Translations under genes and position numbers: made by a program
In this document: positions 1 through 32,328 of the stretch, piece by piece
Numbering within the stretch: position 1 is the stretch's first letter
Layout of the letters: each line of letters begins with the position of its first letter
Sequence record: SRR2962707_3356
DNA length: 32,328 nucleotides
Strand: one strand, 5' to 3'
The notes under the pieces: model-generated
Seen by the model: only the letters and a program-made list of their open reading frames with translations
Databases searched by the model: none
What the model was told of the DNA's origin: nothing

Positions 1-223
1 GTTCAAAATCCCGATCCAAGCGGCGATTGGCGGCAAGGTGATTGCCCGTGAAACTCTGTCGGCGATGCGCAAAGACGTGACCGCAAAATGCTACGGCGGC
101 GACGCGACGCGTAAGAAAAAACTGCTGGAGAAGCAGAAGGCCGGTAAAAAGAAGATGCGTCAGTTCGGGAAAGTGGACATTCCACAGCAGGCGTTCATCT
201 CGGCGCTTAAGATGGACAACTAA
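1..223 (+). CDS. lepA: Elongation factor 4 (LepA), C-terminal fragment, 5'-truncated by the window
   Basis: Frame from position 2 reads [65 protein letters not shown], the LepA C-terminal signature; stop TAA 221-223. Confidence 0.97.
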
Positions 224-245
224 AGCCTATTTTCTTGGCGATCAG

Positions 246-270
246 AAGGCGGGGCTATCCCGCCTTTTTT
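246..270 (+). terminator. Intrinsic terminator after lepA
   Basis: AAGGCGGG-GCTAT-CCCGCCTT stem followed by T-run to 270. Confidence 0.8.
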
Positions 271-304
271 ATGTCTTGTGGAAACTTCCAACGCCCCTCC
301 CCCT

Positions 305-658
305 TCAATGGCCGATCACGTCTTTCCAAGCCGCCTCGTCTACGGCTTTCAATCGGTCGAGCGCGTCTTGGGCGCGGCGTTTCAGAACATCTTTGGAAGC
401 GGCCTTTACGGCCTCGACGTCGTCGATAAATCCTCCGATTTCCGGCAAGGCGACATTGGCGTTATCCGCCAAGAGCTTTAGCGCCTCATGCACCTTGCCC
501 AGCTGTTTGCCATAGCTCGCCACATCGCGGATGACAGCCAGTTCAATTTCCGGAATTCCGGCGATTTGCGTGCTGAACTCTGGGTCGATATCTTGTTTGA
601 CGTCACCGGACAAGGGAAAGCGAAAGGTGGGGGACCATAGGGAGAATGGACCAAACAT
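305..658 (-). CDS. Hypothetical protein (117 aa), largely helical, possibly PHA-regulon associated
   Basis: ATG at 658 preceded by AGGAG SD; protein MFGPFSLWSPTFRFPLSGDVKQDIDP...DVASYGKQLGKVHEAL; start moved from ORF-track 739 to the SD-supported ATG. Confidence 0.75.
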   Translation of the reverse strand: MFGPFSLWSPTFRFPLSGDVKQDIDPEFSTQIAGIPEIELAVIRDVASYGKQLGKVHEALKLLADNANVALPEIGGFIDDVEAVKAASKDVLKRRAQDALDRLKAVDEAAWKDVIGH

Positions 659-691
659 TAATCTTCTCCTAGCTGAATACGTGCACAGCAT

Positions 692-706
692 TGCCGCGAT
701 GCAGCA
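692..706. promoter_or_regulatory. Putative PhaR-type operator
   Basis: TGCCGC-GAT-GCAGCA, near-palindrome resembling the alphaproteobacterial PhaR motif TGCTGC-N3-GCAGCA (1 mismatch). Confidence 0.45.
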
Positions 707-794
707 TTCGGTCAAGGGACGTATCACAAGAAAACACATGCGCTAAAACGAATACCTGCTAGTGTCAAAAGTACAAATAGGGAGGATTTAGACC

Positions 795-1223
795 GTGAAA
801 CATCTCGTCACTGCCGCCGCGCTTTTATTGGCGACCCAAGCCTTTGCCGAAGGCAAGTCACATTATGTGGCGATCCATGTCGACCAAAATGACCCGCAAG
901 TCATGAACATGGCACTGAATAACGCACAGAATGTAAACAATTATTACGAGTCTGTTGGAGATAACGTTACAATCGAATTGGTCGCCTATGGCCCCGGCCT
1001 GAACATGTTCATTCCGGGCAAGAGCCCCGTTGAACAGCGGATCAGCAGCATGAGCCTTGAGCTTGATAACCTAAGCTTTGCGGCCTGCGGGAACACCCTG
1101 AAAGGTATGCAGAAAAAAGCAGGCCATGACATTGCCCTGATGTCGGAGGCGGTTGTAACCCCCTCCGGAGTTGTCCGTCTGATCGAGCTTCAGGAACAAG
1201 GCTACGCTTACGTCCGCCCTTGA
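795..1223 (+). CDS. Exported DsrE/DsrF-like family protein
   Basis: GGAGG SD at 781-785, GTG start; Sec signal MKHLVTAAALLLATQAFA; DsrE-like motifs IELVAYGPGL, FAACGNT, SGVVRLIELQEQGYAYVRP. Confidence 0.85.
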   Translation: MKHLVTAAALLLATQAFAEGKSHYVAIHVDQNDPQVMNMALNNAQNVNNYYESVGDNVTIELVAYGPGLNMFIPGKSPVEQRISSMSLELDNLSFAACGNTLKGMQKKAGHDIALMSEAVVTPSGVVRLIELQEQGYAYVRP

Positions 1224-1227
1224 GGGC

Positions 1228-1605
1228 TTAAAACGACACACCGGCGAACAAAACAATATTTGAATACGGAGTACCTTCGCCGGTGCGCACAATCGCGACA
1301 GCGCTGGCACTCAGCTCTTTGAGGGCTTCATGAGAACAGGGTTCGGCCGTAACACGCTCTTCAAATTGGGCGCGCACCTCATCGCTGGCCTCGCTGGCGA
1401 TGACCGCGTGTTCAACCATCAACTCCTCAAGCACCGCGTCCAGAACCTCCCAAAAACCCGGCACACCTAACGTCACAGCAAGGTCGATGCAGGGCACCCC
1501 TTCAGGAACTGGCAGACCCGCATCGCCAATCACCAATTTTTGGCCATGGCCCATCATCGCGATGCTCCGCGAAAGCTCTGCGTTTAGAATTCCAGATTTT
1601 TTCAT
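1228..1605 (-). CDS. rbsD: D-ribose pyranase (RbsD/FucU family)
   Basis: MKKSGILNAELS...MGHGQKLVIGDAGLPVP...IDLA...VRTGEGTPYSNIVL motifs typical of RbsD. Confidence 0.92.
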   Translation of the reverse strand: MKKSGILNAELSRSIAMMGHGQKLVIGDAGLPVPEGVPCIDLAVTLGVPGFWEVLDAVLEELMVEHAVIASEASDEVRAQFEERVTAEPCSHEALKELSASAVAIVRTGEGTPYSNIVLFAGVSF

Positions 1606-1711
1606 GAGGTCCCCCTAGCCAGAAATCCTGTCCGCCGTACCAGCCCTGCAGGCAAACAAACAGTAAATTTTCAGCGTATCGCACAATTTTCGCGCGCCAC
1701 GCCCAAAATTT

Positions 1712-1725
1712 TTGACCCAGATCAA
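1712..1725. promoter_or_regulatory. FNR/FnrL box
   Basis: TTGAC-CCAG-ATCAA, fits TTGA(T/C)-N4-ATCAA and is identical to the box at 29325-29338. Confidence 0.7.
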
Positions 1726-1759
1726 AGGAGGTATCTTTTGTATCCGTTAACTCTATGTC

Positions 1760-1870
1760 ACGCGATGATGACAGAGTTTCCAACTCTTCTGCATAACGTG
1801 TTTTCCGACGCCCAGCGACGGGAATGGGCGGTGTTGAGGCAGCATGAGGGGTGCGGCCTCCACCGTCAAC
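1760..1870. ncRNA. Candidate structured small RNA (strand uncertain; + favoured by FNR-box spacing)
   Basis: Intergenic; hairpins CGCCCA/TGGGCG and GAGGC-GCA/TGC-GCCTC; begins about 41.5 bp from the FNR box centre. Confidence 0.3.
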
Positions 1871-2338
1871 TTACTCGTCCCGCTCCATCCGTACATCGTC
1901 TAATACAGCTTGCGCCGCGGTTTCGATCAAATCCAAAGCACCGTTAAAATCTCCTGTGTAATATGGATCGGGCACATACGTATTCCTGGGATCAGGATCA
2001 TATTCCATGAACCTCCGCACAACCGTACGCGAATCGGCAGGCTTTAGCGCCTCGAGGTCATCGAAGTTGTCATCATCCATAGCAAGGATCAGGTCGAAAC
2101 GATCAAAGTCCGCAGCGGTTACCTTCCGTGCCCCCAAGCCTGTCAGGTCAATCCCACGGGCCCGCGCCGCGGCTTGCATCTTGCCATAGGGCGGTTCCCC
2201 AAGGTGCCACGCCCCGGTTCCCGCACTGTCGATTTCCAAGACCATCCCCTGTTCATTGGCCAAATGCCGCAAAACCCCTTCTGCCGCCGGAGAACGACAG
2301 ATGTTGCCCAGACAGACAAAGAGAATACGATGCGTCAT
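1871..2338 (-). CDS. Low-molecular-weight protein-tyrosine phosphatase
   Basis: P-loop FVCLGNICRSP, DSAGTGAWH and VPDPYY motifs; GGAG SD before ATG 2338. Confidence 0.95.
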   Translation of the reverse strand: MTHRILFVCLGNICRSPAAEGVLRHLANEQGMVLEIDSAGTGAWHLGEPPYGKMQAAARARGIDLTGLGARKVTAADFDRFDLILAMDDDNFDDLEALKPADSRTVVRRFMEYDPDPRNTYVPDPYYTGDFNGALDLIETAAQAVLDDVRMERDE

Positions 2339-2389
2339 AAAACACTCCATAAAAGCAATCGCGGTTAATTCATTTTAGGATAAAGCATC

Positions 2390-3103
2390 ATGGGCATAGG
2401 CAAAATTGTTATTCTCACTGGCGCGGGTATTTCCGCTGAGAGCGGTCTTGGCACGTTTCGAGATGAAGGCGGCCTATGGGCACAACATCGCATCGAAGAT
2501 GTCGCAACCCCGGAAGCCTTTGAAAGAAACCCTGCCCTGGTGCATGAATTTTACAATACACGTCGGCTCCAGGCGGCCGAAGCCTTGCCAAACGCCGCCC
2601 ACTTTGCCTTGACCCGGCTGCAAGCCTCTTGGCCCGACCCCGTCATTCTGGTTACCCAGAACGTAGACGGCTTGCACGAAAAGGCCGGAAGCCAGGCGAT
2701 TCACATGCACGGAGAGCTGGCGCGCGCGCTATGTTCAAGCTGCGCCCATCGTTGGGAAGCACCGGACAAAATGAGCCTTGGTGCATCTTGCCCCGCCTGT
2801 CGAGCACCGACCGCTCGACCAGACATCGTTTGGTTTGGCGAGATCCCCTATCACATGGATCAAATCGCCGAACATCTTCAAAGCTGTGATCTATTTGTGG
2901 CGATTGGCACCTCAGGTCAGGTCTACCCCGCCGCAGGTTTTGTACAGGAAGCCGCACTGTGCGGGGCCGAGACATTAGAGCTGAACCTGCGCGACAGCGA
3001 CATGTCTCACAGCTTTGACCGACATATCGTCGGCCCAGCCAGCCAAAACGTGCCTGACTGGGTCGATGGATTACTTGGAGATTTTGCGCCCTCACTCACC
3101 TGA
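2390..3103 (+). CDS. cobB: NAD-dependent protein deacylase (class III sirtuin)
   Basis: GAGISAESG, TQNVDGLH, HMHG, CxxC...CxxC Zn site, RPDIVWFGE, GTSGQVYPAAGF; FYNTRR (Y-x-x-R) acyl pocket. Confidence 0.95.
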   Translation: MGIGKIVILTGAGISAESGLGTFRDEGGLWAQHRIEDVATPEAFERNPALVHEFYNTRRLQAAEALPNAAHFALTRLQASWPDPVILVTQNVDGLHEKAGSQAIHMHGELARALCSSCAHRWEAPDKMSLGASCPACRAPTARPDIVWFGEIPYHMDQIAEHLQSCDLFVAIGTSGQVYPAAGFVQEAALCGAETLELNLRDSDMSHSFDRHIVGPASQNVPDWVDGLLGDFAPSLT

Positions 3104-3146
3104 GCGCGCAAAACAAGGTCTCACCCTAAATACTTAGTGTGACGCT

Positions 3147-3626
3147 TTATTTTTTGTTCATTTCCCCATGGGTCATATTCATAGCGCCGTGATCCGCTTT
3201 TCGATCGTGATCCACCGGGATGGCCACCACGACCTCACCAGCCTTTTCAAAGATCAAGGTCACGTCCACGGTCTCTCCCTGAACAAGGGATTGCTTCAAC
3301 CCCATGAACATAACGTGGTCACCGCCTCGTTTCAGAACATATTGCCCATCTGCCGGGATATCAAAACCCTCTTCGACATGGACCATGCGCATCACGCCTT
3401 CGCCATTGTCGATATGCGTGTGCAGTTCGACTTTGACAGCGACATCAGACGCCACATCAATCAGGTGATCCGCCTCACCAGAGTTTTCAATGATCATAAA
3501 GGCAGCGCCAGTCTTGGCCTTGGGCGAGGCACTGCGGACATAGGAATCTTTGATTGTGATATCGGCAATGGCGGGAAAAGCGGTGAAAGCGCACAGGGCG
3601 CTCACCAAAGCAACGGAATATTTCAT
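3147..3626 (-). CDS. Periplasmic copper chaperone PCu(A)C
   Basis: Signal peptide; TGAAFMII, VELHTH-x8-MRM and GGDHVMFMGL Cu-binding pattern; His/Met-rich C-terminal tail. Confidence 0.93.
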   Translation of the reverse strand: MKYSVALVSALCAFTAFPAIADITIKDSYVRSASPKAKTGAAFMIIENSGEADHLIDVASDVAVKVELHTHIDNGEGVMRMVHVEEGFDIPADGQYVLKRGGDHVMFMGLKQSLVQGETVDVTLIFEKAGEVVVAIPVDHDRKADHGAMNMTHGEMNKK

Positions 3627-3661
3627 AGTCTTTCCTTAATAGTCAGAGAATCAGTAAGAGC

Positions 3662-4012
3662 TCAGACGGAAAGTGGCGGCCCGCGTGCAGAGGCCGCTCT
3701 GGTCCATTGCGCGAATCTTTGTGTTTTTTGAATCCGAACGCTGAAACGTGACCAAATGACAGGTCGTTCCAGAAGGGTCGGTGATTGGCTTGTCGCCGCA
3801 AAAAGGGCGAGGGCCGCATCAGGGCAAATATGAACCTGTCCGACCGGCGCGCCGTTTTCATCCACCATCACAGTGACGGTGCCCTGCCCCGAACAGATGA
3901 CCATTGAGCCGACAGGCGACGGTGCGCCACGCGCTGCCGCAACTTGAAAACTTGTCACAATCAGGACAAGCGCAAGAACGACAGGAGTCATTTGGCGCAG
4001 CAACATCTTCAT
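3662..4012 (-). CDS. DUF2946-like (CruR/CutF-like) protein with C-terminal RGPP motif
   Basis: Hydrophobic N-terminus, MVIC40SGQG, H61-I-C63-P-D, ends ARGPPLSV; lies 35 nt upstream of the Cu chaperone. Confidence 0.75.
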   Translation of the reverse strand: MKMLLRQMTPVVLALVLIVTSFQVAAARGAPSPVGSMVICSGQGTVTVMVDENGAPVGQVHICPDAALALFAATSQSPTLLERPVIWSRFSVRIQKTQRFAQWTRAASARGPPLSV

Positions 4013-4067
4013 ACCGCTGACTTAATCACGGCAATCCCGAAACTCAACGTAACAATTGGGCGCAGGT

Positions 4068-4109
4068 AAAAAACAAACAAAAACAGCCGCTTCCATTGAA
4101 AGCGGCTGT
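4068..4109 (-). terminator. Intrinsic terminator after rpmB
   Basis: Minus strand ACAGCCGCTT-loop-AAGCGGCTGT followed by TTTTGTTTGTTTTTT. Confidence 0.85.
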
Positions 4110-4136
4110 ACAGTCCCTAATGGGAAAGGCTTAAGA

Positions 4137-4427
4137 TCAGGCCTGAGCAGCTTGTGCTTTAGCAATCTCTTTTTTGACCTTCAATGCGGAAGGCGACAAT
4201 TCGACGTCCTTCGCTTTGGCCAAGAATTTGTCCAATCCACCACGGTGGTCAACGCTGCGCAATGCGTGCGCAGAGATGCGGAATTTGATGCCACGACCCA
4301 ATGTTTCCGACTGAAGCGTAACATCGTTCAGGTTCGGCAAAAAACGGCGGCGGGTTCTGTTGTTGGCGTGGCTGACATTGTTGCCAGTCATCGGGCCTTT
4401 TCCGGTCAGTTCGCAAACACGCGACAT
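4137..4427 (-). CDS. rpmB: 50S ribosomal protein L28
   Basis: [33 protein letters not shown] signature. Confidence 0.98.
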
Positions 4428-4516
4428 GTGTCTATCCTCGTATTTTCGGGCAGGTTGGCATCCCGCTCCAATATGAAAGGGCGCCGCAGAGGCAGCGCCC
4501 GGAATCTCGTCGAGCT

Positions 4517-4545
4517 TCCATATGCAATCGCCACATCAGCGTCAA
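4517..4545 (-). promoter_or_regulatory. Putative sigma70 promoter of rpmB
   Basis: TTGACG-17 nt-TATGGA on the minus strand. Confidence 0.55.
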
Positions 4546-4559
4546 GCCCGTAACCCAAT

Positions 4560-5540
4560 TTACACCTGCAGGTATGTGCTTAGCAAGCTCTCTGCCGCGG
4601 CCGTTGGGGCCATATCCCCGTTTTCCACTTGTGCCGCCAGTGCCATCATTGCGCCTTTCACCGGTTCGCGCCTCAAACGCGCCAAAAGCCCCTCGCGGAC
4701 TTCTGATTCGAACCAAAACCGCGCCTGAGCGGCGCGACGGGCCGCCCAATGACCATTTTCGCGGCGCCAATCAGCCAAGCCCGTCATTTCGGCCCAGGCC
4801 TGCTCAAGACCACTTTCTTGCAAAGCAGACACTGTGAGCGCCTTGGGAAAGCCTTCCGGGTCTTGCGGCCGTTTTCGCAGCAATCGAAGCGCACCGGCGT
4901 AATCCGCACAGGTCCGCATTGCCATAGGTTTCAGATCTCCATCTGCTTTGTTGACCAGAATCAGGTCTGCCATTTCCATGATTCCCCGCTTGACGCCCTG
5001 AAGCTCATCCCCCCCGGCCGGGGCGAGTAACAGCAAAAACAAGTCTGACATTTCGGCAACGACGGTTTCGGATTGCCCAACACCCACGGTTTCCACCAAT
5101 ACCGCATCAAAACCAGCCGCTTCACAAAGATCAATCGCTTCCCGGGTCCGGCGCGCAACCCCGCCCAAATGGGATTGGGCTGGTGACGGTCGGATAAAGG
5201 CATTCTTGTCCCGCGACAATTGCTCCATCCGGGTTTTATCCCCCAGAATCGATCCGCCCGTCCGTGCCGAACTTGGATCCACCGCCAACACGGCAACTTT
5301 CATGCCGCGTCCAGTCAACAAACAGCCAAACGCCTCAATAAACGTCGACTTGCCGACACCCGGCGTCCCCGACAAGCCAATGCGCAGCGCAGTATGCCCA
5401 TGCCCCCGCAAGCGATCTAACAGCGTCGCGGCCATCTGTCGGTGATCCTCGCGCGCACTTTCAACGAGCGTAATACCCCGCGCCAAAGCACGCCGTTCGC
5501 CCACCAATATGCCTTCGGCCAATGCTGCTATATCCATCAT
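4560..5540 (-). CDS. meaB: Methylmalonyl-CoA mutase-associated GTPase MeaB
   Basis: GLSGTPGVGKST, AVDPSS, GGSILGDKTRM, ETVGVGQSE, DELQGVKRGIME, NKAD; SD AGGAGGT before ATG 5540. Confidence 0.95.
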   Translation of the reverse strand: MMDIAALAEGILVGERRALARGITLVESAREDHRQMAATLLDRLRGHGHTALRIGLSGTPGVGKSTFIEAFGCLLTGRGMKVAVLAVDPSSARTGGSILGDKTRMEQLSRDKNAFIRPSPAQSHLGGVARRTREAIDLCEAAGFDAVLVETVGVGQSETVVAEMSDLFLLLLAPAGGDELQGVKRGIMEMADLILVNKADGDLKPMAMRTCADYAGALRLLRKRPQDPEGFPKALTVSALQESGLEQAWAEMTGLADWRRENGHWAARRAAQARFWFESEVREGLLARLRREPVKGAMMALAAQVENGDMAPTAAAESLLSTYLQV

Positions 5541-5605
5541 GGTCACCTCCTGCATGTCCCAGATGCCGGAGCATTTCCCCTTTGTCCAGAAGACGAAAAG
5601 TCCCC

Positions 5606-5658
5606 CTATCTTTTGGCGACAAATATCCCGGGGGGTGCGGGGGGGCAGCGCCCCCCGG
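5606..5658. repeat. GC-rich REP/MITE-like intergenic element
   Basis: ATCTTTTGGCGACAAATATCCCGGGGGGTGCGGGGGGGCAGCGCCCCCCG with a terminal G/C hairpin; resembles a short element I recall recurring in Rhodobacteraceae intergenic regions (not verified by search). Confidence 0.5.
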
Positions 5659-5748
5659 CCCGATTGGACTGCGTAAGCAGGTCGAAGTAACGGTTAACCC
5701 CAATCGGTCATCTGGACGTTCAGCCCGGGACAGCCCATAACGCCAGAT

Positions 5749-8184
5749 ATGCGCTTACCAATCGATCCTCTCCTGCCCGATTTGATTGCCAAATTGCGCC
5801 ATCACGGGCGCGCCGTCCTCCAGGCACCGCCTGGGGCGGGAAAAACCACCCGCGTACCTTTGGAAATGCTAAAGGCCAATCTCACAACCGGCAAAATAAT
5901 CATGCTCGAACCCCGGCGTCTCGCCGCCCGGGCCGCTGCAGAACGCATGTCCGATACTTTGGGGGAAGAGGTCGGACAAACCGTCGGCTACCGCGTGCGC
6001 GGCGACAGCAGAGCCTCCAAAGCCACCAGAATTGAGGTTGTGACAGAAGGTATTCTGACCCGGATGATGCAGTCTGACCCGGAATTAGCCGGCATCGGTG
6101 CTGTGATTTTTGATGAATTTCACGAACGCTCAATGAATGCTGATCTTGGGCTGGCGCTTTGCTTGGAAATCGCCGGAGCGCTGCGCGACGATCTTATCCT
6201 GGTGGCGATGTCTGCCACCCTGGACGCCGCCCCTGTTGCCGAGTTGATGCAAGCCCCCATACTAACGTCCGAAGGGCGCGGCTATCCTGTCGAAACGCGC
6301 TGGTTGGACAGACCCTTGGGAAAAGACACCCGTTTTGAACCAGCACTGGCGGAGCTCGTTGTCCGTGCCGCCAAAGAAACCAAAGGCGGGATCTTGGTCT
6401 TTCTGCCAGGCGAAGGCGAAATCCGCAGGACCGAGGCTTTGTTAAGCAAACAATTACCGGACGATCATGTGATCCAACCCTTGTTTGGGGCCATGGACAT
6501 CACACGCCAACGCGCCGCTGTGCAGCCGACGAAACACGGGCGAAAAGTAGTACTGGCCACATCCATCGCCGAAACCTCGCTGACCATCCCGGACATTCGC
6601 GTTGTCATCGACGGCGGAAAATCACGCCGGGCGCGCTTTGACCCCGGGTCTGGAATGTCACGCCTGATCACGGAACGTGTCACCAAAGCCGAAGCCACGC
6701 AGCGGGCCGGTCGCGCAGGTCGCGTTGCCGAAGGTACCGCCTACCGTCTTTGGACAAAAGGCGAAGAAGGCGGCATGTCGCCGTTTCCCCCGGCTGAGAT
6801 TGAAGCGGCAGACCTCGCCGGTCTGACATTGGAGTTAGCGCTGTGGGGGGCAAGCCCGCAAGAATTGGCCTTTCTGACCCCGCCACATCCAGGCACCTAT
6901 GCAGAAGCACAGGCTTTACTGCATATGCTTGGCGCGCTGGACGACGACGGCAGAATAACACCCCACGGCAAAACACTGGCGGGCCTGCCGTTACATCCAC
7001 GCTTGGCCCATATGCTCGCACTGGCGGGGCCAGAGGCTGCGCTTTTGGCAGCACTACTTGCTGACCGGGATCCAATTATGGGCGCCCCTAGTGACCTGTT
7101 GTTGCGACTTCAGGCGCTACGGGATCCGCGAAAATTTGAGCAGTCCCGGCCCTACAAGCTCCGCCACGGGGCCATCCAAAGGATCAAACAAGACGCCAAA
7201 CGCCTCCGTTCAACCAAGACGGGGGCTGGACAGTACAGCCCGGCGCAAATGGCGGCCCTGGCCTATCCGGACCGTGTTGGCCTGCACCGCAAGGGAGATG
7301 CACCCCGGTTTCAGCTATCCGGGGGCAAGGGCGCTGTTCTGGACGCCGGTGACAGCCTCGCAGGAATGCGGCTGATTGTGGCCACCGACTTGGATGGCAA
7401 CCCCCGTGAAGCGCGTATTCGACAGGCGCTGCAAATCACAGATACAGAGCTGCGTGACTTGTTTGCAGATCAGATACATTGGGTAGATCACTGCGCTTGG
7501 TCGAAACGGGAAAAACGTGTCGAAGCCCGACGCCGCGAGATGTTTGGCGCAATCCCCCTAGATGATCGCCTATGGAAGGATGCCCCGGCCGAAAATGTGG
7601 CCCATGCCATGCTAGACGGGGTTCGCGACCTTGGCTTCAGTTTCAGCCCCGCAGCAAAGCGTTTCATCGCCCGTGTTGCCCTTGTTCGCGATGTTTTTGC
7701 CACGTTGCCCGACATGTCAGAAACGGCGTTGATGGCCGATATTGAAGACTGGTTATTACCACATTTGTCAGGGGTGAAGTCAAAAGACGACTGGAAGCGA
7801 TTTGATATCCTTCCGGCCTTGCGCAGTCTATTGGACTGGGACCAAACACAAAAGCTTGACCAAATGGCACCGGCGCATTTCACCACACCATTGGGCCGCA
7901 AAATTCCGATTGATTATGCGGGCGAGCACCCTGAAATCTCGTTGCGCTTGCAAGAGATGTTTGGTCAGACAACCCATCCAATGGTTGGAAAAACCCCCCT
8001 GCGCGTCACATTGTTGTCGCCAGCACAACGCCCGGTTCAGACCACCATGGACCTGCCCGGGTTTTGGTCCGGCTCTTACGACGATGTTCGAAAAGACATG
8101 CGGGCGAAATATCCACGCCATCCATGGCCCGAAGACCCCACTCAGGCGGACCCAACATTACGCGCAAAACGTCGGGGCTCCTAA
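5749..8184 (+). CDS. hrpB: ATP-dependent RNA helicase HrpB
   Basis: APPGAGKTT, LEPRRLAA, DEFHERS, MSAT, ATSIAETSLTIP, QRAGRAGR; C-terminal RLQEMFG and KYPRHPWPEDP. Confidence 0.97.
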   Translation: MRLPIDPLLPDLIAKLRHHGRAVLQAPPGAGKTTRVPLEMLKANLTTGKIIMLEPRRLAARAAAERMSDTLGEEVGQTVGYRVRGDSRASKATRIEVVTEGILTRMMQSDPELAGIGAVIFDEFHERSMNADLGLALCLEIAGALRDDLILVAMSATLDAAPVAELMQAPILTSEGRGYPVETRWLDRPLGKDTRFEPALAELVVRAAKETKGGILVFLPGEGEIRRTEALLSKQLPDDHVIQPLFGAMDITRQRAAVQPTKHGRKVVLATSIAETSLTIPDIRVVIDGGKSRRARFDPGSGMSRLITERVTKAEATQRAGRAGRVAEGTAYRLWTKGEEGGMSPFPPAEIEAADLAGLTLELALWGASPQELAFLTPPHPGTYAEAQALLHMLGALDDDGRITPHGKTLAGLPLHPRLAHMLALAGPEAALLAALLADRDPIMGAPSDLLLRLQALRDPRKFEQSRPYKLRHGAIQRIKQDAKRLRSTKTGAGQYSPAQMAALAYPDRVGLHRKGDAPRFQLSGGKGAVLDAGDSLAGMRLIVATDLDGNPREARIRQALQITDTELRDLFADQIHWVDHCAWSKREKRVEARRREMFGAIPLDDRLWKDAPAENVAHAMLDGVRDLGFSFSPAAKRFIARVALVRDVFATLPDMSETALMADIEDWLLPHLSGVKSKDDWKRFDILPALRSLLDWDQTQKLDQMAPAHFTTPLGRKIPIDYAGEHPEISLRLQEMFGQTTHPMVGKTPLRVTLLSPAQRPVQTTMDLPGFWSGSYDDVRKDMRAKYPRHPWPEDPTQADPTLRAKRRGS

Positions 8185-8201
8185 AATCTCAGATTTGACA
8201 A

Positions 8202-8230
8202 CAGAACGGGCCTAAACCAAGTCCGTTCTG
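8202..8230. terminator. Hairpin between convergent hrpB and argF, likely terminator
   Basis: CAGAACGGGC...GTCCGTTCTG 10-bp stem with one G-U pair. Confidence 0.55.
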
Positions 8231-8252
8231 CGTCTTAAATTTCTTAGCGACG

Positions 8253-9179
8253 TTATTTGCCCAGACACCAGCGCATGATCGCTTTCTGCGCGTGTAGCCG
8301 GTTTTCCGCCTCATCAAAAATCACCGATTGCGGACCATCCATGACTTCGGACGTCACTTCTTCGCCGCGGTGCGCGGGCAGGCAATGCATGAACAACGCA
8401 TCGTCTTTCGCATGGCTCATAAGCTCTGCGTTGACCTGATACGCACGTAGCATGTTGTGGCGCCGTTCCCGGGCCGATTGTGCGTCATGCATCGAGACCC
8501 AAGTGTCGGCCACAACCAAATCAGCACCTTGAACTGCTTTCACCGGATCCCGCTCGATATTGACGGAGACACCTGCGTTACGTGCCAACCCAACGAATTC
8601 CATTTCAGGATCTAATTGCACTGGCCCTGTAAATGTCAGGTCAAAGCCAAATTGGCCGGCAGCGTGAAGGAACGAGGCACAGACGTTGTTGCCATCCCCC
8701 GTCCAGACAACTTTCTTACCGGCAATGGGGCCTCGGTGCTCTTCATAGGTCAAAATATCCGCCATGATCTGGCACGGGTGCGTCCGGTCCGTTAGGCCGT
8801 TGATCACTGGCACAGACGCATATTCCGCCATCTCGGTCAGAACAGACTCGTCAAAGGTACGGATCATAATCATGTCGACATAGCGGCTTAGAACGCGGGC
8901 CGTATCTGCGATAGTCTCTCCATGTCCCAACTGCATGTCATTACCTGACAGAACCATGGTTTGACCGCCCATTTGACGCACGCCAACATCGAAAGACACG
9001 CGCGTCCGCGTCGACGGTTTTTCAAAGATCAACGCAACCATGTGGTTGGCCAAAGCTTGATCCGCGTCTGGCGTCGCCTTGGGCAAGCCATTGCGCGCGT
9101 CTTTTATGCTGCGCGCCTGATCGATGATGCCACGAAGGGCGGCTTTGTCTGTCGTATGAATATCAAGAAAATGGTTCAT
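8253..9179 (-). CDS. argF: Ornithine carbamoyltransferase
   Basis: [40 protein letters not shown]. Confidence 0.97.
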
Positions 9180-9227
9180 GTCAGTGTTCTTTTTGTAAGC
9201 GGGCAAGTTGCTTGGGCACCCGGGCGA

Positions 9228-9716
9228 TCAAGGTTGAAAAGTCATGACAAGTACGGGATCGCCGTCTTCGCATGCTGTGATGTCTCTCGCACAGAACCCT
9301 GCTTTTTCGTAGCAGGAGATCGCCCGAGTGTTTTTCGGATCAGGGTCGACAAGGACAGTGCCGTATTCCCTGTGTAGTTCAAAAGCGCGCTGCTTCAGAT
9401 AGCCTTGCGCATGTCCTTGCCCCAGAAAGTCCGGATCCCCCAGAAAGGTATCAAGGGCCCGGGCGTTTGGGGGGTAGTTTGTATATTGTGGCGCGTCCCA
9501 ATGATGTGCCGGATAGTCCTGTACATAGGCGAAAGGGTGTTCCTTGAGGGTGACCATCCGCATGTCCGTTGGACCTTTTCCCATGTCCTCTTCTATCAAT
9601 TGGATTTCTGCATCAGGTGCGCCCCACCATCCCCCGATGTGAGGTTGCGCCAACCAATGGCGCAACAGCGGGAAATCCCCGCGGGTCACAGGGCGAAACC
9701 CATAGTTAACCGGCAT
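9228..9716 (-). CDS. GNAT N-acetyltransferase, AAC(6')-Ib/Acetyltransf_8-like
   Basis: WLAQPHIGGWWG, ALDTFLGDPDFLGQGHA, VDPDPKNTRAISCYEKAGF; ATG 9716 overlaps the argD end by 11 nt. Confidence 0.85.
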   Translation of the reverse strand: MPVNYGFRPVTRGDFPLLRHWLAQPHIGGWWGAPDAEIQLIEEDMGKGPTDMRMVTLKEHPFAYVQDYPAHHWDAPQYTNYPPNARALDTFLGDPDFLGQGHAQGYLKQRAFELHREYGTVLVDPDPKNTRAISCYEKAGFCARDITACEDGDPVLVMTFQP

Positions 9717-10887
9717 TGGCCTCGACCTGTGTGGCCGCTTTATCCAAGCGGGCAATGGCTTCTGAGACCTCATCGTCCGAGATATTCAATGGTGGCAGCA
9801 ACCGAACAACATTGTCCGCCGCTGGAATCGTGATGACCTGATTGTCGTACCCGGCTTGTACAACGTCCATATTGGTCGCCTTGCACTTAATACCAATCAT
9901 AAGGCCCGAGCCCCGTACGCTTTCAAAAACATCGGGATGGGCGGCGATCAACCCTTCTAGCTTTTGACGCAACAGGCCCGATGTCCGGCTGACGCCGTCC
10001 AGAAAGGCAGGGTCAGACACCCGATCCATAACCGCGTTGCCCACAGCACAGCCCAACGGGTTTCCGCCATATGTTGTGCCATGTGTCCCAGCGACCATGC
10101 CCAGCGCAGCCTCTTCTGTGGCCAAAACGGCCCCTAAGGGAAACCCGCCGCCAATACCTTTGGCGACCATCATGATGTCTGGCGTTACACCTGCCCATTC
10201 ATGCGCGAACAATTTACCGGTCCGGCCCACACCGCACTGAACCTCATCGAGAATAAGCAAAATGCCCTTTTTATCGCACAAGTCCCGAAGACCTTTCAGG
10301 CATTGTTCCGGTAAGACGTTAATACCGCCCTCGCCCTGAATGGGTTCTATTAGGATCGCCCCTGTATTATCGTCAATGGCTGCCGTCAGGGCGTCATGAT
10401 CCCCCCAGTCAACCTGCTTGAATCCAGGGAGCAAGGGGCCAAACCCCTTAACCATCTTTTCGCTGCCGGACGCCGCAATTGCCGCAGAGGACCGCCCGTG
10501 GAAAGAGCCGGAAAACGCAATAATGTCTGTCTTTTCCGGCTGGCCTTTTTCGTACCAGTATTTGCGCGCCATTTTGACCGCCAATTCACAGGCTTCTGTG
10601 CCTGAATTGGTGAAAAACACGGTATCAGCAAACGAAGTGTCCACCAGTTTTTGGGCCAAGGCTTCTTGCTGTGGAATCTCGTAGAGGTTGGAAACATGCC
10701 ACAACGCATTCGCTTGCGTGGTCAGCGCAGCAACCAAATCGGGGTTGGCATGCCCCAATACATTAACCGCGATTCCGGCACCCAGATCTAAAAAACGTCG
10801 ACCATCCGCCTCGATCAGCCAAGTGCCTTCGCCTTTAACAAAGTGCAGTGGTGCACGAATATAAGTCGGCAGAACGGATGGGATCAT
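9706..10887 (-). CDS. argD: Acetylornithine aminotransferase (class III PLP)
   Basis: GIAVNVLGH, FTNSGTEA, SFHGRS, DEVQCGVGRTG, AKGIGGGFP, HGTTYGGNP; upstream of argF. Confidence 0.95.
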   Translation of the reverse strand: MIPSVLPTYIRAPLHFVKGEGTWLIEADGRRFLDLGAGIAVNVLGHANPDLVAALTTQANALWHVSNLYEIPQQEALAQKLVDTSFADTVFFTNSGTEACELAVKMARKYWYEKGQPEKTDIIAFSGSFHGRSSAAIAASGSEKMVKGFGPLLPGFKQVDWGDHDALTAAIDDNTGAILIEPIQGEGGINVLPEQCLKGLRDLCDKKGILLILDEVQCGVGRTGKLFAHEWAGVTPDIMMVAKGIGGGFPLGAVLATEEAALGMVAGTHGTTYGGNPLGCAVGNAVMDRVSDPAFLDGVSRTSGLLRQKLEGLIAAHPDVFESVRGSGLMIGIKCKATNMDVVQAGYDNQVITIPAADNVVRLLPPLNISDDEVSEAIARLDKAATQVEANAG

Positions 10888-11007
10888 GGGTTTACCCTCA
10901 TTAAAGAAGCCCGATAGGTGCCAAGGGCACAGGGGCAAGTCAAGTTTTGATGGAAGTTTCAGACAGAAAGAGACACATCACGCCGGTAAAGGCGCGGGAA
11001 CAAGAGC

Positions 11008-11040
11008 TTACGCTCGTCGGATATGTGTCGCTTTGATCAT
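11008..11040 (-). CDS. Putative Arg-sensing leader peptide MIKATHIRRA of the argD-GNAT-argF operon
   Basis: ATG ATC AAA GCG ACA CAT ATC CGA CGA GCG TAA; tandem CGA codons; ATG coincides with predicted +1 of TTGCGA-16-TAAATG. Confidence 0.55.
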   Translation of the reverse strand: MIKATHIRRA

Positions 11041-11046
11041 GCGGCC

Positions 11047-11074
11047 CATTTACAGCAATCCGACAATTTCGCAA
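11047..11074 (-). promoter_or_regulatory. Putative sigma70 promoter for the argD leader
   Basis: TTGCGA (11074-11069), 16 nt, TAAATG (11052-11047), 6 nt, ATG. Confidence 0.5.
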
Positions 11075-11238
11075 GAGTATTTTACGCCAAGACCCAATGG
11101 CACATTACAATACCCGTTCTATCCAAGTAATTGAGCAACATATCTCAAAACACCTTTTGACTGTCTGTGACGTCGGCATTTCCTGCAGATCAATCCAGAA
11201 AGTCCAAAGGACATCATTTCGCTGCGAAAGGCTCATTT

Positions 11239-11706
11239 ATGGCGCAAGACGATATATACTCAGGCCTCACCCAGCTGGGCGCGGCAACCAAAGCTCCGCA
11301 AAGTCCGGAAGAAGCGGTGCTTGAAAAGGTGCCTAATCCACAGACAGGTGTGCGATATTGCGTGCGATTTACAGCACCGGAATTTACGTCACTTTGCCCG
11401 ATGACCGGGCAGCCCGACTTTGCACATTTGGTGATTGACTATATCCCTAAGGATTTCCTGGTTGAAAGCAAGTCCCTGAAGTTGTTTCTGTTTTCCTTCC
11501 GAAACCACGGGGCCTTTCACGAAGATTGCACAGTGTCCATCGCCCGCCGACTGGTCGATTTGCTGGATCCGGAATGGTTACGCATTGGTGGATACTGGTA
11601 TCCGCGCGGTGGCATCCCCATCGACGTTTTCTATCAGACAGGTAGCGCCCCAGCGGACGTTTGGATCCCGGCCCAAGATGTGCCAACCTACCGAGGCCGC
11701 GGATAA
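11239..11706 (+). CDS. queF: preQ1 synthase (7-cyano-7-deazaguanine reductase), type I
   Basis: [43 protein letters not shown]. Confidence 0.96.
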
Positions 11707-11712
11707 CCGATA

Positions 11713-12504
11713 TTATTTGGCGCTGTGCAGACCACCCGTCACAAACGGATCATCAGGATAACCAACTTGCATCAAATACAACCCGTGTGGCGGGCTGACC
11801 GGGCCACAGGCCGCGCGTTCGCGCGCGTCTAGCGCTGCGGTCACATCCTCGGGTCGCCATGCCCCGGACCCAACGCGCTCCAATGTACCGACAAAGCTGC
11901 GCACCTGATTATGCAGAAATGACCGGGCACGGACATCAAACTGGATTTCCGGCCCCGCATGCGAATCAATTTTGGTGATTTTCAAGCGATCCAGCGTTTT
12001 CACCGGGCTCAGCGCCTGACAGGTGACTGACCGAAACGTTGTGAAATCATGATTGCCGACCAAACGGTCCGCCCCGTCTTGCATCGCATCGACGTCCAAC
12101 GCGTGCGGGACACGCCACACAAAGCCGCGCTCCATTGTCAGTGGGGCCCGGCGAGACAAGAGACGGAACAGGTAGCGGCGCTCCAAAGCAGAAAAACGGG
12201 CGTGAAAATCGGTTGGGGCCAGCGCGCAATCGATAATCGACACAGGCTGCGGCTTGAGATGATAATTTAGGGCCTCGGACAGACGGAACGGCGACCAATC
12301 TTTTTCAAGGTCACAATGCGCAACCTGGCCCCGCCCATGCACCCCGGCATCGGTTCTTCCTGCCGCGGCAATGTTGTGGGGACCCGGCTCCAATTTCGCC
12401 AAGGCAGCCTCAATGGCTCCCTGAACTGAGGGCTGGTCGTTTTGGCGCTGCCACCCGGAAAAGGGAGCGCCATTATATTCGATTTTGATGGCATATCTGG
12501 GCAT
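11713..12504 (-). CDS. truA: tRNA pseudouridine(38-40) synthase
   Basis: [43 protein letters not shown]. Confidence 0.97.
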
Positions 12505-12614
12505 GGCGGGGCCATACCCTGACAAATCCGTTCAAACAATACCCCTATTACACCTCTGGCGAACAGGCGATGCCATGTTTATCTAATGAGAGAACGCGAT
12601 AAAGGGGATGCCTT

Positions 12615-14030
12615 TTGGTTATCGGAGCAATAGCAGACACGCTGACTCGGGGCGTCGAAACTGTCACAGGAAGCGTGTCAGAGACCTTTTTCGAACCTGT
12701 GGTTCGTATTGGTGTGACTGGTTTGGCCCGCGCAGGCAAAACGGTCTTCATTACCTCTCTGGTCGCCAACTTGATGGACCGGGGCCGGATGCCACAACTG
12801 CTGGCTGCGGCTGACGGGCGTCTGACGACGGCCTATTTGCAACCCCAACCCAATGTGACCACGCCTCGGTTCGAATACGAGAGCCATCTCGGTGCCTTGA
12901 CGGCCCGCGCGCCCCATTGGCCAGATAGCACCCGCGCTGTGAGCGAGCTTCGCCTGTCCCTTCGCGTGCGTCCAAATGGGATGTTGGCGGGTCTACAGGG
13001 GCCGCGTACCGTGCATCTCGATATTGTGGACTATCCCGGCGAATGGTTGTTGGATCTAGGCCTGATGGACAAATCCTTTCGCGACTGGAGCGAAGAGACG
13101 TTATCGCGTCTTGCAACCCGTGACTCAGCGAAGACCTTTCTTGAAATGGTTAAAGCAGAGGACGCGTCTGCCGACTTGCAGGAACCGCGGGCCCGGGCAC
13201 TGGCTGACAGCTTTACGGATTACCTGAATGCCGCGCGCAAAGAAGGGTATTCAGATTGCACGCCGGGGCGTTTCCTATTGCCGGGAGACTTGGCCGGCAG
13301 CCCCGTACTGACCTTTGCCCCATTGCCCCCTCAGACCGGATTGGCAAGAAAGTCGCTTTGGCGTGAAATGGAACGCCGCTATGAGGCGTATAAGGCAAAA
13401 GTCGTCAAACCCTTCTTTTCCGAACATTTTTCACGCATCGACCGGCAGGTCGTTTTGGTTGATGCCTTGGGGGCAATTCACAAGGGCCCCGCAGCTGTTG
13501 AAGACATGCGGCGCACAATGGCAGATATTTTGTCTGCCTTCCGCCCCGGTCGAAATGCTTTCCTAACACAGTTACTCAAGGGTCGGCGGGTCGAGAAAAT
13601 CCTTTTTGCCGCGACCAAGGCCGATCATTTGCACCACAGTCAACATGGCCGCCTGACCAGTATCATGGAAGCTTTGACCCGAGACGCCCGCGACCGCGCC
13701 CGATTTGCCGGGGCCGAAACATCGGCCATGTCCATTGCGGCCTTGCGCGCCACAGTCGAAGAAACGCTGGATCATAACGGCACTCAGCTGGATTGTGTCC
13801 GCGGGACATTGCTGGACAGCGGCAAGCAGGCCGCCTTTTATCCCGGCGACTTGCCAGAAGACCCCAACCTTTTGCTTGGCCCCGCCCGAGACGGCGCTTC
13901 GGATTGGCTGGATCAAGATTACCAATTTATGCGCTTTGCCCCGGTGCCCTTAACTTTGAAACCCGGAGACGGCCCACCTCATATTCGGTTGGACCGTGCT
14001 GCGCAGTTTCTGATCGGAGATCGCTTATGA
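12615..14030 (+). CDS. ycjX: YcjX family P-loop GTPase
   Basis: IGVTGLARAGKTVFITSL, DIVDYPGEWLLDL, FAATKADH, PPHIRLD...FLIGDRL; TTG start uncertain. Confidence 0.93.
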   Translation: MVIGAIADTLTRGVETVTGSVSETFFEPVVRIGVTGLARAGKTVFITSLVANLMDRGRMPQLLAAADGRLTTAYLQPQPNVTTPRFEYESHLGALTARAPHWPDSTRAVSELRLSLRVRPNGMLAGLQGPRTVHLDIVDYPGEWLLDLGLMDKSFRDWSEETLSRLATRDSAKTFLEMVKAEDASADLQEPRARALADSFTDYLNAARKEGYSDCTPGRFLLPGDLAGSPVLTFAPLPPQTGLARKSLWREMERRYEAYKAKVVKPFFSEHFSRIDRQVVLVDALGAIHKGPAAVEDMRRTMADILSAFRPGRNAFLTQLLKGRRVEKILFAATKADHLHHSQHGRLTSIMEALTRDARDRARFAGAETSAMSIAALRATVEETLDHNGTQLDCVRGTLLDSGKQAAFYPGDLPEDPNLLLGPARDGASDWLDQDYQFMRFAPVPLTLKPGDGPPHIRLDRAAQFLIGDRL

Positions 14031-14476
14031 CCCCGACGCTCAGACCCGCCAAGTCCACCGAATCAGGAAAAGTTGGCGCCTTGCTCAGCAATTTTTCGTC
14101 CGAGACCGACTGGCTTCCGAAAATTCACAGCGGCGCAGAAGATATTGCCCATGCCGGCATGTTAATTGACCGAGGCTGGGTGATCGTCGCAGAAATCGAT
14201 TCACATGTTGTCGGTTTTATCGCCCGCGATGGGTTTGTTGTTCATGCCTTGTATGTGAGCTCACCCCTTCGCAACCAAGGAATCGGCGCCACATTGCTGA
14301 ACCATTCCAAAGCCGCCATCAATCGATTGGACCTGTGGACATTTCAAGCCAACGACGCCGCACAGCGGTTTTACAAACGTCACGGCTTTTTAGAATCCGC
14401 CCGAACGGATGGTGCGGGAAATGATGAAAAACTGCCCGACATTCAATTCCGTTGGCAACGCGAGGAACACTCATGA
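14027..14476 (+). CDS. GNAT family N-acetyltransferase
   Basis: ALYVSSPLRNQGIGATLL, LWTFQANDAAQRFYKRHGF, TDGAGNDEKLPD; ATGA overlaps with both ycjX and ycjF. Confidence 0.88.
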   Translation: MTPTLRPAKSTESGKVGALLSNFSSETDWLPKIHSGAEDIAHAGMLIDRGWVIVAEIDSHVVGFIARDGFVVHALYVSSPLRNQGIGATLLNHSKAAINRLDLWTFQANDAAQRFYKRHGFLESARTDGAGNDEKLPDIQFRWQREEHS

Positions 14477-15477
14477 GCCCGCCCAAAGGTCCCGTTCTGA
14501 TCGAACTCGCAGGGGACACTCCGGGTCAAAACCCGGCCGAGGCCCCACCGGTGCCCGAAACCCAATTCCCTGAACCACGGGGGCAGGCCATGGCGACGGC
14601 TGCAACGCTGGCCGCTCGCCCGGTATCGCCATTGGCTCGCTGGTTCTGGGCGTTATTGGCAACGTTACTCGGTACGATCTTGTCAATCTCTGCTTGGAAC
14701 TTCGTCACGGGTTTGATCGCCAGCGTCCCCTTGCTTGGCTACGCAGTCGGAGCATTGACCGCGTTGTTTGTCGCCGTAATGGTGATCATCGCGATCCGCG
14801 AACTGTCGGTTTTTTCCCGATTGCGGCGGGTGGATCAGCTAAACCGCAGCGCCAAAGAAGCACTGGCCTCGGAAGATTTGGGCGCAGCGCGTTCGGTCAC
14901 CAGCCAGATGGTGTCGCTTTACAAAGGCCGAGATGACACCCGTTGGGGCCGACAAGGCTTTGCCGAACGTCAGGCCGATGTTTTTGACGCAAATGGCCTC
15001 ATTGGCTTGGCGGAAATGCAAATTCTGGCGCCTTTGGACATTGCTGCTCAAAAAGAGGTTGAAATGGCCGCCCGTCAGGTGGCCACTGTCACGGCGCTTG
15101 TCCCGCTGGCCTTGGCCGATGTCGCCGCCGCGCTGACGTCCAACATACGGATGATCCGTCGGATTGGTGAAATTTACGGGGGGCGATCGGGCACATTAGG
15201 CAGCTGGCGCCTGACGCGGGCCGTTTTGTCCCATCTGGTGGCGACCGGTGCCGTAGCTGTCGGAGATGATATGCTGGAGCCGATCCTTGGCGCTGGTTTG
15301 CTGGGCAAATTGTCCCGCCGCTTCGGAGAAGGCTTGGTCAACGGCGCGTTGACAGCCCGAGTCGGCGTAGCAGCCATTGAGGTATGTCGCCCCCTTCCAT
15401 TTACGCAGGCAAAACGCCCCTCCGCGCGACACATCGTCAAATCTGCGCTGAGCGGATTGTTTTCAAAAGAAGAGTAA
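14473..15477 (+). CDS. ycjF: YcjF family (TIGR01620) membrane protein
   Basis: Two N-terminal TM helices; LSRRFGEGLVNGALTARVGVAAIEVCRPLPF; follows ycjX. Confidence 0.92.
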   Translation: MSPPKGPVLIELAGDTPGQNPAEAPPVPETQFPEPRGQAMATAATLAARPVSPLARWFWALLATLLGTILSISAWNFVTGLIASVPLLGYAVGALTALFVAVMVIIAIRELSVFSRLRRVDQLNRSAKEALASEDLGAARSVTSQMVSLYKGRDDTRWGRQGFAERQADVFDANGLIGLAEMQILAPLDIAAQKEVEMAARQVATVTALVPLALADVAAALTSNIRMIRRIGEIYGGRSGTLGSWRLTRAVLSHLVATGAVAVGDDMLEPILGAGLLGKLSRRFGEGLVNGALTARVGVAAIEVCRPLPFTQAKRPSARHIVKSALSGLFSKEE

Positions 15478-15520
15478 TCGTTAATAGCACCATCACACAA
15501 AATCACTTTGCGAGGCTGAT

Positions 15521-16237
15521 ATGGAAATTCCCGAGCACGGCCACAGTCAGGACGAGATCGAGCACCGTATCGGCAAGCCTCCCGGACGAGGGTATCTGCG
15601 CGACATTGTTTATGGTGCCATTGACGGCTCTGTCACCACTTTCGCCATTGTGGCCGGCGTGGCAGGCGCCGGCTTGTCGCCGTTGATCATTGTGGCGCTT
15701 GGTATGGCCAATGTCCTTGCCGATGGGTTTTCGATGGCAGCGGGAAATTACTCTGGCACCAAGGCAGAACTGGATGACATCAAAAGACTGCGGCGTGTCG
15801 AAGAGCGCCATATTCAAACCCACCCCGAGGGCGAGCGTCGCGAATTGCGTCAAATCCTGCACCTGAAAGGGCTGTCGGGCACAGCCCTAGACGAAGCGGT
15901 TGATCAAATCTCAAGCGACAAAGATCTTTGGATACAGATGATGTTAGAAGGCGAATACGGCTTGGCCTCTGTTGATCCGCATCCGATGCGAGCGGCAACT
16001 GCGACGTTTCTGGCCTTTCTCGTGGCCGGCCTTATTCCATTGGTTCCGTTTATCCTGTCTATTCCGGACGCATTTTTTTGGTCCAGCTGTGCGACTGGAA
16101 TTACCTTTTTCCTGATTGGCACCTACAAAAGCGTCTGGTCCTTGTCACCCTGGTGGCGTTCCGGTCTCGAGACACTGGCAATTGGGGGCACCGCCGCCGC
16201 CATTGCTTATTTCGTCGGCACATTATTCAGCGGCTGA
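15521..16237 (+). CDS. VIT1/CCC1 family Fe/Mn transporter
   Basis: LRDIVYGAIDGSVTTFAIVAG, ANVLADGFSMAAGNY, acidic cytoplasmic segment, GLIPLVPF. Confidence 0.92.
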   Translation: MEIPEHGHSQDEIEHRIGKPPGRGYLRDIVYGAIDGSVTTFAIVAGVAGAGLSPLIIVALGMANVLADGFSMAAGNYSGTKAELDDIKRLRRVEERHIQTHPEGERRELRQILHLKGLSGTALDEAVDQISSDKDLWIQMMLEGEYGLASVDPHPMRAATATFLAFLVAGLIPLVPFILSIPDAFFWSSCATGITFFLIGTYKSVWSLSPWWRSGLETLAIGGTAAAIAYFVGTLFSG

Positions 16238-16254
16238 ACGGGCGACGCGCCCTC

Positions 16255-16283
16255 TTTACCCGCCATCGCGGCAGGCCTATAAG
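16255..16283 (+). promoter_or_regulatory. Putative sigma70 promoter for the ileS leader
   Basis: TTTACC (16255-16260), 17 nt, TATAAG (16278-16283), 6 nt, ATG 16290. Confidence 0.6.
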
Positions 16284-16289
16284 GCGCTC

Positions 16290-16340
16290 ATGATGTATGC
16301 CTTCGCCATTATCATGCGAATTACTGGCCCGGCGCTCTGA
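16290..16340 (+). CDS. Putative Ile-sensing leader peptide MMYAFAIIMRITGPAL of ileS
   Basis: 16-codon ORF with ATT ATC ATG CGA ATT core; starts at predicted +1; stop inside hairpin 16328-16356. Confidence 0.55.
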   Translation: MMYAFAIIMRITGPAL

Positions 16341-16425
16341 TATTTGAGCCGCCGGGACAAGGCGTTTGGACGACCGCGCCGACCCATCCCCCAATTGTCG
16401 AAATGATATACCGAGGACGCGCAAT

Positions 16426-19332
16426 ATGTGTTCTGACACGCCTGACTACAAAGCGACCCTGAACCTGCCGCAAACTGATTTCCCTATGCGGGCAGGACTG
16501 CCAAAACGTGAACCCCTGTGGCTTGAACGCTGGGCCGAGATTGGCATCTATGACCGCCTGCGCGAAAAAGCAGAAGGTCGCCCTCCCTTTACCTTGCATG
16601 ATGGACCGCCCTACGCGAACGGCCATTTGCACATCGGCCATGCTTTGAACAAAACCATCAAAGACATGATCGTGCGCAGCCACCAAATGATGGGGCATGA
16701 GGCCCGTTATGTGCCGGGCTGGGATTGTCACGGCCTTCCGATCGAATGGAAGATCGAAGAACAGTACCGCGCCAAAGGTAAGAACAAAGACGATGTCGAT
16801 ATCAACGACTTCCGCGCCGAATGCCGTAAGTTTGCCGCTGGTTGGGTCGATATCCAACGCAATGAGTTTAAGCGCCTCGGCATCTCGGGCAACTGGGACG
16901 ACCCCTATCTGACAATGAACTTTCACGCCGAGCGCGTGATCGCCGAAGAGTTCATGAAGTTCTTGATGAACGGTACGCTGTATCAGGGCTCAAAACCTGT
17001 GATGTGGTCGCCGGTCGAGAAAACCGCTTTGGCCGAAGCCGAGATCGAGTATCACGATCACAAGAGCCATACGATCTGGGTACCCTTTGTCGCGCAGAAT
17101 GGTTCAGGTGATCTTGAAGGCGCCAAAGTTGTTATCTGGACAACAACCCCTTGGACCATCCCGTCAAACAAAGCTGTCGCCTATAACCCGACCATCAGCT
17201 ACGGCCTGTACGAAGTTACAGCAACACCCGAAGAATGCTGGGCCAAGGTCGGTGACAAGTATCTGTTGGCTGACAATCTGGCTGCCGATGTCTTTTCCAA
17301 AGCGCGGCTCGCAGAGGACATGTTCAACCGTTTACGGGATGTAACTGCGGATGAATTGGGTGCGTTGACGCTTGCGCACCCGCTTCGTGGCGCCGATGGG
17401 GCTGAAGGGTTCTGGGACTATGATGTCCCCATGATCGATGGCGACCACGTGACGGACGATGCCGGTACGGGCTTTGTGCACACCGCGCCAAGCCACGGTG
17501 CCGATGACTACGAATGCTTTGTCAAACGCAACTGGTTGGACCGGATGACCCACAATGTGGGTGAAGAATCCGAATTCCTGCCGCATGTGCCTTTCTTTGC
17601 TGGCCTGCAAGTCTTTGACCGTAAGGGAAAAGAGGGCAAAGCCAACAATGCGGTCATTGCCAAATTGGTCGAAGTTGGCGGGCTGTTGGCCCGTGGCCGT
17701 GTCACGCATAGTTATCCGCACTCCTGGCGGTCCAAAGCGCCGATCATCTTCCGGAACACGCCACAATGGTTCGCTTCGGTCGACAAAGAAGTGGGCGATG
17801 GCCAAGACCAATACGGTAAGACCATCCGGGATCGGGCCCTGACCTCGATTGACCAACTTGTCAAATGGACTCCGCAAACGGGACGTAACCGTTTGTATTC
17901 CATGATCGAATCCCGGCCCGATTGGGTATTGTCCCGCCAACGCGCCTGGGGTGTGCCCCTGTCGTGTTTCACCAAGAAAGGCGCGCTGCCAACCGACGCA
18001 GATTTCTTGTTGCGCAACGCGACTGTGAACGCCCGTATCGCAGACGCCTTCGAAGTCGAAGGTGCAGATGCTTGGTATGCCGACGGGGCCAAGGAACGCT
18101 TCCTCGGCAGTGACGTAAACCCAGACGACTATGACCAAGTGTTTGATGTTCTGGATGTGTGGTTCGATTCTGGCTGTACCCATGCCTTTGTCCTACGCGA
18201 TCGCGAAGACGGCACCGAAGACGGTATTGCAGATGTCTATATGGAAGGCACCGACCAACACCGTGGTTGGTTCCATTCCTCGATGTTGCAAGCCTGTGGC
18301 ACCCTAGGTCGCGCGCCTTATCGCAATGTTGTGACTCACGGCTTTACGCTCGACGAGAAGGGCAACAAAATGTCCAAGTCCTTGGGCAACACCATTGTTC
18401 CCGAAAAGATCGTCCAGCAGTATGGCGCTGATATCTTGCGTTTGTGGGTCGCCCAGACCGACTATACCGCAGATCAGCGGATCGGCCCTGAAATCCTGAA
18501 AGGTGTCGCAGACAGCTATCGTCGTTTGCGCAACACCATGCGTTTCATGTTGGGCTCTTTGTCTGAGTTCAGTGAGGCTGATCGTGTTGACCCCGCCGAT
18601 ATGCCAGAATTAGAGCGCTGGGTGCTGCATCGTTTGGCAGAGTTGGATCATAAGGTTCAAACCGGGTATCGTGCGTTCCAATTCCAAGAAGTCTTCCAGG
18701 CGGTCTTTACTTTTGCCACTGTGGACCTGTCGGCCTTCTACTTTGATATCCGCAAAGACGCCTTGTATTGCGACGGGGACACCGAACGTCGCCGCGCGGC
18801 GCGCAGCGTTTTGGATATCGTCTTCCACCGATTGACCACCTGGTTGGCCCCGATTCTGGTGTTTACGATGGAAGAAGTCTGGCTGAAACGTTTCCCCGGA
18901 GACAAGAGCTCGATCCATCTGGAAGATATCCCCGCAACACCAAAAGACTGGCTGGACGAACCTTTGGCCGCCAAATGGGCCGACGTGCGTCGCGCTCGAC
19001 GTGTGGTTACCGCAGCGCTCGAGATTCAACGGACCGAGAAAGTGATCGGGGCGTCACTCGAAGCGGCACCGGTTGTGCATGTCGAAGATGCCGATGCTTT
19101 GTCCATTCTGAAATCCGTGGATTTTGATGACATCTGCATCACATCGGGTGTCGTATTGTCTGGCGATCCCTCCCCTGCCGAGGCGTTCCGCCTGCCGGAA
19201 ACCGACGGGATTGGGGTGGTTTTCGAAAAGGCTGAAGGCGAAAAATGTCAGCGGTGCTGGAAGATTTTGCCCGATGTCGGCACACATAGCCATGCGGGCA
19301 CCTGCGCCCGCTGTGACGACGCGCTAGGCTAA
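16426..19332 (+). CDS. ileS: Isoleucine--tRNA ligase (type 1)
   Basis: LHDGPPYANGHLHIGH, GWDCHGLPIE, WTTTPWT, GTGFVHTAP, KMSKS, C-terminal KCQRCW...CARC zinc finger; GAGG SD before ATG 16426. Confidence 0.98.
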   Translation: MCSDTPDYKATLNLPQTDFPMRAGLPKREPLWLERWAEIGIYDRLREKAEGRPPFTLHDGPPYANGHLHIGHALNKTIKDMIVRSHQMMGHEARYVPGWDCHGLPIEWKIEEQYRAKGKNKDDVDINDFRAECRKFAAGWVDIQRNEFKRLGISGNWDDPYLTMNFHAERVIAEEFMKFLMNGTLYQGSKPVMWSPVEKTALAEAEIEYHDHKSHTIWVPFVAQNGSGDLEGAKVVIWTTTPWTIPSNKAVAYNPTISYGLYEVTATPEECWAKVGDKYLLADNLAADVFSKARLAEDMFNRLRDVTADELGALTLAHPLRGADGAEGFWDYDVPMIDGDHVTDDAGTGFVHTAPSHGADDYECFVKRNWLDRMTHNVGEESEFLPHVPFFAGLQVFDRKGKEGKANNAVIAKLVEVGGLLARGRVTHSYPHSWRSKAPIIFRNTPQWFASVDKEVGDGQDQYGKTIRDRALTSIDQLVKWTPQTGRNRLYSMIESRPDWVLSRQRAWGVPLSCFTKKGALPTDADFLLRNATVNARIADAFEVEGADAWYADGAKERFLGSDVNPDDYDQVFDVLDVWFDSGCTHAFVLRDREDGTEDGIADVYMEGTDQHRGWFHSSMLQACGTLGRAPYRNVVTHGFTLDEKGNKMSKSLGNTIVPEKIVQQYGADILRLWVAQTDYTADQRIGPEILKGVADSYRRLRNTMRFMLGSLSEFSEADRVDPADMPELERWVLHRLAELDHKVQTGYRAFQFQEVFQAVFTFATVDLSAFYFDIRKDALYCDGDTERRRAARSVLDIVFHRLTTWLAPILVFTMEEVWLKRFPGDKSSIHLEDIPATPKDWLDEPLAAKWADVRRARRVVTAALEIQRTEKVIGASLEAAPVVHVEDADALSILKSVDFDDICITSGVVLSGDPSPAEAFRLPETDGIGVVFEKAEGEKCQRCWKILPDVGTHSHAGTCARCDDALG

Positions 19333-19389
19333 CAAAATCTTGCATGGCCCGCCTAACTGTTGAATATTTCAACAAAGGGGGGCCATGCT

Positions 19390-19884
19390 ATGATCGATAG
19401 ACGACATCTTTTTCTGGCGGGACTCGCCTCTGCGCTGCTGGTGGGCTGTTCCCAATCGGGGCCCGTTCAACTTGCGCCCAACTCTGTTTTGTATGTTGTG
19501 CGCCATGCAGATCGCGAAGGCGAAAACCTAAGTGACAAAGGGATAAGACGCGCCCATAGCTTGGTTACAGCATTGGAAGGCATGCCCCTGGACGCCATTT
19601 ACAGCCCCGGCATCCAACGCAACCTGGACACGGCAGCGCCGATTTCACAGGCCCGCGCCTTACCCGTTCAACGCCGCGCGCCCGAAGCCCCGACTCATAG
19701 ATTGTCACGTGAAAGCGCCGGGCGTTCGGTGCTGTGGGTCGGCAATAAGGGCAATATCCGCACGATTTGGGAAGACCTCTCTTTACCCGATCCTGTTCCG
19801 CTGGAATATGGCGATTTGGCCATCATCCGCAGTGATTCCAACGGCCTAGTGACCGTTGAACGCCGCGTCTTTGAGGCCATCTAG
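19390..19884 (+). CDS. Histidine phosphatase (PGM) family protein, probable Tat lipoprotein
   Basis: DRRHLF twin-Arg signal, LLVGC lipobox, YVVRHAD motif, LSDKGIRRA, IYS...R...TA. Confidence 0.82.
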   Translation: MIDRRHLFLAGLASALLVGCSQSGPVQLAPNSVLYVVRHADREGENLSDKGIRRAHSLVTALEGMPLDAIYSPGIQRNLDTAAPISQARALPVQRRAPEAPTHRLSRESAGRSVLWVGNKGNIRTIWEDLSLPDPVPLEYGDLAIIRSDSNGLVTVERRVFEAI

Positions 19885-19886
19885 AC

Positions 19887-20339
19887 ATGCCTACTCTGAC
19901 CATGGCGTCCCCTATCGGGGATTTGGCACTTGTGGAAACAGACGGTCAGATCACAGCATTGAAATGGGGTAAATCGGGGGATGACAAAAGCCCGGTACTG
20001 ACCGAAGCGCAAGCACAGCTTGAGGCTTATTTCGCGGGATCTTTGACCCAATTTGATTTGCCAATGGCGCCAGCTGGATCAGATTTGCAACGATCCGTCT
20101 GTGCCGCCATGTGTCTGATTCCTTTAGGTGAAACACGTACTTATGGAGATTTGGCGCGGCAACTTGGCAAACCAGCTCAGGCCATCGGACAGGCCTGCGG
20201 CGGCAACCCAATCCCGATTCTCATTCCGTGCCACCGCATTCTGGCGGCCAACGGATTGGGCGGGTTTTCTGGTGGGATCGGCATTGAAACCAAGGTCTGG
20301 TTGCTGCGTCACGAAGGCGCGGCCGGGCTCTTGATCTAA
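19887..20339 (+). CDS. ogt: Methylated-DNA--protein-cysteine S-methyltransferase
   Basis: IPLGETRTYG, AIGQACGGNPIPILIPCHR active site, KVWLLRHEG. Confidence 0.95.
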   Translation: MPTLTMASPIGDLALVETDGQITALKWGKSGDDKSPVLTEAQAQLEAYFAGSLTQFDLPMAPAGSDLQRSVCAAMCLIPLGETRTYGDLARQLGKPAQAIGQACGGNPIPILIPCHRILAANGLGGFSGGIGIETKVWLLRHEGAAGLLI

Positions 20340-20374
20340 CACGTATCGGGCTTTTCAGGACGGCAAAACTCTGA

Positions 20375-20395
20375 GGTTCCGCACATTGCGGAACC
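20375..20395. terminator. Perfect inverted repeat between convergent ogt and pheA
   Basis: GGTTCCGCA-CAT-TGCGGAACC; no U-tract on either strand. Confidence 0.35.
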
Positions 20396-20436
20396 GAGGT
20401 AAACCAGCGCGGCAAAGCCGCCCATTCAGGTCACGC

Positions 20437-21270
20437 TTATCCTCTGCGCGGATCGCGGGGATAGACCCCGAGAATCTCGAACATGCTGGTGAAATACGAC
20501 AATTCATCCAGTGCCCTTTGAACGGCAGGATCGTCCGGGTGCCCCTCGATATCTGCATAAAACTGCGTCGCGATGAACGAGCCTTCAACCATATAGCTTT
20601 CCAGCTTGGTCATGTTGACACCATTTGTCGCGAAACCGCCCATCGCCTTGTAAAGCGCAGCCGGAATATTTCTCACCTGGAACACAAAACTGGTGATCAT
20701 TCCGTGATCGCCTCGACGCGACAGATCCGCCTCCGGCGACATGATCAGAAAGCGGGTTGTGTTGCTGTCATTGTCCTCAATTCCGTTTGCGAGAACGTTC
20801 AAACCATAGATATCCGCCGCGACAGCGCTGGCCAAAACACCGTCTGAGCGGACATCAGACTTTGCCAGGTCTGCGGCAGCCCCGGCGCTATCGACGGCCG
20901 CTTCGCTGGTGATTCCATGCGCCTTCAAAAAAGCTTTGGCCTGCGGCAATAGCACCAGATGCGCCCGAACATGTTTAATTTCGTCCAGCGATACGCCGGG
21001 ATGCCCCATCAGAGCGATCCGGACACGGACAAAATGTTCGTCAATGATGCGCAACCCAGATTGCGGCAAAAGAGAGTGAATGTCCGCGACACGGCCATAA
21101 GTCGAATTTTCGACCGGCAGCATAGCAAGATCCGCTTTTCCGCTCTCAACAGCAGCGACAACGTCTTCAAAAGCCCGACAAGGCAAGGCCTCCATGTCAG
21201 GGCGCGCAGCGATACAGGCTTCGTGCGAATAGGCGCCAGGTTCCCCCTGGAAGGCAATACGCTTGGTCAT
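20437..21270 (-). CDS. pheA: Prephenate dehydratase
   Basis: AFQGEPGAYS, LPVENSTYG, NTTRF, ACT domain with NMTKLESY and FYADIEGH. Confidence 0.96.
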   Translation of the reverse strand: MTKRIAFQGEPGAYSHEACIAARPDMEALPCRAFEDVVAAVESGKADLAMLPVENSTYGRVADIHSLLPQSGLRIIDEHFVRVRIALMGHPGVSLDEIKHVRAHLVLLPQAKAFLKAHGITSEAAVDSAGAAADLAKSDVRSDGVLASAVAADIYGLNVLANGIEDNDSNTTRFLIMSPEADLSRRGDHGMITSFVFQVRNIPAALYKAMGGFATNGVNMTKLESYMVEGSFIATQFYADIEGHPDDPAVQRALDELSYFTSMFEILGVYPRDPRRG

Positions 21271-21393
21271 TTGCCGGATTCCGTCATAAGTTTTCGCGAT
21301 AAGGGCGTTTGGTCGCGCCTTCTACACCTTGCCAGCGGCGAGGGGAAGCCGTAGATACCCGCCTCGACGGACACGATACTGGACAGGCGAGCC

Positions 21394-21915
21394 ATGTTTG
21401 ACACGATGACGCTTACCAAAGTTCTCGGCGGTTTCTGCGGAGCACTCTTGATTTTTCTTCTGGGCAACTGGGCTGCAGAACTCTTGTACCATGTCGGTGG
21501 CGATGGCCACGGCGATGGTCACAAGCAAGCCTATGTTATTGAGACCGAAAGTGACGACCAAGGCGGCGAAGAAGAGGTGGCCTTTGATCTGGTTGCGGCT
21601 CTTTCGACCGCAGACCCTGAAAAGGGCTCAAAAGTTTTTGGTAAGTGTAAAGCTTGCCACAAGCTGGATGACGGCGCCAACGGCACCGGCCCACACCTCT
21701 ATGACGTAGTAGACCGGGCCGTAGATTCGGTCGAAGGCTATGGCTACTCTGGCGCTTTGGAAAAAGTTGCAGACGTTTGGGATGCCCAGCACTTGTATGA
21801 CTTCCTTGAAAACCCCAAAGGCTTCGCGCCGGGCACGAAAATGGGTTTCTCAGGTTTGAAAAAGTCAGCCGACCGGGTCAACCTGATCGCTTACTTGGAA
21901 ACGATAGGCGGCTGA
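21394..21915 (+). CDS. Membrane-anchored class I cytochrome c (cy/c552/CycM-like)
   Basis: N-terminal TM anchor, acidic/His linker, CKACH heme motif, GPHL, PGTKM axial Met. Confidence 0.93.
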   Translation: MFDTMTLTKVLGGFCGALLIFLLGNWAAELLYHVGGDGHGDGHKQAYVIETESDDQGGEEEVAFDLVAALSTADPEKGSKVFGKCKACHKLDDGANGTGPHLYDVVDRAVDSVEGYGYSGALEKVADVWDAQHLYDFLENPKGFAPGTKMGFSGLKKSADRVNLIAYLETIGG

Positions 21916-21940
21916 TCTAGCCTCTCGGTTGAAGACAATT

Positions 21941-21977
21941 AGAGCCGTTGCCCATCTGGGCAGCGGCTTTTTCTTTT
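21941..21977 (+). terminator. Intrinsic terminator after cytochrome c gene
   Basis: AGAGCCGTTGCCC-ATCT-GGGCAGCGGCTTT followed by TTCTTTT. Confidence 0.85.
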
Positions 21978-22098
21978 CCCACAAGGAATTGATCTCAATT
22001 GTTCCAATCTGAACTTGAATGTGGACGTCCCTCCCAATTAGCTTAACTTGCATATGAACGCGCCCTGGTGGCGCACCATCTTTCGTTGGAGGATATGC

Positions 22099-24039
22099 AT
22101 GAACGGGAAACAGGGTCGGACCGGAACACAAGGTTTTCACCGTCGATCGGTTCTTGGAATGCTGGGGGCCAGTGCTGGCGTTGTCGGCGTAGGGCTTCCC
22201 ACACGGTGGGCCACCGCTCAAGAAGGCGACATGGTCGTAGCACACGGATATTCCTTTTTTGGCGAGCTCAAATACCCCAAAGACTTCCCGCATTTTGACT
22301 ATGTGAATCCCGACGCGCCAAAGGGTGGTGAAATATCCGTCAGCACGCGTGGGTCTTTTGATGGCATGAACCGGTTCGCAAGCAAAGGCAGATCAGGTCA
22401 ATACAGTGGTGTGATCGGCGAAGCCCTTTTCGGAGAGATGCCCTGGTCAGGTGGCGGAGTTCCAGCCGATTCTCTGACGGAACAATATGGCCTGTTGGCC
22501 CACACGGTTGAGTACCCAAAGACAAAAGAATGGGCCGTGTTCCACATGCGTCCCGAAGCACGATTTGCTGATGGTTCCCCGGTGACAGCAAAGGACGTTG
22601 TTTTCACCCATAACCTGTTCCTAGAGCAAGGCATTCGAAGCTATGCGCGGTCTGTGAAGGAACGAATCGAAGGCGCGGAGGTGATTGACGATCACACAGT
22701 CAAATTTTCCTTCGTAGATGGCATTTCGCGTCGCTCACTGATTTCTCAGGTTGGCGGAACGCCGGTTTTCTCAGAAGATTGGTACGCACGCACTGGCGAA
22801 CGTCTGGATGAACCCAGCCTACTGACACCGATGGGCAGCGGCCCTTATGTCGTAGATGAGTTCGAGATCAATCGCTTCATCGTCTATAAACGAAACCCGG
22901 ATTATTGGGGCTATCACCTCCCTATCAACAAGGGTCGGTTCAATTTCGACAAGATTCGGGTTGAGTATTTCGCGGATGACTCCGCTGAATTTGAGGCCTT
23001 CAAAGCCGGTGTCTATACCTTCCGGGCGGAAGGCAGCACCAAACGCTGGGCCACAGGGTATGATATTCCTGCCGTTGAGAAGGGCGATATCAAGCTTGAG
23101 ACCCTTAAGGACGGGACGCCTCCAACGCCAACTGGTCTGACCTTCAACCTGTTGCGGGAACAATTCGCGGATCGCCGCGTGCGAGAGGCCATCGGACTGG
23201 CTTATAACTTTGAATGGAGCAACGCCTCCTTGCAGTTTGGCCTGCTGAAGCAACGCAATTCATTTTCAGAAAACACCGAAGTGGAAGCCTTTGGCCTGCC
23301 TGAGGGTGAGGAAAAGGCCTTTTTGGAATCCCTGGGCGATGTCGTACCGCCGGAAATGTTCACCGAAGAAGCCGTTCGTGCGCATACATCTACTGTAGAT
23401 CAGCTGGAAGACCGCAAGAACAAACGCAAAGCCCTTCGTTTGTTCAAGGCTGCGGGTTGGGACATTGACGACGATGGCATGTTGAAAAATGCCGAAGGCG
23501 CGACGTTGGATATTGAGTTCCTGATTTCCAGCAGCACATCCGATACCGGTGAAGCGATCTTTACCAACTACATCACCAACCTTCAGAACTTTGGTGTGAA
23601 TGCGAAACTGGAAAAGACAGATTCGGCGCAATATGCGCAGCGCTACTATGACAAAGACTTTGACATGCTCTACGCCGGCTATGGTGTTCTTTTGACGGTA
23701 GGCACCGGTCTGAAACAGCGCTATGGCTCTGAAACGGCTGTTGTGTCGTCTTACAATCCGGCTTCTTTGCAAAGTCCGATGGTAGACGCGATCATCGAAA
23801 AATCCTTGGAAGCGAAGTCGCGCCAAGAAGAGGTGACCGCACTGAAAGCTTTAGATCGGGCCCTTCGCCACATTCGAATGATGGTGCCCGTTTGGTATAA
23901 TGACGAAACTTGGGTTGCCGCGTACGACATGTACGAGCATCCGGAAAACCTGCCGCCCTATGCGACAGGTGTCTTGGATTTCTGGTGGTTCAATGACGAC
24001 AAATATCAAGCGCTGAAAGCCAGCGGCGCGCTGAGGTAA
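22099..24039 (+). CDS. yejA: YejA-like peptide ABC transporter substrate-binding protein (family 5), Tat signal
   Basis: GGAGG SD; HRRSVL twin-Arg; LKYPKDFPHFDYVNPDAPKGG; ARFADGSPVTAKDV; ALDRALR. Confidence 0.9.
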   Translation: MNGKQGRTGTQGFHRRSVLGMLGASAGVVGVGLPTRWATAQEGDMVVAHGYSFFGELKYPKDFPHFDYVNPDAPKGGEISVSTRGSFDGMNRFASKGRSGQYSGVIGEALFGEMPWSGGGVPADSLTEQYGLLAHTVEYPKTKEWAVFHMRPEARFADGSPVTAKDVVFTHNLFLEQGIRSYARSVKERIEGAEVIDDHTVKFSFVDGISRRSLISQVGGTPVFSEDWYARTGERLDEPSLLTPMGSGPYVVDEFEINRFIVYKRNPDYWGYHLPINKGRFNFDKIRVEYFADDSAEFEAFKAGVYTFRAEGSTKRWATGYDIPAVEKGDIKLETLKDGTPPTPTGLTFNLLREQFADRRVREAIGLAYNFEWSNASLQFGLLKQRNSFSENTEVEAFGLPEGEEKAFLESLGDVVPPEMFTEEAVRAHTSTVDQLEDRKNKRKALRLFKAAGWDIDDDGMLKNAEGATLDIEFLISSSTSDTGEAIFTNYITNLQNFGVNAKLEKTDSAQYAQRYYDKDFDMLYAGYGVLLTVGTGLKQRYGSETAVVSSYNPASLQSPMVDAIIEKSLEAKSRQEEVTALKALDRALRHIRMMVPVWYNDETWVAAYDMYEHPENLPPYATGVLDFWWFNDDKYQALKASGALR

Positions 24040-24047
24040 TCCACTAA

Positions 24048-25133
24048 ATGGGAGCCTATATTTTAAGGCGATTGTTGTTAGTGATCCCAACTTTGCTTGG
24101 GATCATGATCGTCAACTTCACGCTTGTGCAATTTGTCCCCGGTGGCCCGATTGAGCAAATCCTTGCAGAGATGCAGGGCCAAGGCGACGTGTTCGAAGGC
24201 TTTGCCGGCGGTTCTAATGACACTGGCGAAGAAACCTTTGGGTCTGACAGCGAATACTTGGGCGCGCGCGGCCTGCCGAAGGAGTTCATCGAAGAGCTTG
24301 AGAAAGAGTTCGGCTTTGACAAGCCGCCGCTTGAGCGTTTTCTGAATATGCTTTGGAACTATATGCGGTTGGATTTTGGTGAGAGCTATTTCCGGTCCAT
24401 CAACGTGATTGATCTGGTATTAGAAAAAATGCCGGTTTCGATAACATTGGGGCTCTGGTCGACAATCATCGCATATTTAGTGTCGATCCCGCTGGGCATT
24501 CGCAAAGCCATGAAAGATGGTACGCCTTTTGATACATGGACGTCTGGCGCAATCATCGTGGCCTATGCCATCCCGGGCTTTTTGTTTGCGATTTTGTTGC
24601 TGGTTATGTTCGCTGGCGGCAGCTATTGGCAAATTTTCCCGTTGCGCGGCCTGACGTCGGACAATTGGGAAGACCTTAGCCTGTTGGGCAAGGTTGCCGA
24701 TTATTTCTGGCATATCACCCTGCCCGTTCTTGCGTCGACCATTTCTGCATTTGCGACTCTGACCCTGTTGACGAAAAACAGCTTTCTGGACGAAATCAAA
24801 AAACAATATGTCATGACCGCCAGAGCCAAAGGCCTCAAAGAAAATCGCGTTCTCTATGGCCATGTGTTTCGCAACGCGATGCTTATTGTGATTGCGGGGT
24901 TCCCGGCGGTGTTTATCAGCGTTTTCTTCTCGGGCTCTTTGATCATCGAGACGATCTTTTCGCTCGACGGCCTGGGACGGTTGGGATTTGAAGCCGCGCT
25001 TCAACGCGACTACCCCGTGATCTTTGGGACGTTATTCATCTTTGGCCTAATGGGCCTTGTCGTCGGTATCCTTTCCGACATCATGTATGTCATCGTTGAT
25101 CCACGGATCGACTTTGAAAAGCGGGAGGGTTGA
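24048..25133 (+). CDS. yejB: Peptide/microcin C ABC transporter permease
   Basis: [52 protein letters not shown]. Confidence 0.93.
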
Positions 25134-25135
25134 GC

Positions 25136-26251
25136 ATGTCTCTGATTAAGATTTCCCCCCTAAATCAGCGCCGTTGGAGCAACTTTAAACGCAATCGACG
25201 GGCTTTGTGGTCTCTGATCATTTTCTCGATCGCTTTCGGGCTGTCACTGTTTGCTGAGTTCATTGCCAACGACAAACCCATCTTGGTGCAATACCGCGGG
25301 GCGTATTTCACGCCCATCTTCAACTTCTATGCCGAGACTGAGTTTGGTGGCGATTTCCGAACCGAAGCCGCCTATCGCGACCCGGAGGTTCAATGCCTTA
25401 TCCGAACAGGTGGACTTGAGGAATGCTTTGATGACCCCGAAGCTTTGATTGCTCAGGTGGATTCTGGTGCCTCGCTGGACGGAGATTTCCAAAAGGGTTG
25501 GTCGCTTTGGCCCCTCATCCCTTACTCTTACAACACCCCAGTAGATCGTCCGGGCGCGGCGCCGTTGCCACCGAATGACCAAAACTGGTTGGGGACCGAT
25601 GACACGAAACGGGATGTCGTGGCCCGTGTTCTTTACGGCTTTAGACTGTCCATCGTTTTCACCTTGATGGTGACCATTGCGACCTCGGTAATCGGGATCG
25701 CAGCGGGCGCTGTCCAAGGCTATTTCGGCGGATGGATCGACCTTGTGTTTCAGCGCATCATCGAGATTTGGGGCGCGACACCGTCGCTCTATATCATCAT
25801 TATTCTCTTTGCCATTCTGGGGCGAAGTTTCTGGCTTCTTGTGATTTTAACCGTGCTCTTTGGCTGGACCGCCCTTGTTGGCGTAGTTCGTGCCGAGTTT
25901 CTACGTGCACGAAACCTTGAATACGTCCGGGCTGCAAAAGCACTGGGTGTCAGCAATCGCAAGATTATGTTCCGACACATGTTGCCCAACGCCATGGTTG
26001 CCACAGTCACGATGCTGCCTTTCATCGTGACGGGCACAATCAGCACGTTGGCCAGCCTCGATTTCCTTGGTTTTGGCTTGCCCTCTTCGGCTCCGTCATT
26101 GGGTGAACTGACATTGCAGGCCAAACAGAACCTTCAAGCGCCATGGCTTGGCTTTACCGCGTTCTTTGTGTTCGCGGTGATGCTCTCGCTACTGGTGTTC
26201 ATTTTCGAAGGCGTTCGGGATGCATTCGATCCGAGAAAGACGTTTTCATGA
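25136..26251 (+). CDS. yejE: Peptide/microcin C ABC transporter permease
   Basis: SPLNQRRW..FKRNRRA, AEFIANDKP, WLGTDD, VRAEFLRARN.EYVRAA, FEGVRDAFDPRK; ATG 7 nt after GGAGG (alternative TTG 25130). Confidence 0.92.
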   Translation: MSLIKISPLNQRRWSNFKRNRRALWSLIIFSIAFGLSLFAEFIANDKPILVQYRGAYFTPIFNFYAETEFGGDFRTEAAYRDPEVQCLIRTGGLEECFDDPEALIAQVDSGASLDGDFQKGWSLWPLIPYSYNTPVDRPGAAPLPPNDQNWLGTDDTKRDVVARVLYGFRLSIVFTLMVTIATSVIGIAAGAVQGYFGGWIDLVFQRIIEIWGATPSLYIIIILFAILGRSFWLLVILTVLFGWTALVGVVRAEFLRARNLEYVRAAKALGVSNRKIMFRHMLPNAMVATVTMLPFIVTGTISTLASLDFLGFGLPSSAPSLGELTLQAKQNLQAPWLGFTAFFVFAVMLSLLVFIFEGVRDAFDPRKTFS

Positions 26252-27849
26252 CCACACTTCTTGACGTGAACAACCTGACAGTTGGTTTCCAACAGGATGG
26301 CCAAGTGATCGAGGCAGTCAAAGGCGTGTCGTTTCGTATCGCCAAAGGGGAAACCGTCGCCTTGGTCGGGGAATCCGGGTCCGGTAAATCCGTCACGGCG
26401 TTGTCCACGGTGTCCTTGCTTGGAGATTCTGCCCGTGTCGGTGGATCCGTCACCTATAGCGGACAAGAGATGATCGGCGCCGATGATGCCTTGCTGCGCA
26501 AAGTGCGCGGCAACGATATCAGTTTTATCTTTCAGGAACCAATGACGTCCCTCAACCCGCTGCACACCCTTGAGAAACAGCTCGAAGAATCTTTGGCGCT
26601 TCATCAGCAGCTTGTCGGTGCAGCGGCACGGGAACGGATCATTGAACTCTTGCTCAAAGTCGGGATTCGAGACCCTGAAAGCCGGTTAAACGCCTATCCG
26701 CATGAATTGTCTGGCGGCCAGCGCCAACGCGTCATGATCGCCATGGCCCTGGCCAACGGGCCAGAACTCTTGATCGCAGATGAGCCTACAACAGCCTTGG
26801 ATGTCACGATTCAAGCCCAAATCCTGGAGCTTTTGGCCGAGCTGAAACAGGCTGAAAACATGAGCCTGTTGTTCATCACCCATGATCTGGGGATCGTCCG
26901 CAAAATTGCCGATCGTGTTTGCGTGATGAAAGACGGAGAGATCGTCGAAACCGGTCCAACATCCGAGATTTTCGGCAACCCGCAGCACCCTTACACACAG
27001 ATGCTGTTAAGTGCGGAATCCACCGGTGTCCCTGAACCCGTTGAAAAAGACGCCAAGGAAGTTGCAAGCACAGACCATCTTAAAATCTGGTTCCCCATCA
27101 AAAAGGGCCTCCTCAAACGGGTGGTGGGCCATGTGAAGGCTGTGAACGACGCGTCTTTTTCCGTTCGCGCCGGAGAAACCGTTGGGATCGTCGGAGAATC
27201 CGGGTCCGGCAAGACCACACTGGCGCTGGCCGTCATGCGTTTAATCCATTCTGAGGGAGGGATCACTTATCGCGGCAATGATATCCGCGAGTTGAGTACA
27301 AAAGAGCTGCGCCATCTGCGCCGTGAAATGCAGATTGTCTTTCAAGATCCCTTTGGATCGCTAAGCCCCCGCATGACCTGTGAGCAAATCATCGCGGAAG
27401 GCATGGAGGTCCATGGATCACCAGATGGCCGCCCGCACCGCGAACACGTGGTCGAGGTCATGAAAGAAGTCGGGCTGGAGCCTGAAATGATGCACAGATA
27501 CCCGCATGAGTTTTCAGGCGGGCAACGGCAGAGGATCGCCATTGCACGTGCCATGGTATTGCGGCCCCGCCTTGTGGTGCTGGATGAACCCACCAGCGCC
27601 CTGGACATGACCGTGCAGGTGCAAATCGTCAGTCTTTTGCGAGATCTTCAGAAGAAATATGATCTGGCCTATCTTTTTATCAGCCACGACCTCAAGGTTG
27701 TCCGGGCCATGAGTCATAAGGTCATCGTCATGAAACAAGGCGATGTGGTCGAGATGGGAACCTCGGACGAAATCTTTGATGCGCCCCAAGACCCATATAC
27801 CCAGACGCTCTTGGCAGCGGCTTTTGATCTGGCGCATGGGGCGCATTAG
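26248..27849 (+). CDS. yejF: Dual-domain peptide ABC transporter ATPase
   Basis: Two GESGSGK Walker A motifs, LSGGQRQR and FSGGQRQR signatures; ATGA overlap with yejE. Confidence 0.92.
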
Positions 27850-27933
27850 CCCCGTGCCATCCGAAGGTTCCCTGGTCCGGTTTTTGAGTATTTATCGGAA
27901 AGATGAAAACACAAGGGGACTAGGCTCTAGGGG

Positions 27934-29289
27934 CTAGATCGCAGAACTATGCCCCGCGCTGGCCAAATCATAGGCATCAAAATGACGGGCAATTATCCGT
28001 GTCAGAGGGCGAGCTTTTGAGGGAATAAACAGGCCGGTTTCATTGACCGTCAACAACCCTTCAAAGGCCGCGTTGACACGGTTAAAGAGTGCATAAAGCT
28101 CGGTAGCGGAAATACCGTGGTCGCGAAGGATTTCCTCGGTTGAAACGAAGAAATCGCACATCAAGGCCTCGATAATCCGCCCCCGCATTTTGTCGTCTTT
28201 GCTAAACCGGTGGCCGCGGCTGGCGGAAAATTCTCCGGCACGGATGGCCGATGTATGGGCTGACGTTCTGGGATTGTTTTGCGCATAGCCCTGAGGAAAC
28301 CGGGAAATGGAAGATGCGCCAAGGCCAACCAGAACTTCAGAAGTGTCGTCTGTATAGCCTTGAAAGTTGCGCCGCAGTTTGCCGGTACGCTGAGCGATTT
28401 CCAAGCTATCGCCTTTAATCGCAAAATGATCGATTCCAATATCGCTGTATCCATCCCAGGCAAACAGCCGTTGGGCGGTATCAAACAGCTCCAGCCGCTC
28501 TGACGGAGTCGGCAACGCATCTGACGGTATCATTTGCTGACGTTTGGCCATCCAGGGCACATGGGCGTAGCCGTACAAAGCAACCCGGTCCGGCCCAAAA
28601 GACAGAAGTTTTTGGACAGATTCCGTTATGCGGGCCTTAGACTGGTGCGGCAAACCATACAGGATATCCGCATTCAGACTGCTCACCCCGCGCTCGCGGA
28701 TCAGGTCAACGGCCCGGCGCGTTACTTCGTAGCTTTGAATGCGACCGATAGTGTTCTGAATTTGCTCGTCGAAATCCTGAACCCCGATGGAGGCCCGGTT
28801 CATGCCCGCAGAGGCAAGCACATCCAAGCGTTCCGCGTCAATCTCATTTGGATCGATTTCAACCGAGAACTCTGCGTCCTGCGAAAAGTCCGCGGCATCT
28901 GCGATGGCCTCGCTCAGTTGGCGCATCATATCTGGTGACAATAACGTCGGCGTTCCGCCGCCCCAATGTAACCGCGACAGGCGCACCCCCGTGGGCAAGT
29001 GGCGTTTCAATAGGGCGAGTTCTTGCAAAAGCATTTCGATATAGGCCCGAACGGGTTCGACCGATTGGGTGCCTTGGGTCCGACACGCACAAAACCAACA
29101 CAATCTGCGGCAGAACGGCACATGCACATAAAGTGAAATGTCCGAGTTTTCCGGAATGTTTTCAATCCAATTGCGATAATCGTCGGGTCCGATGGACGCA
29201 GAGAAATGCGGCGCAGTGGGATAACTGGTATATCTTGGCACCTTGGCGTCAAAGAGCCCCAGTTTCGAAAGTTGTGTTCGTGTCATCAT
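27934..29289 (-). CDS. hemN: Oxygen-independent coproporphyrinogen III oxidase (radical SAM)
   Basis: PRYTSYPTA, YVHVPFCRRLCWFCAC, WGGGTP, GIDHFA, RNFQGYT; start 29289 or 29286. Confidence 0.96.
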   Translation of the reverse strand: MMTRTQLSKLGLFDAKVPRYTSYPTAPHFSASIGPDDYRNWIENIPENSDISLYVHVPFCRRLCWFCACRTQGTQSVEPVRAYIEMLLQELALLKRHLPTGVRLSRLHWGGGTPTLLSPDMMRQLSEAIADAADFSQDAEFSVEIDPNEIDAERLDVLASAGMNRASIGVQDFDEQIQNTIGRIQSYEVTRRAVDLIRERGVSSLNADILYGLPHQSKARITESVQKLLSFGPDRVALYGYAHVPWMAKRQQMIPSDALPTPSERLELFDTAQRLFAWDGYSDIGIDHFAIKGDSLEIAQRTGKLRRNFQGYTDDTSEVLVGLGASSISRFPQGYAQNNPRTSAHTSAIRAGEFSASRGHRFSKDDKMRGRIIEALMCDFFVSTEEILRDHGISATELYALFNRVNAAFEGLLTVNETGLFIPSKARPLTRIIARHFDAYDLASAGHSSAI

Positions 29290-29324
29290 ATGAATAGACT
29301 TAGGGCTGTCGATGAGCAGAAACA

Positions 29325-29338
29325 TTGACCCAGATCAA
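29325..29338. promoter_or_regulatory. FnrL box between divergent hemN and fnrL
   Basis: TTGAC-CCAG-ATCAA. Confidence 0.88.
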
Positions 29339-29340
29339 GA

Positions 29341-30099
29341 ATGCGACCTGCCATGCCAAATGACCGGACTATTGCCATTTCACAAAATTGCGACGATTGC
29401 CCAATTCGGCATCGCGCCGTTTGTGCACGTTGCGATACGGATGAGTTAGAACGACTCGATGAAATCAAATACTATCGAAAATTTGAGGCCGGTCAGACCG
29501 TTGTCTGGTCTGGTGATAAAATGGATTTTGTAGGATCCGTGGTGTCGGGCATCGCGACGCTCACTCAAACTATGGAAGATGGGCGAACACAGATGGTAGG
29601 TCTGCTTCTGCCCTCCGACTTTGTCGGGCGACCGGGGCGCGGTTCCGCGGCCTATGATGTGGTAGCGACGACAGATTTGGTGATGTGTTGCTTCCGCAAA
29701 ACCCCTTTTGAAGAGATGATGAACCGCACCCCCCATATTGCGCATCGCCTTTTGGAAATGACCTTGGACGAGCTTGATGCGGCGCGGGAATGGATGCTTG
29801 TACTGGGTCGCAAGACGGCCCGTGAGAAGATCGCTTCGTTATTGACCATCATCGCACGACGCGACGCGACTTTGCATATGGGAACATCAAAGGGCCCGCT
29901 GGTTTTTGATCTTCCGCTAACCCGCGAAGCCATGGCAGACTATTTGGGTTTGACCCTAGAGACCGTGAGCCGCCAGATTTCGGCCTTACGAAAAGACGGT
30001 GTAATCTCCCTGGAAGGCAAACGCCATGTGACCGTTCCGGATATGGACCGGCTTTTGGACGAAGCTGGCGACGACTCAGACGGTGGGATGCTGGCATAA
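29341..30099 (+). CDS. fnrL: Anaerobic regulator FnrL (CRP/FNR family, 4Fe-4S)
   Basis: N-terminal CDDCPIRHRAVC cluster ligands, MCCF, HTH MADYLGLTLETVSR; hemN/uspA/ccoN context; start may be 29353. Confidence 0.95.
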   Translation: MRPAMPNDRTIAISQNCDDCPIRHRAVCARCDTDELERLDEIKYYRKFEAGQTVVWSGDKMDFVGSVVSGIATLTQTMEDGRTQMVGLLLPSDFVGRPGRGSAAYDVVATTDLVMCCFRKTPFEEMMNRTPHIAHRLLEMTLDELDAAREWMLVLGRKTAREKIASLLTIIARRDATLHMGTSKGPLVFDLPLTREAMADYLGLTLETVSRQISALRKDGVISLEGKRHVTVPDMDRLLDEAGDDSDGGMLA

Positions 30100-30120
30100 C
30101 GCAGCCCAAAACGGGCTGCG
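30100..30120. terminator. Hairpin between convergent fnrL and uspA
   Basis: CGCAGCCC-AAAAC-GGGCTGCG perfect 8-bp stem. Confidence 0.6.
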
Positions 30121-30138
30121 CCGTGTTTACTCGTGGCT

Positions 30139-30978
30139 TTAGTGGGCCATGAAGACCGGAACTTCCGCCATTTCAAGCATGCTGCGGGTGGCGCCACCCA
30201 AAATGGCCTCACGGAAACGAGAATGCCCATAAGCGCCCATTACGATCATGTCGGCATTGACGTCATTTACATGTCGCATCATCACATCCGACACGCGCGG
30301 CATGGTTTTGGACAGGACATCCACTTCAACCGTCGCACCATGGCGGGACAAGTACTGGGATAGCTCTCCGCCGGGGTCGGACCGGTTTGGACCATGTTGG
30401 GGCGGATCAATCACCACGATATGGACCGTGTCGGCCATCTTTAACATCGGCAAAGCAGCGCGGATCGCCCGAAGCGCCTCTGCGCTTTCATTCCATCCAA
30501 CGACAATGCGCTTTGGCTTGGCGACCGGCGCGACATCATCCGGAACAACCAAGACTGGCACTTGTCCGTCAAACAACGCGGCCTCGACAACAGGTTCCAG
30601 CTCACCTCCGTGACCTTTTCCATAGGGCTTTGGCATGACAGCCAGATCCGCAAAACGCGCCCGAGCGGCCACGTGACGCCCAATATCCGCCAACTGCGCG
30701 ACACCGACATCGACCCCCCAGCGGGCGTCGCTTCGATTCAGAATCGACCGGACCTGTTCTTCCAACGCTTCGCCTTCTTGGGTCGCTCGGTTTAAAGTTT
30801 CCTGCAAAATCATAGCATTGGCACCGACATAGTAATATCCGGATTGCGTCCGGTCGACACCTAAGCACATCACATCAAGGTGGGCGTCCAACGCATTGGC
30901 GAGCGCCTCAGCATGATCAATGACTACCTTTACCAGCTTTTCATCCGTCGCAACGGTCATGATTGTTTTGTATGACAT
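30139..30978 (-). CDS. Universal stress protein (tandem UspA domains)
   Basis: MSYKTI, ARFADL, GWNESAEA.RA, VMGAYGHSRFREAILGGATR, VPVFMAH; GGAGG SD. Confidence 0.94.
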   Translation of the reverse strand: MSYKTIMTVATDEKLVKVVIDHAEALANALDAHLDVMCLGVDRTQSGYYYVGANAMILQETLNRATQEGEALEEQVRSILNRSDARWGVDVGVAQLADIGRHVAARARFADLAVMPKPYGKGHGGELEPVVEAALFDGQVPVLVVPDDVAPVAKPKRIVVGWNESAEALRAIRAALPMLKMADTVHIVVIDPPQHGPNRSDPGGELSQYLSRHGATVEVDVLSKTMPRVSDVMMRHVNDVNADMIVMGAYGHSRFREAILGGATRSMLEMAEVPVFMAH

Positions 30979-31039
30979 GGGTGTTTTCCCTCCGAGAATT
31001 TTCCTGTTCTTACGCTAACGGTGCGAAACGCATGCCACA

Positions 31040-31053
31040 TTGACGCGGGTCAA
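31040..31053. promoter_or_regulatory. FnrL box (uspA-proximal)
   Basis: TTGAC-GCGG-GTCAA palindrome. Confidence 0.8.
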
Positions 31054-31071
31054 TAAGAGGGCGGCATTCTC

Positions 31072-31085
31072 TTGATACAGATCAA
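31072..31085. promoter_or_regulatory. FnrL box (ccoN-proximal)
   Basis: TTGAT-ACAG-ATCAA, perfect FNR consensus. Confidence 0.9.
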
Positions 31086-31177
31086 GGAGCTCTCCCCCCA
31101 GTTTAGCGCATTACAGCCTTAGTCGAACAATGCCTGCACGGGATTCGAATCGTGTGGGGGAGACGAAGGGACTAAAA

Positions 31178-32328
31178 ATGATGAATTATATCAAGCTCAT
31201 CGTGCTTGGCCTAATCACGCTAGCAGCGATGATTGCGGCCAATTACGCACGTGACGTGGCTTACATGGTTCACGCGATCCTCATCATGTTGATCGCTGGT
31301 GGACTATTTCTGTGGACGGTTCGCAATACTGACGAACCCGTGCCTGCCTCTGTGTCGCAGGCAAGTTATTTTGACGGCGTTGTGCGTTACGGCGTTGTAG
31401 CAACGGTATTTTGGGGCATCACCGGCTTTCTGGTTGGTACCTTCATAGCCTTTCAATTGGCCTTTCCGGCACTCAACTTCAACTGGGCCGAAGGCTATGC
31501 CAACTTTGGGCGTTTACGGCCACTGCACACAAGTGCCGTGATCTTTGCCTTTGGTGGGAACGCCTTGATTGCAACCTCGTTCTATGTGGTTCAACGCACC
31601 AGTGCTGCACGGCTTTGGGGCGGCAACCTGGCTTGGTTCGTATTCTGGGGATATCAGTTATTTATCGTTCTAGCCGCCACAGGGTACTTGCTAGGCTCGA
31701 CCCAATCCAAAGAATATGCGGAACCCGAATGGTACATCGACATTTGGTTGACCGTCGTTTGGCTGGCTTATCTGGCCGTGTTCTTAGGCACGATCATTAA
31801 GCGAAAAGAGCCGCATATCTACGTCGCAAACTGGTTCTATCTGTCCTTCATCGTCACCGTTGCCATGCTGCATCTGGTGAACAACCTAAGCCTGCCAGTT
31901 TCGATTTTCGGGTCAAAATCTGTTCAGGTCTTCTCGGGCGTGCAGGATGCGATGATCCAGTGGTGGTACGGCCACAACGCTGTGGGCTTTTTCCTGACAG
32001 CCGGCTTCTTGGGCATGATGTACTACTTTGTGCCAAAGCAGGCAGAACGTCCGGTCTTTTCCTACAAACTGTCCATCATCCACTTTTGGGCGCTGATCTT
32101 CCTATACATCTGGGCCGGTCCGCACCACTTGCACTATACCGCTTTGCCTGATTGGGCGTCGACCCTTGGTATGGTCTTCTCGATCGTTCTTTGGATGCCC
32201 AGCTGGGGCGGTATGATTAACGGTTTGATGACCTTGTCTGGCGCTTGGGACAAACTGCGCACAGATCCAGTGATCCGTATGATGGTCATCTCAATCGGCT
32301 TCTACGGCATGTCGACCTTCGAAGGCCC
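31178..32328 (+). CDS. ccoN: cbb3-type cytochrome c oxidase subunit I, 3'-truncated by the window (absent from ORF track)
   Basis: Manual translation [11 protein letters not shown]...[19 protein letters not shown]...KEYAEPEW...[14 protein letters not shown]...[10 protein letters not shown]...GMSTFEG; open to the window end. Confidence 0.97.

Follow-up and report, generated by a model that had tools for sequence, protein, structure and literature searches.

The classical leader-peptide attenuators are trpL, hisL, leuL, thrL, pheL and ilvL, while the standard example of regulation by a repressor is arginine synthesis. The locus studied here, in a 32,328-nucleotide stretch of record SRR2962707_3356 (the window), carries a short arginine-codon upstream ORF (uORF) before argD. 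Like the classical attenuators, this argD leader has tandem cognate codons near the 3′ end of a short uORF and lies upstream of biosynthetic genes. It differs from them in its specificity for arginine, its leaderless start and the presence of a second promoter downstream, and it has no conserved pair of intrinsic terminator and antiterminator. ArgR performs the same regulatory task, but as a DNA-binding repressor. The available part of one study describes ArgR as absent outside the gammaproteobacteria (PMC5343134), and our searches, run on the genomes of relatives, gave no match to its family PF01316 in 151 genomes from the order, while 8 of 14 controls scored above the cut-off.

The uORF-dependent Rho attenuators, including tnaC, speFL, mgtL, corL and cruR in the accessible text of a recent review (PMC12360218), share with the argD leader a design in which the fate of the ribosome on the uORF gates Rho on a C-rich leader, as is predicted here for argD. 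Their signals are free Trp, ornithine, Mg or Cu, and the genes they regulate serve catabolism or transport. The argD leader, by contrast, seems to monitor charged tRNA-Arg by way of its CGA codons, lacks a conserved arrest peptide and governs biosynthetic genes. speFL is also tied to arginine/ornithine metabolism, and the same portion of the review names no case from arginine biosynthesis. Three traits of this class recur at argD, namely an excess of C over G after the uORF (79/80 loci), no conserved intrinsic terminator, and a rho gene, present in all five relatives' genomes searched.

The mycobacterial polycysteine leaderless ORFs ('Cys ribulon', 10.1101/834739, in the part available) also combine a leaderless uORF with a run of cognate codons, and they exert amino-acid-responsive operon control, possibly at several loci, as proposed for the argD leader. 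They concern a different amino acid and phylum, and their output is the release of a sequestered Shine-Dalgarno (SD) sequence, which our folding does not support for argD. In the same order as our locus, a cysS leader (uORFC-8-2) has been predicted that is likewise a short uORF with cognate tandem codons (PMC8632094, available sections). The argD leader is closest to the uORF-gated Rho attenuators and the leaderless poly-Cys ORFs: it has the uORF, the tandem codons and the leaderless start, and shows neither a conserved classical terminator, nor a conserved arrest peptide, nor, in predicted folds, SD release. An earlier, sequence-only reading of this DNA knew of no characterised example for the operon, and our literature search likewise found no description of the leader, older comparative attenuation surveys lying outside its coverage. 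argD was not found in the supplements of PMC8632094 or PMC8625941 as far as these were accessible, and term searches limited to the main texts of PMC4833913 and PMC2965389 gave no match.

A conserved leaderless ORF upstream of argD

All the features described in the sequence-only reading were found where it had placed them in the window (Table 1). These include the promoter P1, with its TTGCGA-16 nt-TAAATG-6 nt-ATG geometry, the 10-codon ORF MIKATHIRRA, whose stop codon TAA occupies 11010-11008 on the minus strand, and the CGCGCC/GGCGUG stem after the stop. The ATG within TAAATG (11049) shares the frame of the leader ORF, and the ORF may start further upstream in the window strain. Two claims held in part. 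The GNRA hairpin over the stop is present, but the loop recurs in only 2/120 leaders and is strain-specific, and we rejected it as a conserved feature. The tract before the argD SD is pyrimidine-rich as proposed, but it is about 80 rather than 90 nt long and more U-rich than C-rich (T28 C23 A14 G13 over 10901-10978). Rfam covariance models gave no match near the gathering score in window 10700-11400. Downstream, argF follows argD in 80/80 related loci, in 79 of them within 135 nt of the argD match. The GNAT gene between argD and argF in the window is distantly AAC(6′)-like, far below the cut-offs of those models, and occurs in 1/80 related loci.

Table 1. Positions of the argD leader, its promoters and the downstream genes in the window
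Feature	Position	Strand	Basis or remark
P1 -35 element TTGCGA	11069..11074	-	sequence; T-rich signal across relatives
P1 -10 element TAAATG, without -7T	11047..11052	-	sequence; T/A enrichment across relatives
Leader ORF MIKATHIRRA	11008..11040	-	leaderless; +1 predicted on A of ATG, position 11040
Control codons CGA CGA	11014..11019	-	Arg pair near 3′ end of leader ORF
Hairpin GAGC-GUAA-GCUC over last Arg codon and stop	11004..11015	-	predicted fold
Post-stop GC stem CGCGCC/GGCGUG	10979..10996	-	predicted fold; candidate pause hairpin
Closing helix, uORF 5′ part 11029-11023 pairing with 10978-10972	10972..11029	-	predicted fold
Pyrimidine-rich, G-poor tract	10944..10978	-	candidate Rho loading region; A-run at end before P2 -35
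P2, TTGACT-17 nt-CACCTA	10915..10943	-	predicted +1 at about 10908
Hairpin across P2 with short U tail UUCUUUAA	10901..10936	-	-11.7 kcal/mol; weak terminator-like in window strain
argD Shine-Dalgarno GAGG	10896..10899	-	sequence
argD, acetylornithine transaminase	9706..10887	-	NF002325 at 625 bits (cut-off 372); TIGR00707 also above its cut-off
GNAT acetyltransferase	9228..9716	-	PF13523; between argD and argF; likely start overlaps argD stop
argF, ornithine carbamoyltransferase	8253..9179	-	NF001986 and TIGR00658 over cut-off

The relatives of the window ArgD at 72-85% identity are Rhodobacterales, and 80 related argD loci together with the window made up the conservation set of 81. An ORF with tandem Arg codons (ATG start, 6-25 codons, no more than 300 nt from argD) precedes argD in 79/81 loci, the two exceptions both being Nioella; dinucleotide shuffles of the 81 loci gave a mean of 13 and a maximum of 25, and the reverse strand gave 14. 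The enrichment is confined to Arg, found in tandem in 79 of the 81 loci with Ala next at 15. The sequence-only reading had set beforehand, as a refuting result, that the Arg codons are not conserved in relatives; an ORF with in-frame CGA-CGN was found in 79/81 loci, against a shuffle mean of 2.0 (maximum 7) and 2/81 on the reverse strand. The leader micro-ORF is genuine and conserved.

In genomes drawn evenly from the order, the leader was found in 46 of 60. These are 46 of the 55 with ArgD of at least 67% identity, the remaining nine lacking it as the two Nioella loci do, and none of the five deep-branching genomes. In the rest of the class outside the order, where 40 of 82 argD matches were examined, none had the layout of the leader, with one locus (L115) ambiguous; some uORF with an Arg pair precedes argD in 6 of these 40, mostly as the tail of an upstream gene. 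No leader of the argD type was found in 30 regions upstream of argG, argJ, argB, argH, carA and argS from five genomes. In four loci (L048, L053, L158, L160), a stretch resembling a palindromic repeat replaces the leader and P2 is kept. In the window the leader is divergent from queF (11239-11706, plus strand), which neighbours it in 0/80 related loci, so the leader is retained while the upstream neighbour varies.

An SD-like motif precedes the uORF in 1/80 loci, as compared with 77/80 for argD. In the 52 loci with a single ATG, the base before the ATG is always a pyrimidine, and the upstream region shows a T-rich signal at -36 to -34 and T/A enrichment at -13 to -11. Published R. sphaeroides tables, in the parts available, place argD at 609588 and a transcription start site (TSS) at 609429 (PMC12976309, PMC7703639). 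The 21-base promoter string matched four contigs, two of which (L082, L083) were unrelated and dropped. In the other two, L081 and L084, the last base of the string is the A of the ATG with which MTCRTRALSDRRRRF begins, and the distance from this ATG to the argD start is exactly 159 nt; loci of this type are not the sequenced R. sphaeroides strain itself, the contigs differing at 8-9 places in 601. TSS 609429 was called again by an independent cappable-seq dataset, and TACGAC, the counterpart of the -10 element, precedes it. Because two published start-site maps place +1 on its ATG, the uORF is leaderless in R. sphaeroides, where the proposed +1 is borne out, and it is presumably leaderless in the window strain as well. 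A strict E. coli-type promoter scan found no site at the window leader because the -10 element has no -7T, a base absent from most R. sphaeroides promoters according to the accessible text of PMC7703639.

A second leaderless-looking micro-ORF, MMYAFAIIMRITGPAL, lies before ileS in the window (16290-16340, plus strand). It contains an ATT-ATC Ile pair and sits behind TTTACC-17-TATAAG-6, and is a candidate isoleucine leader for isoleucyl-tRNA synthetase.

In-frame arginine codons and a second promoter

CGA makes up 167 of the 349 Arg codons of the leaders (48%) against 112 of 1223 in argD (9%), and 51 of 440 in 14 ORFs of the window. The finding that CGA comes first in 116/120 leaders was not counted as evidence since that set was selected on CGA. 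For the frame test, the ATG was picked on promoter score alone; a score cut and the removal of duplicates kept 118 of 142 regions, of which 3 have no CGACG motif, leaving 115. In 111 of these 115 loci the chosen ATG and the first CGACG share a frame, where chance would give one in three; the two lie 21, 24, 27, 30 or 33 nt apart, and a stop follows the Arg motif within 3-10 codons in every locus. The Arg run is locked in frame with the ATG and is probably read as codons. The possibility that CGACG is instead bound by a protein or a small RNA, the ORF being incidental or non-functional, is suggested by the recurrence of the same bases in the leader and in the tail of murI (see below). The fixed frame and the constant proximity of the stop argue against it and make it highly improbable.

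The leader peptides are 9-18 residues long and variable outside the Arg run. They carry Ile at residue 2 in 54/120 and Leu or Ile before the run in 67/120, a bias that might point to nascent-peptide arrest sensing free arginine or ornithine, as in SpeFL or TnaC. The residue-2 bias can be ascribed to the start helix described below, the peptides are otherwise unrelated, and what is conserved is a synonymous choice, CGA, so we consider arrest very unlikely. In a pattern search of five relatives' genomes, tRNA-Arg of the ACG and CCG types was found and no UCG type; the ACG type is present in one copy in four of the five and was missed in the fifth, which marks the search as imperfect. The view that CGA is a slowly decoded Arg codon agrees with data from Salmonella, where, in the available part of the report, a his-leader assay places CGA pairs with the slowest (PMC4046918).

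The sequence-only reading overlooked a second promoter, P2, within the pyrimidine tract (TTGACT 10943-10938, 17 nt, CACCTA 10920-10915). Its TTGAC is located 54-82 nt upstream of argD, after an A-rich run, in 81/81 loci. Of 120 distinct leaders, 97 have -12C and 89 have -11A in the -10 element. In R. sphaeroides, TSS 609568 lies 20 nt before argD and follows TTGACT-17-CACCCC by 7 nt (PMC8407463, accessible part); a third, weak-looking TSS is called at 609536. By eye, P2 was rejected as a sigma-54 site, the GG not being kept. Most likely, P2 was the ancestral promoter of argD and the leader arose upstream of it, because P2 is kept in all nine close genomes without the leader and matches TTGAC-GATACT outside the order (15/37 exact). 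The sequence-only reading had also set beforehand, as a refuting result, that the TSS maps downstream of the uORF. This did not occur, a TSS being mapped on the uORF ATG, but the second TSS does lie downstream, so the leader governs only part of the argD-argF output.

The arrangement raises the question of whether the leader acts through P2, with the ribosome setting how many P1 polymerases reach it, and these either occluding or clearing P2 or meeting a P2-bound polymerase as a pause block. The -35 element is invariant although the -10 element is poor (-7T in 22/120 leaders against 29/37 outside the order), which would suit such a role. The genomes of the order that lack the leader share the poor -10, however, so that weakening is not tied to the leader, and a leader-driven weakening of P2 is unsupported; in addition, the spacing from stop to TTGAC varies from 28 to 121 nt. 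We give this explanation little probability.

Predicted folding and fate of the transcript

The window leader folds at z = -3.65 (0/200 shuffles as stable), and across 80 loci the mean z is -2.12 against -0.33 for an upstream control. The stop overlaps a hairpin loop in 56/120 leaders, and stems like the post-stop GC stem were seen in the 13 folds inspected. A covarying helix is predicted to join the start-codon region with RNA past the stop: the start-proximal 4-mer, counted from the G of AUG, has an exact complement 3-45 nt past the stop in 73/99 leaders of the seven start classes with at least five members (out of 120), as compared with 77/594 for the words of the other classes. The corresponding counts in a control region are 7/99 and 62/594. 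Four classes show the excess separately, with 47/51, 7/8, 6/9 and 5/9; kinship inflates the p-value of the comparison. The window is one of four exceptions in the GATC class, its helix being shifted 3′, and when the 5′ helix was examined more coarsely, with 16-nt duplexes, the signal was modest (mean z -0.72).

From these features we infer an arginine response and termination at the leader. Very probably, the leader heads the longer argD-argF transcript as a sensor through which ribosomes read the arginine supply. In the proposed mechanism, the P1 transcript starts on the uORF AUG and a ribosome would load on it without an SD. After 7-11 codons it would reach the Arg run that begins with CGA, a codon decoded through wobble by the ACG(ICG) tRNA. 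When arginine is plentiful, the ribosome would complete the uORF and depart, the start-codon region would then pair with post-stop RNA and block reloading, and Rho could load on the bare C-rich leader and halt transcription before argD. When arginine is short, the ribosome would stall on the CGA codons and cover the first 45-50 nt, possibly leaving too little free RNA for Rho before the argD SD emerges, so that argD-argF would be transcribed. P2 would supply a basal, leader-independent argD transcript. The full model, in which stalling on CGA prevents Rho-dependent termination, has in our estimate a slightly better than even chance.

Rut sites favour little structure, and the well-structured leader therefore counts against the involvement of Rho. 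In addition, the C-rich tract stays exposed when a ribosome stalls, and protection must then come from timing or coupling. Rho dependence is consistent with the absence of a conserved terminator and with the base bias, C exceeding G between the stop and TTGAC in 79/80 loci (C/G 1.77 against 0.92 upstream of P1). The median distance from the first CGA to argD is 140 nt, and Rut length is given as 60-90 nt in the accessible text of PMC12360218. Unpaired C showed no clear difference between free and stalled folds (p = 0.06, 80 loci). The RNA runs gave contigs of flat depth, yielding no start, end or level.

Termination might instead be intrinsic, as in classical attenuation, at the post-stop stem or at the hairpin across P2, which can form only in P1 transcripts. 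The window hairpin, with UUCUUUAA just upstream of the SD, resembles a weak terminator, and under a loose rule terminator-like hairpins occur in 29/80 loci, the window included, a count that also weighs against Rho. Under the same rule 51/80 loci have none, the positions differ, and the tails are broken by C and G. Across the 80 loci, the region of the P2 hairpin has a z of about -1.4 with a U tail that is not conserved, no conserved U-tailed terminator was found, and the predicted folds contain no conserved antiterminator or competing switch. Intrinsic termination is thus distinctly unlikely.

The output of the sensor might also be mRNA stability, with a stalled ribosome at the 5′ end shielding the P1 transcript from 5′-end-dependent decay, in which RppH and RNase E or J take part. 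The leaderless geometry places the stalled ribosome on the 5′ end itself, and this output would suit the short murI-argC gaps, which leave little room for Rho. A buried 5′ end usually stabilises RNA, however, so the helix formed after ribosome departure would act in the wrong direction, and the C>G bias is left unexplained. We regard protection from decay as unlikely.

The sequence-only reading had offered control of argD translation by ribosome stalling as the other outcome. The mycobacterial poly-Cys leaderless ORFs, with the same leaderless, cognate-codon design, would provide a precedent for a stalled ribosome that frees the argD SD (10.1101/834739, in part). Folding does not support SD sequestration: accessibility of the argD SD is 0.29 in free and 0.28 in stalled folds (p = 0.33, 80 loci), no change is seen at argC either (p = 0.18, 33 loci), and the argD SD lies 82-202 nt past the uORF stop. 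Translational attenuation is accordingly as improbable as an action through P2.

A candidate second site at murI-argC

The murI gene ends in an Arg pair about nine codons before its stop. This pair begins with CGA in 33/39 genomes with argC no more than 230 nt downstream, as compared with 1/19 elsewhere, and in 33/37 against 1/13 when only genomes keeping the pair are considered; in the body of murI, the counts of CGA are 17/579 with argC adjacent and 6/290 elsewhere. The 58 genomes (L195-L197, L223-L288) had murI called by family match, mostly near the cut-off. On a MurI tree, from which 4 of the 58 rows were excluded as partial proteins, both traits change seven times, nearly always together. 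Three independent pairs fall on well-supported branches (seven on all), which is not significant because there are too few independent lineages.

The murI-argC gaps are 24-131 nt long with a C/G of 1.20. An R. sphaeroides TSS lies 144 nt before argC and may fall inside murI; the hexamers matching it follow from the MurI protein sequence, and TTG, at 3/39 against 1/19, does not track argC adjacency. The usual argC family gave no hit at threshold in two relatives (G003, G005) and in 7/61 sampled genomes; all that the two relatives carry is a weaker homologue at another place, below the cut-off and probably of the other ArgC type. Three Alphaproteobacteria outside the order (L089, L090, L091) have, upstream of argD, a permease-like gene with RRGY as its last residues. 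Among 20 such tails, CGA-CGA occurs in three of the four that have the Arg pair, possibly the same in-gene signal or the origin of the leader.

We tentatively propose, at somewhat less than an even chance, a repressor-free arginine regulon in Rhodobacterales that operates through CGA pairs, with the micro-ORF serving argD-argF and the murI tail sensing for argC. If so, the tail of murI, a housekeeping gene for glutamate racemase, would take on a leader-peptide role solely through the choice of synonymous codons. No description of the murI-argC signal was found in the literature searched, in which subscription journals were thinly covered. If the signal is real, the ends of ordinary genes can harbour regulatory sensors written in synonymous codons, at places that leader scans do not search.

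For a large order of marine and phototrophic Alphaproteobacteria in which ArgR was not found, the argD leader offers a concrete account of how arginine synthesis may be regulated. If correct, the proposed mechanism would make arginine a further amino acid that biosynthetic genes sense through cognate-codon leaders, by a leaderless, probably Rho-type design with a start-blocking helix. As both start sites are already mapped in R. sphaeroides, the proposal is directly testable there.

Follow-up and report, generated by a model that had tools for sequence, protein, structure and literature searches.

The pheST, ilvGMEDA, thr, his, and trp leaders of Escherichia coli are classical leader-peptide transcription attenuators, and the leuL leader makes use of rare codons. 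Other leader-peptide attenuators, namely, tnaC of E. coli, mgtL of the Salmonella mgtA leader, and the corA leader, depend on Rho. To our knowledge, the regulation of aminoacyl-tRNA synthetases in Alphaproteobacteria is largely unknown. Elsewhere, leaderless polycysteine upstream open reading frames (uORFs) act as attenuators in mycobacteria, according to a preprint (bioRxiv 10.1101/834739), and another report places a translational, terminator-free T-box 5' of actinobacterial ileS (Seliverstov et al. 2005, PMC1262725).

Here, we analyzed the 5' leader of ileS, the gene for isoleucyl-tRNA synthetase (IleRS), in a DNA stretch of 32,328 nucleotides (sequence record SRR2962707_3356; hereafter, the window). 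We propose that this leader is a ribosome-mediated sensor of isoleucine, by way of Ile-tRNA-Ile, that works without an intrinsic terminator, a reading to which we assign a probability of roughly 70%. Like the classical attenuators, the ileS leader has a short ORF with cognate codons, rare ones included, and a proposed readout via hairpins that overlap the end of this ORF, and its targets would likewise be a synthetase and the genes that make its amino acid. Unlike the classical attenuators, it has no intrinsic terminator and, its ORF being putatively leaderless, no Shine-Dalgarno sequence for the leader ORF; instead of a codon run, one fixed codon pair, CGA-AUU, lies at a set distance from the hairpin, and no covarying antiterminator alternative was found. 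With tnaC, mgtL, and corA, it shares a uORF followed by a C-rich, G-poor stretch devoid of an intrinsic terminator, and in all of them ribosome position is proposed to govern the access of Rho. Its spacer, however, is short (~31 nt), and the sensor would be a hungry Ile codon rather than free tryptophan or proline/Mg2+.

The mycobacterial cysteine uORFs resemble the ileS leader in being leaderless short first cistrons with codons for the amino acid of the pathway, whereas the system proposed here belongs to another phylum, concerns another amino acid, has a synthetase as its main target, and combines an invariant codon pair with an abutting hairpin (bioRxiv 10.1101/834739). The actinobacterial T-box has the same target gene and also lacks a terminator, but there the RNA reads uncharged tRNA directly, while in our locus a translated uORF is the proposed reader (PMC1262725). 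A T-box was, as the initial annotation had stated, not found at our locus: the window gave no hit up to E = 10, and 11 related loci gave none above the gathering score. Rfam 15 as a whole likewise gave no match in the window or the related loci; the window returned only two chance-level hits (E = 3.2 and 3.8).

Anatomy of the ileS leader

The features of the leader and of the gene that it precedes are as follows.

16255-16260, plus strand: -35-like box TTTACC, read from the sequence
16278-16283, plus strand: -10-like box TATAAG, read from the sequence; not called by the promoter scanner
16290-16340, plus strand: putatively leaderless uORF of 16 codons, MMYAFAIIMRITGPAL followed by TGA, read from the sequence; equivalent in 80 of 81 leaders
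16308-16313, plus strand: upstream Ile codons ATT ATC, read from the sequence
16317-16323, plus strand: core CGA-ATT-A (rare Arg codon, wobble-read Ile codon, A), near-invariant in 80 aligned leaders
16328-16356, plus strand: hairpin P1, from folding and covariation; its 5' arm consists of the last uORF codons
16361-16380, plus strand: hairpin P2 (GGCGT ... GCGCC), from covariation
16381-16411, plus strand: C-rich, G-poor spacer, a candidate Rho loading site, from base composition
16413-16428, plus strand: ileS Shine-Dalgarno sequence GAGGA (16413-16417) and start codon ATG (16426), read from the sequence
16426-19332, plus strand: ileS, isoleucyl-tRNA synthetase, the presumed regulated gene (Pfam tRNA-synt_1, E = 3.7e-127; Anticodon_1; zf-FPG_IleRS)

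Much of this layout had been recognized in the initial annotation and was confirmed here: a promoter of the form TTTACC-17-TATAAG-6-ATG, a 16-codon uORF with Ile codons (ATT ATC and ATT) around ATG CGA, a strong hairpin with the stop codon in its loop and no U-tract, and a C-rich segment before the ileS Shine-Dalgarno sequence. In the window, 17 nt separate the two promoter boxes, and the 6 nt GCGCTC lie between TATAAG and the uORF ATG at position 16290. The promoter scanner made no sigma-70 call at the leader because it accepts only -10 hexamers with T as their sixth base; the assignment of a promoter therefore rests on conservation.

The uORF reads ATG ATG TAT GCC TTC GCC ATT ATC ATG CGA ATT ACT GGC CCG GCG CTC TGA. 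The third position of the run before CGA is ATG (Met) in the window, where relatives have Ile, which counts against the proposed sensing of isoleucine, and the core Ile codon ATT occupies positions 16320 to 16322. P1 is composed of CCCGGCGCTC (16328-16337), the loop TGATATTT (16338-16345), and GAGCCGCCGGG (16346-16356), with a single C bulged out, and its loop opens with the TGA of the uORF. By itself, P1 folds at -20.1 kcal/mol (z = -4.1), and none of 200 shuffled sequences gave an equally good fold. No U-tract follows P1 or P2 on reading the sequence, and a terminator scan was empty at the site. The uORF stop lies 85 nt from the ileS start in the window, which holds only one copy of the element, and the arrangement AAGGACGCC-N4-ATG at the ileS start is kept across the alignment described below.

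Conservation and codon choice

We gathered 81 Rhodobacteraceae ileS leaders through IleRS similarity alone, and the sample is therefore unbiased as to the leader. The promoter, uORF, P1, P2, and spacer are common to 80 of the 81, an agreement in anatomy well beyond chance. The -10 box is TATAAG in 51 and TATAAC in 20 of the 81 leaders and lies 6 or 7 nt before the ATG in 70; 17 nt 5' of it, related leaders carry CTTTAC, CTGGAC, or CTTGT as the -35 equivalent. From these boxes, the RNA is predicted to start on or beside the ATG in 80 of 81 leaders, and translation of the uORF as a leaderless cistron is thus the expected mode in the window organism.

The uORF comprises 14 to 19 codons (16 in 56/81), with the consensus MxxxxAIIIRI[IT]xPAL-stop. 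Its N-terminal third is variable in length and not conserved in sequence, but indels are multiples of three and leave the frame intact. A test blind to frame showed that the first ATG 3' of the -10 box was in frame with CGA in 80/80 leaders, at distances of 21, 24, 27, or 30 nt.

An alignment of the leaders had been suggested as a check on the Ile codons and the hairpin, and it bore out both. The three codons before CGA specify Ile in 68, 69, and 70 of the 80 sequences, with ATC, ATT, and ATA replacing one another. The core is tighter still, with CGA in 78/80, ATT in 80/80, and the following A in 80/80. In the ileS genes that these leaders precede, CGA accounts for only 21 of 1,407 Arg codons and ATT for 138 of 1,182 Ile codons, with ATC making up 1,041, while the Ile codons of the uORF are mostly AUU and AUA, which are rare in these genes. 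Because the codons stay Ile while synonyms are exchanged, and because the rare AUU and AUA dominate, the pattern indicates that selection acts on isoleucine decoding in the uORF. That CGA and AUU hardly vary even at synonymous positions is more than a counting of Ile codons requires and leaves room for what may be a role at the RNA level or in the binding of a factor.

Separately, we observed a T-loop-like UUCGAAU and an 8-nt palindrome, ATTCGAAT. Both depend on a preceding codon with TT at its end; they are limited to Rhodobacteraceae and are not class-wide.

The core itself, that is, CGA-AUU-A, 4 nt, and a CCCGG hairpin, recurs in the sampled Alphaproteobacteria. It is found 5' of ileS (at least 20 cases), ribF, a citramalate synthase operon, a threonine-dehydratase-like gene, a small ACT-like gene, and an AAA_33 gene. 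The citramalate synthase gene (TIGR00977, 494.7 bits against a cutoff of 450) is preceded by an ACT-like gene with the core upstream, and the threonine-dehydratase-like gene is threonine ammonia-lyase-like. The core-bearing genes thus appear to be largely an isoleucine regulon, with specificity for isoleucine independently supported because the citramalate synthase gene, the threonine-dehydratase-like gene, and ribF carry the same core. Five related genomes each hold one strong copy of the element, with an additional AAA_33-type copy in genome G002.

Outside the Rhodobacteraceae, P1 spans the first frame-0 stop in 40 of 53 cases, compared with 4/53 and 2/53 for the two alternative frames; a uORF stop within P1 is lacking in 13 of 57 cases. 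The uORFs of these organisms contain few Ile codons up to the core, one in 10/56 and two in 29/56, which is little for a classical hungry-codon attenuator, and their peptides share only R-I-x-x-P. P1 starts exactly 5 nt past AUU. The deeply conserved sensor is probably the single CGA-AUU codon pair, 5 nt 5' of the hairpin, and the Ile run would be an elaboration of the Rhodobacteraceae. The Ile-tRNA-sensing attenuator of the initial annotation is supported by conservation, reading frame, covariation, and association with Ile genes; its Ile run, then taken for the sensor, gives way to this one codon pair.

RNA structure and the output step

Both hairpins show covariation, including P2, which had gone unnoticed at first. 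For P1, 98.1% of the alignment cells pair across the 80 sequences, with changes on both sides in 5 of 10 pairs; class-wide, in an alignment that was model fitted, the values are 98.2% and double changes in 7 of 10 pairs. The base of P1, CCCGG/CCGGG, is also conserved in sequence. For P2, 94.7% of cells pair, and columns 86:104, for example, hold C-G in 42, U-A in 30, and U-G in 3 of 80 sequences; P2 is specific to Rhodobacteraceae and largely gapped in the class-wide alignment. The covariation observed in P1 and P2 was reached in 0 of 500 shuffles, and the presence of G-U pairs assigns the structure to the sense strand. A candidate role of the P1 loop as a tRNA anticodon mimic was rejected, as the loops open with UGAU, UGAG, UGAC, or UAAG and the base after UGA thus varies.

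An alternative 2:3 pairing is possible in 82.2% of cells (each of the four core pairs can form in 72 to 80 of the 80) and shows little covariation. RNAalifold additionally suggested that the 5' arm of P2 pairs over a long distance with codons 2 and 3 of ileS; this pairing could form in 93.7% of cells and had no double changes.

How the state of P1 might be passed on to ileS was considered at the levels of both translation and RNA. The initial annotation had offered control of ileS initiation as one outcome of hairpin formation, and sequestration of the ribosome-binding site found no support in equilibrium folding. Accessibility of the ileS ribosome-binding site was compared in the 80 sequences between four states (no ribosome, or a ribosome at AUU, three codons upstream, or at the stop); it differed by at most 0.02, and the direction was inconsistent, being positive in 41 to 50 of 80 over four comparisons. 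Simple thermodynamic masking of this site is, on this calculation, unsupported.

The spacer offers another route. Spacers average 30.6 nt; pooled, they are 38.5% C against 13.0% G. C is the more frequent of the two in 80/80 and at least twice as frequent in 72/80, and it also outnumbers G in 17 of the 19 ileS leader spacers from other Alphaproteobacteria. This C-rich, G-poor composition fits Rho and is no proof of it, and ~31 nt is short for a Rho loading site.

Expression data from Caulobacter crescentus bear on the same step. A 2014 study by Schrader et al. (PMC4117421) records CCNA_03934 as an "ileS leader CDS," a leaderless 14-codon ATG ORF 78 nt 5' of ileS that is occupied by ribosomes and has a 5' triphosphate end on its ATG. 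Like the uORF of the window, it is a short ATG ORF just upstream of ileS (78 versus 85 nt), and the class-wide distribution of the motif suggests that it may belong to the same family. As tabulated there, the leader RNA amounts to 829 and 1,185 RPKM against 138 and 148 for ileS, a 6- to 8-fold excess, and ribosome density on the leader CDS to 1,395 and 1,585 RPKM (PMC4117421). In S. meliloti ribosome-profiling data (PMC10117765), the rows covered, an incomplete set, contain no small ORF between ribF and ileS, which carries little weight. Attenuation of ileS at the RNA level is plausible because the Caulobacter leader RNA exceeds the ileS RNA and C exceeds G in the spacers.

The initial annotation knew of no described example for alphaproteobacterial ileS. 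Our full-text literature search found no published description of an ileS attenuator in Alphaproteobacteria, but the Caulobacter leader CDS had already been on record since 2014; as far as that paper was examined, it is only listed and used as a negative control, with no motif, regulon, or regulation described (PMC4117421). The leader most likely tunes ileS expression to the isoleucine supply by a so far undescribed route.

Proposed mechanism and alternatives

In the mechanism that we propose, transcription would start on the uORF ATG or only a few bases away, with the uORF thus translated as a leaderless mRNA. Decoding would be slow where the rare CGA occupies the P site and the wobble-read AUU the A site; this slow site lies, in Rhodobacteraceae, between further Ile codons, often the rare AUU or AUA. 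By the geometry of the ribosomal mRNA channel, the base of P1 would then be at about +11 from the first P-site base, that is, at the mRNA entry. When charged tRNA-Ile is scarce, the ribosome would wait at AUU, and P1 would stay folded. When it is ample, ribosomes would melt P1 and terminate in its loop or, in a second architecture, translate on through P1 and across the next gene's start codon. Downstream expression, which we expect to be ON under a shortage of isoleucine, would be set jointly by ribosome position and by the state of P1. The output is the least certain step: the most likely route would be for Rho to cause termination or polarity within the C-rich, G-poor spacer, the overlapping architecture may act by occlusion of the downstream start site, and, alternatively, a stalled ribosome may shield the leader from RNase cleavage.

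Among other explanations, we consider it unlikely that CGAAUUA and P1 form an RNA site for a trans-acting factor, such as IleRS in an autoregulatory loop, another RNA-binding protein, an sRNA, or RNase E, with the uORF serving mainly to protect or expose the site. E. coli ThrRS provides a precedent for autoregulation, and GA|AUU resembles the RNase E cleavage consensus. Seven invariant bases, synonymous positions included, at a fixed 4 nt from a hairpin with a conserved CCCGG/CCGGG base would suit such a site, and a stable processed fragment would also yield the excess of leader over ileS RNA in the Caulobacter data (PMC4117421). However, the motif is invariably read in a single frame of a uORF beginning at the presumed RNA 5' end, which a binding site does not need, and the flanking Ile codons vary synonymously yet remain Ile. 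Moreover, the P1 loop has no conserved anticodon-like GAU, and no candidate factor was found.

A sensor of the arrest-peptide type is also rather improbable. Here, a nascent chain ending in R-I-[ITS]-x-P-x-x-stop would stall the ribosome near the stop in response to a small molecule, e.g., free isoleucine, and P1 would be held open, switching the downstream gene; TnaC, an arrest peptide responsive to tryptophan, is the model. This explanation draws on the fixed positions of R, I, and P, on the stop that follows Pro by 2 to 5 codons within P1 in 40 of 53 cases outside the family, on the near constancy of RI[IT]xPAL-stop in Rhodobacteraceae, and on the one or two Ile codons that are all that most members outside the family possess. 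Yet the conserved residues coincide with nucleotides that are fixed for other reasons, with CCG, GCG, and CTC building the P1 stem, and CGA and ATT are fixed even synonymously, where a constraint on the peptide would tolerate synonyms. The residue between I and P is free (G, C, S, N, F, Y, or T), 13 of 57 cases have no stop in P1, and the sign of the response would have to be opposite to that of TnaC.

It is very improbable that the 16-residue hydrophobic peptide is itself functional, as a micropeptide made together with ileS, and that the hairpins are incidental. The uORF is conserved and probably well translated, judging by the ribosome density in Caulobacter, but its unconserved N-terminal third and variable length, together with the mere R-I-x-x-P shared outside the family, speak against this, and overexpression of CCNA_03934 served as a negative control in a motility/division assay (PMC4117421). 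The covariation of P1 and the Ile-related regulon would also be left unexplained. Finally, P1 as a terminator or insulator of the upstream VIT1 gene, with the micro-ORF as a chance frame, is effectively refuted: although P1 is a strong GC hairpin 91 nt past the VIT1 stop, it has no U-tract, VIT1 is upstream in only 12 of 80 related loci against 80 of 81 for the element, a conserved promoter separates VIT1 from P1, and the in-frame ATG (80/80) and the codon data are contrary. Because VIT1 is so seldom the neighbor, the element belongs with ileS and not with the upstream gene.

Beyond isoleucine sensing at ileS, we tentatively suggest, at somewhat less than even odds, a class-wide alphaproteobacterial isoleucine regulon that would comprise ileS, ribF-ileS, citramalate synthase, the threonine-dehydratase-like gene, the ACT_12 small protein, and the AAA_33 kinase-like protein. 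It would be run by an undescribed type of attenuator, in which a leaderless uORF presents a single hungry AUU slowed by a P-site CGA and the waiting ribosome abuts a GC hairpin, so that the melting of this hairpin, and not the formation of a terminator, would decide expression via Rho access or occlusion of the start by uORF ribosomes.

The element spans marine roseobacters and other sampled Alphaproteobacteria, and is sufficiently well defined to be a candidate for a new RNA family model. It also suggests roles in isoleucine metabolism for two uncharacterized families, ACT_12 and an AAA_33 group, and its CGA-AUU pair is an example of codon-pair choice under strong selection. As a compact, terminator-free, putatively leaderless candidate attenuator, it may serve as a model for how ribosome position is turned into gene control. 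If the proposed reading is true, it would provide a control mechanism for the essential IleRS, the target of mupirocin, and link this enzyme with isoleucine biosynthesis genes in one regulon.

Anatomy and conservation of the ileS leader

A genuine cis-regulatory leader, unannotated and strongly conserved, precedes ileS. As the initial annotation had described, a promoter at close spacing to an ATG, a 16-codon open reading frame and a hairpin with the stop codon in its loop are all present in the window, with the following parts and neighbors.

15521-16237: upstream gene of the VIT1 family (Pfam)
16255-16260, + strand: -35-like box TTTACC, read in the sequence
16278-16283, + strand: -10-like box TATAAG, 17 nt after TTTACC and 6 nt before the ATG
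16290-16340, + strand: putatively leaderless upstream ORF (uORF) of 16 codons, peptide MMYAFAIIMRITGPAL, with its ATG at 16290
16328-16337 and 16346-16356, + strand: arms of the first hairpin, P1, the 5' arm being the last uORF codons
16361-16380, + strand: second hairpin, P2, from covariation in A1, our alignment of 80 Rhodobacteraceae ileS leaders
16413-16417, + strand: ileS Shine-Dalgarno sequence GAGGA, read in the sequence
16426, + strand: ATG start of ileS, IleRS being confirmed by Pfam

The 5' arm of P1 extends from the final C of a GGC codon through CCG GCG CTC, and TGA opens the loop; its fold has an energy of -20.1 kcal/mol (z = -4.1), and none of 200 shuffles was equally stable. Neither a U-tract nor a T-box had been seen at first reading, and both observations held: no U-tract follows P1 in the window, and an Rfam search of the window returned no T-box or other family, its two matches both being at chance level. 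The uORF promoter escaped a consensus promoter scanner, which accepts a -10 hexamer only if its final base is T. A search of the window with R1, a covariance model of the leader, found one copy.

Rhodobacteraceae loci were fetched by the first 300 residues of IleRS, and hence without regard to the leader, which gave 80 ileS loci of 72-84% identity. With the window counted, 80 of 81 sequences have a -10-like box (TATAAG in 51, TATAAC in 20) ahead of an ATG; the gap is 6-7 nt in 70 of the 81, and a -35-like box stands 17 nt 5' of the -10 box. The uORF is 16 codons long in 56/81 and 14-19 codons in 80/81, with the consensus MxxxxAIIIRI[IT]xPAL*, and its stop lies 72-94 nt upstream of ileS. The uORF and its Ile codons are kept across the family, the point on which the initial annotation had proposed to align these leaders. 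VIT1 stands upstream of ileS in only 12 of the 80 loci, which ties the element to ileS and rules out a role of P1 as the VIT1 terminator. Searching five Rhodobacteraceae genomes with R1 yielded one strong copy each. Locus L074 is the sole exception in the family, lacking the -10 box and ATG at their normal position; its frame extends a long way upstream without a stop (54 codons), suggestive of another promoter or of a rearrangement.

Across the 80 sequences of A1, 98.1% of P1 cells are paired, and the covariation anticipated for this hairpin is found, with changes on both sides in 5 of 10 pairs. P2 pairs in 94.7% of cells, and one of its pairs switches among C-G (42), U-A (30) and U-G (3). 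None of 500 shuffles reached the observed values and slid controls were all far lower. G-U pairs assign the structure to the sense strand. The spacer from P2 to the ileS Shine-Dalgarno sequence is poorly conserved (mean 30.6 nt, 38.5% C, 13.0% G); C exceeds G in 80/80 Rhodobacteraceae leaders, in agreement with the C-rich segment originally noted before the ileS Shine-Dalgarno sequence, and in 17/19 class-wide. The first 11 bases of ileS, ATGTGCGCCGA (MCAD/E; window 16426-16436, A1 columns 165-175), are nearly invariant in nucleotides and can pair with the P2 5' arm in 93.7% of cells, with no compensatory changes seen. At two loci the spacer between P1 and ileS is filled by C-rich direct repeats, L092 having three units of CCAATCGTTCGCC and L120 four of CATCCGCCCCACA(G/C)G; by analogy, these repeats are reminiscent of Rho loading sites.

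Reading frame, codon choice and probable translation of the uORF

When the first ATG 3-12 nt after the -10 box was picked blind to frame, it was in frame with a conserved CGA codon in 80/80 leaders. From ATG to CGA there are 21 nt in 5 leaders, 24 in 13, 27 in 57 and 30 in 5, all multiples of 3, so the uORF changes length by whole codons. The -10 box lies too near the ATG for any Shine-Dalgarno sequence. The three codons before CGA encode Ile in 68, 69 and 70 of 80 leaders, with ATC, ATT and ATA interchanging; these swaps are synonymous changes that preserve the amino acid, or the tRNA family.

CGA itself is present in 78 of the 80 uORFs, followed in all 80 by the Ile codon ATT and then by the base A. 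In our codon reference, the first 300 ileS codons of the same genomes, CGA is rare (21 of 1407 Arg codons) and the 1182 Ile codons comprise 1041 ATC, 138 ATT and 3 ATA. The uORF Ile codons are, opposite to ileS, mainly ATT and ATA, with ATA found 29 times at the codon after ATT, for example. A sensor of tRNA charging would be expected to rely on codons that are rare or wobble-read at its regulatory positions; the textbook example is E. coli leuL, with its CUA codons. In most Rhodobacteraceae of A1, ATT-CGA-ATT creates an 8-nt palindrome, ATTCGAAT, of which the window (16313-16323) has only TGCGAATT because its codon before CGA is ATG; the palindrome was rejected as a general feature, not being retained outside the family.

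Data from Caulobacter, a distant relative, fit leaderless translation of the uORF. In Schrader et al. 2014 (PMC4117421), an "ileS leader CDS" of 14 codons, CCNA_03934, is listed at 796784-796828 (file 2), 78 nt before ileS (CCNA_00737); it was mapped by ribosome profiling, it is among the leaderless mRNAs with a 5' triphosphate end, and the leader RNA amounts to 6-8 times the ileS RNA in two media. We infer that CCNA_03934 belongs to the same leader family.

The leader and its downstream genes across Alphaproteobacteria

Searching an even sample of 151 alphaproteobacterial genomes with R1 gave 15 matches at E <= 0.01, 2 of them strong, from Rhodobacteraceae members, and 13 weak; 8 of the 13 lie directly upstream of an ileS only 47-57% identical to that of the window. 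The core that these leaders have in common with the family is CGA-ATT-A, four bases and then a hairpin opening CCCG(G). The pattern CGAATTA-N4-CCCG-N8..38-CGGG occurs in 49 of the 151 genomes (66 rows, 62 distinct sites), with 8 matches for the reversed control, and a stricter core pattern was found in 34 of 301 genomes of a phylum sample versus 1 control match. IleRS was found in 132 of the 151 genomes, and in 24 the exact pattern lies just 5' of ileS (23) or of ribF-ileS (1), coordinates being compared by reading; 24/132 is a lower bound. The core is carried by 12 of the 30 best IleRS loci, two of which the closed pattern misses, and many of the core-less loci have ribF directly 5', the sequence covered there reaching up to ribF. 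The 151-genome tallies include G045, flagged as unpublished, which has an IleRS match and no motif match and bears on no other result. Variants 5' of ileS that escape the strict pattern are CGA-ATC-ATC-GAC-CCG, with AUC replacing AUU (L165), a stop directly after R-I-T (L187), and R-I-I-I-A-stop with a different hairpin start (L186).

The 57 nonfamily instances (56 loci) were chosen by R1 or by the pattern, so core invariance among them is circular. An in-frame ATG lies within 75 nt in 56/57, and in 53/57 the minimum-energy fold (median, -18.9 kcal/mol) pairs the first base of the P1 stem, with z < -2 in 49 of these 53 when the stem interior was shuffled with its ends fixed. Frame 0 has its first stop within P1 in 40/53, versus 4 and 2 for the other frames. 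In a model-fitted alignment of 50 nonfamily sequences, P1 pairs in 98.2% of cells, with double changes in 7 of 10 pairs, and P2 shows no conservation. Promoter-like CTTGAC-N17-CTATAT elements about 9-10 nt before nonfamily ATGs were read by eye, uncounted. Locus L132 (G063:C11:64974-65208) has two copies of core and hairpin, 200 nt apart on the same strand.

In most cases the uORF has its stop within P1; it reads through P1 in 13 of the 57 nonfamily instances (L098, L103, L107, L112, L113, L115, L116, L120, L122, L127-L130), which precede an ACT-like gene (10), ileS (2) or ribF (1). In the five read-through cases followed to their end, the uORF overlaps the start of the downstream gene by 14-26 nt, in a different frame; a conserved ..CATGTC.. 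contains the downstream start codon in read-through cases.

Table. Genes downstream of the core
ileS: at least 20 cases outside Rhodobacteraceae
Small ACT-like protein: about 18 cases, the commonest non-ileS gene behind the leader (L091, L098, L099, L101, L103, L107, L112, L113, L115-L117, L119, L122, L125, L127, L130, L131, L135)
AAA_33 P-loop protein, about 165 aa: at least 4 cases (L095, L109, L133, L136, L146; also L192, G002:C10:99853-99887)
RibF: L129, 352 bits versus a cut-off of 295
Threonine ammonia-lyase-like protein, 321 residues: L105, best family 340.5 bits, below the cut-off of 496
Citramalate synthase after the ACT-like gene: L103, TIGR00977, 494.7 bits, above the cut-off of 450
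Unknown gene: L110

A core site at L137, inside a gene, was taken as a false positive. In the L129 genome, the motif and ileS share a contig, with ileS about 1.2 kb further downstream. The ACT-like protein (about 93-123 aa, motif ..ADPG.MPRVLELFAKRGLVP..) has Pfam matches below threshold (ACT_AHAS_ss, E = 0.006) and ACT_12 clusters as its ESM Atlas neighbors (score, 0.95), and may be an Ile-binding regulatory subunit; at L091 and L098 its gene precedes one for a DUF4743-NUDIX protein. The AAA_33 protein weakly matches a noncanonical homoserine kinase (NCBIfam, E = 0.0027), and its L192 copy lies in a Rhodobacteraceae genome, G002, which also holds the ileS locus L002. Isoleucine synthesis has two entry points, citramalate synthase and threonine dehydratase; a gene for the former and one for a threonine ammonia-lyase-like protein behind the core are independent support for isoleucine as the signal.

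A proposed model for sensing of Ile-tRNA

When CGA occupies the P site and AUU the A site, P1 begins 11 nt from the first P-site base, about where the mRNA entry and helicase of the ribosome sit; therefore, a ribosome awaiting Ile-tRNA would abut intact P1, which it would have to melt once AUU is decoded. Since the products of the regulated genes synthesize or consume isoleucine, downstream expression should be on while the ribosome waits. Where the uORF reads through P1, the simplest output would be that ribosomes flowing along the uORF overrun and occlude the downstream start site. For the architecture of the window, the candidate outputs include Rho-dependent termination, or polarity, within the spacer, which is C-rich and G-poor. 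Others are kinetic refolding that would expose more C-rich RNA and a stalled ribosome that shields the AU-rich leader from RNase E. The P1 3' arm can pair with the P2 5' arm in most sequences, and such refolding would free the C-rich P2 3' arm. Simple masking of the ileS ribosome-binding site found no support: when 80 leaders were folded at equilibrium for each of four ribosome positions, predicted accessibility changed by at most 0.02 and with inconsistent sign. The predominance of C over G in spacers (80/80 and 17/19) and the excess of leader RNA in Caulobacter point to an output step at the RNA level. We infer the path from ribosome stall to output; anatomy, frame, codon bias, covariation and regulon are observed.

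The leader would work like leader-peptide attenuators, but without the terminator that defines them, and it has no T-box. It resembles Rho-dependent leader-peptide systems and the leaderless Cys uORFs of mycobacteria. Attenuators of ilvIH in Alphaproteobacteria were reportedly predicted by Vitreschak et al. in 2004. The initial annotation knew of no described alphaproteobacterial ileS example; this stands, no such attenuator having been found in a search of openly available full texts beyond the passing mention of the leader CDS CCNA_03934 in PMC4117421.

In conclusion, the ileS leader is most likely a sensor of Ile-tRNA, a reading to which we assign a probability of roughly 70%, and it should be of high interest to the field.
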